From the sequence record MN988561.1: a stretch of DNA of 64,000 nt; one strand, given 5' to 3'. Position numbers and translations under genes: made by a program. This document shows positions 1 to 64,000 of the stretch, piece by piece. Numbering within the stretch: position 1 is the first letter of the stretch; each line of letters opens with the position of its first letter. The notes under the pieces are model-generated. The model saw only the letters and a program-made list of their open reading frames with translations, made no database searches and was not told the DNA's origin.

Positions 1-26
1 AAATTCAGCATGACTTAACTTCTCGA

Positions 27-67
27 TAGGTTCACTTCACGTCCTTAAGGGATTCTTCTTTGAAGGG
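27..67 (+). promoter_or_regulatory. Bipartite promoter-like motif copy 1
   Basis: TAGGTTCACTT(27-37)-13nt-GATTCTTCTTTGAAGGG(51-67), followed by GGAG and ATG 83. Confidence 0.8.
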
Positions 68-82
68 TCGAAGGAGCCACCT

Positions 83-355
83 ATGTTTTACACGATCAAG
101 AAGAACTCTGAAAATTCGGACTATAAAATCTCGTCGTTTAACGACTATGAAACTCATCCGAACAATACCTATGAATTGAAAGTCAGAGGTAGAGCAGTCT
201 ATTGCAATTGTCCTGCAAGTAGACATGCTTGTCGTCACGTACAAATGTACTGGCGTACTAAAGAACAGAGTCTCCTTGATAAGCCTAACCTCATCGACTT
301 CACTAACAATAGTGAAATGATTGTCAAACCTATCAAAGCTTTCATCGTGGAGTGA
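83..355 (+). CDS. SWIM-type zinc finger protein
   Basis: YCNCPASRHACRHV fits the CxC-x(n)-CxH SWIM signature, preceded by a beta-rich Y-x-V segment. Confidence 0.75.
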   Translation: MFYTIKKNSENSDYKISSFNDYETHPNNTYELKVRGRAVYCNCPASRHACRHVQMYWRTKEQSLLDKPNLIDFTNNSEMIVKPIKAFIVE

Positions 356-358
356 ATC

Positions 359-583
359 ATGGCTAAGCCTACATGCTGCTGGGTAATCCGTCCTGCTTCC
401 TATAATAAGGAGACTGGTGAATCTGTTAAGGCTATCTATTGTGGTAAGCCTGTACGCTACAAGATTGAAATTGACGACGATATGAATAAACGTCGTAAGT
501 ACAACAATCTTTGTGATACTCATCAGAAAGAGTCTGATGAGATTTCTAAGAATAATCCAGATGATGATTGGGATTTTACCTGA
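359..583 (+). CDS. Hypothetical small Cys-containing protein
   Basis: ORF track; + strand, follows 83..355 by 3 nt. Confidence 0.6.
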   Translation: MAKPTCCWVIRPASYNKETGESVKAIYCGKPVRYKIEIDDDMNKRRKYNNLCDTHQKESDEISKNNPDDDWDFT

Positions 584-607
584 TCATCTACAGTAAAGGA
601 GAGTAGT

Positions 608-1123
608 GTGAAACTTATCGTAGCTGTTAGTCAGAATGATGTCATAGGTACAGAGTTGAATGGTAGACATATCATTCCCTGGAGTCTACCTTCTGATATG
701 GCTAGATTTGCAAGATTGACAAGTAATCATACTCTGATATGTGGAAGGAGGACTTATGAATCTCTACCTTCCACTTTTGAATTAGGTAATCGAGATATTA
801 TCATTCTTACTAGAAAGAATAGAATGAAATCTTCTGATCCTCGTATTCGTTATGCGAGTAGTCGAACTGACGTCATGGAAATGATTCAAGGAGAGGAAGA
901 TCGTACTGCAGTCATTGGAGGATCTGAAGTTTATGCTCAGTTCGTCGATGATTGCGACGAGGTATGCATCACATTCGTTCAAGTAGAAGTTGAATACGGT
1001 ACAGCATATTTTCCATCGAAGTTCTTGAAGTCAAATGGATGGACTCCGATGCTTACTCATATTGAACGTCATGTTGACGATGAGTACGATACTGTATTCC
1101 AACATTACAAGAGGTCGTCATGA
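608..1123 (+). CDS. folA: Dihydrofolate reductase
   Basis: LIVAVSQNDVIG...IPWSLPSDMARF...ICGRRTYESLP...VIGGSEVY...YFP motifs; GTG start with AAGGAG SD. Confidence 0.95.
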   Translation: MKLIVAVSQNDVIGTELNGRHIIPWSLPSDMARFARLTSNHTLICGRRTYESLPSTFELGNRDIIILTRKNRMKSSDPRIRYASSRTDVMEMIQGEEDRTAVIGGSEVYAQFVDDCDEVCITFVQVEVEYGTAYFPSKFLKSNGWTPMLTHIERHVDDEYDTVFQHYKRSS

Positions 1124-1446
1124 AGTATCATTTAGAGATTTTCAGTTTCATCAACGATCGTGATCGTCTGAAACGCGATAATCCTCTACTTCCTGCAGGT
1201 CCTGTACTGAAAGGAGAAACTCTGTACACTATTCGAGATATCGTGTCTGATCGGTATTTCAATTGGTGCTACATTCACCAGCACTCAGCTGAATTCATCA
1301 TGAAGAAGATGATGGAGAACTGGGAAGCTCATCCTGAGATGGTGGAGAGGAATCTGAAGTCGTCATTCTTACCGACTTATCAGAAATCTGTCCACTCCAC
1401 CCGTACACCTAGTGAATTGGAGGCTACGTTCCATGAAACTGATTAA
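1120..1446 (+). CDS. Hypothetical protein
   Basis: ORF track; ATGA overlap with DHFR stop. Confidence 0.6.
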   Translation: MKYHLEIFSFINDRDRLKRDNPLLPAGPVLKGETLYTIRDIVSDRYFNWCYIHQHSAEFIMKKMMENWEAHPEMVERNLKSSFLPTYQKSVHSTRTPSELEATFHETD

Positions 1447-2221
1447 AGGTAAGGACTACTACGATAGTGCTCTTGCATTCGGACGAGATGAGTCTATCAT
1501 CTTCGTACGTAAGAGTGAGACGCTGAGTCGTAAAGATGCCAGAGAGCGTCAACTATCCTATACAGGTATGCATTGGACTCCTACGATTTACATGAAGAAT
1601 CATCGAGGAGATACCATGAAGAATCATCGAGGAGATACCATCAAGAAAGATATGAGCACATGGAAGCATCCTGATGGTCATTCTATAACGATGGATGCGA
1701 TATCTATACTTCTTGCAGGTAAGCTTTATCGTGGACTGAAGACCACCAAGAAGGCTCACTGGACTCATGGTAGTCTATCTGACGAGATTGAGATCTTCTG
1801 GGCTAAGGACTCTTTCACAAGATACATGAACAAGCACGACATGTATCCGTTTCAGTCTGAGTCCTTCACTCATCCGAATTCTACGATTGACATGTACTTC
1901 TTGCCTGACAATCAGACTCAGCAGAAGACGATGGAGTTTATGATCGAACATAAGATGTCGATCATGACAGTTGACGATAGTGTAGGTGAGTGGCACGATC
2001 CTAATGGATATGTCGTCATCGATGGAGATAACCTGAAGGACTACTGCTTGCAGAAGATCGTAGGTCCGTATACGGTTATGCAGGAATTGTCAATGTGGAT
2101 CGGAGGAGTTCTTCCTAAGGATGGACCTCCTATGGTTCAGATCGAAGATGACAAGACCAAGATCAAGAAGCATGGCATGGATCGTTGGTCATTCAGAAAG
2201 ATGGGATCTAAATCCAGATGA
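1433..2221 (+). CDS. Hypothetical protein with an internal 8-aa duplication
   Basis: GGAGG SD at 1419-1423 favours ATG 1433; MKNHRGDT x2. Confidence 0.7.
   Translation: MKLIKGKDYYDSALAFGRDESIIFVRKSETLSRKDARERQLSYTGMHWTPTIYMKNHRGDTMKNHRGDTIKKDMSTWKHPDGHSITMDAISILLAGKLYRGLKTTKKAHWTHGSLSDEIEIFWAKDSFTRYMNKHDMYPFQSESFTHPNSTIDMYFLPDNQTQQKTMEFMIEHKMSIMTVDDSVGEWHDPNGYVVIDGDNLKDYCLQKIVGPYTVMQELSMWIGGVLPKDGPPMVQIEDDKTKIKKHGMDRWSFRKMGSKSR
1592..1639 (+). repeat. Exact 24-bp tandem duplication
   Basis: ATGAAGAATCATCGAGGAGATACC twice (1592-1615, 1616-1639), in frame. Confidence 0.97.
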
Positions 2222-2420
2222 CTGCAAGTGCACTTTTGAGAATCAAGGATTCGCATCTCGTCATTCCTCATATCATTCATGTATCTTCTGTCAGAGAAGA
2301 TGGATTTGCTAAGATATATGAGGTGACGATGTCAAGCGGTTTGAGAATAGATATGCATGATAACATATTAACTAAAGAACGACTCCTAGAGGAGATCGAG
2401 GTTTACTGGAGGAATAGATA

Positions 2421-3071
2421 ATGGAAATTCGTAGGTTTATCGGAGACGTACACGGTAAGTACTCTCAGTACAAGAAGATCCTGAAGGAGTCTCCATATCC
2501 TACGATTCAAGTTGGTGATATGGGAGTAGGCTTCTACGAAAGAGATCGTGTTACTCATGAGATCAAGGCATCTGCCAATCCTCCGTATGATCTCATGGTG
2601 AAAGCTGAAGCTAGATTCGAAAGAGGTAATCATGATAATCCGAGAGTATGTAAGAATCATACTCAGTGGATTCCTGATGGCCATACAGAGACAATCGGTA
2701 AGTCTAAGGTCATGTTCATTGGAGGTGGCCTCAGTATCGATCGTGGAATGCGTATCGAAGGTGAATCTTGGTGGCCGGATGAAGAACTCAGTATGACTGA
2801 GTTGTATGATATGGTCGACAAGTATGCTGAATATCGTCCAGACGTTATGGTAACTCATGACTGCCCAGACATTATGGCTGCTATTATCTTCGGTGTGACA
2901 GATAAAGGTAATTATCCATCACGTACTCGGCAGGCATTTCAATCTATGTTCGAGATCTATCAACCTAAATTGTGGATCTTTGGTCATTGGCATAGGTCAG
3001 CCAGGTATCATCACAACGGAACGAAATTCATATGCTTAGCAGAATTAGAATACTTGGATATCGAACTTTAA
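2421..3071 (+). CDS. Calcineurin-like metallophosphoesterase
   Basis: GDVHG, QVGDMG, RGNHD, VTHDCP, FGHWH motifs in canonical order. Confidence 0.92.
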   Translation: MEIRRFIGDVHGKYSQYKKILKESPYPTIQVGDMGVGFYERDRVTHEIKASANPPYDLMVKAEARFERGNHDNPRVCKNHTQWIPDGHTETIGKSKVMFIGGGLSIDRGMRIEGESWWPDEELSMTELYDMVDKYAEYRPDVMVTHDCPDIMAAIIFGVTDKGNYPSRTRQAFQSMFEIYQPKLWIFGHWHRSARYHHNGTKFICLAELEYLDIEL

Positions 3072-3083
3072 ATGAACTCAGTG

Positions 3084-3127
3084 AATGCAGATTAGCGATA
3101 CAGATAATGGCATTGCTAATCTGCATT
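3084..3127. repeat. 16-bp intergenic inverted repeat (hairpin)
   Basis: AATGCAGATTAGCGAT (3084-3099) pairs with ATTGCTAATCTGCATT (3112-3127), one G-T pair. Confidence 0.85.
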
Positions 3128-3367
3128 GATTTCTGGGTAGCAGTCCTGAAATATGGTTTCAGACTATGGTGAATAAGATGTTTCAAGACAACGTATCAAA
3201 GGTCCTCAAGCCTTCCTCTGAGTGGAGCGTTCTGAAGAACGTTACTGTTATGGATCCTGATGGATGGGATCGTCAGAACTTCGAGATCAGTTGGAATGAA
3301 TTGATCTCAGAGGAAGAATTCGATCGACGTGCAATGATGTCAACTGTACTCTTTGTTAGGAAAGACG

Positions 3368-4096
3368 ATGTTCAATCTGACATTAGCTAAATTTGTACTC
3401 GAAGCTCATAAGTCTGATAAAGACATCACCAGTCGTAATGGATACGGTGGATACAATATCCACAAGGAATCTTATGGATTTCTTCAGAAGATTGAGAAGA
3501 AGTTCGGAGCTAAGAGTGTAGCTGATCTCGAACGAATGATCAAGAAAGAAGAGACCAGACGTAAGACTCCTGTACCAGATCCTAATCCGATCTACAAGAA
3601 TCAGCGTGCTCGGTATCGTCTTCTCAGAGACTATCTTGGAAATAGTTCAGACCTGAATGTTTACATCAGCAGCCAGGAATGGGACGTACATAACTATTTA
3701 GGTCAAGGATGGGTTGAGAAATTTAAGAGTGATTCCATTCTCCACCGTTGGTGCTGGAATGTGATGAAGCTCCAGTTTGATCTCGATGCTTTGATCATCA
3801 AAGTGCGTACTCATTCTAATGTTGTAGGCTTCGAGAAAACTAATGAAGAGAATGATATCACCTGGACTGAATTCGTCCTAGGTGAGCAAGCTCTCAATAA
3901 GTATATTGAGATCCTGGAGATCCGTGCTAATCGTAAAGCTGAACGTGAGTACGAAGAGCATCAAGAGTATCTTCGTCGTCTAGCTATTGAAGATTGGAAA
4001 CGTGAACAGTTAGCTAAGATTCGTCTTGTACAAATCAGAGACGATGTCAAGGATAAGTCTCGAGCTGACAAAAGGAAGAGGAGAGTAGCAGTATGA
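3368..4096 (+). CDS. Hypothetical protein, charged helical C-terminus
   Basis: ORF track 3353..4096; ATG 3368 follows AGGA. Confidence 0.65.
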   Translation: MFNLTLAKFVLEAHKSDKDITSRNGYGGYNIHKESYGFLQKIEKKFGAKSVADLERMIKKEETRRKTPVPDPNPIYKNQRARYRLLRDYLGNSSDLNVYISSQEWDVHNYLGQGWVEKFKSDSILHRWCWNVMKLQFDLDALIIKVRTHSNVVGFEKTNEENDITWTEFVLGEQALNKYIEILEIRANRKAEREYEEHQEYLRRLAIEDWKREQLAKIRLVQIRDDVKDKSRADKRKRRVAV

Positions 4097-4785
4097 CTAA
4101 GATTCGACATATTTCTTTCGACGTATGGAATACTCTAGTAATTCCTAATCCAGATTATGCCAGAGCACGATCCATGTACCTTGGTAAGGTATTCGATATG
4201 GTCTCGGAGGATTCTGCTAAGCTCTACTCGAGAGTTAAAAAGTGGATCGATGAACTTGCTGTCCAGACTGGTATGGGTCCTGATGCTGAGAGCAATGTAC
4301 TCATGCTTCTGAATACGGCTGATCGTTATGCAGATCCTCAGGAGATCCTTATTAACTTTGAGAATCTCTTCTTCAAGTATCCTCCGATTATTCATCATGC
4401 AGTACGTGATGGACTTCGTACGCTGAAGCATCACGGGTATACGTTCTCCGTTGCTAGCAATAGCAATTTCATATCTGGCAGAACGATGACTAAGTTCATT
4501 CATGCTGAATTTGGATGCATGGCTTATGAAGTTTACTCTGATCTCGAAGGTTATGCTAAGCCTCATCTCAGATTCTTTGAAGAAGTATTTCATGGTGCGA
4601 GGTTACAAGGTCTCGCAGACTACTCGAGTGAAATTCTACATGTCGGAGATCACGAGATCTGTGACGTGAAGGGTGCAAGCGACTACGGATTTAAGTCATT
4701 ACTTTTCACCAATCCTGAAGATATGTCCAAAGTTATTAAGAGAGTCCAGCAAAATGAACAACCACCAAGTGTATTATGCGCATAA
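4093..4785 (+). CDS. HAD-superfamily hydrolase
   Basis: Motif I ISFDVWNTL, motif II SVASNSN, motif III KPH, motif IV HVGDHEICDVKGA. Confidence 0.9.
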   Translation: MTKIRHISFDVWNTLVIPNPDYARARSMYLGKVFDMVSEDSAKLYSRVKKWIDELAVQTGMGPDAESNVLMLLNTADRYADPQEILINFENLFFKYPPIIHHAVRDGLRTLKHHGYTFSVASNSNFISGRTMTKFIHAEFGCMAYEVYSDLEGYAKPHLRFFEEVFHGARLQGLADYSSEILHVGDHEICDVKGASDYGFKSLLFTNPEDMSKVIKRVQQNEQPPSVLCA

Positions 4786-5608
4786 ATTTACTTCTATGGA
4801 AGATCTTCCATTCGATGCTGTAGACTACTGTGCTCTTAAGTTCGGATCTGACGAGGTAGCTCGTCGATTTGGATATGAATTAGCTGAGAAGTTCTTCGAG
4901 GAACATTCCAGTCGAATCGTGACGAATCATTGTGCAGTGATTCCATCTCCTTATAACTTCGTACCGAATGCAGCAACCATTCTATCGAAGCATTTCATTA
5001 ATCGTCTGAATGAACTCATCGTTGAGGTCAATGGCGATTACGTTGACTACGTTAGAATCCATCGTAAGGTCACATATACTGGTGACTTTGGTAAGCTCAA
5101 TGAGGATGCTCGTCGAAAGCTTATTGGACAGGATTCATTCTATGTCAACAAGCAGATTCTGAAGAATAAGCTCCTGATCTACTTGGACGACGTGATCATT
5201 ACTGGTGCTCACGAAGATCGTCTCAAGGAAGTCATGGTCAAGAACAAGATGAAGAATGATTGTTTCTTCGTCTACTATGGTAAGTACTTCGGTACTGAAC
5301 CTACGATCGAGAATAAGATCAACTTCGGAGGTATTGAAACTGTCGAAGATTATGTTAATTTTATTACCGATCGAGATCATCTCATTGTTCGTCCGATCAA
5401 GTACCTCCTAAGTCTACCTAATGAACAATTTAAGTTCTATCTCAACAAGACAAGTAGAACTCGTCTTGAGGAACTATTCCACTCATGCTTAGGTGAAGGG
5501 TACAATCGTATTCCTCAGTACCAGGAGAATTTTGTAGCTCTGAGAGATCAGGTCAAGTATCTGTCTGAAGAGAATAGAGTATCTCGAATTTATGACAAGG
5601 TAGGTTAA
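4754..5608 (+). CDS. ComF-like phosphoribosyltransferase (PRTase_3-like)
   Basis: PRPP-binding loop LIYLDDVIITGAHE; N-terminal Y..LKFGSDEVARRFGYELA; ATG 4754 likely start. Confidence 0.75.
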   Translation: MNNHQVYYAHKFTSMEDLPFDAVDYCALKFGSDEVARRFGYELAEKFFEEHSSRIVTNHCAVIPSPYNFVPNAATILSKHFINRLNELIVEVNGDYVDYVRIHRKVTYTGDFGKLNEDARRKLIGQDSFYVNKQILKNKLLIYLDDVIITGAHEDRLKEVMVKNKMKNDCFFVYYGKYFGTEPTIENKINFGGIETVEDYVNFITDRDHLIVRPIKYLLSLPNEQFKFYLNKTSRTRLEELFHSCLGEGYNRIPQYQENFVALRDQVKYLSEENRVSRIYDKVG

Positions 5609-5802
5609 TGATTAATAAAATTGAGATCACTGAGCAGGAGTCAATAGAATTCAAACTTGAATTCGATCTTGCTGAAGTACGTAAATCTAACTATGTTATG
5701 GTCCCTATCAGTCTAGCTCGTAAGATTGATGCGTACTTCACAGAGGAGTTCAAGCGTAATCCTACGTTTGATCCTACGACTAACACCTTCAAGTAATCAT
5801 CG

Positions 5803-5836
5803 GCCCTCATCTATGAAAGTAGGTGAGGGCTATTTT
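5803..5836 (+). terminator. Intrinsic terminator
   Basis: GCCCTCATCTA-tgaaag-TAGGTGAGGGC followed by TATTTT. Confidence 0.8.
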
Positions 5837-5856
5837 CATGCATCATAGGTGGAACC

Positions 5857-6420
5857 ATGATCTTTAGTCTTAGTAATTCAGAATACTTCAGTCTTGCAGA
5901 TGCAGTATGCACAGCTGAAGACTCTCAAGGTCGAGTACCTGTTAACAAGAATATCGTCAGGAAACTTATTACATATCTCGAAGCTGAGAAGTTCTTTAAT
6001 CTCGGTACGGTATGTTGTGTATTGCTACCAGTCGAAGATGGTCTACTATTGATTCGTCGTAATCGTAAGAGTGATCCTGGATTTGGTATGGTAGCACTTC
6101 CTGGTGGATTCCAGAAGGGTAAACAAGCTCAAAATATGTACGATGCTGCAGTAGAAGAAGTCCTAGAAGAGACAGGGATCGTAATTCATAAAGAGAATCT
6201 AAAGCTCGTGTACGGCGATACGGACGAATATGAGCACAATGTTCTATTCTTCTTGCATAATGGTCTACTTGGTAAGGCATCAATGTACATTGAGAAATTC
6301 GTACCTTCAGATGACGAGGTATCGGAGCTAGTCTACATTACTGAGCCTGTTGATACTGCATTCCCAATGCATAGTGAACAGATCAAGAAATTCTTCGAGA
6401 AGAAGTTCGCTCGACGATAG
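5857..6420 (+). CDS. Nudix hydrolase
   Basis: LLLIRR...ALPGGF...AAVEEVLEETG Nudix box. Confidence 0.9.
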   Translation: MIFSLSNSEYFSLADAVCTAEDSQGRVPVNKNIVRKLITYLEAEKFFNLGTVCCVLLPVEDGLLLIRRNRKSDPGFGMVALPGGFQKGKQAQNMYDAAVEEVLEETGIVIHKENLKLVYGDTDEYEHNVLFFLHNGLLGKASMYIEKFVPSDDEVSELVYITEPVDTAFPMHSEQIKKFFEKKFARR

Positions 6421-6458
6421 GTGCAGTTGGGTCCTTCGAAGGCTTCTTCCTTGTAAGG
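6418..6458 (+). promoter_or_regulatory. Bipartite motif copy 2
   Basis: TAGGTGCAGTT-13nt-GCTTCTTCCTTGTAAGG; the TAG is also the Nudix stop codon. Confidence 0.72.
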
Positions 6459-6503
6459 CCTTCGAGCCTTCTCCATCATCGTCTTAAATCGCAGGAGATT
6501 GAA

Positions 6504-7376
6504 ATGAGCATGCAGTTGGATACTTTGTTCCCGTATAAATTCCTTCACGACTACTGGTACTCTCAAGGGAGTATCATTCACTTCGGTCGTCAGTACTGGA
6601 AGCAGTACGGATTCTGGAAGGTCGACGGTAAGATTCTTGTACGCGTCGATATGGAAGGTCAGGAGATACTCCCTCTCGAGACAGATACCATTCCCACGAA
6701 TCCACGAGGATGGCATCTCGTCCATAAGGTACCAAATCGGTTTATCGTCCAACCTGCTCTGATCTCCTACAATGCTAAGGCACTCGAGATCTATATGCTC
6801 GAGCCTGATGAAGTCGTCATCGAACGTGAACGACTTGCAGAGGAAGATCGTCAACGTCGGATCCGTGAGTACGATGAATGGTATGAAGCTGCAACTCCTC
6901 TGATGAGGAAAATGAGAGGATTCGACTGGTCGTTCAAGATGGCGGATCAGTCCTACCCTGACAAGTATCGTCAAGAGGATGAGATCATAGCAGAGCTCGA
7001 GACTCTTCCATACGAAGAAGCACTTGATCTCATGGCTAAGTATGGTGGAGGTCAGACTGATGGATCTGATAAGCCAGATTATCGGAAATGCCCTGGATTC
7101 AAGTATCCAGATGTAGCTCTCGTATCCTATAACTACAAGGATCACAAGAAGGATTGCTGGGATAAGTGGTCTCTGGTCCGTAATGGAGTTGAGGATGTGA
7201 TCTATGATGGTCCAGCTCGTCGCTACAAATACGAGACAGATCATCTTGGGATCATCTTTGAGAAGTATCTCAAGACTGGTCTCATCACTCTCGATACTCC
7301 CATCTTCACTGAAGGTCGTCAATGGTCGACCGTAGGTGGACTTGAACAATTCAAGCAGAAGGATCAGGTAGCATGA
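6504..7376 (+). CDS. Hypothetical protein (290 aa)
   Basis: First ORF after motif copy 2, AGGAG SD. Confidence 0.75.
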   Translation: MSMQLDTLFPYKFLHDYWYSQGSIIHFGRQYWKQYGFWKVDGKILVRVDMEGQEILPLETDTIPTNPRGWHLVHKVPNRFIVQPALISYNAKALEIYMLEPDEVVIERERLAEEDRQRRIREYDEWYEAATPLMRKMRGFDWSFKMADQSYPDKYRQEDEIIAELETLPYEEALDLMAKYGGGQTDGSDKPDYRKCPGFKYPDVALVSYNYKDHKKDCWDKWSLVRNGVEDVIYDGPARRYKYETDHLGIIFEKYLKTGLITLDTPIFTEGRQWSTVGGLEQFKQKDQVA

Positions 7377-7849
7377 TGACAGGTGAAGCAGGTCTCCTCG
7401 AATCGTCTAGACCTCAGATGAATAAGGAATTCATCGAATTCCTCGAGGCTAATAGCAAGGCAGTATCTGCTCCAGCTTATTGGCATGCTCGAGGGATCGG
7501 ATATGAGTGGAATCTGCCATGCTTGGTCACAGGAGTGCACGATAAAAATGCTCTCATGGAGAACATCAGTGGATTCGTATCCACTCGTGAAGAAGGATAT
7601 CGTGTCGTCAACATGTTCTTTGGTGGACGTGCTAGACTCGATGTGCGTAAGCATGAACCTAACTATCTTCAAGTGAAGGTAGGAGTCATGAAGGAACATC
7701 GAGAAGTTCTTGAACGACTCATGGATGCCAATACGATCTCTGGTGGTATTCTTACCATCAAGAATGTTATGTGGGCTATCGATCCTGAGAATCATCCTGG
7801 ATACGATCCCATCAAGAAGCTCAAAGAGATAGCGGAGTACTATAAATGA
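7373..7849 (+). CDS. Hypothetical protein
   Basis: ATGA-coupled to upstream ORF. Confidence 0.65.
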   Translation: MMTGEAGLLESSRPQMNKEFIEFLEANSKAVSAPAYWHARGIGYEWNLPCLVTGVHDKNALMENISGFVSTREEGYRVVNMFFGGRARLDVRKHEPNYLQVKVGVMKEHREVLERLMDANTISGGILTIKNVMWAIDPENHPGYDPIKKLKEIAEYYK

Positions 7850-7927
7850 TTTAGATCTGAGCACAATCGTCAACTCAACCTCAGTGAAAATGTGAATAAA
7901 ACTCAAGTGATTCAAGGAGAATCCAAA

Positions 7928-8719
7928 ATGAATAATCCTTTCAGCAAGAACATGATGGACCGTATGTTCAAGCAGGTCGACGGTGTCGTCTGGGACCTGA
8001 TGTCTGGTTCGAAGATCGGTATCAAGACGAAGGAAGGTATTGCTACTGTCGATCTCAATCTCGAAGATGAGACTGCAGCAGTAGCTCCTGTCAAAACGAC
8101 TCGTCGTAAGGCAGGTGCAGAACCTGTAGCTCCTCTCGCTATTCCTACTCCGTCTCCGATCATGGAAGCTCCGGATGCTCAGGTTTCGATCAATCTGTTC
8201 GATGACTTCGGTATGGCTCTGCCTGCATTCGCTCAATCGACTCCTGTCGAGGCTATCGGTCTCGGCGACATGATCTGGAACTCGGCTCAGAATCGTGTCA
8301 TGGGATGGGTCGTCAAGGTCAGTCCCAATCGTAAGAGCTTCAAGGTCCTCAAGACGGATGGTACTCGTAGCGAGTGGTCTCCTCCGAAGGTCAATGTACT
8401 CGGATTCGAGACTGGTACGATGGTCGTACGTTCTCTGATCAACATGCTTCCTGGTGGAGCTACTGGTCAGAATGGTCTGGAAGGTATGCAGTCGTCTCTC
8501 GGTCAGATGCTCATGATGTCGTCCATGATGGGTGGCAGTGAAGGTGACTCTGAGAACATGCTCAAGGACATCATGCCGATGATGCTCATGTCGCAGATGG
8601 GCATCGGTGGTGCTCAGGGTGGTATGGGTCAGATGATGCAGACCATGATGATGATGAAAATGATGGGTGGTATGAATCGCGGTAGCGGTGGTACCAAGCG
8701 TAGTTTTTTCGACAACTAA
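7928..8719 (+). CDS. Met/Gly-rich low-complexity protein (263 aa, short isoform)
   Basis: AAGGAG SD then ATG 7928; central SH3/KOW-like segment (IGLGDMIWNS...GWVVKV); C-terminus GQMMQTMMMMKMMGGM. Confidence 0.85.
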   Translation: MNNPFSKNMMDRMFKQVDGVVWDLMSGSKIGIKTKEGIATVDLNLEDETAAVAPVKTTRRKAGAEPVAPLAIPTPSPIMEAPDAQVSINLFDDFGMALPAFAQSTPVEAIGLGDMIWNSAQNRVMGWVVKVSPNRKSFKVLKTDGTRSEWSPPKVNVLGFETGTMVVRSLINMLPGGATGQNGLEGMQSSLGQMLMMSSMMGGSEGDSENMLKDIMPMMLMSQMGIGGAQGGMGQMMQTMMMMKMMGGMNRGSGGTKRSFFDN

Positions 8720-8780
8720 GCTCTGATTCTGGAGAGGATGGATCTCGGATTAGACTCCGAGATCTGTCTTCGGAGCTTAG
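8704..8780 (+). other. Predicted programmed -1 ribosomal frameshift signal
   Basis: Slippery heptamer T_TTT_TTC (8704-8710) in phase with 7928..8719; 5-nt spacer; stem-loop 8716-8780; the -1 frame opens right after TAG 8701-8703 and stays open to 9147. Confidence 0.75.
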
Positions 8781-9147
8781 ACATCTCCGTATCGTAGGAG
8801 AGACATATAGATCACGGTATGCACAAAATGTGTATCGTGATGTTAAAGAAAATGATCCAGTCATCCTCGAATGGGAGAAGACCAATCGTATGGATGGATG
8901 TGCTCATAAGGTCTTCGTCTACGATCCAATCAATGAACGAGGTACCCATGTAGGGTATGTCGACCGAAATCAAGCAGCTAGGATTGTTAGTGAACTTGCC
9001 AAGTATAAATACACTGAGAAAACTCATCGTATTGTTGGTAAGATCACGAGGAACAATCCTGGTAAGTACAACGAAATCGAGATACTAGGACTCATCAGCA
9101 CTACAGAGTCTGAACAGCATCTCAAAGATTATTATAGAAGGAAATAA
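8710..9147 (+). CDS. HIRAN domain, predicted as the -1 frame extension of 7928..8719
   Basis: IVGETYR...VILEWEKTNRMDGCAHKV...HVGYVDRNQAARI matches the HIRAN pattern (V.G..Y...V.L..E..N..D..A..V....GY.....A); IVGETYR lies upstream of the only canonical in-frame start (GTG 8830), which has no SD. Confidence 0.75.
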   Translation, partial: RQLSSDSGEDGSRIRLRDLSSELRHLRIVGETYRSRYAQNVYRDVKENDPVILEWEKTNRMDGCAHKVFVYDPINERGTHVGYVDRNQAARIVSELAKYKYTEKTHRIVGKITRNNPGKYNEIEILGLISTTESEQHLKDYYRRK

Positions 9148-9151
9148 CCAC

Positions 9152-10075
9152 ATGGGTGGCGGACGTTTTGATACTAATGCATATGCAAGCCTGTCGACTG
9201 CTCGTACAGTTCGTACTGACGGTACTCGTATGCATCACACTGAAGTCTTCAAAGCTAAGGTCGTGGATAGCAAGTTCTCTCCTCGCAGCATCAAGGTACG
9301 TGAGTCGGTTGACTCTGAGACATCTCCGAATTCTCGTCCGATCATCGTCGGTCTTGACTTCAGTGGATCGATGGGATCGATTGCAGGTGAGATGGCTAAC
9401 AATCAGCTTGGTAAGCTGATGGAGAATGTCGTTGGTACGAAGGCAGTAGCTGATCCTCATCTGCTGTTCCTCGGTATCGATGACGTTCATGCATCCTTCT
9501 CGTCTGAATCTCTTCAGGCTACTCAGTTCGAAGCTGATATTCGTATCGCTGAACAGCTGACTGAACTGAAGAATATCGGTCGAGGTGGAGGTAATGGATT
9601 CGAATCCTACAATCTCGCATGGTACTTCGCTGCATACAAGACGAAGATCGACTCCTTCAAGAAGCGTGGTAAGAAGGGACTCCTCTTCACTATCGGCGAT
9701 GAAGGTGTACCTGCAGATTTGAATGCATCTCATCTTGAGACTGTCTTCGGATCAGGTGATCTTCCTGTTCTCAGCAACGATAGTCTCCTGAGCACTGTTC
9801 GTCAGGAATGGGATGTATTCCACATCATTGCTGAGGAAGGTGACTACTGCAGAAATGGTAGTAGCCATGTCAGCAGGCAGTGGTATGGTCTCCTCGGCAA
9901 TCGTGCTATTCTGATGAGCGACTATCGCTACGTCTCGGATATCATCGTTGCTACGATCGCTGTCAATGAAGGTCGTGATCCGGATGATCTCCTGTCTTCT
10001 TACGAGGACAAGGAAGCTCGTAAGGTTATCGAGCGTGCACTCTACGGTATGCGAGATTTCGCTAAGTCTCTGTAA
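9152..10075 (+). CDS. von Willebrand factor A (vWA) domain protein
   Basis: MIDAS IIVGLDFSGSMG, GGGNGFESY, LLFTIGDEG; N-terminal MGGGRF. Confidence 0.88.
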   Translation: MGGGRFDTNAYASLSTARTVRTDGTRMHHTEVFKAKVVDSKFSPRSIKVRESVDSETSPNSRPIIVGLDFSGSMGSIAGEMANNQLGKLMENVVGTKAVADPHLLFLGIDDVHASFSSESLQATQFEADIRIAEQLTELKNIGRGGGNGFESYNLAWYFAAYKTKIDSFKKRGKKGLLFTIGDEGVPADLNASHLETVFGSGDLPVLSNDSLLSTVRQEWDVFHIIAEEGDYCRNGSSHVSRQWYGLLGNRAILMSDYRYVSDIIVATIAVNEGRDPDDLLSSYEDKEARKVIERALYGMRDFAKSL

Positions 10076-10100
10076 TCTGCTCCAATAATCTTGGACTGAA

Positions 10101-10142
10101 TAGGTGAACTAGAGCTCCCTAAGAGATTTCTTCTTAGGGAGC
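10101..10142 (+). promoter_or_regulatory. Degenerate motif copy 3, embedded in an 11-bp hairpin
   Basis: TAGGTGAACTA-13nt-GATTTCTTCTT; GCTCCCTAAGA (10114-10124) pairs with TCTTAGGGAGC (10132-10142). Confidence 0.55.
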
Positions 10143-10175
10143 AATCCCGTTTAACTCAACTAGGATTTCACTACT

Positions 10176-11426
10176 ATGAAGAATGCTCATATCGTTATTG
10201 GTGCACAATACGGAGATGAAGGGAAGGGTAGTACTGTTAATCTCCTTGCTCAGAAATATCCAGATGCATTGAATGTCAGGTTCAATGGTGGAGCTCAAGC
10301 AGGACATACTGTGACACTCGAGGATGGTCGTCGTCACGTATTCTCTCACTTTGGATCAGGTAGTCTCCAAGGACTGGATACGTATTTCAACGAGTCTTCC
10401 ATCGTGAATCCTTGGAGATTCAAGGATGAGCATACTGTAATCATGAGTGAATTCGGTCTGAGTCCTCTTGTTTTTGTACATGAGAATGCTCTGGTCACGT
10501 CGCCATACGATATGGCAATCAATCAACTCTGGGAGACTTGCCGTAGTGGAGATCGTCACGGATCCTGCGGTATGGGTATTTATGAGACGATCCTGAGATC
10601 TCGTAATCCTGAATCTCTTGTACGAGTACATGAACTAGTTTATCATGTCTTTGAAGACATCAATGATCGGTACAAAGAATATGCGTATCGTAGACTCCAA
10701 GATGTCAGGGATTTTCATCCTGACTGTGAAGAATTCATTAAGGATACTGAGAAATTTATTGATAGTGAAGATGTTACTCGTCAGTTCTTTCTCGACTATT
10801 CATTCTTCATGTCGATGATTAATGTTGTTAAAGACGATATTAATATCTATCCGCAGTACGATACTGTGATCTTCGAAGGAGCTCAAGGTCTCCAACTCGA
10901 CCAGAATTATGTTGAGTATCTAGGTAATCTGCCTCATGCTACTCCATCCAATCCTGGACTAGGTAACAAGTCACTCCACGATGCATTCGAGAAGTATGGT
11001 CTCACTGAAGACCATATTCACGTGTACTATCTGACGAGATTCTATCAGACTCGTCACGGTAATGGACCATTCGATCGTGAGGTTAATCCTGACGCTCTAG
11101 GCGACATTGTTGATCTCACCAATATCGACAATCCTCATCAAGGATCGATTCGGTATGCTCCACTCAATGTCTTCAGTCTACTCGAAGCAGTCGAGTTCGA
11201 TCTTCAGTACATCGATAACTGCAGACCATATCTTGTGGTCACATGTGTTGACCAAGTTGTCAACGATGAAGTTGTCATCAAAGCATTGCATGATGACAGT
11301 CACGTTAAGATTCCATTCGAGGATTTGAAGATGATCCTACGGGATAACTTTGAATTCATGTACGGTATCTTCTACTCTGACGGAAAATCTATGAAATACG
11401 AGGAACATCTTTATGTCGCAGCATGA
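10176..11426 (+). CDS. purA: Adenylosuccinate synthetase-like protein (divergent PurA clade)
   Basis: GAQYGDEGKG, RFNGGAQAGHT, IFEGAQG, TRHGNGPF; Asp-binding loop and TKLD motif diverged (TNIDNPHQGSIRY; TCVD). Confidence 0.85.
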   Translation: MKNAHIVIGAQYGDEGKGSTVNLLAQKYPDALNVRFNGGAQAGHTVTLEDGRRHVFSHFGSGSLQGLDTYFNESSIVNPWRFKDEHTVIMSEFGLSPLVFVHENALVTSPYDMAINQLWETCRSGDRHGSCGMGIYETILRSRNPESLVRVHELVYHVFEDINDRYKEYAYRRLQDVRDFHPDCEEFIKDTEKFIDSEDVTRQFFLDYSFFMSMINVVKDDINIYPQYDTVIFEGAQGLQLDQNYVEYLGNLPHATPSNPGLGNKSLHDAFEKYGLTEDHIHVYYLTRFYQTRHGNGPFDREVNPDALGDIVDLTNIDNPHQGSIRYAPLNVFSLLEAVEFDLQYIDNCRPYLVVTCVDQVVNDEVVIKALHDDSHVKIPFEDLKMILRDNFEFMYGIFYSDGKSMKYEEHLYVAA

Positions 11427-11970
11427 CTCTGAGGGAGATCAGATCGAACAAGCGATCGCTGAATACTTCCAGATGAAGCATAGTGGAACTAGTTTCACTG
11501 TTAGTGAACCATTCAAGTTCACGATTGAGACTACTCGACGAGAGAAGACATTATGCATTGCTGAAGATAAGATGCATCGTGGTGGAGTGACGATGTGGTA
11601 CGCAGAGGATCAAATACTACCTGATCCTGAAACTGCTACTCTACGTGAAATTTCTGACGCAATCTCCAGATTGCAGAATCTTGTTCTCAATAGTAGTGCA
11701 GGTTCTGCTAGAGATGATGCTGTCAGAGACCGTGATCGATTGAATAGAGCTATCACAGTAAAGATGGGATCACATAAGGCTATGGAGTATCTTGGAGGTA
11801 TTCTTCATTATCTCCAAGACCTGCATCCAGATGATCAGTGTAAAGCATATGACGATGCTCTGTTCTTCTACAACTTCCATAATCCCAACTCACGAGTAGA
11901 ACCTACTGGTCTAGGCTATACTAGTCTCGTGCAGCCTTCCTTGTTAGGAGATGATAGTGAATCGCGTTGA
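11413..11970 (+). CDS. Hypothetical protein
   Basis: ORF track; overlaps the purA-like stop. Confidence 0.65.
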   Translation: MSQHDSEGDQIEQAIAEYFQMKHSGTSFTVSEPFKFTIETTRREKTLCIAEDKMHRGGVTMWYAEDQILPDPETATLREISDAISRLQNLVLNSSAGSARDDAVRDRDRLNRAITVKMGSHKAMEYLGGILHYLQDLHPDDQCKAYDDALFFYNFHNPNSRVEPTGLGYTSLVQPSLLGDDSESR

Positions 11971-12282
11971 TAAGATTAAAGCATTGGATAATGCTACTGA
12001 ATGTAGGTGGTACGTCGATATCGCATTTGACGTAGGTACCGCAGAAGCTCGTACTATGATGTACGGATCAGAAATGAATCGATGGAAATTCAGTGGATCA
12101 CCTGAAGATCTTGACGAACTTATCGACAATTCTCTCCAAGCTGCTTATGAAGAAGTAGTAGAACATAAAGTTAAGCTGTACTCTGATATGCCTTGTCATG
12201 ACTTTCTACCTGATGATCGTAATCTGATGAACTCGTACGATAATGCATCTTTCCATAACCTAGAACATCTGTGGGTAGGACT

Positions 12283-12681
12283 ATGAGTGGATTTGAACGT
12301 ATTAAACCTGAAGATATTGACGTAGGCGTATACATCTGGTATGGTGGACAGATGTCAGTATCTGGATGGGATTGCCCAGGTATCATCTATGAGGTCAATG
12401 AAGAGGAGCAATGGTTCCGTATCCAGTCTCTAGACGATCTCAATAAGAATGAACAGAAGTATGAGTTCGTACCTGATGATCGTAGTGCTACGTCTAGTCT
12501 TACTATTCGTAAGATTTCTGTTGAGGAGGCATTCGACTATGTCCGTAAGATTAAGGATGCTAAGCATTCTCGTATCGGTGATGTCGAAGAGACTCTCCGT
12601 AAGGCTAAGCAGGATGCACTGAATTTTCAGGTGTTCTTTGACAATATGAAGAAAGAGATCAAGAATGTTGAATCTGTCTGA
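12283..12681 (+). CDS. Small SH3/KOW-like domain plus coiled coil
   Basis: EDIDVGVYIW...GIIYEV beta-barrel pattern then a charged helix; similar layout to 12665..13048. Confidence 0.45.
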   Translation: MSGFERIKPEDIDVGVYIWYGGQMSVSGWDCPGIIYEVNEEEQWFRIQSLDDLNKNEQKYEFVPDDRSATSSLTIRKISVEEAFDYVRKIKDAKHSRIGDVEETLRKAKQDALNFQVFFDNMKKEIKNVESV

Positions 12682-13048
12682 GATTAAGGTAGGAGACTAC
12701 CTGTGGATGGAATTTGAATTCGAAGATGACTATCCTGGACGAGAGGATATTGATGAGCCTCTCAGAATTATGGCGATCAATGGAAATGTTCTTCTAGTAA
12801 TGTACTTGAAGAGTCTCTCAGGTACATTACGATCGATTGATCTTGATACTATTCATTCTCGTACTAAATTGTACAAACCTACTACTGACAAATTGAGATC
12901 ATTCCTGCTTCATCTTGCTGCTAAGACGAGAGATCGTATTGAGGCTTTGAAGAAAGAGAAGAGTGACAACGATGTTCTCCTTAATAATACTCGTAGCATT
13001 CTCAAAGAATTGATGGAATCAGATGATGCAAGCAAAGCTACCGTATGA
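12665..13048 (+). CDS. Small SH3/KOW-like domain plus coiled coil
   Basis: SEIKVGDYLW...LRIMAI then a heptad-rich helix. Confidence 0.45.
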   Translation: MLNLSEIKVGDYLWMEFEFEDDYPGREDIDEPLRIMAINGNVLLVMYLKSLSGTLRSIDLDTIHSRTKLYKPTTDKLRSFLLHLAAKTRDRIEALKKEKSDNDVLLNNTRSILKELMESDDASKATV

Positions 13049-13904
13049 TCTTGTGATTGACAATGATACTATGTGGTTCGCAGGAGATGATGTCAAGTTT
13101 GAATGCCATGTATGGAGTGACGGATCTATGTCCATCATGATACATCGAGGTACTGAATCTGTTCTTCTCCATTTTGATAACATCAGTGAAGCTGAAAAGT
13201 CAGGATGGAATGTATGATGTATAATACGAATCTCGGATTCTGGGTAGATCTCAATCAGATCGCTATGATTAGTGAGTTCCTCAAAGGACGAGATCATCAT
13301 TCGATTAAATTCTGCATATTGTACAAATATAGCTCTCAAGAAATATGGTACGAGTACGGAGTATTTGGTGACTCTACTCCGTACTTCATTCAGAAGAAGA
13401 TGTATGAAGCATACAGGAAACTGAATGAAGCTTACGATTACAGTGAGATACCGAAGTTTACGACTGAGTTCTACCTCGAGATGTTTGAAGACTTGGTAGA
13501 GTCTATCGAAGAGCATCTTATCAACCTTATTAATGAGAAGATTAAGCACGATGCTAAGTAAGAGATTCTATGATACTGGTCTGGGATTTTATGTCGATCT
13601 CGAGCATATCCAAGCAGTTTCTAATGCTCAGGATACTCATCGATATGGTGAAGTGTGTTTCTCGATAAAGTACATGATGGGTGCAGGTAATCACACATTG
13701 TATAACTTTAGTACGTACTATGGTGATACTGAATTCGAGAAGGAAGTACTCGCAGCTACCAGAGCACTTTCAGACTCTCCTGAATGGAGAAAGCTCACTC
13801 AAGATCCTGACAAGAGGAGAATGCTAAGTAGAGTTACGATACCTATTCTCCAAAAGTACATTGACAGGATGTGGGAAGCTAAGAGCGAATTCCTCTCATC
13901 ACAA

Positions 13905-13945
13905 TAGGTTCACTTAGGGTCCTAAGAGGATTCTTCTTTGAAGGG
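13905..13945 (+). promoter_or_regulatory. Bipartite motif copy 4
   Basis: TAGGTTCACTT-13nt-GATTCTTCTTTGAAGGG; TAG is the stop of 13533..13907. Confidence 0.8.
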
Positions 13946-13980
13946 TGCGAGGGCATCCGAAATTCAACGGAGAAAAGATT

Positions 13981-14559
13981 ATGACGCAGATTGCAGAAGA
14001 ATTCCAGAAGATTGGTCTCATCTCGGAGAAGATGAAGAACGATCTCGAGCTCGATCTTGACGAGCAGTTCATGGTCGGTCTGGAACTTGGTAACAAGTAC
14101 GACCTCGTGAGCTGGGGATCCTTCAATGAGTTCATCAAACCGACTCTGAAGAATTTCTTCAAGGAGTACGTCAACTATCGGTTCTCGATCGGGATCGTAA
14201 TCCTCCGTGAAGATCTCGAAAGGATCCTGATTCGGATTCTTGAGGAGCGCTGCAAGGGAGTTATCGCTACGACCTGCAAGGCTAAGAAAATCAATCCCTT
14301 CCAGATTCGAGAAATCGAGAAGGATAAGGGATTGACGATGGGAATCGTCCGAGGCATTCGTGTCTTCAAGAAGCGTCGTAAGTTGATCGTGAAAGAAGAC
14401 CAGATCCTCCAGTACGATTCTCAGCTTCGCTCGGTCAACATCGTCTACCTCTGGGAGATGGTGAAGAAGGTCCGTCAGGATATGGAGAAGGCTAATCGCG
14501 ATCTCGTCGCATCCTTCGATCCTTCCAAGATCACTCGAGTAGAAGTGGCTAAGAAGTAA
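13981..14559 (+). CDS. Hypothetical protein, first gene after motif copy 4
   Basis: GGAG SD then ATG 13981 (the track start 13945 lies inside the motif). Confidence 0.75.
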   Translation: MTQIAEEFQKIGLISEKMKNDLELDLDEQFMVGLELGNKYDLVSWGSFNEFIKPTLKNFFKEYVNYRFSIGIVILREDLERILIRILEERCKGVIATTCKAKKINPFQIREIEKDKGLTMGIVRGIRVFKKRRKLIVKEDQILQYDSQLRSVNIVYLWEMVKKVRQDMEKANRDLVASFDPSKITRVEVAKK

Positions 14560-15923
14560 ACGTGGAGAAGTAGTAAAGGAGTCGCACGTGAATGAAGTGA
14601 AATCAGAGATCTCCCTATCGGACAAGTCTGTTAAGGAGATCGACCAGATCATTCTTGAGAGATGTCACGAGATCGAGAGTGAACATGATGGAATCGACCA
14701 TGATGTAGCTCTCGCTCAAGCGACTGAAGAGATCGTCAAGAAACTGTCTGAAGAATTTCGAGCAGTCTAATGCTGGAAGTGCTCAGCTTTAAACTAGTAG
14801 CTACGGGTATTTATTATATCCGTAGCAGAGGTACCGAAAGAGTAGGCAGTAGATTCTACGACACATCATATGTCAATGAGTCTACTGCCAATCTTTTAAA
14901 GGATTTTCTCATCAAACGATGGGAAGAATGTCCAATTGAGCGAATTACCGACCTAAGAGACTTCTTTGTTATACCTCATGGGCATATCTCCTTCTCATCT
15001 ATGACACCTAAGGAATTATTTGACTCACAATTTAGTCGATTCAAATTTGGTACATCTAAGATGAAGAGAAACGTTATGAAACATCTAATTGGATTGTATC
15101 CAGATTTGAAATAGTACTAATGAGCTTTACGCATAAAATTATCTTTATTGTAGTTATAGTTTTGACGATTGGATTCACTTCATTGTTCCTGTTCGACGAA
15201 TCCATGTACTACCCATCAAATAGGTTGAGACAAGTATGTAGACCTGTCTCCCAGAACAAGTGCGCGATTTATATCTACGAGGTCAAATAATGAAAGCTAA
15301 GCATGTCTCTGATGAACGTAAGCTCTATGATCTCTGTAAGGAATTCATCGAAGAGCAGTTTATCCATGACAAGGATGATGCTGAATGGGTCACTGAAGAT
15401 GACAAATTTAAGTTCATCATGAAAGTTTGTGAGATCATAGGATTCAAGGAATTGGTGAAATGAAATTACTAGGTGAGACTATCGAAGTCACTACATCAAC
15501 TGTCTTCAAAGGAGAGCTAGGTACTGTTATCGAACAGTCGAGGACTACTCTGACAGTAGACTTCGATGGTCGCATCGGTAAGTATGATCTGTTCAAGAAT
15601 GAGTTCATCGTCTACAAGAACTTCAAACTCGAGAGACCTGTCGAATTGATCAGTCTCAAATCTATCGAAGGAGAGTTAGTCTATGCAGAATATTCAGAGC
15701 GAGTCATGTGACCGGCTAAGTGTTAAGAGACCTGATCCTATGGTCTCTCCTAGTCGTCCTCTCACGAATGATGAGAGATACCATCTCATCAAAGCTTCTC
15801 AGAGGACTCAGTCGGATTATCCTAAGGTACGTCTCTGGTATGAATACTTCAGAGACAGTGGTCAGTGCAGTATGATGGATATTCAATACGTTATCTCAAT
15901 CGCTATCACAGCGATGATCCAAG

Positions 15924-16358
15924 ATGAGCTCGAATCCAATGAAGTATGATCAGGACTTGTATAGCAAATACGGATACTGGATTAAGTCCGACGGTACGAT
16001 TCTGTACCTGGACTCGATCTATGGTCACAACGATCTCGCTAAGGAGAGTGGTGATTTCGATCCAAGTATGTCTGGTAATGACTGCTACTCTGCTGCTATT
16101 GACAGTGGATGGATTCGGATTAACATCAGTGCATATACTGCAGCATGGGGACTTCATTGGAACTATGCTGAAGCCAAGATCACTGATGAAGCAGTCAAGG
16201 GATTCAAGCATCTGATCAGATTGCATGGACCTGATGAAGTCGATACTGGTGTAGCTCTCCAGATTCACTACAAAGATGCGATCGAACTTATGCAAGGTCG
16301 GATGAGCATCGATCAATTGAATGAGAAAATCAAGAAGAAGGAAGATGAATATTACTGA
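15924..16358 (+). CDS. Hypothetical protein
   Basis: ORF track, + strand; YGYWIKSDG...GHND...GWIRI. Confidence 0.6.
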   Translation: MSSNPMKYDQDLYSKYGYWIKSDGTILYLDSIYGHNDLAKESGDFDPSMSGNDCYSAAIDSGWIRINISAYTAAWGLHWNYAEAKITDEAVKGFKHLIRLHGPDEVDTGVALQIHYKDAIELMQGRMSIDQLNEKIKKKEDEYY

Positions 16359-16817
16359 CACTATTTCATGGTATCTCACGTTTGTTACTACTGTATCTTA
16401 TTTGATGATACTGGTTGTAATGCGAGTCCATTACATTCATAATTATTCAAGAGATACAAGATGGTACTATGCATCGATGATGATCATCTTTAGTATTCAA
16501 GGTACGGTCGGATTGATGCTTCTCATGATTCACAATGGAGTTATTAGATGAAAAGATACAGAGAGTGGCGATATGGATTCCGAATAGGTACCAACTATTC
16601 GGAGTTATCCAATGTCAAGTCAAAGTGGAGGATCTGGATTCGTATGTGAGTCCATGAGTCCTCAGCGCATGCCTAATATGAAGGCATTCAAACCATTCTG
16701 CTTGTGCTGTGTAGGTAAGGTATATCGTAAGGGATACGTTCTCAGCAAAGCTAAGTCTCGATTTAAGAATCGTCGACTTCATCGCGGTAAGCCTCGTTAT
16801 AAGGATCATCGCGCATA

Positions 16818-17129
16818 ATGTCTAGGACCACGAGACTCTGCAAACCTTATATCATTTACTACAATTACCATAACCTCGGAGATCCTGATCCTCGAGATGC
16901 GTCTCAGAATGGACGTGATGGTAGTAAGTACAAGAGTGCACTGTACGACGATTACATAAAACAACCTGGATGGTCTCGAGATCATTATGTTGGCATGAGT
17001 ATTCGTCGTAGTTGCAAGAAATCTGCTCGTCGTCATCGTCGACGTGAAGATCTTCAGACTGTCTGCAAGGAGATTCTGGAGTACTTTCATGACGACGAAT
17101 TCAGCGTTGATGAGCCTTCCTCTTTGTAA
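16818..17129 (+). CDS. Basic Arg-rich small protein
   Basis: MSRTTR start; RRSCKKSARRHRRRE; TAATG-coupled to basic Cys-containing 16612..16818. Confidence 0.6.
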   Translation: MSRTTRLCKPYIIYYNYHNLGDPDPRDASQNGRDGSKYKSALYDDYIKQPGWSRDHYVGMSIRRSCKKSARRHRRREDLQTVCKEILEYFHDDEFSVDEPSSL

Positions 17130-17146
17130 GTAAGAATATATTTTAT

Positions 17147-17188
17147 AGGCCTCATTTAGTAGAAATGCTAGATGAGGCCTTTTCTTTT
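17147..17188 (+). terminator. Intrinsic terminator
   Basis: AGGCCTCATTTAG...CTAGATGAGGCCT then TTTCTTTT. Confidence 0.85.
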
Positions 17189-17205
17189 ACCTTATTGGAG
17201 CATCA

Positions 17206-17781
17206 ATGAATTACAACATTGACACGACTGAAGCAGAGCTACGAGAGCAGCTTCAGCAGAAGAATCGTGAGTTAGATCTGAAGTCACCTGATCTTCCCGA
17301 TTTCACAATCAGCAAGAACATGAAGAAAGATCGGGATGATCTCAAGAAGTATCTTTACTTCTTGATCAGTAATCAATCCGATTTTGTCAAGACACTTTAC
17401 AAATACAGTGACAAGACTATGGAGATGACAGTCTCTTCAGACGAGTGTGGATGGAGACCTAAGTCACATATCTCTCGTGTCGTATGTAACTTGAATCTGA
17501 AGACTCTTAAAGTCACGTACGAAGCATATGAGACTTCATTTGGTACTCTCAATTCATATGCGAATCGTCCAGTTGAACATAAACTTATATTCAAGTACAA
17601 GTTTATTATTCCTCCATCTGCACTAATGAAGCTTACTGAAAGATTCGAGAATGCTGCATGTGAGTGTATGAAGAAGCTCGAGATCGATCGTGAGATTGCT
17701 AAGAAGAAGCAAGATGAGAAGGATCGTCTACTCGGACTGATTGACTTTGAGGTAGAGCAACAATTAAATCGTAAGTCGTAG
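17206..17781 (+). CDS. Hypothetical protein
   Basis: GGAG SD; ends at the TAG of motif copy 5. Confidence 0.7.
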   Translation: MNYNIDTTEAELREQLQQKNRELDLKSPDLPDFTISKNMKKDRDDLKKYLYFLISNQSDFVKTLYKYSDKTMEMTVSSDECGWRPKSHISRVVCNLNLKTLKVTYEAYETSFGTLNSYANRPVEHKLIFKYKFIIPPSALMKLTERFENAACECMKKLEIDREIAKKKQDEKDRLLGLIDFEVEQQLNRKS

Positions 17782-17818
17782 GTGCAGTTAGAGTTCTCGA
17801 GGGATTCTTCTTTGAAGG
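17779..17818 (+). promoter_or_regulatory. Bipartite motif copy 5
   Basis: TAGGTGCAGTT-13nt-GATTCTTCTTTGAAGG. Confidence 0.8.
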
Positions 17819-17848
17819 CTCCGAAGGTCGGAGTTCAAGGAGAATGAT

Positions 17849-18172
17849 ATGTCGACTTCTGTTACAACTGCGACGTACTACGTAGCCAAGACGAAGGCTA
17901 CTCGTACTCGTGACGATCAAGTCCTCAAGCACAATATCGGTGATGAGTTCACTCTCGTCGCTGGTGAGTGGATTGGTATGGATGGTTATCGTATGCCTGG
18001 ATGGACTGAGTATCTTCCTGCCAAGTTCCCTCTCCTCATCAATGCGATGGACTACATCAAGCATCTTCCTGGAGAGATGTACGGATTCAAGGTGATCCCT
18101 GATACGGTCAGTTTCAGTAAGGTCACGGTAACGACTACGACTGAAGAAGAGGAGGTCACTCTCGATGCCTAG
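17849..18172 (+). CDS. Hypothetical protein, first gene after motif copy 5
   Basis: AAGGAG SD then ATG 17849. Confidence 0.75.
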   Translation: MSTSVTTATYYVAKTKATRTRDDQVLKHNIGDEFTLVAGEWIGMDGYRMPGWTEYLPAKFPLLINAMDYIKHLPGEMYGFKVIPDTVSFSKVTVTTTTEEEEVTLDA

Positions 18173-18349
18173 CAAGGAAATGCAGGAGATTCAGAAGAGA
18201 TGGAATGACAAGTATGGTCATCTGTCTCTCGAGGATCGTGAAGCACTGATCAAGAAGGAGACTGAAGAAGGTCTTCGTCGATTGAAAGATGCAGGCATTG
18301 TACCTACGATGACTGCTGATGAACTCATGAAACTCACGAGGGATAGATA

Positions 18350-18742
18350 ATGGCATACGGAGACTATAACGGACCTAACAAGTCTGATAAAGGTCAGGAG
18401 AACGGTAGCTGTAATCGTACCAGATGCCAGTGCTCTCCTGCAATCTGGTATAACCATGGATCATTTTCATGGTATTGTACTGAGTGCAAGAACGATATAT
18501 GGAATGCTAATAAGCATACCTTCCATATCGATATGCCGAATGTCAAGCATCCGATGTTCGAGACTCGTGAGATGATCGACAAGAGAGTCGCTAATGAGTT
18601 CTTCTCAAGCTTCGGTACAGGTACTGGCAAGGGTATGCTAGAGGATCAGGTCAGGAGAAAGCTGGTCATCGACAAATCTGAGCCATTCTCAGATGTTCTC
18701 ATGAAACTGATGATGTATCGTGGACTTGAGGAGGTATCCTAA
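18350..18742 (+). CDS. Cys-rich putative zinc-binding protein
   Basis: GSCNRTRCQC...YCTECK. Confidence 0.55.
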   Translation: MAYGDYNGPNKSDKGQENGSCNRTRCQCSPAIWYNHGSFSWYCTECKNDIWNANKHTFHIDMPNVKHPMFETREMIDKRVANEFFSSFGTGTGKGMLEDQVRRKLVIDKSEPFSDVLMKLMMYRGLEEVS

Positions 18743-19224
18743 TGGCATATGGTGAGTATCGTGGTCAGACTCTTGGTCGCATCATGCACTTCTTGTACAA
18801 GATGGACTTCAACTCCGACTCATGGGCTCGGATCGGATTCGATAAGGTGAAGGGTAAGATTGTAATCTACAATACTTACTTCTCTCATCCTGACAATCTT
18901 CGATTCGAGTCTAAGGACTCGCATCCTGATGGTCGTATCTTCGGATACATCACGTGGGAGAATGATGGCGACTCCGATTATCCTATCCTTGAACTCGATG
19001 AATTCTTCAAGGATGACATTCATAACTCCTGGCAGGAGAGATGGGACGAGGCAGTCAGACGTATCAAGCAGACTGACAAGTATCTCGATCGTCCAATGTA
19101 CTCCAAGAAGGAAGACGATTATCGTAAGCGTATCAAGGATATGACCGATAGAGCACATCTGACAGCAGGTGTCTTTGAGTATCCTTATTCCAAGGTCGTT
19201 CAGCAGATACGTGTATCATCTTAA
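18742..19224 (+). CDS. Hypothetical protein
   Basis: TAATG-coupled, GAGGAGG SD. Confidence 0.7.
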   Translation: MAYGEYRGQTLGRIMHFLYKMDFNSDSWARIGFDKVKGKIVIYNTYFSHPDNLRFESKDSHPDGRIFGYITWENDGDSDYPILELDEFFKDDIHNSWQERWDEAVRRIKQTDKYLDRPMYSKKEDDYRKRIKDMTDRAHLTAGVFEYPYSKVVQQIRVSS

Positions 19225-19260
19225 TTAGCATTATCTTTTATAAAACGAGGAACAGTTAAT

Positions 19261-19788
19261 ATGCATGAATTCTCTGGTACGTTTGCATGGCTTCATCCCG
19301 ATCGTCAAACTCTTATCAACATGCTTGGATGGCTTGAAGATAATGAAGTCGAGGAGCCATGCATTACTCAGTATGGTCGTCATCTGCATACGACTATCTA
19401 CAATCATGGCTACGAGATCTTTGTACCTCGTAAGAAACTCGAGAAGCCTATTGTAGTTACTCCGGATCAGCTCGAATACAAGAATCTGAGTGGTCGATTC
19501 TTGATTCGTCTCAACAATCCGACTCTGAAGAATTATGCTCGTGGATACTACAGTCGTATCCCTGAGTTCAATATGGCAGAATGGGAGTCGACGTTCAGTC
19601 CTCACATGTTGCTAGGTATGGTAGGTCGTAAGAGAAGTCTGAAGAAGCCTATCGACTTTCCTATTGTATTCATAGGTGTCAACTCTAGTCCTCGTCTGAA
19701 GACTAAGGCAGATATCATCGAGGAGATTCGTGCTAAGACATTGAGTCAATCTCGTAAGAATCACATTGTCAAACTCATGGAGAGTTAA
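19261..19788 (+). CDS. 2H phosphoesterase resembling T4 gp57B/Acb1 (anti-CBASS nuclease family)
   Basis: SGTFAWLHP, HLHTTIY and FSPHMLL align by eye with gp57B TGLYVAAKF, IHSTICY and YTPHITL; similar length. Confidence 0.65.
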   Translation: MHEFSGTFAWLHPDRQTLINMLGWLEDNEVEEPCITQYGRHLHTTIYNHGYEIFVPRKKLEKPIVVTPDQLEYKNLSGRFLIRLNNPTLKNYARGYYSRIPEFNMAEWESTFSPHMLLGMVGRKRSLKKPIDFPIVFIGVNSSPRLKTKADIIEEIRAKTLSQSRKNHIVKLMES

Positions 19789-20429
19789 GTGGACTCTAAG
19801 AAATTCCATGGATTCGATGAGTACTGTGATACTATCGCAGACGATATCAAGTCACAAGAAGATCGTAGAGTTTTGAGTGAACTCTACATAAATAGAGACG
19901 ATCCAGAGTATCTGAAAGATCCTATAGGCTATGCTGTGAAGACATTCTGGAGAAGTCTCGATAACACTCCATCAAAAGGAAATTCTTGATGTTCAAGACA
20001 TGGACGTTCTTTGGATTAAGGTTCCAGATACACATCTTACCTAGATTCAAAGTACGTCTATATTTTGACTCAGGTAAATATTGGAGAAAGAATGAATGAT
20101 TGTATGTGTGGTAGTATTCACAATCGTCACCCATTTTCTATCAGGTCGACGCAGACGTTACTGGAAAGTACTCTAAGAATTATTTAATGGAGTTGGATTT
20201 GTGATCATTCAACATGAAGAGAAATGGTGGATTAAGATTGTTCAAGATATCTATCCTGAGAAAGATGATGTCTTCTATGTATACGAAGGTGACCTCGATA
20301 CAGAGAATATGATCGCCATTGGATTCATTAGTCCCAATCGTACGATTCGAGGACTGAAGATCATCAAAGAACTCGGTACTCTGGAGGATTGGAAGATCGT
20401 CTGTGAGGCTGTTGAGAGGATTATACTGA

Positions 20430-20906
20430 ATGTCAAGCATTAGTTTCGCAGATATGGATCGTTATGAGAAGATGATTCTCAATAATCTCACGGTTCCTGA
20501 TAGTGAGAGGAAAGATATCTGGTCAGAAATCGCTCGTGAGCGTCTAGGTAAGCAAGATGTCTCCATTGAAGAACGTAGAGCAATCAAGTTACTGTACTGG
20601 CAGACTGCATATGGTATCGAGAAGAAGCCTCCTTCTGAACCTTGGGATACTCTCGATATCAAGATTAAATCTCTTACGCTAGGATCGATTGCATGTCCAT
20701 CAGCATGGGATATTGTTGATGAGAATGGTAAGAAGTACTATGCAAGATATCGTGGAGCTACTCTTCGAGTATATGAAGATCCTGCTCACAATGAGATCTT
20801 CAAGATTGTAGTCAGTGACATTCCACTTGACGGTATGATGCCGACAATCGTGATGCTTAATCTGACAGGTATGGAACTTGTCGATGGAGCTACTGTCGAA
20901 ATCTGA
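20430..20906 (+). CDS. Hypothetical protein
   Basis: ORF track; ACPSAWD...YYARYRGATL. Confidence 0.6.
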   Translation: MSSISFADMDRYEKMILNNLTVPDSERKDIWSEIARERLGKQDVSIEERRAIKLLYWQTAYGIEKKPPSEPWDTLDIKIKSLTLGSIACPSAWDIVDENGKKYYARYRGATLRVYEDPAHNEIFKIVVSDIPLDGMMPTIVMLNLTGMELVDGATVEI

Positions 20907-20945
20907 GAAAATAAAACGCCGATTATTGCGAATAAAAGAAAAAGA

Positions 20946-20986
20946 TGGGTGCAGTTGTGGGCTCAGAAGGATTCTTCTTTGAAGGG
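20946..20986 (+). promoter_or_regulatory. Bipartite motif copy 6 with upstream A-tracts
   Basis: TGGGTGCAGTT-13nt-GATTCTTCTTTGAAGGG; A-rich 20907-20944. Confidence 0.78.
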
Positions 20987-21068
20987 GCTGGAATGGTTCT
21001 ACCCTTCTGGTAAGCTCCATCTTACGCACAGGATGGAGTAGATTGTTGATTGTGCGTTAACAAGGAGA

Positions 21069-21401
21069 ATGGAAATGTTCGCAGTTTATGCTCGTACGAC
21101 GAAGGATGGTACCGATCATATCGAAATGTATGAACGGAAGCAGGATCGCAACTTCGTCGAGACCATGGACCAGATGTCCAAGAACTATGGTCACAAGATG
21201 CACAAGGCTCAGGTCTTCGAATCGGAGGAGAATCTTCGTGAGTGGGTCAAAAAGGAACTCGGTGCTAACTGGATCACGCTCCTGGACAAGACGATCGAAG
21301 ATCAGAAGAAGGACCATCGTCTGAAGGGCAATCGTGGTGACACGGCTCCTCAGAAGGCAGCTGATGCCAAGAAGGATTCTGGTCAGTCTGCAAGCAGGTG
21401 A
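21069..21401 (+). CDS. Hypothetical protein, monocistronic after motif copy 6
   Basis: AAGGAG SD; bounded by the motif and the terminator at 21426. Confidence 0.75.
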   Translation: MEMFAVYARTTKDGTDHIEMYERKQDRNFVETMDQMSKNYGHKMHKAQVFESEENLREWVKKELGANWITLLDKTIEDQKKDHRLKGNRGDTAPQKAADAKKDSGQSASR

Positions 21402-21425
21402 TCCTGACCAGGACTAAACAATATC

Positions 21426-21463
21426 GCCTAGTGGAGAGCAATCTTCACTAGGCCTTTTCTTTT
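21426..21463 (+). terminator. Intrinsic terminator
   Basis: GCCTAGTGGAGA-GCAA-TCTTCACTAGGC then CTTTTCTTTT. Confidence 0.85.
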
Positions 21464-21958
21464 ATCTAAACGTGACATATGATATTTCTTGAAGATACTG
21501 ACATTGATACAGTTAATACAACATCCACTCACTTTGAGAAACTGGAAGGACCATTCTTTCAGATCACTCACAATACTGCATATACTCGTGCGACTTATAC
21601 GATTAAGAGAGCTCTCATTATCAAGAAGAGTCTTGAAGAGAAGAAGGTCGATAAGAGACCATTTCACATTCGCATGAAAGATCATCCTAGTAGCAGGAAA
21701 CATAAATAATGGCATATGACTTGAATATCCTCGACGACGGTGAGACAGAGATCGTCGCTAATGTCATGGGAAATCTAGGTCTCGAAGAGGGAGACGATGA
21801 TGATCATGAGAAATTCGTCAAGTTTCTAGAGACTGCTGACGAATTCGACATCCTGGATAAGTATCTCACATGGATCGGTATCATCGGATTCACTAACGAG
21901 ATCCTCGATGTGATCGAGAAGATCAGAGAAGCTAAGATTAATACTGAGGACGAATCTA

Positions 21959-22915
21959 GTGATTGAAGAAAATCAGAATGTAGCCAATCATCTTAATCGT
22001 CTTGTCTCATTCTACAAAATTGCAGGTGAGACGAATAAGGCTACATCATTCGCTAAGGCTGCTGCGACTATCCTCGCTATGGAAGAGTCTGTTCAAGGAT
22101 ATGACTTCTGGAAGAATAAGATTCCAGGAATTGGTGGATCGACGATTAAAGAGATCAGTGAGTACCTGAAATGGGGTACGACTGAGAGAATGAAGGATCT
22201 AGAATCCAAGCATGCGACTCGTAATCCTGATCTTGCAGGACTTCAGACGATTCCTGGAGTAGGGATCATGAAAGCTCTGGAGTTATGGAAGAAGTATGGA
22301 GTAGCTGACGTCATCGAAGCTATCAAAGCTGCTCAGAATGGACGCATTCCTGATGAAGAACTCAAGAAGAACATCCTCTCAATGGCAATTCAGCAGGATA
22401 CTCTTGTTTACAGTGATGTGATTATCGCTGCTCAAGATCTATGCAATGCTGTAGGTAAGATCAACGGGTATGCACATACTCAATTCGTAGGGTCGATCCG
22501 TCGTAAGATCGAGACATTGACAGAGATTGAGATCTTGTCAACGATTGAGGATGGAGATCTCATTCAAGTTCTAAGTAGTCGAGATATTGACAAGATCGAA
22601 TGGGTTGATCAAAGTCATGCTCGATTCAATCTACCTATTGGTGACAAGAGCATCACTACTTCCATCTACCTCACGACTCCTGAAGAGTACTACACAGGAT
22701 TGTTGTATCGTACTGGTCCTAAGTCGTTCATCAAAGCTATCCAATCCTTCGCTAAGGAGAGGGGATGGAAGATGAATGAGCATCGACTCTTGTTGATCAG
22801 TGACCCTAAGATTTCCAGACATATGCCTACTGAAGAACTACTGTTCAGATTCCTAGGACTTGAGTATGTAGCTCCTGAAGATCGAGTTGATGAAACCTCA
22901 ATCAAGAAGATATGA
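21959..22915 (+). CDS. polX: X-family DNA polymerase homolog, predicted catalytically inactive
   Basis: 8-kDa domain, two HhH motifs (IPGIG, IPGVG), GSIRR, YRTGPKSF...NEHRL, LFRFLGLEYVAPEDR; DxD replaced by EIE and third Asp by Ser. Confidence 0.88.
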   Translation: MIEENQNVANHLNRLVSFYKIAGETNKATSFAKAAATILAMEESVQGYDFWKNKIPGIGGSTIKEISEYLKWGTTERMKDLESKHATRNPDLAGLQTIPGVGIMKALELWKKYGVADVIEAIKAAQNGRIPDEELKKNILSMAIQQDTLVYSDVIIAAQDLCNAVGKINGYAHTQFVGSIRRKIETLTEIEILSTIEDGDLIQVLSSRDIDKIEWVDQSHARFNLPIGDKSITTSIYLTTPEEYYTGLLYRTGPKSFIKAIQSFAKERGWKMNEHRLLLISDPKISRHMPTEELLFRFLGLEYVAPEDRVDETSIKKI

Positions 22916-23325
22916 AGATGATTATAAATAATGTCCTTCAGTCCTTAGATAAGATACCTGAAGCAGTATCTGAGTATCTGCTAGTTGATTTGAATGTATT
23001 TCATGGCAAAGGATATCTTGACGTAGAAAGGATGATGAATGACTATCTACGTCAAGCTAAGTATCAACGTAAGTTGCTAGTCATCACGATTCCTGCAGCT
23101 GATCTCAAAGTCAGATGGAAGATTGATGCTTACAATGCTCGAGATTATGAGATCCCTATGTGGACAGCACCGTATTCTCGATCTGTGTATCAGTTAGCTC
23201 ATATCGTTGTAGCTTATGGTGATAGGATTGTTCTCATCAAAGGACGACCTGATCGTAGGCATGATGAGAGAATCAAGTATGAAATTCATCAGCAAATAAA
23301 GATGCTTCAAGATAATTCTAATTAA
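22912..23325 (+). CDS. Hypothetical protein
   Basis: ATGA-coupled to polX. Confidence 0.6.
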   Translation: MKMIINNVLQSLDKIPEAVSEYLLVDLNVFHGKGYLDVERMMNDYLRQAKYQRKLLVITIPAADLKVRWKIDAYNARDYEIPMWTAPYSRSVYQLAHIVVAYGDRIVLIKGRPDRRHDERIKYEIHQQIKMLQDNSN

Positions 23326-23343
23326 GCCAATTAAGCGGTCAGG

Positions 23344-23379
23344 AGCCTTCCTCGTTGTGAGGTTCCCTATGGAGACTAT
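23344..23379 (+). promoter_or_regulatory. Second conserved leader element, copy A
   Basis: AGCCTTCCTCGTTGTGAGG...TATGGAGACTA, near-identical to 52517-52550. Confidence 0.6.
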
Positions 23380-23381
23380 CT

Positions 23382-23984
23382 GTGACTCTTTCCATTCATC
23401 CTAGAATCATTTACTTCCAGAATATTGTAGCAGAACATCATTCGAATCTTGAAAATGATTGCTCTATATACAGAGTCATCAATGGTAATTTCTACATTAA
23501 GGTAGATCATAAGACCAATGAGGTATATGATATTCCGAGAGGTGACGGTACATCTCGTAAAGACAGATTGAAGATCGAGTATACAGGTCCATTCCCTACA
23601 TGGTATGACTACAATGGACTTCTTATGCATGCTCAACGAGCACTAGTTGACGATAGTGTTAATGATGCATATCGAAAGTATGAGAGTGGTGAACCTATCC
23701 ACGTTCAGCAGGATTTCGTTGAGACTAAAGAGTACTTCACTCTACATGGTATGCATGGAGCAACTAGAGTTTACTATGGTTCTCATGGATACGGAGCAGT
23801 AGAGTGGTCATCAAGTGTAACTCCTTATCAATTTAGTACAGCAGAAGAAGCTCAGTCTACTTTGACAGGTAAATATTCTGACCCTCCACCTAAGAGTTTG
23901 ACAGATATCGTTATTACTCATGTCAAACGACGAGTCACGAAGACTGTTGAGACTGAGACATCAATCATTAAGGTTAAATCATGA
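23382..23984 (+). CDS. Hypothetical protein
   Basis: GTG start 7 nt after GGAG. Confidence 0.7.
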   Translation: MTLSIHPRIIYFQNIVAEHHSNLENDCSIYRVINGNFYIKVDHKTNEVYDIPRGDGTSRKDRLKIEYTGPFPTWYDYNGLLMHAQRALVDDSVNDAYRKYESGEPIHVQQDFVETKEYFTLHGMHGATRVYYGSHGYGAVEWSSSVTPYQFSTAEEAQSTLTGKYSDPPPKSLTDIVITHVKRRVTKTVETETSIIKVKS

Positions 23985-24262
23985 CAACTCATACCGTAAA
24001 GAGCTGGTCTCATTTCTATGACGAGATCGTCGCAGGTCGTAAAATGCACGATATGCGAGACATGAAGGATCGAGACTACAAGGTAGGTGACTTCCTTGAT
24101 CTCCAGAGATACGATAACGTGAATGGTAAGTATACTGGCGAGAGTGCTCTCGTAGAGATTACCTATATCACGTCAAGAAATACTCCATGTGCATTCAGTA
24201 GTTCTGCACTGGATCGAGACTATTGCATCCTAAGTCTGAAACTCGTACCTGACGGAGAGTGA
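23981..24262 (+). CDS. DUF3850 / ASCH (PUA-like) domain protein
   Basis: HTVKSWSHFYDEIVAGRK...DRDYKVGDFL.L..Y...YTG....VEITYI. Confidence 0.82.
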   Translation: MTTHTVKSWSHFYDEIVAGRKMHDMRDMKDRDYKVGDFLDLQRYDNVNGKYTGESALVEITYITSRNTPCAFSSSALDRDYCILSLKLVPDGE

Positions 24263-24498
24263 AGTGAGTAGAATCGAGATTATGTTTGACATGGAACTGA
24301 AGAAGCCTGCATGTGTATTGCTACAAGCTGCACATGGATGTAGTGAAGCACGATCACTCGTAGGTACTCTTGTTGATCCAGGACTATGGCTACTTGCACC
24401 TACTGAGCATATGCAGAAATTCTCTGGTCCTTATGATCTGATCAGACAGAATCTCGAACAATTGAATGACTATCATAATAATCTGAAGGATTCATCCT

Positions 24499-25176
24499 GT
24501 GAAGTTCGAACCTAGACAATTTTCAGACGTCACTAAAGACGATCCGTACAGTATTCTTAATTATGTTAAGTCCACGTACATTCAATTTTGCAGATTGACG
24601 AGATGGAAGACTCTGAGTGAAAGTAATGAGACAATCGCTCAATTGAATAAAGATATCGGCAATGTCATCAACGTTGTAGGTATCGGAACATATGACCAAG
24701 CTGAGTGCTATCGTCATTACTTGAATGACTTCAATTCTGCATTGAGGATCATTCGAGATGATTGGTTCCATATTAGTCATCTCGAAATGTCTTATATACC
24801 TACAGTAGGGTCTGTCGTATCTAATTCCAAAATGTATGACGATAGTGGTCGACCAATCTCCTTCAGGACTCTTGTAGATCTTGATGTTGATCATTCTGTA
24901 GAGCTGTCGAGAGATATTGTAGATGTATATCTACAAGCATGTCTAGGTTACATGATTAGTATTACTGCACGTATCAGTCTGAAGGATAAAATCTTCCAAA
25001 GTTCATTAGGTCCTACCATCGTCTCCAAGAATGGTAGATATTATAAATTACCTCACGATCTATACTTTGACGTGGAAGGTCTTCGTCCTCGTACTCGAGA
25101 AGATCGTGGTGGAGTTAATCCTGCAACATACGCAGGAGGAGTCAGAGTTAATAGCAATGGATACTTTGAAATCTGA
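24499..25176 (+). CDS. Hypothetical protein
   Basis: ORF track, + strand. Confidence 0.6.
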   Translation: MKFEPRQFSDVTKDDPYSILNYVKSTYIQFCRLTRWKTLSESNETIAQLNKDIGNVINVVGIGTYDQAECYRHYLNDFNSALRIIRDDWFHISHLEMSYIPTVGSVVSNSKMYDDSGRPISFRTLVDLDVDHSVELSRDIVDVYLQACLGYMISITARISLKDKIFQSSLGPTIVSKNGRYYKLPHDLYFDVEGLRPRTREDRGGVNPATYAGGVRVNSNGYFEI

Positions 25177-25344
25177 GAATGTAAGAAGACTGTTGAATGC
25201 AGTTGAGTCAGCAGTCGAGCCTTATCTTGACCATCCGATTCATGAGGTAGTCAAGGAAGATTATGGTCCTGACCCAATTGATCATCGATTCTACGCCAGA
25301 AAATCTCAGACAAGGACTCATCCAACATCCGTTAAGAAAGGACG

Positions 25345-25719
25345 ATGGCGATGAATAGACTTGTAATTATCCTTGCTATCTCAGGAGCTATTGCTACTGC
25401 TAACTTCACTCGTGCACGAGGATCGAGTCTGGAGACAGATGCATATGCTTGGGAGATCTGTCAGATGATGCAATCTACCTACAATGAGTTTGTCGGTGAG
25501 GCAGATAACAATGTGACGGATGAGAAGATCATGTCTCGCATTCAGATCAAACTGGATAAGGATTATGTTTATCCTGGCATCTTCTATAATGCGACAGTAG
25601 TGACTGAACGACTTGACAACAACCATAAGGAATTCGTAGTCTTAGCTAAGTTGAATGAAGGTCCTGCATGGATTGAGATCCGTGCATCAGATCCTGAGTG
25701 TTATGAATTTCCAAGATAA
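25345..25719 (+). CDS. Putative secreted protein
   Basis: N-terminal MNRLVIILAISGAIATA signal-like; two Cys. Confidence 0.55.
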   Translation: MAMNRLVIILAISGAIATANFTRARGSSLETDAYAWEICQMMQSTYNEFVGEADNNVTDEKIMSRIQIKLDKDYVYPGIFYNATVVTERLDNNHKEFVVLAKLNEGPAWIEIRASDPECYEFPR

Positions 25720-25732
25720 TTGAGATATAAAG

Positions 25733-26152
25733 TTGACTACAGTCGCATATCGTAATGGTATTTTAGCAGCAGACTCATTAATCAACGTGTCAGGTACTCG
25801 TGTAGGGAAGATAGTTAAGGTACGTCGTATTAACGACTACCTCGTAGGATTCTCAGGTGATGTGGCTTGTTCCATGAGATTCATCAGAGGATTTGAACTA
25901 TCTGAATTTAAGTATCCAGTTCCTAGTGATATGACTGCACTGATCGTTGATCGTAAAAACAGAGTCATGAGAGTCGAAGGTGGAGAGTTCTTTGAATTTC
26001 TGAGAACTGACTATGACTCTATTGGTAGTGGATTTAACTTTGCACTAGGTGCTATGGCTCATGGAGCTAATGCAGTAGATGCTGTTAAATGTGCTATGAA
26101 GCATGATGTATATACAGGTGGACGTATTATGTCTATCTCGTTTAAGGATTAA
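25733..26152 (+). CDS. Ntn-hydrolase (HslV/proteasome-beta-like) peptidase
   Basis: TTG start giving (M)TTVAY...AADS; GFSGD; SIGSG...ALGAM..GA.A..AV..A...D..TGG. Confidence 0.8.
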   Translation: MTTVAYRNGILAADSLINVSGTRVGKIVKVRRINDYLVGFSGDVACSMRFIRGFELSEFKYPVPSDMTALIVDRKNRVMRVEGGEFFEFLRTDYDSIGSGFNFALGAMAHGANAVDAVKCAMKHDVYTGGRIMSISFKD

Positions 26153-26153
26153 T

Positions 26154-26606
26154 ATGAATCGCAGATTATTTTTATCAGCATTAGCGTCTACCTTATTACT
26201 ATCCTCGACTCCTGCATTCTCTATTCTAGAAAACGATATTGCTGAAGTACCTCCTCTCATGAAGTTAAGGTACCGTCAAATCGTTAATCGTATTAGAGAT
26301 GCTATCCTCACATCCTACCTCGATACAGAGGAAGAGTCAGATAAGACTCAGAAGCGTAAGTATATTGCGAGTTACGCTACCAATCTCCTGAACTACTACA
26401 AAGACAATCGTATCATCCACGACTACGGAGCACTTGTCTACAATACAGTTCAATACGGTACTTTCACTCCGATGAGTGAGGAGACTGTAGTATCAATCTG
26501 TGTTGAGCTCGTGAAAGATGCTAAAGTCTACATGATATTCGCTCCGTACTATGTTGAAAGAGATCCTGATCTCGTTTTGGCTGAGCAATATACCTCGACA
26601 CAATAG
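26154..26606 (+). CDS. Tat-signal protein with a tail-sheath C-terminal-like segment
   Basis: MNRRLFLSALASTLLLSSTPAFS; RQIVNRIRDAI...LLNYYKDNRIIHDY resembles the sheath C-terminal domain pattern. Confidence 0.5.
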   Translation: MNRRLFLSALASTLLLSSTPAFSILENDIAEVPPLMKLRYRQIVNRIRDAILTSYLDTEEESDKTQKRKYIASYATNLLNYYKDNRIIHDYGALVYNTVQYGTFTPMSEETVVSICVELVKDAKVYMIFAPYYVERDPDLVLAEQYTSTQ

Positions 26607-26641
26607 GTTCAGTTAGCGTCCTGAAGGGATTCTTCTTTGAG
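26604..26641 (+). promoter_or_regulatory. Bipartite motif copy 7
   Basis: TAGGTTCAGTT-13nt-GATTCTTCTTTGAG; TAG is the stop of the upstream ORF. Confidence 0.8.
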
Positions 26642-27282
26642 TGAGGGTTGGCCTTGCGATTAAAGGAGAGTCAAATGTCAGGTAGTGTGTTCGTATTTAA
26701 AGCAGGAGTCAAGGAATTCGAGAGTCTGTGCGAGCAGATGGAAACTCAGGATGTTGACTTCGTCGTCCGTGTCGATATCAATCAGAACAAGACTCTGCTT
26801 GTTGATGATCTGATCATCGCTCACCTTGTAGGTGAGGAATCTCACATCTACCTTAACATCTGAGGAGACGGTCATGGCACTTGGTCATACGATCTTCGAG
26901 TACTCTGCATTTGTACTCGAGAGAAACAAGATGAAACTCTCGAATGTAGATCTTGCGACTACACTTCAGCAGATTTACTATACGGATCTGACTGTCTACG
27001 GATACACTGGAGTTCTGCTCAAGGACGAGAATGAGAAGGATGTCATTATCCACGATATCGTTCTTCAGGATGAGCAGTCGTTCTTCAATCACACAGGATA
27101 TGTCCGACTTCCTGAACTACTCTCAAAATATCACAGTCTCTTGAATAAGACGATCGGACATGATTTCGTCAAGTTACATTATCGAGACGGAAGATGGTAT
27201 GATCCTGCTGAGCTTACAAGCATGCCAGGATATGTCGATGCTGCACTTCTGGAGTATCTGAGAAAATGTGACTATTAACGCT

Positions 27283-27326
27283 ATGCCGTATCTGGGATGA
27301 GGGTCCTAGGTACGGCATTTATTTTT
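27283..27326 (+). terminator. Intrinsic terminator
   Basis: ATGCCGTATCTGGGA / TCCTAGGTACGGCAT 15-bp stem then TTATTTTT. Confidence 0.85.
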
Positions 27327-28162
27327 GCCTATATGAACCTGAGGGAGATTAAAATGAATACTCGTATGGTCAATATCAAATGGCCTAGTGGTAAAGTCGA
27401 AGCTTATCCATTCGACGAGGTAGATTATCCTACGAGATACGGACCTCTACCTGTACTCATGCCACCTGAGATTCCTGGATGGAAGATTAGGAATACTGGT
27501 ACTGAGTGGATTGCAATTGTTGATGAGGATTATGTTAATGAAGACTCGTGAAGAAGATCTCGAGCAAGCACTGAAGTGGACTCTTCAGTACATCGATGCG
27601 ATTCCTAAAGATATCGATCTACCTACGATGCCAGGATTCGATCGAGACTACGTTGATAGTCTTCTGACTCCTGTTATCGTACCGAGATACAGTCAAGACC
27701 TGACTCTTCAAGATAAGATGACATTGATTCAGGATATCGATGTAAATGCTTGTATCGAGAAAGGAGTGGCTCACGGATACTATCATTTCAATTCTAGGAT
27801 TAGTCTCTGGAATGAGCATAGTGAGAAGATGGTACCCTATCCATTCAGATTAGTACCTGAAGCAGTCACATATGACGTGTTTGAATTGATGACGAATAAG
27901 TATATAGTTCTTTCATTCAGACGACAAGTCAATGAGAATATCTCATGCTTCAAATGGAATGGTGAAAGATTCATCAAAGTATCTCGCAGCAAGTACAAGT
28001 GGATGGATAGATGAGTGAAGCTCAGAAAGAATTAGCTCGGAAGGTCATGGAGATGAAACATGGTGGTAGGTACAACATCATGGGACTCTTCAAGAGGAAG
28101 CCTCAGTGGGTAGAAAATAAAGAGCTACCGAATCGATTCAGGACTAAGAAGAGGAAGAGTTA

Positions 28163-28966
28163 ATGTACTGGATTCTGCAGGACTTCGAGGACAATCATAA
28201 ACTCGGAGACGTTCTCGAGAGAATGGGTAAGGAGTATTCCTACCACAAGGTCGTACCATTCGTAGGTGAGCTCATGCCTAAGCCTACGGACATTGTTGAA
28301 CTCGACCGTGTGGTCATGTTTGGGTCATATAGTCTGAGACATTACGCTAAGAAGCATGGATATACTCCAGGAGTATTTAAACTCAATCCGTACTTCGATG
28401 AATCAAGATGGTGGCCATATCTTCTGAATGGTCCTCACAATATGAAGACTGCTGAGCTCAGAGATTTGTTGTATGAACTTCAGATCAATCCTCAGGAAGC
28501 ATACTTCATACGTCCTGTCGAGGATAGTAAGGAGATTGCAGGTCGAGTAATGGATCGTCAAGAGATCATCGACATGGTTGAAGGAGTACTAGCTCTCGAA
28601 CCTAATGAGTTGATCGGAGGGTCTCTCGCTCCTCAGACAAGAATGATGTTCGGTGAACCTCAGAAGATCACTCGTGAGTGGAGACTCTGGGTAGTTAACG
28701 ATAAGATCATTACTGCAAGTCTCTACAAGGAAGGATCTCGTGTAGTCTATCGAGAAGAACTGGATCCGTATGCTGAGGAGTTCGCTAAGTTCGTTATCTC
28801 TCTGAATCCTAAGTACTCTCCTGCATATGTTCTTGACATTTGTCGTACGAGAGATAGCTACAAGATCATTGAGACGAACTGCATTAATGCTGCAGGGTTC
28901 TATGCTGCTGATCTTCAGAAGCTAGTGATGGCTATCGAAGAACTCAACCACTGGGATATCGTATGA
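28163..28966 (+). CDS. ATP-grasp domain protein (DUF4343/R2K-like)
   Basis: YFIRPVEDSKEIAG, EWRLWVVNDKIITASLY, YVLDIC, IIETNCINAAGFY. Confidence 0.85.
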   Translation: MYWILQDFEDNHKLGDVLERMGKEYSYHKVVPFVGELMPKPTDIVELDRVVMFGSYSLRHYAKKHGYTPGVFKLNPYFDESRWWPYLLNGPHNMKTAELRDLLYELQINPQEAYFIRPVEDSKEIAGRVMDRQEIIDMVEGVLALEPNELIGGSLAPQTRMMFGEPQKITREWRLWVVNDKIITASLYKEGSRVVYREELDPYAEEFAKFVISLNPKYSPAYVLDICRTRDSYKIIETNCINAAGFYAADLQKLVMAIEELNHWDIV

Positions 28967-29286
28967 ATCGTCGATCATTTATGTTAGGTCTCTTAGGTAC
29001 GACTGTCTCAGCATCTCTACCTAAGATTCCATCTGCACCTATATCAGGTGATGTCGGTATGTTCTATTGTCCATACATTCCAGATTTGACAGGAGTGTAC
29101 TTATCTGATGTACCACCTGTAACGTACATTACTAGCTTATCTCAATTCGTCAGTCTGTATGGACGTCCGACTAGTAATGCCACATATGTCTTAGATCTTG
29201 AGACTAACAAATTAGAACTAGAAAATTATATGGAAGAAAGAGGATATGAGAAAGTCATTGCAGAATCGAGTCATGGAAGGACTTAA
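28963..29286 (+). CDS. Tat-signal protein carrying gp23-like and gp18-like fragments
   Basis: MNRRSFMLGLLG; DVGMFYCPYIP; YITSLSQFVSLYGRPT. Confidence 0.55.
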   Translation: MNRRSFMLGLLGTTVSASLPKIPSAPISGDVGMFYCPYIPDLTGVYLSDVPPVTYITSLSQFVSLYGRPTSNATYVLDLETNKLELENYMEERGYEKVIAESSHGRT

Positions 29287-29523
29287 TAATCTCCGTCGAA
29301 ACATCGCTAGCTACCCGTTCATCTGCTATACGAAAGGATTGACATATCCTCCTCGATCTGTAGAGGTAGATTTCTCTCCATGTAAACGATTTGAATTGAG
29401 TAATCGTGTCGTATGGATGTTCAAAACTCCTGATGAGATGCGTCAATTCAAGAGAACATACGTGACTATCGACAATAGTATGGGGAATTATTCTCCTGAA
29501 TCAGCGTATTATCCGAATGAGGA

Positions 29524-29564
29524 TAGGTGCAGTTAAGGTGTATAAAGGATTCTTCTTCAGGAAG
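29524..29564 (+). promoter_or_regulatory. Bipartite motif copy 8
   Basis: TAGGTGCAGTT-13nt-GATTCTTCTTCAGGAAG. Confidence 0.78.
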
Positions 29565-30930
29565 CGTCGTGGGGATGCCTTCCTAACCATCAAGCATTAA
29601 AGGACATAAGATGCTTAAACTCATTGAAGCTCAGAATTCCACTAACTTCGTCAACGAGATCATCGCTGGTATCTTCCAGTCGAATGTGGTGGAATCTGAT
29701 CTGCAAGAAGAACTGAGTGCGCTGAGTGATGAGTTCGCGACTTCGTTCTTCTGCATGGCAGTTGAGGGACTGTCTTTCTGGACGTACGTAGGAACTCGTA
29801 AGTCCTGGGAGATCTGCGGTCATACGATCTTGACCAAGGAGATTCTTGGGATTCTGAATTCCTAAGTTCGATCGTTAATGCTCCCTATCAATCCTGGTAG
29901 GGAGTTGTCCCTCTAACTTACTAAGGTAAGATGATGCAATTAGATGTTGCTCTATTTGAATCCCACCGTATCGCTGTCATAACGAAGGCGATCATCGATT
30001 GTGGTCGAGTTAATGGAGCATTGATGTTCCAATTGATCGACTCTGAGGAAGAGTTTCTCATTGTCGATCCGCAGTTGATCATTACCGTAGGTCCTCATCG
30101 TCTCTCTGGAGTTGATGAAATGACCTGCGTACGTAACTACGACGCTCTGAAAGTCAACCTGAATACTCTCCGAGTCGTCAGAGTCCACTAATCCTGTAAT
30201 CCTCCAAATCCGTTTAACTCATAGGAGAATTAAAATGTCGAAATGGAATTCACTCTCTGGTCTCATCCAGACTCATGGTCTCAAGAATCTCCGATTCTTC
30301 TTCGAGACAACGATGCCTACGAAGAAGTTCTTCGGACTGGTCACGATCTCTGAGCCATTCAGTCAGAGGTACGTCGTCGAAGGTCGAGCTATTCGTTCGA
30401 TCAAAGATGGGAAGATCTTCCTCCGTACTCTCGACAAGAAGTACGCATCTCTGAACTTCCATGTCTCGGATCTGGAGATGCTCAGTTCATCATTCCCTGA
30501 TCGTTACTACGTGATGGTCGGGAATGTCAAGTACAATCTCGGAGAGGATCTCACTCTTCCAGTTCTTGAGGAGGCATGAAATGTCTGCAGTAGTCGCTCG
30601 TCTCAAGTCGATCGATATCGACAATACGGACAATCTCTTCTCAGGAGCATTCAAGCTTCTGATCGCAGGAGTAGGATTCCGTACTGAAGATAACAAGTTC
30701 TATGAAGTCTTCTCGCACTATGGAGATTACTGCGGGAAGATACCGACCTACATGGTCAACTCTCTTCAAGCTCATCTGAAGAGACAGTACCAATTACTGT
30801 CTGAGAAGATTCCGTACAATCCTTCTCATGAACGTGATAACCTGACGTACGGATGGATGAATCTTGTTCCATTCGATAAGGTCGAAGATATGATGGAATT
30901 TTATGCTGACAAGCCACTGGAGATCGCATA

Positions 30931-31533
30931 ATGTCTGCTTCATTCACAGGTCTGGACTTCCTCATCAATGGTCTCAAGGATCAGATCCTTGGTCGTCAGC
31001 CTACTCGTCGTACGGACAATCCGTGCTTCATCGTATGCTTCGATACTCGTACGTCGGATCATGGATACGATCCTAACGATGGTAACAAGCAATTGTACGA
31101 TGAGATCAGCGATGCTCGATCCTTCTACTTCGTCTTCTGCAACAATACGACTGTATGGTCGCTCGTACGTAAGGATGAGATCTTTCCTGATCCTAAGGAT
31201 CTCGAATACATCCGAGATAATGCTACGATGAATGTTCTTCTTCCTGCATTCAAACATGAGAGCGATCATGATTCATGCTGGAGAAGTATTACGAGTGATG
31301 TTCTCTTCAAACATCACTGCGAGATTTATGAGAAGCTCTCAGTTCATCGCTTAGCTGCTGGAGAGAAGATCGTTCCTAACGATTATACTCCTTTCATCAC
31401 TAACTTCAAGATCGCTACTGGTACTCTTGACTATGAGTACCATGGCTATGATAAACCTGTCAATGGTAATACGTCGACTCTCCTGAAGGTGACTGTCGAT
31501 GATGTTATCACCAATAGGAAAATCGAACGATGA
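30931..31533 (+). CDS. Hypothetical protein
   Basis: TAATG-coupled ORF, 200 aa. Confidence 0.65.
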   Translation: MSASFTGLDFLINGLKDQILGRQPTRRTDNPCFIVCFDTRTSDHGYDPNDGNKQLYDEISDARSFYFVFCNNTTVWSLVRKDEIFPDPKDLEYIRDNATMNVLLPAFKHESDHDSCWRSITSDVLFKHHCEIYEKLSVHRLAAGEKIVPNDYTPFITNFKIATGTLDYEYHGYDKPVNGNTSTLLKVTVDDVITNRKIER

Positions 31534-31742
31534 GAGTCCATCGAGCTACATCTATCACTCGACGTTGTTCTGCGTATTCTGTTGAGTACTACATCGACGT
31601 ATCTGTGAGTGGATTTGAAGCTCGAGGTAGTCTATTCTACAAGGGTAGTTTGATCAGGTCATTCCAGGCAATCAAGATCAAGAATAATAAGTTCTCAGTT
31701 ACGATTGGTATGAATGGTCACAAGGCTACATTTGTAGTCACG

Positions 31743-31784
31743 TAGGTTCAGTTAGCTTCTTGGAAGGATTCTTCCTTGAAGAAG
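31743..31784 (+). promoter_or_regulatory. Bipartite motif copy 9
   Basis: TAGGTTCAGTT-13nt-GATTCTTCCTTGAAGAAG; here spacer and tail form a hairpin with a GATT loop. Confidence 0.8.
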
Positions 31785-32058
31785 CCAAGGAGAATTGTCG
31801 TGGAAATCGCAGATTTAAAGTTCGTTGACAAGGAAGTCAACAACTGGATGTACGAGTGGGGACGTAATTGTGCCACCATGTTGTACTCCAAGGAGACTAC
31901 TCAGAAAGTCCTCGAAGGATGGCAGACTGAGACTCATCAGTTCAGTGCTGACGATGTCGATCAGTACTGGGTAGGATTCAATGAGGGTCCTCGTGAGACG
32001 CAGGAGATCTTGGTGATCCCTCCTCATGTGACTCCAGGTATCAATAAGGAGATTTGAA

Positions 32059-32235
32059 ATGCGCAAGTATCGTAAAGTCTGTGAGAAGTGCAATGGTGAT
32101 GGATACGTCTCCAAGACTGATTGGGGATATACTATAGCCACCATCGGTATGGCATTCCTGTTCGGAGCTCATCAAGATCATGAGCGATGCAAGGTATGCA
32201 CAGGTAACGGATACATCGTCGTGGAGGAGTGCTGA
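32059..32235 (+). CDS. Small DnaJ-type zinc-finger protein (58 aa, not in ORF track)
   Basis: CEKCNGDG and CKVCTGNG flank hydrophobic YTIATIGMAFLFGA; AAGGAG SD. Confidence 0.7.
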   Translation: MRKYRKVCEKCNGDGYVSKTDWGYTIATIGMAFLFGAHQDHERCKVCTGNGYIVVEEC

Positions 32236-32237
32236 TC

Positions 32238-32876
32238 ATGCGTTATGAAGTTGGTCAAAAGTATCCATTCATCGACGTCAAGTTTCATGCACGTGATGGA
32301 GTCATTAATCCGTTCATGAATCTCTTTCATCCTCAGTACCATGAACTCGACTCGATCGAAGTCAAGATGCTTGAAGTCACTGAGCATCACAAGGTACCTA
32401 TCGAGTACTCGAATGCGACTGCTGATGGATTTATCCTGAAGGAAGTCAAGGGATCTGAGATCGATCGTATCTGGTACAATCAGTATCCTACTGCTCATTA
32501 CGGTCAGATCAGTACTGATAACGACTGGAGAGTCAATCGTCATCTTACGGATGATGAAGGTAATCGTGTCGATAAGATGTCGAATGAAGAGATTGACTAT
32601 CTTGTCGAGCGATGGGACTATGCTCTATCCTTCGTAGGATCGATCTTCCGTGCACTCAATGGTCCTGCTAATCAGAGGTTGACTCTGACATCTGAGGTTC
32701 GATCGGCATTCGTCACGTATCTCGATCAGGTCGTCGAAAAGATCGAGGATGCAACTGAGATGAAGGTCATCTTCGAAGAACTCACGATGAAGAAGATTGA
32801 TGGTACCTTCACTGAGCCAGTTCCTCTCTATTGGGTTGCTCGTCTTGTTAAGGTCGAGGATAGGAAGGCAGCATAA
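32238..32876 (+). CDS. Hypothetical protein
   Basis: GGAGGAG SD then ATG 32238. Confidence 0.7.
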   Translation: MRYEVGQKYPFIDVKFHARDGVINPFMNLFHPQYHELDSIEVKMLEVTEHHKVPIEYSNATADGFILKEVKGSEIDRIWYNQYPTAHYGQISTDNDWRVNRHLTDDEGNRVDKMSNEEIDYLVERWDYALSFVGSIFRALNGPANQRLTLTSEVRSAFVTYLDQVVEKIEDATEMKVIFEELTMKKIDGTFTEPVPLYWVARLVKVEDRKAA

Positions 32877-34057
32877 TGTCTGAGAAACATCTCGATCTCG
32901 AGCGTATCCAGATGATCTGTAATGCGATCATCATGTCTCGAGGTCTACCTGATGGACGCGTACAATTCACTCACGTGGATGGATACGTTGTAGTCCTGAA
33001 GGATCCTGAGCTCCATGTGAGTCACGCACTCAATCGAATCTCTGGGAAGGGTCCTTTCAAGACGACTAAGTCGTACGACATTTGGGAGATCAAGCGGGAT
33101 ACTATTCAAATCCTTAGTGCAGGACAAGTCGTATGAGTTTCGAACAGGCTATGAAGAGACCTAAGAACTACTTCAAACTCGGAAGTGGTGAGCAATGGTT
33201 TATCGATAAGGAACTTGGCATCCTTGACTGGGATGGCAGGATGACTAAGGAACAAGAAGATCAGATGTATGAACATTTCAATCTGAAAAGGAGACGTCGT
33301 GAAGATCTTATCCTACAAGGATAGCATGTATCCTGAAGACAATCGCATCCTTGGTATCTTCGACGACGATACTGATGAAAGTATCCTCAACGAGATGGTC
33401 AAGGATGAAATCCTCTCGAGCATCATGGCAATAGGTCGTCGTGAAGGATTTCATAAGCAGAACGAGATGTACTACCATATCGAGTACGATGTCCCGTATC
33501 TCGGTAATAAATTGAAGGAGGATGAAGATGACGAAGCGTCAGTGGCGTAGGTATCGAGGTAAGATCATTGCTAACGGTAATGGTCTCGAGAATCTCCGTA
33601 ATGTGAGATTCTCCTCGATGGTCATGACTGACCTCACCAATGTGTTCCACTTCAAGACTGAGTCTAAGTGGCACCTCGATTTCTGGTATCAATAACAGGA
33701 GAGTAAAATGGCTATTTATCAAGTACGTAAGAGTGGTGGTGGATGGGAAACTGTCACTAAGAAGCAGTGGATCGAAGAAGAACGTGCATGTGGATTTCGT
33801 CCGAAAGATATCTCTGGTAGCGATCCTGACTACTGGACGACATGTGCTACTGCAGGATTCTCGTGCACTCGTGGAGGATCCTCGGTAGAAGGTCAGATCC
33901 TCGAAGAGGATGATTGATCTAGAAGCTTATGTCAACGATGAATGGGTTGTCTTAAGATTTAGGATCGTCTATACGAGAGTTGATCAATTCGGTAAGAAAT
34001 GGTTAGTCTGTTACAATAAAGAATGGGACAGACTCGTTATGGTCAAGGAGAGATTAA

Positions 34058-34492
34058 ATGGAATTGTCAAGACGTAATCTGATTGTCGGATCTGCTGCAG
34101 TACTTGCTATGAGTGCAGTACCTGTAGTAGCAACTGAGATCGTAGAGAGAAAGATCAGTCCTGATCTTATTGTACCTGATGTCATGAAACTATCGATCAG
34201 TCGTGACGAGTACAGGTTCGCTAACTATGAGATGAACACTTGGACCTATGTCTACGACTGGATGGAGAGATGGTTTCTTGACGAGAATGGTAAGATCACA
34301 TCTATCCAATCCGTCCATCGTATTCGAGATAAAGAAATCTACGATCGATGGGTTTATGAAACAGGTCGATGGAATATTCCTCCTCATATTGTATTCGGTG
34401 GAGCCATCGTAGCAGGTGAAGGTGACTTTCTTTTCTATCAGAAATGGGAAGATCATACCAAGATGCTTCTACGTACTGGACAACTATCTTAA
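34058..34492 (+). CDS. Tat-signal protein
   Basis: MELSRRNLIVGSAAVLAMSAVPVVA. Confidence 0.6.
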   Translation: MELSRRNLIVGSAAVLAMSAVPVVATEIVERKISPDLIVPDVMKLSISRDEYRFANYEMNTWTYVYDWMERWFLDENGKITSIQSVHRIRDKEIYDRWVYETGRWNIPPHIVFGGAIVAGEGDFLFYQKWEDHTKMLLRTGQLS

Positions 34493-34499
34493 ACCTGGA

Positions 34500-34538
34500 T
34501 AGGTTCACTTAAGGTGAAGGAAGGATTCTTTCTCAGGG
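34500..34538 (+). promoter_or_regulatory. Bipartite motif copy 10
   Basis: TAGGTTCACTT-13nt-GATTCTTTCTCAGGG. Confidence 0.78.
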
Positions 34539-34957
34539 AAGAAGGTTGTCCCTAACTTTAAGGAGAAATAAGATGCAAGTTGTAATTCGTGATGATGGCA
34601 AGGAGAAGGATCAGAGCTTCGAGGCAACTATCGAACTGTCCGATTCTGAGTATGGAAGTTCTGCTACTTTCACTGCGACTGGGTATGGGTCCAGTGAGAT
34701 CGAAGCTCGATCCAACCTCCTCGCTATCGTAATGAGAATGCATGCTCAGATTGGTCAACTGGAGATCGGCTAGTGGAATACGAAACTGAAGAGAAGGTCT
34801 TGGCTACGATGGCTAGGGCACTCGATGCTCATCGGAATAAAGGATTCGATGGCAAGGAACATCCTGAACTGATCCCTGAGATCAAGACGATGTTCAATAG
34901 TGTCTACCCATTCAAGGTCGAACATATCGCAGCTATCCTGAACGGAGGGAAGATCGT

Positions 34958-35437
34958 ATGAGTGATATGATGATTACTGTAGTCGAAGTCGAGGTTAATG
35001 AAGACTTCATCAAGCATCCTGCTACTCTCAGTACATCTGAGGTATACTTCCTGAAGGATGGTAAGATCGTCGGTGAAGGACGTATCGGTGGTCGTTATAT
35101 GGGGATAGTAAATGTCTATCCTACTAACGATCAAGCATTCGAGTTCTTCAAGGATGACTTCATTCTTCAGACTCTCGATATGCTAGAGACTGATGAACGT
35201 AAGAAGTGGATACACTTCAAGTTCCATCAGTACACTGGAGAGTATGCTGGTACATTCAGTGATGAACCTGAGAATCGAGGAGAAGGTCTGTCAGTCGTCG
35301 ACAAGTTCTACTTCGACTTCGGTATTCATTCGAAGAGGTACGAGCATATCGAAGGATTTGGTAAGACGAATACTGCTCGATCTCAGAATGTTACTCAGGA
35401 ATCTCTTCAGGCACTGGCAGATCGATTCAACAACTGA
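34958..35437 (+). CDS. Hypothetical protein
   Basis: ATGA-coupled ORF. Confidence 0.65.
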   Translation: MSDMMITVVEVEVNEDFIKHPATLSTSEVYFLKDGKIVGEGRIGGRYMGIVNVYPTNDQAFEFFKDDFILQTLDMLETDERKKWIHFKFHQYTGEYAGTFSDEPENRGEGLSVVDKFYFDFGIHSKRYEHIEGFGKTNTARSQNVTQESLQALADRFNN

Positions 35438-35510
35438 AGTCACTGTGTGATAGGAAGTCAGAGTCCTATCCTACGGTCACTTCCGACCGATTTCCTAGAA
35501 AGGGATATTA

Positions 35511-36215
35511 ATGCGTAAGTATAATATTGCACTGGCAGCTGCATACTCGCTCTCTGCCGTACTCTTTTCCTCAACTGCATCTGCTGCTACATGTGGTGGT
35601 CAGGCATGGTCATGGAAATCCTTCCTGAGTGGTGGATGCTCACCATCAGGTGTATCCAATCCTGGAGATAACAAGCCTCAGCCTGGAGTACGTGGATCGG
35701 TACGTACTGTCCCGAGTGGATTCGCTCCTTCGAATGGATCATCTCCGTCGACATCTCCATCGACTGGCGTCTCTGATCCTGGTACCGATAATCCTGGTGG
35801 CGATGATCATGGAAATGATAATCCCGGACATGACAATCCGGGTGGTGATCACAATGACGATGGTCACAACGATAATGGCGACAATGGCAACCATGACAAC
35901 GATGATAATGGGAACCATAACGGTGACGACAATGGTCACAATAATGATCATGGAGATCATGATGGTGACAATGACTCTGGCAACAATGGTCATGACAATG
36001 ATCATAACGGTCCATCTGGCGATCATAACAATGATGGCCATAACGACAATGGCCAGGATAATGGTCACGGTCAGGATCAGTCTGGTAACAACGATAATGG
36101 CGGCGATCAGCCTTCTAATAATGAAGGCTCGAACAATGATCACGACAACAACCATAATGACAATGGTCACGGTAATGACGATAATGGTGGCAAGGGACCA
36201 GGCAAAGGTAAGTAG
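35511..36215 (+). CDS. Secreted Gly/His/Asp/Asn-rich low-complexity protein
   Basis: Sec signal MRKYNIALAAAYSLSAVLFSSTASA; two Cys; about 140 aa of GHDN-type imperfect repeats. Confidence 0.8.
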   Translation: MRKYNIALAAAYSLSAVLFSSTASAATCGGQAWSWKSFLSGGCSPSGVSNPGDNKPQPGVRGSVRTVPSGFAPSNGSSPSTSPSTGVSDPGTDNPGGDDHGNDNPGHDNPGGDHNDDGHNDNGDNGNHDNDDNGNHNGDDNGHNNDHGDHDGDNDSGNNGHDNDHNGPSGDHNNDGHNDNGQDNGHGQDQSGNNDNGGDQPSNNEGSNNDHDNNHNDNGHGNDDNGGKGPGKGK

Positions 36216-36232
36216 TACCTGAGTCCGATGAT

Positions 36233-36271
36233 GTGGGAGGTATCAGAAATGGTATCTCCCACTTTTATTTT
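36233..36271 (+). terminator. Intrinsic terminator
   Basis: GTGGGAGGTATCA-GAAA-TGGTATCTCCCAC then TTTTATTTT. Confidence 0.88.
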
Positions 36272-36923
36272 GTCTGGAGGTCATATGAGAATAATAATGG
36301 TGGTAGTATACGTCCTCATATCACTAGGATTCTATACTACGCTTGGTACGATTGATCCGTCTAAGCAGACTGAGGCAGTTATCCGATCACTACTCTGGCC
36401 ATTGGAATTTGGTAGACAGATTGGTGAGAAATCGAAGGAGTATCGAAATGTGGATGGAAACGATTAAAGCTATCGGAATGTTTATCATACTACCGATAGT
36501 TCTACTCATGGTAGGTGCAGTGATAATTCAGAGTATACCTCAAGCTGATGCTGCATCAGGGTCTGTTCAGATTCTCACAGTACCTGGTCAGTCGAATATC
36601 GTCTGCATGACCAGAGGTGGTAATACTCTTTCATGCGTGAAGGTCTAATCAATGCAAGACGTTACTAAGACTAACATGTGGAAGATCAAGGCTATGAAGT
36701 TGCAAGCTGATATCCTGATGATGGACATGTTCAAACAATTGATCGAGACTCAGGATGAATTTGGTAATCCTATTCGAATCATCCAACCTCAGATTCTCAC
36801 GACCTACGAACATTTTACGATCATAGGTGTTGATGAGAAAGCACTATTAGAAGAAGGACGTGAAGAGCCTATCATGCTTTATCATGACTGGTACATGACG
36901 TATGAAGTTAAGGATAGAATTCT

Positions 36924-37199
36924 GTGAAAAATCTTATTTTAGTATCTCTCGTTCTACTTGCAGGATGTGAAGTTCATATCGGAAGATATCCTGAAGGTTC
37001 TAAGACCGAGACTAAAGCTAGTGTCGATCGTACAGTTGTACCATTTCCGTATGATACCAAGATCTATTACTTCAAAGATCCTCGTACATCAGTATGTTTC
37101 GCAGTTAGTGGGTATCAGGATAATCGGATGTTAACTACAGTAACTTGCAGTGATGATGTACTGAAAGCTATTGACGATGATGAAATAAGGGCACGATAA
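36924..37199 (+). CDS. Putative lipoprotein
   Basis: MKNLILVSLVLLAGC lipobox. Confidence 0.75.
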   Translation: MKNLILVSLVLLAGCEVHIGRYPEGSKTETKASVDRTVVPFPYDTKIYYFKDPRTSVCFAVSGYQDNRMLTTVTCSDDVLKAIDDDEIRAR

Positions 37200-37792
37200 T
37201 GAAATGGGTACTCGCTGATCCTCATCTTTTCCACAAGAAGATTGTAACACACTTTATGTTCAGACCTTATGCATCTGTCGAGGAGATGAATGAGGACATC
37301 ATCGATACCATTAATCAATATGTCAAAGAGAGTCATACTCTGTATCTCTTAGGTGATATCTCTTTTGAGTACGATCCAGATAAGAATCTCGAGATTCTCA
37401 AGAAGATTAATTGTAAGAATATTCACTTAGTTGTAGGTAACCATGATCACACAGAGATGCGTGAACTTCCGATCTGGAAGTCTGTCAATCATTATCTCGA
37501 AGTCAAGAACGATAAGAAATTCTTTGTACTGTGTCACTACCCATTCGAGAGTTGGAACAAGTCCTCTAAAGGATCCATTATGGTCCACGGACATTGCCAT
37601 GGATCTTCTAAGAAAGTCCCTAATCGATTCGACGTCGGTTGGGATGTCAGAGGTAGACCAGTCTCGCTCGATGAGTTGATCCTTGAATGGAATGACAATC
37701 CTGACTCTTGGGTTGATCATCATGCTCATGAATCTGATGGAACTGTGAAGAGTCTCTGGAAGAGAATCTCTAATCTAATAGGAATGAAATAA
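37199..37792 (+). CDS. Metallophosphoesterase (second family)
   Basis: ADPHL, LLGDI, VGNHDH, CHYP, VHGHCH, DVGWD. Confidence 0.92.
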   Translation: MKWVLADPHLFHKKIVTHFMFRPYASVEEMNEDIIDTINQYVKESHTLYLLGDISFEYDPDKNLEILKKINCKNIHLVVGNHDHTEMRELPIWKSVNHYLEVKNDKKFFVLCHYPFESWNKSSKGSIMVHGHCHGSSKKVPNRFDVGWDVRGRPVSLDELILEWNDNPDSWVDHHAHESDGTVKSLWKRISNLIGMK

Positions 37793-38061
37793 TGCGTAAT
37801 GTTCTTGTAGTAGCATCTCTTGCTGTAGTACTAGTATCCTGTGGTAAGTCTCCTGAGGACCTTCAGACGGACAAAATGAATATTGATCGTCAGCTACCAG
37901 AGGGATGTGAGTTTCACTTCTATGGTTGGTACGACAACATGAGAGTAGCTGCTATCGTCTGCGATAATTCTAAAGTGACCAATACTAATGTCAGATGGTC
38001 CGAAGGTAGTGGTAAGAATGAGACAATTCATAATGGTCTCGTAGCAAGGATTGAGAAATAA
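37792..38061 (+). CDS. Putative lipoprotein
   Basis: MRNVLVVASLAVVLVSC lipobox. Confidence 0.72.
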   Translation: MRNVLVVASLAVVLVSCGKSPEDLQTDKMNIDRQLPEGCEFHFYGWYDNMRVAAIVCDNSKVTNTNVRWSEGSGKNETIHNGLVARIEK

Positions 38062-39043
38062 GATGGGAAGCCTGCATAACGATCTAGCATCCTGGGCTAG
38101 TAAATCTAATGCTCAAGGTCAAGACAGGATTGAGATCACTAACGAGACTGCTCTGAAGATTGCTGATCAGATAGTTGAGATGGCTACTCGTATTGAGGAA
38201 CTTGAGTATCACGTTCGTAATCCTCGTCATCCTGCGTACAAGGATCTGACAGATTATCAGTACGGTCTCAATCCGTGGCGTCGATTCAGACCATACAAGC
38301 CAGATCAGATTCGTATCGAACGAGGTGAGGACTATCGAGCTGGTACTCATACGATATGTGATCATTGTGGATGTGAGTATGCAGACCACGAACCGGTCGT
38401 AGGGTACGAATTCTTGAATAGATTATGCAATGGAAATCTGGTGAAGCTATGAGTGAAGAACGTAAATGTCCTCCTGGAATCACATGGCGAGATCCTGAGT
38501 ACTTGAAGTTCTATACTCCTTGTGATGTCTGCAAGAAGTATGGTGATGAAGGATCTCCAATCCACTGGGTAGGAGGATCTAGTTGTACCGTATGTTCTCG
38601 ACCTGAATGTGAAGAGATCGCTAAAGGATGGTACGAGGATACTGCTCGTCATGTTGAAGAACAACTAGCAGAGACTCGACGTCAATTCTATAGTGATGAG
38701 GATGAATAACATGTGGAGTGACTGGTTTCATCTAATCCCTAAACAGACTCTCAGTGAGAAGATACGTAGGAAGATCTTATTGGTCGGATTCATTCTCTCA
38801 TTAACTATACCTTGGATCTATGGTGCGTACACATTCTACAGGGACTATGTGCAATGAGTCCTGTACGTGTCATTCAAACATTTATTCGAGTATGTGCTGA
38901 TTGTCCACATTGTACTTATTACTCTGGTGGGATGAGTCATTGTACTTTGACAGAAGCACTCATTCGACCAGATGATAAAGCATACTCGATTCATGAGAAT
39001 TGTCCTCTACCGTATGCTGGACCTCCAGTAATTAGGAATACGA

Positions 39044-39427
39044 ATGATTGAGTCTTTTGAACAACGATTAAGTAATTATGAATTAGGTTCATGGTTTCAT
39101 GTACATGACATTGATGAGATGGAGAAATTCTATCTGTCTCGACTACCTGCAATCAGATCAGCTGCTCGTCAGTTAGGGTACGCTATTGGAGTCCATGGAT
39201 CTTGTCGACGAGACTTTGATCTGATGGCGATGAGATGGACAGACAAGTATGCTAGCAAGGATACTCTAGCTCGAGCTATCCAGAATGCAGCATGTGGGAT
39301 TATGTCCTCCAGATATACGTGGGAGACTAAGCCTAGTGGTCGAGTAGCTACTTCTATGGCTATCTGCTGGCCTGAGTGGTATGAAATGATCGGTGCAGGT
39401 ACGATCGATCTTTCGATTTTAGAGTAG
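39044..39427 (+). CDS. Minimal nucleotidyltransferase-like protein
   Basis: YAIGVHGSCRRDFDLM fits the Pol-beta superfamily hG[GS]-x(n)-DxD motif; later TIDLSI may supply the third Asp. Confidence 0.55.
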   Translation: MIESFEQRLSNYELGSWFHVHDIDEMEKFYLSRLPAIRSAARQLGYAIGVHGSCRRDFDLMAMRWTDKYASKDTLARAIQNAACGIMSSRYTWETKPSGRVATSMAICWPEWYEMIGAGTIDLSILE

Positions 39428-40238
39428 GGATTCTATTAATGTTTTATCAACAAATACCTATGGGAGCAGGAGATCACTCATCTGCTCAATGTTTCAGACT
39501 GACATCTCTGTTGCACGATACTCTAAGTGACATCTCAACTCTTCAACAAGCTGGTGGAAGAGATCCTTCATTTGATAACGATTATGATCTCCGTATCAAA
39601 GTAGCTGCATGTGAGATCTTTCTGAAGTTGACAGGTTACAAAATCAGTGACATTAAATTGTTAGATCTATTGAAGGAATACGAATAATGTCTGAGAATGT
39701 ATTTGACTACGGATTCATGGTACCTCTGAAAGAGAAGATGACCGATGATGATCGATATGATCTCTCTGAGAGACTCTGGAATGAGAAGACTGGAATCCAT
39801 ATTAATCATGAAGGTACGATAATCTACTCTGCTATTCGAGGAAACGAGTATGGGATTAGATTCATTCAGACGTCTGAGATGGATTCCTCTGCATTCATGG
39901 ATTCGATTCCTGACTACGTACCTGAGGTCGACGATACGGAGATTCGAGGATACTCGTGCTACTGGTACAATGGATCTGATAGCGATATGGACTGCATGAC
40001 TTTGGAAAGATATAGGAGTTACAATAATGACTCAGAAACGTGATCGACTAAAGATGACTCTCCGAGAAGAAGTAGCATTCGTCTTCGGAGGAGTAATGGC
40101 TATCAATCCTGAGTGGTACAAACAAGCACTCGAGATGATAGCGAAGAATCAGAATGTATCTGTCGATGAGGTGAAGAAAGCCGTCGAGAGCCTTCCTTCT
40201 GAGGACTTCGACTGAATCAATTTAAAGGAGAGGGTGAC

Positions 40239-40730
40239 ATGACTTCTGAATTGACAGTATCCCAGGTCTGGGGAATCGATCTGACTAAGGTCGATGATAT
40301 GTGCAAGATACTCACATGGTATGAGTATCGTAGAAATATGGCAATCAATGCATTGCTACCAGATAGGATGACTGAAGATGATCTTCGATGGAAGGATGTC
40401 ACTCTCACAAGAGATCGTAGACAAGCAGATAGAGTCGTACGAGTAACTCTCTGTTTGAAAGATGAGAATCATACTCGGATCAGTCACAAGTTTACTCAGA
40501 ATGAATTCTTCTCTGACGGAGATCTGAAAGAGATTTATCGTAAGCATCTAGCTGAAGAGAAAGAACGTAAAGCTGCTGAGAAGAGAGAACAGGAGAAGAT
40601 ATTTGCACTGTCTGAGGAGAGTAAACGAGAGAAGGAACTCGAGCATCTCAGAGGTCTAATGAAGAAGTATCCTCTCGAGATCGATGAGGAGATCAAACGT
40701 CGTCAACGTGAAATAGATCTGGATGATTAA
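40239..40730 (+). CDS. Hypothetical protein with a coiled-coil C-terminus
   Basis: AAAGGAG SD; charged helical tail. Confidence 0.65.
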   Translation: MTSELTVSQVWGIDLTKVDDMCKILTWYEYRRNMAINALLPDRMTEDDLRWKDVTLTRDRRQADRVVRVTLCLKDENHTRISHKFTQNEFFSDGDLKEIYRKHLAEEKERKAAEKREQEKIFALSEESKREKELEHLRGLMKKYPLEIDEEIKRRQREIDLDD

Positions 40731-40965
40731 TTATGAAGCATGAAATCCGTATTGTAGTCGATACTTCTGAAATCGATGATAAGTTTGATAACTTCGATGC
40801 TGAGTCACTACTGAGAGATTTGTACTTTCACAAGGTAGTTCAGAATATCAATGAGATCAATCGAGTTGCTCAGATGACCTCTTCTTCGACAGGAGGTAAT
40901 CCGTACATGCTCGCTCTGAAGAACATGGTCACGTATGCTGGTATTAACATCACGAGGATTGACTG

Positions 40966-41457
40966 ATGAAACCTGAGTATGAAGCATATCTCCGAGAGCT
41001 TATCGACGAGGATAAGAAACGTACCCATTATCTAGGCTACGATGAGAAGGGCCCTCCTGACTCTGCAGTACTGCGTGCTAAGTGCATGGAGTACACTAAG
41101 AAGTTCATCGAGAAGTTCCCTCATCTTAAGAGAGTGAGTGGATTTATTGCTAACAAGGATTTCATCTTCAATCCTGAGGAGGACGTATCTCCAGGTACTG
41201 AACATTGGTGGTGTGTTGACGTAGATGGGATGATTGTTGATCCTACTCGAGGTCAGTTCACTCGTAATGTTGAACTTAAGTACATTGAATTTGATGAGAA
41301 GATCCATCAGATCCAGATTGGTAAGTGTCCTAATTGTGGCATGGAGATCTACGGTCTTGTATCTGATGCTGGTAAGCATGGTGGACTGTGCTCAGAGAAA
41401 TGCTTCGACGATTACTCAGAATATATGAATGGTGAAATGAAGTCATGTCGATCTTGA
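40966..41457 (+). CDS. Transglutaminase/papain-fold protein with a C-terminal Zn ribbon
   Basis: AKCMEY...EHWWCVD.DG.IVDPTRGQF (Cys-His-Asp order); CPNC...CSEKC. Confidence 0.6.
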   Translation: MKPEYEAYLRELIDEDKKRTHYLGYDEKGPPDSAVLRAKCMEYTKKFIEKFPHLKRVSGFIANKDFIFNPEEDVSPGTEHWWCVDVDGMIVDPTRGQFTRNVELKYIEFDEKIHQIQIGKCPNCGMEIYGLVSDAGKHGGLCSEKCFDDYSEYMNGEMKSCRS

Positions 41458-41702
41458 ATACTGAAAATGTTAAGTCTCTCAAGTGGTCTCCTCTAGAGGA
41501 GAGTGGTACTATATACGCATGGTCTCCATTCGGTGGAATTTACTCGATTCAGATGACGCCTAATGGAGCATGTACTGTCAACTTCCGTAATGATAAGTTT
41601 GAGAACTACGGTAGTCTAGAAGATGGAATCGTAGCTGCACAGAATCATCATGTCTCTAAAATCACGGATCTTTTTGATTCTGAACCTACATGGAATATTT
41701 AG

Positions 41703-41936
41703 ATGTCTGCCAATTTAAGCACCGTATATTATGCAATTAAAGATCCTGTCACTGATACTCTGCAATGCGGGTACACATCTCTGACGAATGGACTGTATTC
41801 GACTCCAGGTAAGGCTCAGTCGTACATCGATCGTAAGGTCAGACGTTCTCGATATCCATCTCAAGCTGAAGAATATAAGAAATGGAAGATCGTACCTGTC
41901 AAGATCGTTGAGGTGACTGAAGATGAAGCTAATTGA
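41703..41936 (+). CDS. Small protein, paralog of 42478..42759
   Basis: YYAI...NGLYST..KA..Y...IVPVKIV. Confidence 0.6.
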   Translation: MSANLSTVYYAIKDPVTDTLQCGYTSLTNGLYSTPGKAQSYIDRKVRRSRYPSQAEEYKKWKIVPVKIVEVTEDEAN

Positions 41937-42471
41937 TTATGTAATGGTGCTTGACAATGTCCTGGATCATCAGACATGTCATCAGATCATCGACAAGTTT
42001 CAGAGTCATGGTGAACTAGAGTCTCAGAGACGTGAGGGATTGTATCAGTTTGATCAGCTCAATCTCAATACTGCTGGACCTAACTGGGATGGTGAGCTGC
42101 GTACGATCATTACTGCTCTACGAGGATCACTGACCACCTATCGTCAGGAAGTACCTACATCTGGATGGCCTCAGCAATTCGGATGGGAGCAGGTACGTAT
42201 GAAGAGATATCTACCTAACGATAACGATCAATTTCCTGTACATGTGGACGTAGCTGACTACAAGTCTGCTCGACGATTCCTCGTATTCTTCATGTACCTG
42301 AACGATGTCGATGAAGGTGGAGAGACTACATTCCCAGAATTGAATGTAGCAGTGAAGCCTAAGGCTGGACGAGTACTCATCTTCCCTCCGATGTGGCAGT
42401 ATCCTCATACTGGTGAGAAGCCTATCTCTGCTCCTAAGTTCATCATCGGGAGTTATCTCCATTATGTGTGA
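41923..42471 (+). CDS. 2OG-Fe(II) oxygenase (P4H-like)
   Basis: FPVHVD (HxD), FMYLNDVDEGGETTF, distal His PHTG, KFIIGSY. Confidence 0.92.
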   Translation: MKLIDYVMVLDNVLDHQTCHQIIDKFQSHGELESQRREGLYQFDQLNLNTAGPNWDGELRTIITALRGSLTTYRQEVPTSGWPQQFGWEQVRMKRYLPNDNDQFPVHVDVADYKSARRFLVFFMYLNDVDEGGETTFPELNVAVKPKAGRVLIFPPMWQYPHTGEKPISAPKFIIGSYLHYV

Positions 42472-42477
42472 GTCGAC

Positions 42478-42759
42478 ATGTTAAATATCAACAGGACATA
42501 TTATGCTCTGATCACAGAGAGTGGAGACATTCTCAAGGGATCTCAATCAATGCTGAATGGATTGTATGACTCTCATGCTAAAGCTACTAGGTACAAGAAA
42601 TCTCTCATTGATAAAGCTAAGCCGTTCAGTAGTCAAAGTACTAGTCCTCACAAACATCTGTGGGATCCTAGGAATACAGCAGAATGGGATAAGACTCTGG
42701 AGACGTATGAGTCTCTTGAAGTCACTCCTGTCAAGATTGTAAAGGATAAGGTAGAATGA
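42478..42759 (+). CDS. Small protein, paralog of 41703..41936
   Basis: YYAL...NGLYDS..KA..Y...VTPVKIV. Confidence 0.6.
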   Translation: MLNINRTYYALITESGDILKGSQSMLNGLYDSHAKATRYKKSLIDKAKPFSSQSTSPHKHLWDPRNTAEWDKTLETYESLEVTPVKIVKDKVE

Positions 42760-43035
42760 TCCGAGGACGTAAGAGTATCAAGAATGCAGCGACTGATGAG
42801 TGGATGAAAGAATGGGGTAGTCTGGAAGGACCTGGATATCCTGTCTGGAAGTTGTACGACATCCCTGAGATCATGAGTACTGCTAGTCGAATCATGGACG
42901 CTACTCGTAAGGAGTACGTCAAGAAATCCAAGAGTAACGATCTACCACAAGTATCATATATGCTGCAAGCTAATGATGAAGGTGTGTATGTCGAGTATGA
43001 GATCCGATAGTAAAGAAAATAAAGTCGTAGCAAAA

Positions 43036-43076
43036 TGGGGTCGATCGACGTCTTCGAGAGATTCTTCTTTGGAGGG
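43036..43076 (+). promoter_or_regulatory. Motif copy 11 (degenerate upstream box) with A-tracts
   Basis: TGGGGTCGATC-13nt-GATTCTTCTTTGGAGGG; AAAGAAAATAAA and CAAAA upstream. Confidence 0.68.
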
Positions 43077-43122
43077 TCGCTGGTCGGTCCTTCTAGAGAA
43101 TTGTCTTTGATTGGAGATTGTG

Positions 43123-43731
43123 ATGTCGGTGCTGCTGGAATTTGAGGGTCCTTCGATTGGATCCAAGAAGAATTGGTTGACTCTGGATCTTGAGACTGAA
43201 AAGATCTTCGGATCTTTCTCATGGGAATCTGGTGAGAAGAATGGTCGTCGATGGCGTCCCTATGCTTGTGGAATTGGCCACCAATCGGATCGTCTCCTGG
43301 AAATCAAAGTCTTCTCTTCGTTCGATGAGCAAGAAATGGCCGACTGGATCTCCGAGTCCTTGGTGATTCTCGGTGGAAATGTCCAGGATGTGGTCTTTCA
43401 GAATTCGAGAAATCGGTTCGATGAAATGGTCTGCTCCGGACGGTTCATAAATGCTCGTCGTCCTCCAACTCGTCTCCCTGGATCCTGGCCAATTGTCTCG
43501 ACTGATCCTGTGATGGTCTGGAAGAAAACTCCTCGGACTGATCGGATTCCAATTCCAAGAAATGAGGTGGATGGGATTGGTGGTTCTGCTGATCTCGTCC
43601 GTCGTGGAGATCTGGATCCTCTCCGCCATTGTGGTCGGGATGTTCTTGAGAATCTCTGGAATCTCGAGGATTGTCCTTCTCTTCCTCCTGAGTGGGTCGA
43701 CTTCTGGAAATCTCCATTCTCTGCTTCCTGA
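43123..43731 (+). CDS. Hypothetical protein encoded by an almost TA-free gene
   Basis: GGAG SD at 43113 then ATG 43123; only 2 TA dinucleotides in 609 nt; a single Tyr. Confidence 0.75.
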   Translation: MSVLLEFEGPSIGSKKNWLTLDLETEKIFGSFSWESGEKNGRRWRPYACGIGHQSDRLLEIKVFSSFDEQEMADWISESLVILGGNVQDVVFQNSRNRFDEMVCSGRFINARRPPTRLPGSWPIVSTDPVMVWKKTPRTDRIPIPRNEVDGIGGSADLVRRGDLDPLRHCGRDVLENLWNLEDCPSLPPEWVDFWKSPFSAS

Positions 43732-43742
43732 TTCTGAGTCCT

Positions 43743-43772
43743 GGGCCATGACTTAAAACTGGTCCCTATTTT
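43743..43772 (+). terminator. Conserved-loop hairpin / terminator
   Basis: GGGCCA-TGACTTAAAAC-TGGTCCC then TATTTT. Confidence 0.6.
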
Positions 43773-43791
43773 CATAGCTAAAGGTAAGATC

Positions 43792-44268
43792 ATGACACTT
43801 GAAGAAGTCCTCGAGACTAAGAAATACTATATCAATTCTCTTCGTGAGTACTCTCGTAAGCAGGTAGATCTATGGAGACAGGTACCATGGCTAGCTCTGC
43901 AGGCTCAAGGTAGATCTGGATGGTCTGACGCATATGGTCGATGTATCCGTAATGGTATCTGGACAATTAACTCTGCTACCAATGGAGGATATTGTGCTAC
44001 GTCAGTCGACTGTGATTCAGGTGAATTGATGTACTTCAATAAGCCTATGCGTGACAACTGTAAAGAATTGATGCTGATCGATCCTAAGGAACTGGATGCA
44101 AGTCTTGTAATCGCATACCTGAATCAACGTATCCTGAATGACAAGGAGGATCACTCAATTAAGCAGAAGGGTCCTACGTGGAGAAAGGATACTGCTGAGG
44201 AGCTAGGTATCGAGAGAGTATATCACAGGACTCGTACGATCCCTGAACCGTCATGGAGTTACGACTAA
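43792..44268 (+). CDS. Hypothetical protein
   Basis: ORF track, + strand. Confidence 0.65.
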   Translation: MTLEEVLETKKYYINSLREYSRKQVDLWRQVPWLALQAQGRSGWSDAYGRCIRNGIWTINSATNGGYCATSVDCDSGELMYFNKPMRDNCKELMLIDPKELDASLVIAYLNQRILNDKEDHSIKQKGPTWRKDTAEELGIERVYHRTRTIPEPSWSYD

Positions 44269-44287
44269 CGAATTTACCTCGAGGAGA

Positions 44288-44328
44288 TAGGTTCACTTAG
44301 CCTCCTCGAGGGATTCTTCTTTAGAGGG
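44288..44328 (+). promoter_or_regulatory. Bipartite motif copy 12
   Basis: TAGGTTCACTT-13nt-GATTCTTCTTTAGAGGG. Confidence 0.8.
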
Positions 44329-44840
44329 TCCGGATCGTCTGGGTCCTCTGGAAAAGGAGAATCGTATGTCAATGGCTGTGTCTCTGTATCGTGCTAAGTT
44401 TTCTAGCAAGTTCGCAGGATCTGGTGAGTTCCCGATCTATGCTTTGAACTTGAAGGATGCTGAGGATCGTGCTGAGAAGATCTTCTTCCTCATGAATGTG
44501 AAGGTCGATGGTGATACCTTCACATCTGAAGTCGCTCTGGTTGAATTCTGAGGAGAACGATCTTGTACATTAATGGTTGGATGACCAATGTCAATGTGAG
44601 TGAGATCGCTCAGACCAAGAAGTTCATCGAGGAGAACGATGGTCTCGATCTCAAGGTCGATACAACTGGTGCTAATGGTCCTGAGTACAAGTGGACCCAG
44701 TACTGCGATGACGATGAGGACATGGTGAAGATCGCTGCGGTCATGATGTTCTACAACGATCGTAGTCCTGAGCAGATCGAGGAGTTCAAATCTGATCTCC
44801 GTGAACTGATGAAGAAGTATCCACGTGTATAACTCAATCT

Positions 44841-44871
44841 GGGAGCATGTCTTCGGATGTGCTCCCTATTT
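44841..44871 (+). terminator. Intrinsic terminator with a UUCG tetraloop
   Basis: GGGAGCATGTC-TTCG-GATGTGCTCCC then TATTT. Confidence 0.85.
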
Positions 44872-45331
44872 CTCTGGAGATATGAAATGTCAAGTCGTCA
44901 AGATCTGAGTACTCCTCATCGTTGCCTCGTATCGAAGTGCAAGGGATCTCTTGTAGATCCTAAAGACTCGTATGGGAAGTATGCATACTGGTGGGGTAAG
45001 GTAGATCATCCTCGTGATAGTGGATGGCACAATGCTCCTCGTCCTGAGAACTATGGAGCACAGTCATGACGTCAGTCGTAGCTGAGTGGTACAATGTCAA
45101 GTTCGTTGACATGAATGAGGAGTTCAACTTCTCTGAGATGTCTCTCGTTCGTCGATCCTTGGATATCTCGTACTCCAAGATCCCTGATCAGAAACCTACG
45201 ATGGTCGCTGAGCCTCAGGTACCTGGACTGTGGTATCTGATGGATGCTAACAATCAGTGCGTAGGTCAGGTCAAGCATATGAGATTCGGATCAACGATCC
45301 TCACTGAGCCGACTCACTTCTGATTAATTAT

Positions 45332-45368
45332 GGGTAGTATGCCGAGAGGTATGCTACCCTATTCTTTT
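45332..45368 (+). terminator. Intrinsic terminator with a GNRA loop
   Basis: GGGTAGTATGCC-GAGA-GGTATGCTACCC then TATTCTTTT. Confidence 0.82.
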
Positions 45369-46064
45369 GTCCATATGGAGATGACTACAATGAGAATGTC
45401 CAGTATTAAGCATGAGATGAAATTGTTCATCGTCAAGTCAGCTGATGGTACTCAGACTCTTGTCGAGAATGATGGAGATGGTCCTGAGTTCATCTTCACA
45501 GAAGATACAAAGATCTCTTCTGGAGACGATACTCGTCAGATCGTAGTATCGTCGAACAAGGGTGATCTCCAGATGGTATGTGGATCATTCTTGACGGATG
45601 AAGAACGATCCAATGTCAAGATTATCGAGACCACAGGATCGATCAGGATCTATGTCGCTCCAGGAGATCTTCTCTGATGTCGTATGAAGGATACGGAGAG
45701 TACATCTGCCTGAGTGGTCACTATGTGAAGGCTCGAGACATCTATGATCATCCTGAGACTGAATGTGCTATCTGCAAGTCAGGGATGAAGTACTACCACT
45801 CAGTTGATGTAACCAATGGTTACGATGAGACGAGTGCGATGTCATGTGATGCTCCCAAGATCGTGATCGGATCTGATGACTGGTGGCAGACTGATCACTA
45901 CGACAATCGATATGCTCAGAGGATCCATCTGTATGGGATTCCTGAGGGTATGAATCCATGGATCGATTTACAATCGTCAGAATCCTAACATGTTGAGGGG
46001 TACAGGATTCTGATGGTCGACCTGAGCATGTCGTTATAAAGGCTCAATCTTTTATTGTAAGAGA

Positions 46065-46107
46065 TAGGTGCACTTGAGGTCGTAGAAGGATTCTTCTTCA
46101 GGAAGGG
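46065..46107 (+). promoter_or_regulatory. Bipartite motif copy 13
   Basis: TAGGTGCACTT-13nt-GATTCTTCTTCAGGAAGGG. Confidence 0.8.
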
Positions 46108-46147
46108 TTGCCCTGGTAGGGAACTCGAGAATTGTCTTTAAGGAGAA

Positions 46148-46570
46148 ATGGAAATGTTCGCTATCGTTGCTGCTAATGAAAGATCCTCTCAGCCGATCCG
46201 CAAGACTGGTCAGGAGACGATCTGGGGACTTGATGATGTGAAGAGGATCAAGCAGTTCAAGACTGCTAAGAAGGCTCAAGAGTTCATCGACGAGAAGTTG
46301 TCCTGGGATGGGTACTCCTTCGAGGTTGTACCGATGTCTGAAGTTCACAAGTACTACTGGATCAATCGTGAACTCAGTCAGGACGCTTCGATGGTAGCAA
46401 TGTTCTCCGACAAGATCAAGAAGTTCCGTGAGCTGGTCGAGGATGCTACCAAGCAAGGTGATGTGAATCGTGCTGCCTATCTCAATAGCGTTATCCGCGA
46501 CAGTCTCTTCCGGATCATCGGATCTGGTCAGACTGAAGAGGAATTCCACTACTCCGGTATCGCTCGCTAA
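46148..46570 (+). CDS. Hypothetical protein, monocistronic after motif copy 13
   Basis: TAAGGAG SD; followed by the conserved-loop hairpin at 46582. Confidence 0.75.
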   Translation: MEMFAIVAANERSSQPIRKTGQETIWGLDDVKRIKQFKTAKKAQEFIDEKLSWDGYSFEVVPMSEVHKYYWINRELSQDASMVAMFSDKIKKFRELVEDATKQGDVNRAAYLNSVIRDSLFRIIGSGQTEEEFHYSGIAR

Positions 46571-46581
46571 GAATACCTCCT

Positions 46582-46610
46582 GAGCCATGAGGTTAAACTG
46601 GCTCCATTTC
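46582..46610 (+). terminator. Conserved-loop hairpin / terminator
   Basis: GAGCCA-TGAGGTTAAAC-TGGCTC then CATTTC. Confidence 0.55.
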
Positions 46611-46640
46611 TTGTATCTGAACGTAATAGTTACTACGAGA

Positions 46641-46682
46641 TAGGTTCAGTTAGGGTCCTAAGAGGATTCTTCCTTAGGAGGG
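46641..46682 (+). promoter_or_regulatory. Bipartite motif copy 14
   Basis: TAGGTTCAGTT-13nt-GATTCTTCCTTAGGAGGG. Confidence 0.8.
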
Positions 46683-49600
46683 CTTGAAGAACCAGCCCAG
46701 AGAATTGTCTTTAAGGAGAAATGCAATGAACAAGATTTCTGAAGTAGTCCGCGATGTTGAGTTCACCTTTTATTGCACTGGTGGATTCCGTACGAAGGAC
46801 ATGACAATCTTCGCTAAAATTGATCAGCACTTCTTCAATGAAATCTGTGCTCGTCAGTACGCTAACTTTCCTAAGCAGCTTCCTCTGAAAGGTAAGGAGA
46901 CTGCTGATGGTGTACTGATCGGATGGCTCGATTACAAGAAGAATCGGTACCATGCTGAAACGACTATCGGTCATGCAATGTACTACAATCGCCTTCGCGA
47001 TACAGTCTAAGGAGAATATGTAATGGCTGATAAGTCAAAGGATAAGGATCGTGAGAAGAGATCTCGTCGTTATGCTGATCTCGTCTCGAGATTCTACTCT
47101 CGTCAGGTAGAAGGAGACTTGGATAAGTCTCTGGTCAATGCTTACATCTCCAGTCAGTCTGCTCCGTCAATGGATCTCGTTGACGTGATGGATGCTATTG
47201 TCGCGTATGGTGATGCGAGAGTAGCTGAAGCTAAGCAGAAATGGAAAGGATCTAAGTGATGGCTAAGAAGTATTCTCGTAGCGAGCAGGTTTATGCTATC
47301 GCTAATCTCTTGATCGTACTCGGTCAAGAGAAATCAATTGTGGATCTGATGAATCAGGTTCTCGCCTATCCTGACTTGACGACGGATGATGATCTCGAGA
47401 TTTATCTCAGAGCGATGATCAAGCCTGTCGAGTCTGACTGGAAACTCAAAGGATCCAAGACGAAGATGGACGATGAAGTAATCGTCGAAGTCGATCCTTA
47501 TCTCGAAGGGATTAAGAATCGTGGACAGTAATAAAATGAATCTCGTAGCAGAGTCTCCTGAAGAGAAGATGGAGAATCTCGCTCATGAAATCTGGGCAGT
47601 AGCTCAGACATCTCCAGGTGAAGGTATCGAGGATGGAGTACAGCGTATCCTCGATCTTCTGAAGGAGACTGTCATCATGAAGATGGATGATAAGGATATG
47701 GATATCGAGAATGACCCTACCTGGGATGAGTTCGAGATTCCTCGTCCTCCTAAGGAGTGGAAGTGATGGCACATTCAGTTGATCGTCAGGAAGATGGTAC
47801 CATTGTCGTCACATGGGATAATGGACGTAAGACTGTACGTACTGCTAAGTTCAGCAGTGACTCTATCATGCGTACGGATCCTCTTGGTGGACTAGTGAAG
47901 GATCATACGGACGAGGAGATCTTCGCCTATGCTCAGTACTCCATCAAGGCGATCCGTAAGATGAAGAGATCAATGAAGGGATTATTGTAATGGTTTATCA
48001 TGCGGTTGAGGCTCATCGAATTGCATGTCACTATGCTAATGAGATGACGGACATCGAGTACCCTGATGTTGTTCATGTGACAGATACTCGTGACTCTCAT
48101 GAGTACTGGCTGAAGATGTACGACGAGAAGATTCTGGAGCAGATGAAGAAGTCTGTCATGGAGGAGAATAACAATGGCTGACTATCTCCGACTCTATCGT
48201 CCTGAAGGTAAGGGAGTATGTCTCGAGTTTGCTCGTGCGAACGACTATGAGACTGCTACCAAGTTCGCTGATCTCTTCAAGGAGATCATGCCTAAGAAGT
48301 TCAACTGGTTTCATCAAGGTGGATATACCTCCAGTGGTGAACCATCGGACTGGCATCTCTTTGAATTCTGGGGATATGATAGTAATCCTCTCAGGATCCG
48401 ATGCTACTGTGTAGTCCTGGCGGACATGTTGGGACTATCGCTGATGATCCATGACTCTGCAGGAGAGGCTGTGACGATATGATCAAGATATACATTCAAC
48501 GTATAGGCTCTCAGAGCGGTGACCACCTTATTCAGGAGATTCCTGAAGAAATAAAGATCAAGGATTGTCATGTAGATCTCGAGAGACTGTTCCAGAGTGT
48601 CTACAATCTTGGTCGACGTGATGAGCGTGATGAGATCAATAGCGATCTCATTCAATTAATGAACAGGAGACGTTAAGATGATTTATCGTGTATGGTACTG
48701 GTCGTCCAATGGATACTGGAAGCATTTTCAGGATCATGAGAAGGTCGAAGCTGCAAATGAGTGCATGGCGATCTTGATGAGATCTGATAGTCTCAAGCCT
48801 GGACTGATGCATATCGTTCCTAAGAATCATCCGTTCACTGATCGTGTCGTTGACATGACTGAAAACTTCTACATTCCTGAGGATGGTGAGGACTTCGTAC
48901 CTTCTGAAGGTCAGATCATCTACGGTCAGAAAGCGATTGATGCATTCAATCCGACGTTCAATGTCGTCAGTAAAAAGTCCTCATGGTCTCCAATGGTAAG
49001 GAAGTACGACTGGTGATTGAAGAAACTCACAAGAATCATCCTGGAGTGACTGCTAGTGAATGTCCTGCCAGGATCACTGTTAATGCTCAGCCATCTTCCA
49101 ACCATGGCAGTGGATACGCATGTAGTGTAACTGGTGGTCATTGCATACCATCATCTGACTGTGATGCTCGGAGAAAGATCTGGAGGGATCATAATGAAGT
49201 TCAAACGTGAATTCTATACTGTTGAGGATAGCACAGGTAAGCTGATCCTCATTCGAGATGAGATCGGATCGTACATCTTCATGTTGAAGGAAGTGATCGA
49301 ACGTCTCGAACTCCAGGATCAGATCGTAATGGACTCTGATCGTCGGCATCTTGTAGGAGTCTGTGTAGATTGGCATCTACCTACTCCGAAGATCGTACCT
49401 GTGTCCGTCGAAGTTGAGATCGTTGTCAAGGAGTCTGCATAATGTGGAAGTGGCTATGTGGATTCTTTGGTTCATTCGAGGATCCTATTGTTGCATCAGA
49501 GGATCCGTCTGTTCCGACATTCGTCACATGTTCGTACAACTACGTGCATCGTGACAATTCGAATAAGATCCATTTCTGGAGTCATCCGTACAGACATCCG

Positions 49601-51509
49601 TATCAAGTCTATGGTGGTCCTCATCATCCTGAACCTAGTACTGCTACTCAGTCTGAGAGAAGACAGATATGGACTAATGTCTACGATCTGCCAGGATATG
49701 AGCTCATCGAGGATGACTATACGGATCGTCTGTATCTCGTATGGAGACATGAAGGATATGTCAACGAGTACGAGCCATATGCTAGTGCATTCGGGTCACG
49801 TAGGAAGAAGGTAGCACTGGCATGAGCGGACCTCGAATGAAGTACGTGACTGTAGCAGGTTATGGTGAGGATGAGATATACATCTTCAACGAGACATTGT
49901 CTCATCAGAACTTCTGCTTCAGGATGAACATCGATCCTAAAGATGTTATGACTGCAGGATTCTTCACTGTCGATCCTAGCAATGGTCCGAAGTTCTTCGG
50001 TAAGTCGACTACTCTGAGGAAAGAGTCGAGTCCTGCTGATCTGATAATCTTCAAACGTCATTGTGGATGGGACGATTAAGATGAATGACTTATTCACATC
50101 TAACAAATTCAGTGAGCTTAAGTCGACTGGACTGAGTCTCACTAAGAAAGAGACCGTTGTCGTACATAAGTATGTATCGATCGGAGGAGTCTCTTTCGAT
50201 GTCGAGGAGTTGTTAGACTTCTTTGATGACATCGACTCGAATGTATGGACTGTCGAGAAGACTGGTAAGATTCTTATCGAGTACGGAATCCTCGAGAGTC
50301 TTGGTAGTCAGAGATGGATGACAGGTGCTGGTAAGGGACCTAACTTCGACGAATTTCAATCTATGTTAAGGAATATTGCAGATGAATGACTTGATCGAAT
50401 CACTTCAGATCTTCTCGAAGTATTTCAGAGCAGATAGCTATGCTCCGATTCATTGTGAACATGACATCCTAATGTTATGTGTAGCAGATGTGGAGGTCTT
50501 TAATCATATCGACCATACTGATGCTAATCGAGTCATCGAGTTAGGATGGCACTGGTCAAATGAATTCAACTGCTGGTGCTCATTTAGATTCGGGAGTTGC
50601 TGATATGTCCCAGAGAGTATCCGAGTTGATGAAGAAAGAACTACCTCATGTCGAGGACCATGGATCTGTGAAGATTACCTATTCACTCAGTCCGAATGGA
50701 TTGATCCTTGGTATCCATGCTGGTTATCTTACCTTCATGATGGATAAGAAAGCAGTAGGTGAGTTTGTCGATGAACTTACTGATCAGTACAGAAAGATGA
50801 AGGAAGAATAAGATGCGCATTGCAGATGTCCTCGTAGGTCAGCATTTCACATTCGATCTTGCCAGAGGTCGATTCACCTACGAGAAACTCAAGAAGGGAT
50901 ATGTTCGATCAGATGGATTGAAGATCCGTAAGGCTCAGTGGCTACCTGACTTCGAAGTAGAACTTGTACAGACTCCTCGTGGGATCGAAGAGCTTCACTC
51001 TCATTCTGATGAGAATGGATCTGTCCGAGTACTGAAGGTACCTATCGAGAATGTCCAGATGATTGTCCAGATGCACTTTGCAGGAATGAAGGATGGAGTC
51101 AAGTCCAACATCCTTGTGAAGTCGTCTGATGGCAAGGATCTAGAAGTGGATCATATGCTCGTATTTCTGGAGCAGAGAGTGTGACTGAATCAGATAAACC
51201 TATCAGACCTACTGGTAAATCGATCTCAACTGGTAAGTCTATGAGTCCTCTCGAGTATATGAAGATATACGAGGAGACTGTCAAAGTCGTTGTAGTTGAT
51301 CATCGGAGGAGATTCTATGAAAGATCAGAAACCTAGACTAGGTGAGATCATCGAAGATTGCTATCTCTATGGACATACAACATTGTTGACAGGATTCGTT
51401 GTAAGGATTCTCGAGATCGACGGTGATGATGTCTCGATTGAATTCGAGGATTATCGAGACAATACTATCAACTGGACTATCAAGTCGAATTTCATTAAGG
51501 AGATTACTG

Positions 51510-51806
51510 ATGAAACAACTTGATCTGACTCCTGAGCAGATTGAGTTCCGAGATCTACTCCTGGAGAATATCTATCAGAGTTATCCAGACGACTGGAAGA
51601 CATGGACGATCGATGAGAAGGTACGTAATCGTTGTGGGAATATCTCTCCTCCATTCTCTAAGTTCTTCGGTTTGACAATTGCATCAGGATTCTGTAATGA
51701 TCAACCTCACTTCTGGTGTAAGGATAGTGAAGGTAATATCATCGATCCTACACGTGAACAATTTGGTCCTGGACCATACGAATATGAGGAGAATGCACAT
51801 GACTGA
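51510..51806 (+). CDS. Transglutaminase/papain-fold protein, paralog of 40966
   Basis: NRCGNIS...PHFWCKD.EG.IIDPTREQF; AAGGAG SD then ATG 51510. Confidence 0.6.
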   Translation: MKQLDLTPEQIEFRDLLLENIYQSYPDDWKTWTIDEKVRNRCGNISPPFSKFFGLTIASGFCNDQPHFWCKDSEGNIIDPTREQFGPGPYEYEENAHD

Positions 51807-52516
51807 ACATAATCATCGTCGAGGTACGAAATCAACAACTCGACATACTAAAGAATCGGTCGAGAGCAGACTGTACACTCGAGCAGATATCGGTGGATTC
51901 AATAAGTTCTTGAATCGATTCATTACACCTAACTGTGGACTTGAAGTGATTGAGAGAGGTAAGGTAGGACTAGCTCACTCTAAAGCTGGTGCTAAGAAGT
52001 ACGTCAGATCTCGTACTCGATTCCATGAGAATGCTGCTACTCGTCAATTAGCTAAGGAAATCAGTGATGACTGAAGTCGTAATGAATACCACATACTACA
52101 CGATGATGGATGAGGACAAGAAGATGGTCCTCACTGACTATCAAGGTCGACGTATGTTCATGTTAATGAGTGAGCTCATCCAACGTAATATCGAGGACAT
52201 GATTGTCCTTGGTGATCAGGATAGCTTGTACGAAGAGTCCAAGCATTTCTCAGGCATTAAGATCATCATCGTACCTGTCGCTACAACAATGAGGATTCAA
52301 GTATGAGTGAACCTACCTACGCGATCCACGTCCTGGATACTCTGAAGTCATCTTATCATTGTTCATATAATGAGGCTATGGTAAGAGGTCAGACGATCAG
52401 TCGTAGTCGAGGTCATACGAAGATTGATGATCGTACCATAGCATTCTTCGACAAGGAAGGATCTCTGAAGGTACTCGTTCAACGAGAATAACAATTCAGC
52501 TTATTCCAGTGGGATA

Positions 52517-52550
52517 AGCCTTCCTAGTTGTGAAGGAATATGGAGACTAC
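52517..52550 (+). promoter_or_regulatory. Second conserved leader element, copy B
   Basis: AGCCTTCCTAGTTGTGAAGG...TATGGAGACTA, near-identical to 23344-23379. Confidence 0.6.
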
Positions 52551-52551
52551 A

Positions 52552-52797
52552 ATGGGTATGTTTAATGAAGTCATCATCAAATGTCCTAAGTGTGAAGGTA
52601 CATTCATCGAGCAGACTAAGTCAGGTTCATGTTTGCTGAAGACATTCAGACTGGAATGTGCTCCTGCAGAAGAGCTCAATGGACTACTGACAGATGATGG
52701 TAGTGTATGGTGCCAGAATTGTGGAGCTAAGCTAGGTCTTCAGATTCAGGTACGTGTCGTAGAGAAAGATAGCGAAGATGGATGGAGAAGTATCTGA
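52552..52797 (+). CDS. Zinc-ribbon protein
   Basis: CPKC...CQNC; GGAG SD then ATG 52552. Confidence 0.65.
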   Translation: MGMFNEVIIKCPKCEGTFIEQTKSGSCLLKTFRLECAPAEELNGLLTDDGSVWCQNCGAKLGLQIQVRVVEKDSEDGWRSI

Positions 52798-53179
52798 GGA
52801 TCTTGAAGAGGTAGCTCGGAATCTAGAAGAGATCACTCGAAAGATGCATGAGGAAGCTCGAGAGATTCTGAGGAATCGTCCTAAGAGATTCAAGATTCCT
52901 CGTGCTAAGATCATTGATCCTATCGAGAAGATTATCATGGATGGTCTCGATAAGGCTAACATTAAATACATCCATGACAGTAACAATCCTAAGCATCATC
53001 GTCTGGATTTCTATCTTCCAACCATAGGAATCTTTATTGAAGTTAAACAATTTCATTCAATGAGAATTGCTGAGCAGATGGCACGAGTTGATAATGTGAT
53101 TGTAATCCAAGGTCGTCATGCAGCAGAAATGTTCGTCAAGATGATTAACTCTTCAACTGACATTAAGGATTACGACTGA
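52778..53179 (+). CDS. PD-(D/E)xK nuclease-fold protein
   Basis: RLDFYLPTIGIFIEVKQF matches the D...ExK pattern of DUF559/Vsr-like nucleases. Confidence 0.65.
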   Translation: MDGEVSEDLEEVARNLEEITRKMHEEAREILRNRPKRFKIPRAKIIDPIEKIIMDGLDKANIKYIHDSNNPKHHRLDFYLPTIGIFIEVKQFHSMRIAEQMARVDNVIVIQGRHAAEMFVKMINSSTDIKDYD

Positions 53180-53617
53180 TGAGATGGGGACGACATAATC
53201 AGAGTGACTGGTATAAGGATAGTGGACTGTATGTCCTGGAGTTATGTGGATCTTACTACATGACTGTATGGAGTAAGGATTCACTACCTCAGGCTCTACG
53301 TACTCTGAGTAACTGGAATAGTGAAGTCATCTCCGTAGTAAGATCTGACGAGGATGGATGGGAGTTCACCTATACGATTGTATCGAAGGTATCTCATCGA
53401 GTAGCAGATCAGAATAAAGTACAGTTTCACTTGATGGAGACTCTCAAGAATGTAGGTCACTATGAGGGATAGGTTGATGCGATACGAAGAAGCATTGAGT
53501 ATGCGTAAGGATGGTCAGTACATCTATCGTGCAAGTGAGAAGTACGTCAAGTACTATTCTGGCGATGAGGTACCGGATATCTATAAGGGTGCATCTGATT
53601 GGAAGATAGGGAATTAA

Positions 53618-55021
53618 ATGGATAAGATTACTGGCGATACTTTGATCCAGATGGGATACTTTCCAGGATCATGGTTCAAGAAGACTATCGAAGCTGCTGA
53701 CAATATGTTGAAAGCTGGATGGACTATGGAGATGATCGAGCAGTACATTGGAGAATGTGCTCCTAAGGCTACTCCTGTAATCCCTGCTCAGATGGCTGGA
53801 GATGTACCGATCTTCTTCAATATCGATGCAGAGACGGATTACGAGATCGACAATCTTGCTCAGGTCATGAAGCATATGGACGAGATTGCACGCATCCCTA
53901 CCATCCGAGCACTATCAGTTATGCCTGATGCATGTCCGTCAGGTAAAGAATTAGGCACTATCCCAGTAGGAGGAGTAGCAGTTGCCCATAATGCAATACA
54001 TCCTGGAATGCACAGTAACGATGTCTGCTGCTCTGTCGCTATATCAGTTTTTCCATCCGAGACCGATCCCACATCCATTCTCGACGCTGGTATGGTCATC
54101 TCTCACTTTGGTCCAGGTGGTCGTACTTACTCTAATGACATGCAGGTTTCATCAGATCTTCTAGCACGATTCGAGAGTAATCGATACCTGAAGATGCTCA
54201 CTGGTATTGCTCAGAAGCATATGGCTACTCAGGGAGATGGTAATCACTTCTTCTACGTAGGACGACTGCAGAGTACTGGTCAGGTAGCACTAGTGACTCA
54301 TCATGGATCTCGTGGAGTAGGTGCAGCATTATATAAGCTAGGCATCGAAGCAGCACATAAGCAGACCCAGGAGAGGGCTCCGTGGATGAGTAAGCTCAAC
54401 TCATGGTTGGATGCTGACTCTGAAGAAGGAGAGGAATACTGGGAGGCACTGCAGATTGTACGCCTATGGACGAAGAAGAATCACTTCAATATCCATGATG
54501 CAGTCGCTAAAGCAGTGAATGCCAAGCTAAAGGATCGTTATTGGAACGAACATAACTTCGTATTCAAGCGTGGAGACATGTTCTACCATGCTAAGGGTAG
54601 CACTCCAAATTATACTGGATTCGCTCCTGAATATTCTGATAAATGTTTGATTCCATTAAGTATGGGTGATCCTATTCTTATCACTAAAGTCCATGATGAC
54701 GAGTGGTATGGAGAAGCTCCTCAATCTCCTAGCTTAGGATTTTGTCCACATGGAGCAGGTAGAAATATGTCTCGTACTCAATTCCAGAAGGAGTTGATCG
54801 AGAAGAATATTTCTCCAAAAGATCTGATCAAACAGATGACTGACAACTACGATATCAGAGCTTACTCAGGTAAATATGATATCTCAGAATTTCCCATGGC
54901 ATACAAGAATGCTAATCAGATTATTGAATCAATCAAGAAATATAATCTGACGACCATTGTTGATCAAGTTATTCCTTATGGATCAATTATGGCAGGGCAT
55001 TCATCTTACAGTAAGAGATAA
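53618..55021 (+). CDS. rtcB: RtcB RNA ligase (2',3'-cyclic/3'-phosphate to 5'-OH)
   Basis: MPDACP, PVGG, NDVCC (D/C ligands), GDGNHF, HHGSRG, EHNF, HAKG, HGAGR (guanylated His) all present. Confidence 0.95.
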   Translation: MDKITGDTLIQMGYFPGSWFKKTIEAADNMLKAGWTMEMIEQYIGECAPKATPVIPAQMAGDVPIFFNIDAETDYEIDNLAQVMKHMDEIARIPTIRALSVMPDACPSGKELGTIPVGGVAVAHNAIHPGMHSNDVCCSVAISVFPSETDPTSILDAGMVISHFGPGGRTYSNDMQVSSDLLARFESNRYLKMLTGIAQKHMATQGDGNHFFYVGRLQSTGQVALVTHHGSRGVGAALYKLGIEAAHKQTQERAPWMSKLNSWLDADSEEGEEYWEALQIVRLWTKKNHFNIHDAVAKAVNAKLKDRYWNEHNFVFKRGDMFYHAKGSTPNYTGFAPEYSDKCLIPLSMGDPILITKVHDDEWYGEAPQSPSLGFCPHGAGRNMSRTQFQKELIEKNISPKDLIKQMTDNYDIRAYSGKYDISEFPMAYKNANQIIESIKKYNLTTIVDQVIPYGSIMAGHSSYSKR

Positions 55022-55747
55022 ATGAACGAAGAATTATTAAAGAGTATGTTCGAGAGATCTGATAATCTTCTTTATACAGGTCGATATGTTAGATTTCTCG
55101 AGCAGTATAAACATGACGGTAGTAAAGGTGCATGGCATCATATTCTACCAAGATCATTATTTCCAGAATATCAAGACACAGATGGAAATGTGATTTATCT
55201 TTCACATCGAGCTCATTTCATAGCTCATAAAATGTTAGCGAAAATATTCGATTGTCCACAAATGCATCAAGCGTTATGGTGGATGATGAATATTAATTCA
55301 ACTATTAAAGTTACTGCGAGTCAATACGAATTGTATCGATCTCGATTTGTTAAGAATGTATCAGATCGTCAAAAGAAAAGACTATCTGAAGGAACTCACC
55401 ACTGGAGTGGAGATCAAAATCCTAACTTCACAAGAGTATCAAATGGGACACATCATTTTCTTGACGTCAGTCCTTGGCATCACTGGAAATCTCACGAAGG
55501 TAGTAAAATCGTATGGTGGCTAGCTGACGAGATTGTTGACTTTCATAAAGAGAATAAAATTGACGTCATGAAGTATCGTGATGGTCGACAGAAGACATGG
55601 AGATTCATCCAAGATAGATGCAGAGAATACTCTGTCGAGTTATCTGGATGGTCTTTAAAGAATATGTACAAGAAATTCAAGTCAGGTTGGAATCCTACTG
55701 AGGATCCTGACTGGATAAAGTTTAAATCAGAATGGAGCATAAAATGA
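55022..55747 (+). CDS. Free-standing HNH (homing-type) endonuclease
   Basis: WHHILPRSLFP...NVIYLSHRAHFIAHKML; AT-richer than neighbours; starts immediately after the rtcB stop. Confidence 0.85.
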   Translation: MNEELLKSMFERSDNLLYTGRYVRFLEQYKHDGSKGAWHHILPRSLFPEYQDTDGNVIYLSHRAHFIAHKMLAKIFDCPQMHQALWWMMNINSTIKVTASQYELYRSRFVKNVSDRQKKRLSEGTHHWSGDQNPNFTRVSNGTHHFLDVSPWHHWKSHEGSKIVWWLADEIVDFHKENKIDVMKYRDGRQKTWRFIQDRCREYSVELSGWSLKNMYKKFKSGWNPTEDPDWIKFKSEWSIK

Positions 55748-58096
55748 AATATTTCCAATGCGATCTCTCCCAAGGTACTGGACGTACTACTGCTTACATT
55801 GAAGAGCGTGGTGCTAAGGTAGGAGCATTCGTAGAAGTGAAGGACGAGAACTTTAATGGACTCTGGAGAGTCGATCAGGTCTCAGATCATGGAGTAGAAG
55901 GTGAACATCTTCGTGACCTCCAGAAGAACAATCGTAACATCTTTGGCTCTATTGCTCCGAGGACTTAATCAATGAACGATCGTGGCAAGGCACTCTGGAA
56001 AATTCTAGAGGATGCAAGAGATAATACCGAACAACGTCTCAGGGAACATGGATTCGCAGGTAACTTGATTGCTATCCGTGCTAAGAAATGTCTCGTCAAG
56101 GGATGTATGAACGAGTCTGATCAAGGTACATTCATAGGAGATCTCTGCTTACCTTGCCACGATATGATTACTACTGGTAAGATTCATCATACGAATCCTA
56201 CTTTTATCGGTGATCTTCAACGTCAGATAGGAAAGTATGACAAGATTGCTAAATTTCATCAACAATTCATGGAGGTAATGAAGGATGAGTGATCGATTTG
56301 TTGCACTCAGACATGTTCTGAACGCTATGATCAACAATGAGAATACGGACTGGTGTGTCAGTGAACGTAGTGCAAATACTGCTATGAAACTGATCGATGT
56401 TCTGGAATTTGCTAATGCTGAAGCACCTTTGATCTTACCTGAGGATGGTCTAGTCGTTCTCACATACACAGATCGTACTAAGAAATACTTCATCCGATGT
56501 GATGAGGATATAGATATTCAGGTACTGGAGAAGTCAAATGTCAGATCAAACTGAAGAAAAGCTGGTAGAACGATCCGAGTACTACACAGTAGAAGTACGT
56601 ACTTGGCATCTTCATGAAGTTGGATTACAACGTGAGGTCGATGCAGATGTATGGAATGATTGCATCTGGCATTTACTATTCGACTCACCTGGTAGTGTTT
56701 ATACTCAGAAGAGTGAAGCTATCGACGTACGTAATCGAATCGTTAATGAGGCTCACATTCCCTCAGAGGATATTAGAGTTACTCGAGTCATCCATGAAGT
56801 ATTGGATATTGAATGAAAATCTCATCCATGAAACCTCTGATGAGTACAGAGGATCTTAAAGATTACAATTACTCTATCGCAGCTATTACTACTGAAAGTG
56901 TAATGGTGATGGCAGACCTATTTCAATTTCCTCCATCTGAAGATGATATCATTGACTTCATCAAGAAGGTCGAAGAAGATCCTGATATGGTTCAGTACGG
57001 TGAACTCACTGTAGGTCTAGGTGACCAAGAGTTTACTGAATGGGTACGATCAGTTGTCAGTGATCGTTTCGATGAAGTCACGATGGAAGATCATAAACGA
57101 TTGAACTAACTTAGGTCACTAGAGCCTTCCTAGTTACTAGCGACCTCATTGGATATTGTGATGACAAATATTAAAGGATATCTACCAGGATTCCTGATTC
57201 TAGCCGTATGTTTAACGATTACTTTCGTAGCTAAACATTATTATAATCCTGCTCCTGTGCAGGTATTTGATTATACGAAGAAGGAGTCATCGAATGGATG
57301 CTCATAGTCATCTCGAAATGATCATACAAGAAATCATTTATGAGCATGGAGGATTCATCAAGTCAGTTAATCTCGTATCTCAAGTCTATGGTCGACTGTC
57401 AACGACTTTTAGTAAGGACATCATTACAGAAGAGATGTTCAAGGAACTTACTGAAATCAATCTTGTCGAGAAGTTGAATCAGATGGTCACTGACAAGAAA
57501 CTAGGTGAGATTGAGTACTCAGATATGAACTTAGCTTATCGTATCAAATCTGTTTACTATAATCCTGAGATTACTAAAGATGTTAGGATTGTCCAGTGAG
57601 CGATCAGAGTAAGAATCTGAAATGGCCTGAGGATCATGACCCTAACAAATTTCTATTCTCTGTGCATGGAGTATTTGCACTAGCACCTGATGGTTATATC
57701 CAGAGGAAATATAATGGTATCAAAACTCGTGACTCTGATAGCCTTGTGCATGATCATCTATGTGATAGTGATGGTAAGGTAGACATGATGAAGCTGAAGC
57801 AACTTCTGATCGAAGCACGTCAGCACGGTTATGCAACTGCTAAGAATGAAGTCACGTATGCTATTACACGTACGACATTCAAAGGAGTACCAGGACTTGA
57901 TACAGAGTGATAATCGTAGATTAGCTCAGTCTGGAGATCAGTCTCATCGAGTATGGGTCATTATTTATGAAGATGCAGATATGAGTACTGCAGTCTTTAC
58001 AGGACCTGATGCAGAGAAGGAGGCTCGTGAGCAGTATGAACGTAGTAAGATCGGATGGAATTGTTATCTGATGTGTACTGCATATGAGGAAGCATA

Positions 58097-58348
58097 ATGC
58101 CTGCATCATATTTAAATGATACTATCCATCGAAAGAGTTATCATCGAGTAGCTCAACTCCGTGCTACTCATGGATACACTCAGAAACAAGTAGCTGAAGC
58201 TATCAACATGAGTCGTGACCATCTTGCATCTATCGAGTCGGGTCGTTGTTGGATGAGTACTAAATCACTCGTCAATCTCTCAAGATTCTATGGTGTCTCG
58301 ACTGACTATCTACTAGGACTCTCTGATGTGAGGACTAGAGCAGCATGA
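58097..58348 (+). CDS. XRE-family HTH transcriptional regulator
   Basis: LRATHGYTQKQVAEAINMSRDHLASIESGR...LSRFYGVSTDYLLG. Confidence 0.92.
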   Translation: MPASYLNDTIHRKSYHRVAQLRATHGYTQKQVAEAINMSRDHLASIESGRCWMSTKSLVNLSRFYGVSTDYLLGLSDVRTRAA

Positions 58349-58746
58349 CATTAACAGGTACTGACGCATTAATAATTTCATCCATTATTGCTATTGTTCT
58401 AGCTATCTTGTATATCATGATCAAGATAGGATTTCTAGACTGTCTGGCTATGCTTGTAGTAGCCATCATCGAGAGTATATTTGATTAATGTCATCCATTC
58501 ATTTAGTTGTAGTTACAATTCAACCTACGTATGTCGAGTCACGTATAAGAATGTGGCAGAGACGACTAGGTGCAGACCGTGATCTCAAGCCTGGTGCTAC
58601 ATTCTCCTTGTACAAGATTGTCGAGTCTGAGAATGATTACATTAAAGTGATGGGCACATTAGATGTTTATGTTCAGAGACATCTTCATCTCAAACCTTAT
58701 CGAGAGAACATTCCACCATTCAGACTATCTTTAGTCCAGTGATATT

Positions 58747-58784
58747 AGGCCTACTAGGAGAGATCTTAGTAGGCCTTTTCTTTT
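58747..58784 (+). terminator. Intrinsic terminator
   Basis: AGGCCTACTAG / TTAGTAGGCCT stem then TTTCTTTT, directly before motif copy 15. Confidence 0.85.
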
Positions 58785-58792
58785 ACCCTCAG

Positions 58793-58833
58793 TAGGTTCA
58801 CTTAAGGTCCTGGAGGGATTCTTCTTTGAAGGG
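58793..58833 (+). promoter_or_regulatory. Bipartite motif copy 15
   Basis: TAGGTTCACTT-13nt-GATTCTTCTTTGAAGGG. Confidence 0.82.
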
Positions 58834-59582
58834 AGCGTTGTGCTCCGAGTCTTTAAGGAGAATTGTCTTGAGGTACAAGTTCGAGCATCAGTCCGTAATT
58901 CCTGAATCCGACTTTGATCCGGATGGACTGGACATTATCTGGATCGACGATACCTATGCGTCGGCAGATAGCTTGGATACGATTTCCAAGTACATGTGCT
59001 GCGAAGTCGATGAGATCCAGCAGTATACTTCTGTCGAGGAGATCTGAGATGGCTAAGCTTGATCGTGCGAAATGGCCTACTCTGGCTAAAGCATTTGATG
59101 AATATGGACATTCGTATAAGTTCGACGATATGTTCGATGCGAAGGTACGTAGCGACAGTAACTACGTAGTCCTCTGCTGGAAGATCGACGAGGATTTCTA
59201 TGAGATGGCTGATCTCGCTAGTGATGGGAATGGTAATTGGGAGATGCAGAACGACATGTTCGATGGCATCAGTCTCAAGCAGTGGAAGTCCCTGAAGATC
59301 ACTCCTCAGTGTGACTGGTTTACTTACGATGGGGACGGTAACTAAGATGATTCTTCTCGTTAGAATGTTCTTATTCTCAGTTCGGATCTATGAGTTCTTC
59401 ACTGGAGACAAGTCAGGTCTCGAAGTCCTCATCAAGGTACGTGAGGATAAGTGGGACAAGTACAAATCGGATCTACTGAAGGATGGATTCGTCTTTCATG
59501 AGATCGATGGAACAATTCGTGTGACCAATGTAAAGTTCAATGGACGATACGTTGAGGTCATCGCTACGAGGGAGGATGCAGC

Positions 59583-59822
59583 ATGAATGGTCTTGAGAAG
59601 CATCGTCGAGAAGCTACCGAGTATCGTATGAAGTACGAGAATGGGATTGATCCTCGTAAGGTCAAGCGATATGAAGCTTCTCATCTCGATCCTGTCCATT
59701 GGGCATACGTCGAAGGATCTGATGCTGGATACTTCAACTATGGTAATCGTAATCCCTATCCTCCTGGTCGTCGTCATGACGAATACAATCGTGGATATGA
59801 AATCTCAAAGGATGAAGCATAA
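59583..59822 (+). CDS. Rmf-like (ribosome modulation factor fold) small protein
   Basis: AYVEGSDAG...NPYP...EYNRGY resembles the RMF pattern A...G..AG......CPY.......W..GW. Confidence 0.45.
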   Translation: MNGLEKHRREATEYRMKYENGIDPRKVKRYEASHLDPVHWAYVEGSDAGYFNYGNRNPYPPGRRHDEYNRGYEISKDEA

Positions 59823-60596
59823 TGGCTAAGAATAAGCAGGACAAGAATAATACTCTTGTCAACTTCATGGATGTCTTCAATGATATCTCTGAGGAGAATC
59901 GTCGGAAGGATAATGAGTATCTCAAGCTTCGTACTGAGTCGTTTGATAGTGACTGCGAAGACATTATCAAAATGAGCGACTTTGATCTCATCGACTACCT
60001 CAGCTCTTATCGAGGATATAGCGATCCTCGTATCGTTGAGATTGAAGGTAAGCTTAAGGAGGTAGCATTCAATGAAGCACTCAGGAGGATGAAACGTGGC
60101 GATCAAGCTTGATGCTCGTATGGGAGAGTATACTGGTCGTCAGGGTATCTCCTATCTGTTCAAAGATGAGAAGGGATATCCTCATCGTCTCGCAGCAGCT
60201 GAGATTAAGGACATTGATCTCAGCGATCTCGTACCTGGTCATAAGGTATGGCTAGAGAACTGGAAACATCATGGTGGCATCACTCAATGGTATGCTACTC
60301 CTAGACACATATAAGGAGACTATCATGCAACATCGTTATGTGAATGAACGTAGGATACCTGAACCAGTCACAGGATCGGATATGGTATCTGCACTCATGA
60401 GCTATTGTGAGGAGTACAATGTCGAGATCGAAGATATCGTCATCCTCGCAGATAAGATGGATGCTGATGTAGGTCATATAGCTGATGCTATCATTATCTG
60501 CACTCGTCATCTCGGAGACGAGGTGGATCCCTCCTAGTCCCCAGGAGGACCCTTCGTGGAAACTAACTCAAAATAAAGCATAAAAGGAGTAAAGAA

Positions 60597-60752
60597 ATGT
60601 CTTTCATCATGGCGTGGGTCACATTGATCCTCGTCTTCCTTCTGTACTGCGTAGGTATCATAACAGCGGTAGCTATCTTCTTTCTACCATATATTTTGAT
60701 CGGTATCGTTTCTTATTTAGTTGTAAGAATCCTTACTAAAGCTGCCAAGTAG
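60597..60752 (+). CDS. Small two-TM membrane protein (51 aa, not in ORF track)
   Basis: AAGGAG SD; MSFIMAWVTLILVFLLYCVGIITAVAIFFLPYILIGIVSYLVVRILTKAAK. Confidence 0.7.
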   Translation: MSFIMAWVTLILVFLLYCVGIITAVAIFFLPYILIGIVSYLVVRILTKAAK

Positions 60753-61030
60753 GAGACGTGGATGAGCATGAAATTTCAGGAAGGTATGCACTTCAAATTG
60801 GAAGGAGCTACTCTGAAAGGTAAGAATAGGATTCGAGATAACGGATCTGAATGGCAAGTCGTCAGTGTCAAGGATGGAGAAGTCTTGTTCGAATCTGTTC
60901 TGACAAGCTATCTGAAATGGCATCCTCTCAATGAAGAATCTGACTTCATTGTAGTTGAGAGAATGCAGGATGTCGAAGATGTGAATGACTCGATCGAAAT
61001 CGAAGGTCATTTCCTATAAGGAGTAACGAA

Positions 61031-61651
61031 ATGCAATTCGAAGTCAATCTGAATAACTATCCTGTTATGCGTAAGGCATTTCAGTTCATCGAGGTAGACA
61101 ATGGTGCAGGCATTATTCCTGGAGTACCTCTGAAGAATTCATATGTCGTTGATTTGAGTGATGAGTCTTCACTCGAAGAGATGTACGGTATGCAGTCATT
61201 CTCAGATAATGGTGCAGGTGCTCTCATGAATGCTGTCGAGGCCACTCTTGCTCAGATGAGTGATGATGAACTTCTTACATTCTGCACAGGTGGTGATCAT
61301 GAAGTCAAGATGATCGCCGAGAAGTACGAGTATGGCGCTATCGCTAGTGAGTTTCTGGATGCATGGTTCGAAGGTCACTTCGATGAGACTCCAAGATTCA
61401 CATGGCATCAGGTCTGGTACTTCACTAAAGTTTATCCTGAGACTGTTACTCCGGATGAAGCATATGAAGCATGGGTCAAGGAGAATCCTGACCCTAATGG
61501 CATGACAACCTACAACGAGGAAATATGGGAGGGTGATGAGTCCTGGGTTAAGTCAGTTTGTAGACTACTTCGAGTTGAACTGACTGATTACATTCCACCA
61601 CCGAAGGATGAAGGTGATGAACCGATCAATACTGAGAAGGTTAACCAGTGA
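61031..61651 (+). CDS. Acidic hypothetical protein
   Basis: TAAGGAG SD; 206 aa. Confidence 0.7.
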   Translation: MQFEVNLNNYPVMRKAFQFIEVDNGAGIIPGVPLKNSYVVDLSDESSLEEMYGMQSFSDNGAGALMNAVEATLAQMSDDELLTFCTGGDHEVKMIAEKYEYGAIASEFLDAWFEGHFDETPRFTWHQVWYFTKVYPETVTPDEAYEAWVKENPDPNGMTTYNEEIWEGDESWVKSVCRLLRVELTDYIPPPKDEGDEPINTEKVNQ

Positions 61652-61845
61652 GGAGTACGAAATATCTGGTCCAGAGAAATACTGGATGAGATTGTACATA
61701 TTGCCGATAGCTTCTATCTATTTTATATCGGCAATACTTCTATTTCCATTCTATGGACCGTCTATTTTCAGGACGGTCCAGGATATGATCAAGAGTCACT
61801 TCAATAGTTAGTAACGAGTTGATGCGTTTGAGTATTTGAATAAGT

Positions 61846-61884
61846 GGCTCTAGGCGAATCATTGTGCCTAGAGCCTTCCTTTTT
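61846..61884 (+). terminator. Intrinsic terminator
   Basis: GGCTCTAGGC / GCCTAGAGCC perfect 10-bp stem then TTCCTTTTT. Confidence 0.82.
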
Positions 61885-61909
61885 ATTAGAATAACATTGA
61901 AAGTTTAAA

Positions 61910-62428
61910 ATGCAGTCTTTTGGATATACAATACTAGCTCTCGTAGTAATTCTTATTCTCTACAAGATCATCAGATCACTTATCGTTCATGAGCAGAAAG
62001 CATCTGAATCAACCATTGACAATGGATACAATCTTCCGATCAAAGAAGCAGTTGATACGTCGATCAGTACGAGGACTACGACGTCTACTGCTATACGTCG
62101 TCAACCTGAGCATCGTAGACAGGAAGTCAAGTCTGAGAAACGTCAGTCATATGACAATGATACGGTTGCCACTTCATACGATGATAATTCGGATACTGTA
62201 ACTGCTGCAGTTATCTCAACGATCCTCTCGATTGAATCCAACAATTCTAGCTCGTCTCATTCAGATCATTCAAGTAGCTCGTCGTCTTCTCACTCAGATA
62301 CCTCGAGTAGTTGGTCGTCATCTCACTCGGATAGTTCATCTTCTCACTCATCGTCTTACGACTCAGGATCGTCCAGCTCATACGACTCTGGTAGTAGCAC
62401 GTCAGACTCTGGTGGTGGAGGATGGTAG
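61910..62428 (+). CDS. Membrane-anchored protein with a Ser/Gly-rich tail
   Basis: N-terminal TM (TILALVVILILYKII); C-terminal SSSYDSGSSTSDSGGGGW. Confidence 0.75.
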   Translation: MQSFGYTILALVVILILYKIIRSLIVHEQKASESTIDNGYNLPIKEAVDTSISTRTTTSTAIRRQPEHRRQEVKSEKRQSYDNDTVATSYDDNSDTVTAAVISTILSIESNNSSSSHSDHSSSSSSSHSDTSSSWSSSHSDSSSSHSSSYDSGSSSSYDSGSSTSDSGGGGW

Positions 62429-62447
62429 GCGAATTTATTTTAACGAA

Positions 62448-62488
62448 TAGGTTCACTTGAGGTCGTTAAGGGATTCTTCTCTGAAGGG
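62448..62488 (+). promoter_or_regulatory. Bipartite motif copy 16
   Basis: TAGGTTCACTT-13nt-GATTCTTCTCTGAAGGG. Confidence 0.82.
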
Positions 62489-62521
62489 TCGGGTGGTCCG
62501 TCCCTCCTAGGAGAATTTAAA

Positions 62522-62653
62522 ATGAAACTCTCTGCTCTTGTTCTGCTTTCAGTTGGTCTCGGTTGGTACTTGATGGGTTCGACTCAGTCGGATGCAATCA
62601 ATAAGTGCCTTCAGAAGTTCTCTGAATCGACGTGCATTAATCAATACCGTTAA
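62522..62653 (+). CDS. 43-aa exported two-Cys peptide (not in ORF track)
   Basis: AGGAG SD; MKLSALVLLSVGLGWYLMGSTQSDAINKCLQKFSESTCINQYR. Confidence 0.65.
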   Translation: MKLSALVLLSVGLGWYLMGSTQSDAINKCLQKFSESTCINQYR

Positions 62654-62682
62654 GTTCACTCCATCAAAAGAGGGGAATCAAG

Positions 62683-62886
62683 ATGGTAATGTTCGGTGTA
62701 TCGAAAGATCCCATCGTACGTAAAGGATTTGAGGTACTGGCTCATCAAGCTGGTACCTCAGCAGCAAGAGATAATGAGCAGAGGGTAGTACCTGATCCGT
62801 GGATAGGTTTTGAGGACCACTGGAAATCTGGATACGACTCCTTTGTTAAAGGAGTTATGAGTTACGACTTCCTTCGACGTACGTAA
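62683..62886 (+). CDS. Possible Rmf-like small protein
   Basis: AHQAGTSAA...DHWKSGY loosely matches the RMF AHQRGYQAG...W..GW pattern. Confidence 0.35.
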   Translation: MVMFGVSKDPIVRKGFEVLAHQAGTSAARDNEQRVVPDPWIGFEDHWKSGYDSFVKGVMSYDFLRRT

Positions 62887-63598
62887 CTGGTGAATTGTCT
62901 GGGATACTTGCTTAGGTAGGTATCCCAGATTACTTGTTTCTAGACTAACTCTGAGGATCGTAAGATCCGATGAGGGATGCATTATTATTACACGGACCCC
63001 TCCCTTGGAGATTGTTAATGACTAAGACATATGAGACTCGAGAGATTAGTCCAGGTCAATCTGTATCTGTTGACAAGGCTAAGTTTACATTCTACAAGGA
63101 ATCAGGAAAGTATTACACAGAGGGTGAGGGTATTGCTCCATTGTACTCTCATTATGACAACTCTCGTGAAGCTCTCATGAAGTTGAATGGAGGTAAGATG
63201 CCAGGACTCAGTGGTCCAGGAAATGATTTCTATCTTGTAATCTATCCTCTCAATGACGAGAGCGATATTGTCCCACGTTTACTGAAACCAGGAGAGTAGT
63301 ATGAGTGACGTGCGTCTTCAGGAATTGGATGAGATAGTTGAAGTTTCTCGTCAATCGAACACTCTGGATATCACATATCCAGTTTCACATATTCTGAGAT
63401 ACTATCATGAAGACTCAGATAAATATGATGTGGATCAGATGCTCGAGATCTTCAACAAATGGCTTGATAGTTATCTGCGCACTCATATAAATTCTGAAAT
63501 GCACATACTCTCGATTGATGCTATTCTTGTGAAATTCTTTGAAGATCACAAGGTAGAATTTCCATCGTACCTCATTTCTAACAAGGACCTTGACTAGC

Positions 63599-64000
63599 AT
63601 GAGAGACTATAATCTTAGATATGATCAGGATGCACTGGTATCGGTAAAATTGAAGAAGGGTAACGATCGTAGAGATCGTAATTCTAGATCTCTTAAAGAA
63701 CTGACTGGTAAGATTAAACTAGTCATTCCATCTGGTGCAGATGAGTACACTTATCTGAGATATAAAGGTTTAGTAAAGAGGCCTCGGAGGAATACTAAGT
63801 CATTAAAATCTGCACCTAAGACATCGATACGATACGCTATTGTTACTAGAAATGGTAATACAATATGTAATCACACTCGACTGAGATCAACTAAAGAAGA
63901 AACTGAGCGACGAAAACGGATTCGTGAGTTAGCTAATCGAGCTCGTGAGATGTTTGATGACATGGACTGTGATGTGTTCGCAGATAATGTCTGGAAGCTA
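63599..64000 (+). CDS. Basic hypothetical protein, truncated by the window end
   Basis: ATG 63599; read by eye as open to position 64000. Confidence 0.55.
   Translation, partial: MRDYNLRYDQDALVSVKLKKGNDRRDRNSRSLKELTGKIKLVIPSGADEYTYLRYKGLVKRPRRNTKSLKSAPKTSIRYAIVTRNGNTICNHTRLRSTKEETERRKRIRELANRAREMFDDMDCDVFADNVWKL

Follow-up and report, generated by a model that had tools for sequence, protein, structure and literature searches.

The window, by which we mean the whole 64,000-nucleotide stretch of DNA analysed here, matches bases 1-64000 of Rhizobium phage RHph_TM61 (MN988561.1, about 203 kb) letter for letter; this phage belongs to the genus Cuauhnahuacvirus in the Kleczkowskaviridae. At positions 28963..29286 of the plus strand lies EVB64_066, a mini-gene of 107 codons plus stop that starts with ATG and whose 107-aa product (QIG77653.1) is annotated as a 'hypothetical protein'. 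An earlier reading made from the letters of the DNA, hereafter the sequence-only reading, had described this product as an export signal stitched to fragments of the major capsid and tail sheath proteins, and had quoted three peptides to that effect. The open reading frame and all three peptides are present and the translation is exact: MNRRSFMLGLLG occupies residues 1-12, DVGMFYCPYIPDL residues 30-42 and PVTYITSLSQFVSLYGRPTSNATY residues 52-75.

EVB64_066 sits in a long run of small genes on the same strand. Its upstream neighbor, EVB64_065 (28163..28966, plus strand), encodes an R2K-clade ATP-grasp enzyme (DUF4343; Pfam R2K_3 2.9e-19; phrog_7313 1.6e-59), the stop codon of which overlaps the start of EVB64_066 in the sequence ATGA, and at the other end the small gene EVB64_067 (29273..29536, plus strand), for which no family match was found, starts in an overlap with the end of EVB64_066. 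The strongest terminator-like site between 25.5 and 32.5 kb is a hairpin with a 16-bp stem and a T-run (27283..27318, plus strand), located between EVB64_061 and EVB64_062. Just downstream of it begins the close-packed block 27354-29536, which includes EVB64_066 and, judging from gene spacing, is probably an operon; sigma-70 promoters were found in smaller number than in shuffled sequence. Genes of the EVB64_065 type also occur in two phages of Sinorhizobium, phiN3 (57% identity) and Phosso; many jumbo phages (Rak2-like, Brevundimonas, Caulobacter) carry more distant relatives. In both phiN3 and Phosso the genes downstream of the ATP-grasp gene are unrelated to EVB64_066, and the pairing is thus absent from them.

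Conservation of EVB64_066

The gene is carried by all of the sequenced Cuauhnahuacvirus records (10/10), with amino-acid identities of 97-100%. In four pairwise comparisons the synonymous and non-synonymous differences amounted to 12/4 (against phage Y65), 7/3, 9/3 and 7/2, and pN/pS was about 0.1. Since EVB64_066 overlaps the preceding gene at its start codon, is conserved in ten genomes and has mostly synonymous substitutions, it is a real gene under purifying selection and more than a chance open frame. It is nevertheless an orphan confined to Cuauhnahuacvirus: an indexed search of 5.8 billion clustered proteins returned no homologues outside its own cluster, phmmer, run exhaustively on 1.84 billion representative proteins, found none outside the genus, and neither PHROGs nor NCBIfam contained a match. 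The sole other candidate homologue was P0002, a tandem-repeat protein in which seven weak matches add up to the score, and it was discarded as an artefact.

Between positions 25963 and 32283 of the window, compared with the corresponding loci L009-L012, divergence among members of the genus varies gene by gene. The ATP-grasp gene has a pS of 0.25 against TM2_3B and of 0.024 against Y65, and the mini-gene has a pS of 0.09-0.16 against all four relatives, including the otherwise nearly identical TM39. Such patchy divergence suggests recombination mosaicism within the genus.

The twin-arginine-type N-terminus

Residues 1-29 (28963..29049, plus strand) resemble a signal peptide, both in comparison with the Pfam TAT_signal model and in a rule-based scan. 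The two arginines are residues 3-4 (28969-28974), in the context N-R-R-S-F-M-L in TM61 and N-R-R-S-F-L-L in the relatives Y65, TM2_3B and TM3_3_6, where residue 7 is a leucine. This context is of the S/T-R-R-x-F-L-K kind that marks Tat signals. The arginines are followed by 16 uncharged residues, a stretch above the minimum of about 13 for an h-region and too short for a membrane helix, and Lys21 falls in the c-region; two candidate signal-peptidase sites can be read, V-S-A with cleavage after residue 17 and I-S-G with cleavage after residue 29. TAT_signal (PF10518) is the top Pfam match of the protein, with an E-value of 0.069 over 24736 models, or about 3e-6 for a single model, and the full-length protein scores 13.6 bits and its first 30 aa alone 17.1 bits, both below the curated cutoff of 22.7 bits. 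No match was obtained with the NCBIfam TAT model.

With Tat signals the arrangement shares a short positive n-region, a pair of arginines at the border between the n- and h-regions followed by x-F-hydrophobic, a 16-residue uncharged and mildly hydrophobic stretch with many Gly, Ser and Thr residues, and a c-region that contains a basic residue and small-residue sites that are candidates for signal peptidase I. These features agree with the definition of a Tat signal given in a review of the pathway (PMC13673990). Unlike typical Tat signals, the n-region of EVB64_066 is only two residues long, the profile score stays below the cutoff and a match of the TIGR type is missing. The twin-arginine N-terminus proposed in the sequence-only reading is thus upheld with a sub-cutoff score, and we take it as a probable twin-arginine-type signal from which export of the protein would follow. 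Most Tat signals can also drive export through Sec (PMC13673990) and, because the sequence cannot separate the two, the route is given here as Tat or Sec.

In the rule-based scan the same type of N-terminus was found in only 5 of the 1932 ATG-start ORFs of the genome, and three of these five are annotated genes within 8 kb of one another: EVB64_066 itself, the small gene EVB64_059 (26154-26606) and EVB64_082 (34058-34492). The last of these scores 17.4-21.0 bits with TAT_signal, against the same cutoff, belongs to phrog_23456 and faintly resembles the C-terminal domain of TonB, which is periplasmic (E 0.27). No paralogy of EVB64_066 with EVB64_059 or EVB64_082 was found.

A capsid-signature-like peptide

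Directly after the putative signal, residues 30-42 (29050..29088, plus strand) resemble the C-terminal signature of Gp23-type capsid proteins by BLASTP, by a Gp23 profile and by hhalign. In pairwise alignments, residues 30-76 of EVB64_066 matched KVP40 gp23 441-490, and residues 30-90 matched the S-H34 capsid protein 390-457. As these pairs came from a search, the likeness was calibrated with a profile built from the C-terminal 130 residues of 122 members of the Gp23 family, run on the 3016 six-frame ORFs of the genome. The capsid gene of the phage ranked first in this profile (E 6e-29), EVB64_066 second (E 0.03) and the third ORF reached an E-value of 4.2; the score of EVB64_066, 11.8-12.2 bits, was reached by none of the shuffled sequences (0/20000). 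Likewise, hhalign against the Gp23 signature gave 85% (P 6e-6) over 12 columns, corresponding to residues 30-41, with 0.2% for the reversed control. In these 12 positions EVB64_066 matches S-H34 390-401 and KVP40 gp23 441-452, and it shares with them the Asp that precedes the Phe by four residues. After the final Pro, EVB64_066 has Asp-Leu where the capsid proteins have Leu.

The similarity is confined to this short segment. A profile of the capsid region after the motif scored -1.6 bits with EVB64_066, and 12886 of 20000 shuffles (64%) were as good; Pfam Gp23 (PF07068) gave no match at E<=10. In contrast to the Gp23 capsids, EVB64_066 has no HK97-fold domain, and what lies upstream of the motif is the putative signal peptide. 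On these comparisons the capsid likeness is a real motif of 12-13 residues, not a capsid domain or fragment, since no signal remains once the motif is removed. The gp23 likeness noticed in the sequence-only reading is therefore genuine and local, and stands above chance with the profile, the shuffles and hhalign alike.

The phage's own Gp23-family capsid gene lies outside the window (L004:30614-32023, minus strand) and served as positive control, with a Pfam Gp23 E-value of 3.4e-16. Its product carries a divergent C-terminal signature. Aligned with EVB64_066 it yields a single patch of nine residues, four of them identical (E 0.34), and the motif of EVB64_066 is closer to the capsids of cyanophages and vibriophages than to that of its own phage. 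A permissive tblastn search of all phage genomes returned weak matches (E 6-9) at the extreme C-terminus of the capsid protein, in two T4-like lineages.

Recurrence of the core peptide in other small ORFs

Sequence collections, the sizes of which are known inexactly, were scanned for DNA able to encode the core peptide of EVB64_066. In two further families of small ORFs, both unrelated to EVB64_066, the scan found the core, FYCPYIPD, in frame and with a hydrophobic residue after it. The first is an 81-aa ORF that ends with the nine-residue core (L007:2037-2282, on contig IMGVR_UViG_3300026116_000209, the same contig as L008 and L098); it was found on 3 contigs and lies in a replication module of a PA5oct-like jumbo myovirus. 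The second is a family of 45/46 aa (L099:606-746 and L221:5535-5672, minus strand), with the core in the middle of the protein, found on 37 marine contigs whose flanks, at L099 and L221, match T4-like cyanophages. The whole C-terminal half of the latter family is invariant, and therefore the motif is not singled out there. The genes at L099 and L221 are part of arrays in which small ORFs overlap, many of them with acidic ends of the type ...VEE. No relatives of the L007 and L221 ORFs were found among cultured phages, and the carriers at L007, L099 and L221 have no signal peptide.

The controls returned next to nothing: there were 0 matches in 596 Gb of bacterial genomes, 0 matches in viral contigs to an equally probable Val variant followed by Asp, and 1 match, out of frame, to a related control pattern. 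Among the viral loci listed with the seven-residue core, 79/80 are true capsid genes, and all of these (79/79) have an Asp at position -4. This residue, although it was outside the search pattern, is shared by TM61, L007 and L099, whereas L221 has Glu at -4 and Asp at -3. Other matches to the core, among them L097, L179 and L220, are out of frame or in junk frames and look like chance; L097 and L179 have no acidic residue at the position of the Asp. Between core carriers 3-5 of the 8 third-codon positions are identical, against about 3.3 expected, and as these positions vary the core is conserved at the level of the peptide; a DNA-level element behind the motif is ruled out by the same variation. 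The recurrence of the core is no more than suggestive, given that the lineages are three and the sizes of the collections scanned inexact. No mention of the motif, or of decoys made from capsid fragments, was found in the literature.

The sheath-like patch and other weak matches

A second local similarity, to the tail sheath, covers residues 53-74 (29119..29184, plus strand). Residues 53-69 align with KVP40 gp18 41-57, with 8/17 identities and a pairwise E-value of 0.003; no such patch exists in the sheath of S-H34 or in that of the phage itself, the latter encoded at L004:27058-28881 (minus strand). A profile of T4-type sheaths, constructed from 51 distinct N-termini and able to detect the true sheath of the phage at an E-value of 0.0016, scored 3.4 bits with EVB64_066 (E 12, rank 12 of 3016 ORFs), a score that 38 of 20000 shuffles reached. 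With an N-terminal profile of the phage's own sheath family the score was -1.6 bits and 30% of the shuffles were as good, and hhalign gave 6% for the T4-type sheaths and 0.7% for the own family. Neither the Pfam sheath families (PF04984, PF17482) nor a tblastn search of phage genomes with EVB64_066 produced a sheath match at E<=10. By these calibrated comparisons the sheath likeness is at chance level. The gp18 N-terminal resemblance claimed in the sequence-only reading consequently stands as a local string match to KVP40 but fails as a signal above chance, and it exemplifies how motif likenesses can be real strings and yet be due to chance.

A single-sequence AlphaFold2 prediction of EVB64_066 had a pLDDT of 39.5 and is an unusable model, and a PDB sequence search returned no capsid or sheath chain at E<=10. 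Two other candidates were set aside. The D-2-hydroxyacid dehydrogenase NAD-binding domain of McyI aligned with residues 8-83 in the PDB search at an E-value of 1.2 and found no Pfam support at E<=10, and DUF3502 scored 13.6-14.7 bits (E 0.04-0.1), below its cutoff of 24.4.

Discussion

Based on the putative signal, the conservation of the gene and its surroundings, we hypothesize that EVB64_066 is a small exported accessory protein, specific to its lineage and functional, and neither a relic nor a fusion of virion genes, a proposal to which we give an even chance of being correct. The gene would belong to the phage's block of small same-strand genes of early type, and would presumably be expressed early in infection. 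Its first ~29 residues would act as a twin-arginine-type signal peptide, through which the protein would reach the cell envelope or periplasm via Tat or else via Sec, and after cleavage at one of the candidate sites an acidic mature part would remain, about 78-90 residues in length. Directly after the signal would stand the 13-residue peptide, the core of which corresponds to the invariant Gp23-type C-terminal capsid signature. The mature protein may then act at the envelope, following the logic of two T4 proteins that act in the periplasm, Spackle and the antiholin RI (PMC8385771). As in these two proteins, a precursor of ~100 residues with an N-terminal signal and a small soluble mature part would be encoded among the non-structural genes of a large myovirus. 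In contrast to them, EVB64_066 shares no sequence relationship with either (no PHROG, Pfam or PDB match), and the likeness is one of logic only. Against the proposal speak the Tat score below the cutoff and the empty NCBIfam result; moreover, the carriers of the core at L007 and at L099/L221 have no signal peptide, with which a shared periplasmic role for the motif fits poorly. As a phage orphan that probably carries an export signal, EVB64_066 is of an ordinary kind. As for the superinfection-exclusion and decoy functions put forward in the sequence-only reading, they are speculation, and the decoy is kept alive only by the finding that other small phage ORFs carry the motif too.

That recurrence also speaks for a second explanation, in which the 13-residue peptide would mimic the capsid segment and, acting as a competitor or decoy, bind a partner of this segment such as a host sensor of capsid protein or a folding or assembly factor; the N-terminus of EVB64_066 may then be no export signal at all. 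The core is in frame in two unrelated families of small ORFs, the Asp at -4 is shared with the capsid genes by TM61, L007 and L099 without having been part of the search pattern, the controls were nearly empty, and the varying third-codon positions point to conservation of the peptide. Nevertheless, the independent lineages are only three and, with collection sizes known inexactly, any estimate of enrichment is rough; in the 45-aa family the entire C-terminal half is invariant. Furthermore, the motif of TM61 is nearer to foreign capsids than to its own, which would be odd in a mimic of the self-capsid, the TM61 copy lies behind an apparent export signal and would thus be kept away from capsid assembly, and the motif is absent from the literature. 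On balance, we consider a capsid-motif mimic unlikely. If it were correct, regulators or decoys that work by mimicking a motif would form a new class, with a bearing on the control of capsid assembly or on the handling of host defences that sense the capsid. Should the recurrence hold in a proper census, it would point to short-motif mimicry of a capsid protein, and it is tempting, if doubtful, to generalize that large myoviruses of the Gp23 type repeatedly carry small non-structural proteins displaying the capsid signature as mimics that compete for its partners.

A third explanation regards EVB64_066 as an ordinary fast-evolving orphan in which both virion likenesses are coincidental. At the scale of whole databases neither likeness is significant, the capsid matches in tblastn having E-values of 6-9 and Pfam and PDB containing no virion matches at E<=10; unrelated proteins such as McyI and DUF3502 match with like strength, and the hypothesis was drawn from the same sequence that is used to test it. 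Against coincidence, the capsid motif beats 20000 of 20000 shuffles and is outscored in the genome by the capsid gene alone, hhalign separates it widely from its reversed control, and the core is found in frame in other small phage ORFs. We therefore regard pure coincidence as improbable for the pair of likenesses, even though one of the two, that to the sheath, is at chance level.

The overlap with the upstream gene raises the further question of whether EVB64_066 is a partner or substrate of the R2K ATP-grasp enzyme, translationally coupled to it. ATP-grasp ligases of other clades modify small peptides encoded next to them, and the stop and start codons of EVB64_065 and EVB64_066 overlap within one close-packed block. 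Such a relationship is nonetheless very unlikely, as the pairing is kept neither in phiN3, the enzyme of which is 57% identical, nor in Phosso, and an exported protein would be an improbable substrate for a cytoplasmic ligase. The mosaic or recombination relic of the sequence-only reading, in which the 3' piece of a capsid gene and the 5' piece of a sheath gene would have been joined in frame behind a captured signal, could draw on the adjoining order of the capsid-like and sheath-like patches and on the fact that both find their best match in KVP40, but it is scarcely credible, given that the capsid-side similarity ends after 12 residues and the sheath side is at chance level, that neither patch resembles the phage's own capsid (4/9 residues) or sheath (-1.6 bits) genes, that the Pfam Gp23 and sheath families gave no match at E<=10, an outcome which the same reading had itself held to count against it, and that purifying selection on the whole frame argues against a decaying relic.

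Returning to EVB64_066 as a putative exported accessory protein, its type of N-terminus does not stand isolated in this genome. A single region appears to hold the genes for at least three small proteins with N-termini of the twin-arginine type and, to our knowledge, phage proteins routed through Tat have rarely been described.

Follow-up and report, generated by a model that had tools for sequence, protein, structure and literature searches.

Gene EVB64_108 of Rhizobium phage RHph_TM61 has lost nearly every TA dinucleotide, and a comparison of its two alleles indicates that the purge is kept up by continuing selection in the TM61/Y65 lineage. The gene lies in a 64-kb stretch of the 203-kb genome of this phage (record MN988561.1), here called the window. 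Selection at the level of the transcript, against RNA cleavage directed at UpA, is the best reading of the purge, although a tentative one.

EVB64_108 contains only two TA, at 43261 and 43448. It has no TAC, ACA or GTA and nine TGT, writes all six of its threonine codons as ACT and encodes a single tyrosine; the line 43801-43860, in the next gene, holds six TA. The counts of TA, TAC, ACA, Thr and Tyr given in a preliminary description of this DNA, and the six TA of the next gene, are all correct. [quoted passage not shown] Segments of 609 nt taken across the window contain 38 ± 8.2 TA, with 15 in the second lowest, and segments of 600 nt from the whole 203-kb genome have a TA o/e of 0.83 ± 0.13, with 0.38 in the second lowest; the gene of this last segment, EVB64_027, shows no paralogy with EVB64_108. 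No other TA-free island was found in the remaining TM61 genome or in the first 50 kb of phage TM30.

The same protein written in the codon usage of the phage would be expected to carry 23.3 ± 3.7 TA, and shuffling the gene's own codons among synonymous sites gives 10.9 ± 2.0, the lowest of 5000 shuffles still holding 4. At the T|A codon junctions (positions 3-1) no TA is present where 15.6 are expected (Poisson 1.7e-7); one is found at codon positions 1-2 and one, against about nine expected from phage codon usage, at positions 2-3. Chance or codon usage as the cause of the TA loss is ruled out by the two codon-aware nulls together with the junction test, and the check named in the preliminary description, depletion against codon- and amino-acid-matched shuffles, is significant for UA under all controls. 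Because TA has been purged in all three codon classes, the cause is independent of the reading frame and the ribosome. TA is scarce at the junctions and in the 3′ untranslated stretch too, so the purge works at the level of the nucleic acid and goes beyond codon choice. The amino-acid composition differs as well, with tyrosine at 0.5% in EVB64_108 versus 4.8% in the phage.

A frame-based explanation would be that TA is avoided to keep an overlapping antisense frame open (TAA/TAG in sense, TTA/CTA on the complement). Such a frame is indeed open across the cassette that carries the gene, its length being 177 codons in TM61 and 245 in Y65, but one TA phase would suffice to maintain it, whereas all three are purged. 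Moreover, the differences between TM61 and Y65 fall mostly at the first codon position of the longest antisense frame, which is not a coding pattern, and the other antisense frame shares its third positions with the sense gene and is therefore uninformative. We consider this explanation scarcely credible.

The TA-poor zone exceeds the ORF, as it covers the leader and ends at the loop of the downstream hairpin (Table 1). Between 43031 and 43745 there are 3 TA versus 45.2 expected from the background density of the window. TA returns inside the cassette at both ends, and on the downstream side it does so from the hairpin loop onward. All TA-containing trinucleotides are equally missing, with no flank specificity.

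Table 1. Features of the EVB64_108 region of RHph_TM61 (positions in the window)
Feature	Position	Strand	Description
Indel-defined cassette, 769 bp	43016..43784	.	Junctions from three-way alignment
TA-poor zone, 724 nt	43030..43753	+	Three TA (43094, 43261, 43448); about 45 expected from the rest of the window
Degenerate motif copy	43035..43075	+	Upstream box 43035-43046, core 43059-43075; motif with 14 copies, on the + strand of the window
Shine-Dalgarno-like GGAG	43113..43116	+	6 nt upstream of the ATG; read from the sequence
ORF EVB64_108	43123..43731	+	609 nt, 202 aa; protein-coding, under purifying selection, DEDDh exonuclease-like
D22-L-E24 codons, Exo I-like	43186..43194	+	D22 and E24 invariant in alignment A2; strand 18-34 in the model
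D100 codon, Exo II-like	43420..43422	+	D100 invariant; helix 99-104 in the model, with D100 at its start
H169-x3-D173 codons, Exo III-like	43627..43641	+	H169 and D173 invariant in alignment A2; C-terminal helix 165-182 in the model
Weak hairpin, candidate terminator	43743..43773	+	6-bp stem (one G-U pair), 11-nt loop, then a T-rich run

The sole close relative of EVB64_108 is a gene of phage Y65, from which it differs at 92 bases (15% divergence) without indels; among 50,697 phage records nothing was found beyond TM61 and Y65. The Y65 gene likewise holds two TA. Random replacement at the 92 sites yields 12.3 ± 2.7 TA, and none of 5000 trials gave two or fewer. The two alleles have accumulated 92 differences and yet retain two TA each, which shows that the purge has been maintained by selection. 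The differences are distributed as 23, 17 and 52 over codon positions 1, 2 and 3, and the codon differences comprise 37 synonymous and 26 non-synonymous ones. This substitution pattern, together with the existence of 56 distant homologues, rules out EVB64_108 as an ORF artefact of TA-free DNA.

EVB64_108 is a genuine accessory gene within a variable stretch of small genes. The cassette is found in TM61 and Y65 and is missing in TM30, TM40, TM2_3B, TM3_3_6, TM39 and TM21B, the six sister phages in which blastn coverage is 52%. TM61 and TM30 are 98–99% identical across 1-50 kb, where the segment 43010-43781 is one of just three that are specific to TM61, and the spot is known in three different gene arrangements. 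A promoter-like word at 43015-43036, just upstream of the cassette, has no second copy within the window. Genes of the homing-endonuclease type do occur elsewhere in the phage group. No HNH, GIY-YIG, LAGLIDADG or similar endonuclease domain was found in the EVB64_108 protein, and the idea of a free-standing homing endonuclease cassette fails on this ground.

The 56 distant homologues of the protein were recovered by a profile-free search. The closest ones outside TM61 and Y65 have TA o/e values of 0.55–0.82, with 0.78 for the nearest (47% identity). In 3 of 32 loci the homologue has less TA than any other ORF, where chance alone would give 4.8, and homologues tend, if at all, to hold slightly more TA than the genes next to them; the low T|A junction ratios seen in a few of them match those of their flanks. 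Since the homologues carry normal TA, depletion as a trait of the whole family is ruled out.

These values also bear on an alternative offered by the preliminary description, namely that the gene was acquired horizontally, in the recent past, from a donor poor in TA whose composition it has kept. A presence/absence cassette would suit such an origin, as would the G+C content of the gene, 49.6% compared with 43.0% for the window. However, wherever TA plays no part EVB64_108 chooses among synonymous codons as the phage does, the leader bears the phage's own repeated motif, the closest outside homologues are normal in TA, and searches of bacterial contigs (one genome per species) and of plasmids yielded no relative. 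According to PMC11282364, the TpA o/e of bacterial genomes has a narrow, G+C-driven spread with a median below 0.78, and on our own interpretation a value of 0.05 lies far outside it. A TA-poor donor is therefore disfavoured to the point of being highly improbable. The phage-like codon usage and the normal-TA homologues instead indicate that the purge arose in the TM61/Y65 phage lineage.

The leader of EVB64_108 contains a degenerate copy of the repeated motif. Its core has 2 mismatches in 17 positions to the search pattern, and its box keeps all invariant columns but is the only one to deviate at three nearly invariant columns (at least 90% shared, alignment A4). The box lacks TA, whereas all other copies but one have TA there; in two of the three deviations, G stands where the other copies have A or have T next to an A. 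At the site corresponding to the Shine-Dalgarno-like element, three other motif copies carry a version with TA in it and, after it, AGGAGA. Elsewhere, the first genes behind the motif (11 besides EVB64_108) have a median TA o/e of 0.55 versus 0.75 (Mann-Whitney P=5.6e-4) and a pooled T|A junction ratio of 0.67 versus 0.87, and this mild TA poverty ties TA avoidance to a class of expression. The leaders of the other copies are also TA-poor, so that of EVB64_108 adds little; its fold differs between TM61 and Y65. The downstream hairpin (−11.4 kcal/mol, z +0.79) is no better than shuffled sequences, and its sequence is identical in Y65, which leaves no covariation to test. A scan called neither a sigma-70-type promoter nor an intrinsic terminator at the cassette. 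The earlier picture of an immediate-early, stand-alone unit gains no clear support from a motif copy that deviates at three positions, a weak hairpin and an empty terminator scan.

In T4-type phages, accessory-gene cassettes of the hyperplastic regions are shuffled at regulatory repeats. The locus described here is similar in that its small gene is preceded by a copy of a repeated element and followed by a hairpin, and in its presence/absence polymorphism among near-identical genomes. It differs in that the regulatory copy is degenerate and the hairpin weak, the likeness being one of anatomy.

Regarding words other than TA, ACA is found zero times against 3.2 expected (P=0.02), which falls to 1.1 under the own-codon null (P=0.26), and TAC zero times against 4.5, or 1.9 under that null. 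Neither is independently significant as a specific avoided word and both are by-products of the TA loss, so the purge of ACA and TAC as such that had been claimed can be set aside. The independent secondary signals are AC (10 versus 23.6 expected) and AG (21 versus 39.9 expected), and none of the 20 serine codons is AGY. On the sense strand, no other of 197 genes has ratios of AC/GT, AG/CT, CA/TG and A/T as extreme as these (z −3.9 to −4.5); the ratios GA/TC, AA/TT and G/C are ordinary in the same set. This strong asymmetry of AC, AG and CA argues for a strand-specific target and agrees with the preliminary reading that sense-strand asymmetry favours an RNA-level cause. Enrichment of the methylation sites GATC or GANTC is less than twofold, and no Rfam match was found.

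Among the dinucleotides that contain A, TA, CA, AC and AG are depleted and GA, AA and AT are spared, while TG, GG and CG are enriched. An adenine-directed enzyme, for example a deaminase, either avoided or mutating, could produce such a spectrum on the sense strand or the mRNA if it targeted A after a pyrimidine or before C or G, leaving A after G or A and before A or T; the two motif-box deviations that put G in place of A, or of T beside an A, would also fit. Against this, the differences between the two alleles divide into 48 transitions and 44 transversions and show no surplus of A/G changes, and GC is not enriched, though changes of AC to GC would raise it. A single burst of mutation is excluded because purifying selection acts on the protein and because TA is still absent at 15% divergence. 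An enzyme of this kind is, in our opinion, quite unlikely to be the cause.

TA is self-complementary, and for this reason the TA signal by itself cannot separate RNA from DNA. At the DNA level, the duplex would be selected to lack the TpA step, whether because of a nucleoid-type silencer (AT-rich, TpA steps), of −10-like elements on either strand or of a TA-directed nuclease or transposase. TpA steps do matter to silencer binding and to −10 elements. The palindromic nature of TA, the equal absence of all trinucleotides containing it, the extension of the TA-poor zone into the degenerate box, where all other copies but one have TA, and the mobile-looking cassette in a hypervariable spot are consistent with a cause of this sort. 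A duplex cause, however, does not predict the strongly strand-specific depletion of AC, AG and CA. Furthermore, the rest of this 43% G+C genome is full of TA, so that a TA-free patch of 0.7 kb shields nothing else, and TA is back at both ends of the cassette. We regard avoidance at the DNA level as unlikely, though deserving of attention, and if the cause does lie there, the TpA step would be under strong selection at this locus.

The EVB64_108 protein belongs to an unannotated family of about 200 residues, in which an alignment of 27 sequences shows an invariant D, E, D, H and D, with F99 and E101 at least 90% conserved. The Exo I, Exo II (with an aromatic residue, F99, before D100) and Exo III motifs of DEDD/DnaQ-like exonucleases are all present. 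In an AlphaFold2 model (pLDDT 90.7), the best structural match in BFVD is the polymerase B of an uncultured podovirus (E 7e-4, TM 0.52), other matches there being an RNase_H-superfamily protein (TM 0.50) and several polymerase B exonuclease domains. A structural search of the PDB gave nothing at E<=1e-3; the best TM was 0.45, to the Pol delta catalytic subunit, and the weak matches all have RNase H-like folds. Neither the protein nor the 27 aligned members matched the sequence families of Pfam, NCBIfam or PHROG, and searches of the PDB by sequence and by the 27-sequence profile gave no match. On account of the invariant residues and the modelled fold, the protein resembles a stand-alone exonuclease of the DEDDh type with an RNase H-like fold; as a candidate member of the DEDD/DnaQ-like superfamily it would be a metal-dependent 3′-5′ exonuclease. 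It shares with the DEDD exonucleases and the exonuclease domain of family B polymerases the order and placement of D-x-E, D and H-x3-D, but unlike the latter domain it stands alone, as a protein of about 200 aa not joined to a polymerase.

The protein had previously been proposed to be an antitoxin. Searches against antitoxin and defence families (Pfam, PADLOC) gave no match beyond single chance-level hits, and both the residues and the fold are those of a DEDDh exonuclease-like protein, which speaks against that identity. The neighbours of the homologues include no conserved partner gene, with lysis genes, Rho_N proteins and a UvrD helicase varying among loci. The T4 protein Dmd, a phage antitoxin against the host RNase toxin RnlA (PMC5408214), fills the niche that had been proposed, that of a phage product acting while a host RNase is active. 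The EVB64_108 protein differs from antitoxins of that type in being nuclease-like and not inhibitor-like, and no likeness to an antitoxin in sequence or fold was found.

Returning to selection on the transcript, we infer that RNA is the level of selection, that an RNase is the agent and that the protein is needed while this RNase is active. Purifying selection on the nucleic acid in TM61 and Y65 would have removed almost every UpA from the EVB64_108 transcript and, in part, CpA, ApC and ApG as well, and the UpA purge would have been paid for with amino-acid changes, as in the loss of tyrosine. The most likely agent would be a putative ribosome-independent endoribonuclease cutting single-stranded RNA at UpA, for which a host toxin, an abortive-infection RNase or another RNase active during infection are candidates, and a UpA-free transcript would stay translatable while other mRNAs were cut. 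Among the annotated products of the phage are DNA nucleases and an SNase-like protein, with no RNase of known UA specificity, and we know of no UA-specific RNase in the hosts. The earlier idea of a nuclease-proof mRNA is in this way retained in part: the purge is real, maintained by selection and strand-biased, whereas the ACA and TAC words and the antitoxin identity are lost.

Some observations sit less easily with the RNA level. The TA-poor zone starts inside the motif box, which, if it is a promoter, may precede the transcription start; the predicted mRNA structure is nothing special (z 0.02 versus dinucleotide shuffles); the depletion of AG is not explained by the toxin specificities in PMC5408214; and EVB64_108 alone, among the annotated genes of the record (375 features), would need protection.

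Avoidance of short words is well known on the scale of whole genomes, as restriction-site avoidance and TpA scarcity. The signal is much sharper where, as here, a single gene has been purged almost totally of one dinucleotide. Preferential cleavage of UpA by RNases is a leading explanation of why TpA is scarce in general (PMC11282364). EVB64_108 shares with this bias the dinucleotide and the leading hypothesis; the bias is mild in the phage as a whole (0.82–0.83) and stronger in the motif-proximal genes (0.55), whereas a value of 0.054, limited to a single gene, is on another scale than any genome-wide bias. The sites cut by some toxin RNases are short and contain UA or AC, and transcripts engineered without the site of a toxin RNase remain translated while the RNase is active (PMC5408214). 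EVB64_108 resembles such transcripts as a coding sequence freed of a short nuclease word by synonymous and near-synonymous choices, but it is natural, its word is the dinucleotide UA, whose removal forces amino-acid changes, and its nuclease is putative.

A more specific proposal, which we put forward as speculative and rather unlikely to be right in full, is that of a natural nuclease-proof messenger, in which removal of UpA keeps a counter-defence enzyme translatable during an RNA-degrading response of the host. The exonuclease-like enzyme might then, for instance, degrade a signal or substrate of this response that consists of nucleic acid or oligonucleotides, and the other genes behind the motif would represent a weaker version of the adaptation. 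If true, this would be the first natural counterpart of the engineered site-free transcripts and a signature to look for in other phages. A search of the literature brought up no previous account of a phage gene free of TA, which is not proof that none exists.

If RNA cleavage is the cause, the purge would point to a UA-directed RNase acting during infection by Rhizobium phages, make the unannotated exonuclease-like family a candidate for a counter-defence function and open a route, from sequence only, to genes expressed under nuclease attack. Finally, the 14-copy motif and the TA-poor genes behind it offer a handle on the transcription programme of a little-studied phage family.

EVB64_108 lies in a long series of small plus-strand genes of Rhizobium phage RHph_TM61 (MN988561.1; 202,964 bp; Kleczkowskaviridae, genus Cuauhnahuacvirus; isolation host R. 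etli NXC12), whose bases 1–64000 form the window, with the same coordinates in both. A recount upheld the figures of the preliminary description: the ORF contains two TA dinucleotides (43261 and 43448), no TAC or ACA, six threonine codons that are all ACT and a single tyrosine, and six TA occur at 43801–43860 in the next gene. GTA is also absent, and TGT occurs nine times. Windows of 609 nt across the 64 kb hold 38 ± 8.2 TA, the second lowest holding 15. [quoted passage not shown] The depletion withstood codon-shuffled controls: 23.3 ± 3.7 TA are expected with the protein fixed and phage codon usage, and 10.9 ± 2.0 when the gene's own codons are shuffled among synonymous positions, none of 5000 shuffles falling below four. 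Junctions of a codon-final T with a codon-initial A are absent, versus 15.6 expected from third- and first-position composition (Poisson 1.7e-7; genome-wide junction ratio 0.92 ± 0.22). GTA, TTA and CTA codons are not used and ATA is used once, where phage usage predicts about nine, and tyrosine makes up 0.5% of the protein, versus 4.8% in the phage. TA has therefore been purged in all three phases, at the cost of amino-acid changes.

The trinucleotides ACA and TAC, proposed earlier as avoided words, give no independent signal (3.2 and 4.5 expected, or 1.1 and 1.9 with the gene's own codons); their absence follows largely from the scarcity of TA, AC and CA. Independent secondary depletions affect AC (10 versus 23.6 expected), AG (21 versus 39.9) and, more weakly, CA, and none of the 20 serine codons is AGY. 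The AC/GT, AG/CT, CA/TG and A/T ratios are the lowest in a comparison with 196 other genes that have 100 codons or more (z = -4.3, -4.1, -4.5 and -3.9, respectively), those of GA/TC, AA/TT and G/C being ordinary. Adenine on the sense strand is mostly preceded by G or A and followed by A or T.

Searches of 5.8 billion proteins and 50,697 phage records turned up a single close relative, EVB97_110 in phage RHph_Y65, whose product shares 87% amino-acid identity. Without any indels, the ORFs are separated by 92 differences over 609 bases (23, 17 and 52 at codon positions 1, 2 and 3), 37 of the differing codons being synonymous and 26 non-synonymous; on this comparison, EVB64_108 is a real gene under selection. 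The Y65 copy also has two TA, one in the same tyrosine codon and the other displaced by one base. Random replacement at the 92 sites would yield 12.3 ± 2.7 TA, and encoding the Y65 residue at each of the 63 differing codons by a synonymous codon drawn at random 10.7 ± 2.5, with two or fewer in none of 5000 trials in either case. The constraint against TA is thus continuous, and a single mutation burst is ruled out as the cause of the loss, since Y65 keeps two TA despite 92 differences. Avoidance of an adenine-directed enzyme is unlikely as the cause, given that the differences (48 transitions, 44 transversions) show no A/G excess. The copies are mosaic, diverging by 15–38% per 60-nt bin over the first two thirds and being almost identical over the last ~130 nt and the 3′ flank, which indicates recombination within the gene.

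The gene is carried by an indel segment, here termed the cassette, common to TM61 and Y65 and missing from the related phage TM30 and five other sister phages. TM61 and TM30 are 98–99% identical over the first 50 kb, where the cassette is one of three TM61-specific segments; at the first of the other two, TM30 has a Seg-like homing endonuclease gene instead. The insertion spot is hypervariable: TM30 has a 186-nt ORF, Y65 an extra 195-nt ORF, the 186-nt ORF and the cassette, and TM61 the cassette alone. Inside the cassette, the TA at 43020 and 43028 are followed by only three more before TA resumes in the loop of the downstream hairpin. The suggested stand-alone unit is supported by the indel, but clear signals are absent: neither a sigma-70-type promoter nor an intrinsic terminator was called at the cassette, the hairpin is weak and the motif copy is deviant. 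The preliminary description put the pile-up of open frames down to loss of TA; those on the antisense strand (177 codons in TM61, 245 in Y65) read as its by-products, and an antisense gene as the cause is hardly credible.

Coordinates of the features (window numbering unless stated; L002, L003, L005 and L072 are further DNA pieces, L002 being the Y65 locus)
Feature	Position	Strand	Remark
EVB64_108	43123-43731	+	annotated hypothetical protein
EVB64_107	42756-43010		84 aa, upstream neighbour
Cassette	43016-43784		769 bp; alignment of TM61, Y65, TM30
Other two TM61-specific segments versus TM30	2107-2420, 36335-36573
Hypervariable spot	42756-43792; L002 1557-2990; L003 1556-2010		three gene arrangements among near-identical phages
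TA-poor zone	43030-43753		nested within cassette
Downstream hairpin	43743-43765		weak
Antisense open frames over cassette	43016-43800; Y65 counterpart in L002	-
Motif core starts	51, 6442, 13929, 17803, 20970, 26628, 29548, 31767, 43060, 44312, 46089, 46665, 58817, 62472	+	14 copies in window
First genes after other motif copies	83-355, 6504-7376, 13981-14559, 17849-18172, 21075-21401, 26675-26863, 29611-29865, 31800-32057, 44366-44551, 46154-46570, 46726-47010		n=11
Rho-like termination factor; ~23 tRNA genes interspersed with homing endonuclease genes; TROVE (Ro-like) protein; RNA polymerase beta'-like protein	35511-36215; record 129034-142134, 140434-142002, 155268-158651 (L072)		phage annotation
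Distant homologue	L005 3914-4537		61-kb viral contig

Among 1.84 billion representatives, each scored directly, 56 relatives of ~200 residues were found; neither plasmids nor bacterial contigs (one genome per species) yielded any. Their DNA, from viral and soil metagenome contigs, is slightly richer in TA than the neighbouring ORFs, and TA loss as a family trait was rejected: the homologue is the TA-poorest ORF at 3 of 32 distinct loci, versus 4.8 by chance. In the few with low junction ratios, the flanking genes are equally low. An origin in a TA-poor donor is very unlikely, as codon choice apart from TA is that preferred by the phage and the nearest homologues (P0002, P0058 and P0059; about 45–47% identity) have TA o/e ratios of 0.55–0.82. 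The distant homologue in L005 (28% identity) has five TA in 624 nt (o/e 0.15 versus 0.49, the flanks being at about 0.5), placing it among the TA-poorest windows of the 522 kb scanned; it may be a second instance or a chance result. The homologues' neighbours, which include lysis enzymes, a UvrD helicase and Rho_N-domain proteins, vary, and no conserved partner gene was found among them.

The protein has no match in Pfam, PHROG, NCBIfam, PADLOC or the PDB (the last searched by sequence and with a 27-sequence profile). Residues D22, E24, D100, H169, D173, K27, W44, G106, F108, R112 and W122 are invariant in the 27-sequence alignment, from which AlphaFold2 gave a model with pLDDT 90.7 and pTM 0.88. 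There a strand carries D22 and E24, a helix begins at D100, and the C-terminal helix contains H169 and D173; by topology, these five would cluster in space. Foldseek against the PDB returned nothing at E<=1e-3; the better-scoring of its weak matches come mostly from proteins with an RNase H-like fold or from exonuclease regions of polymerases (Prp8, RuvX, the catalytic subunits of Pol delta and Pol alpha, RNase D and integrases). Predicted viral structures gave an uncultured podovirus polymerase B (E 7e-4, TM 0.52), a protein of the RNase_H superfamily (TM 0.50) and several polymerase B exonuclease domains. Rather than the antitoxin suggested previously, to which there is no resemblance, the product is read as a putative stand-alone DEDDh-type exonuclease-like protein. 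The neighbouring EVB64_107 product matches a Pfam RelA/SpoT region weakly and below threshold (E 0.036; 14.8 bits versus a cut-off of 27), over a stretch too short to judge.

The upstream motif comprises a conserved box and, ~25 nt downstream, a 17-nt core, usually with a G+C-rich hairpin and a ribosome-binding site beyond it; a T-rich run, possibly a terminator tail, precedes the copy at 58817. The motif, unlike a sigma-70 promoter in appearance, probably serves one class of genes as promoter or leader. All invariant columns are preserved in the cassette's copy, the only one to deviate at three nearly invariant columns. Its box contains no TA, and the ribosome-binding region lacks the TA found there in three other copies; the other leaders are also TA-poor, so this one adds little statistical weight. 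The first genes after 11 other copies have a median TA o/e of 0.55, versus 0.75 in 137 other ORFs (Mann-Whitney P=5.6e-4), and a pooled junction ratio of 0.67 (80 versus 119.1), versus 0.87; junctions are below expectation in all 11, with normal tyrosine content. TA avoidance thus goes with the motif-downstream class, of which EVB64_108 is the extreme.

The cause of the TA loss acts at the nucleic-acid level, is frame-independent, continuous and specific to this phage lineage, and has a sense-strand bias. These properties are best fitted by selection on the transcript, which would avoid cleavage at UpA by a putative ribosome-independent endoribonuclease. We hold this reading tentatively, because the main signal is palindromic and the TA-poor zone begins inside the upstream box, features that favour a cause at the DNA level, itself doubtful, and because the phage annotation names no RNase of known UA specificity. 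Some toxin RNases recognise words that contain UA or AC, and engineered transcripts without such a word stay translatable (PMC5408214); for general TpA scarcity, RNase cleavage of UpA is a leading explanation (PMC11282364). The annotated Rho-like factor, tRNAs, TROVE protein and beta'-like protein suggest that the phage has an RNA biology and transcription programme of its own.
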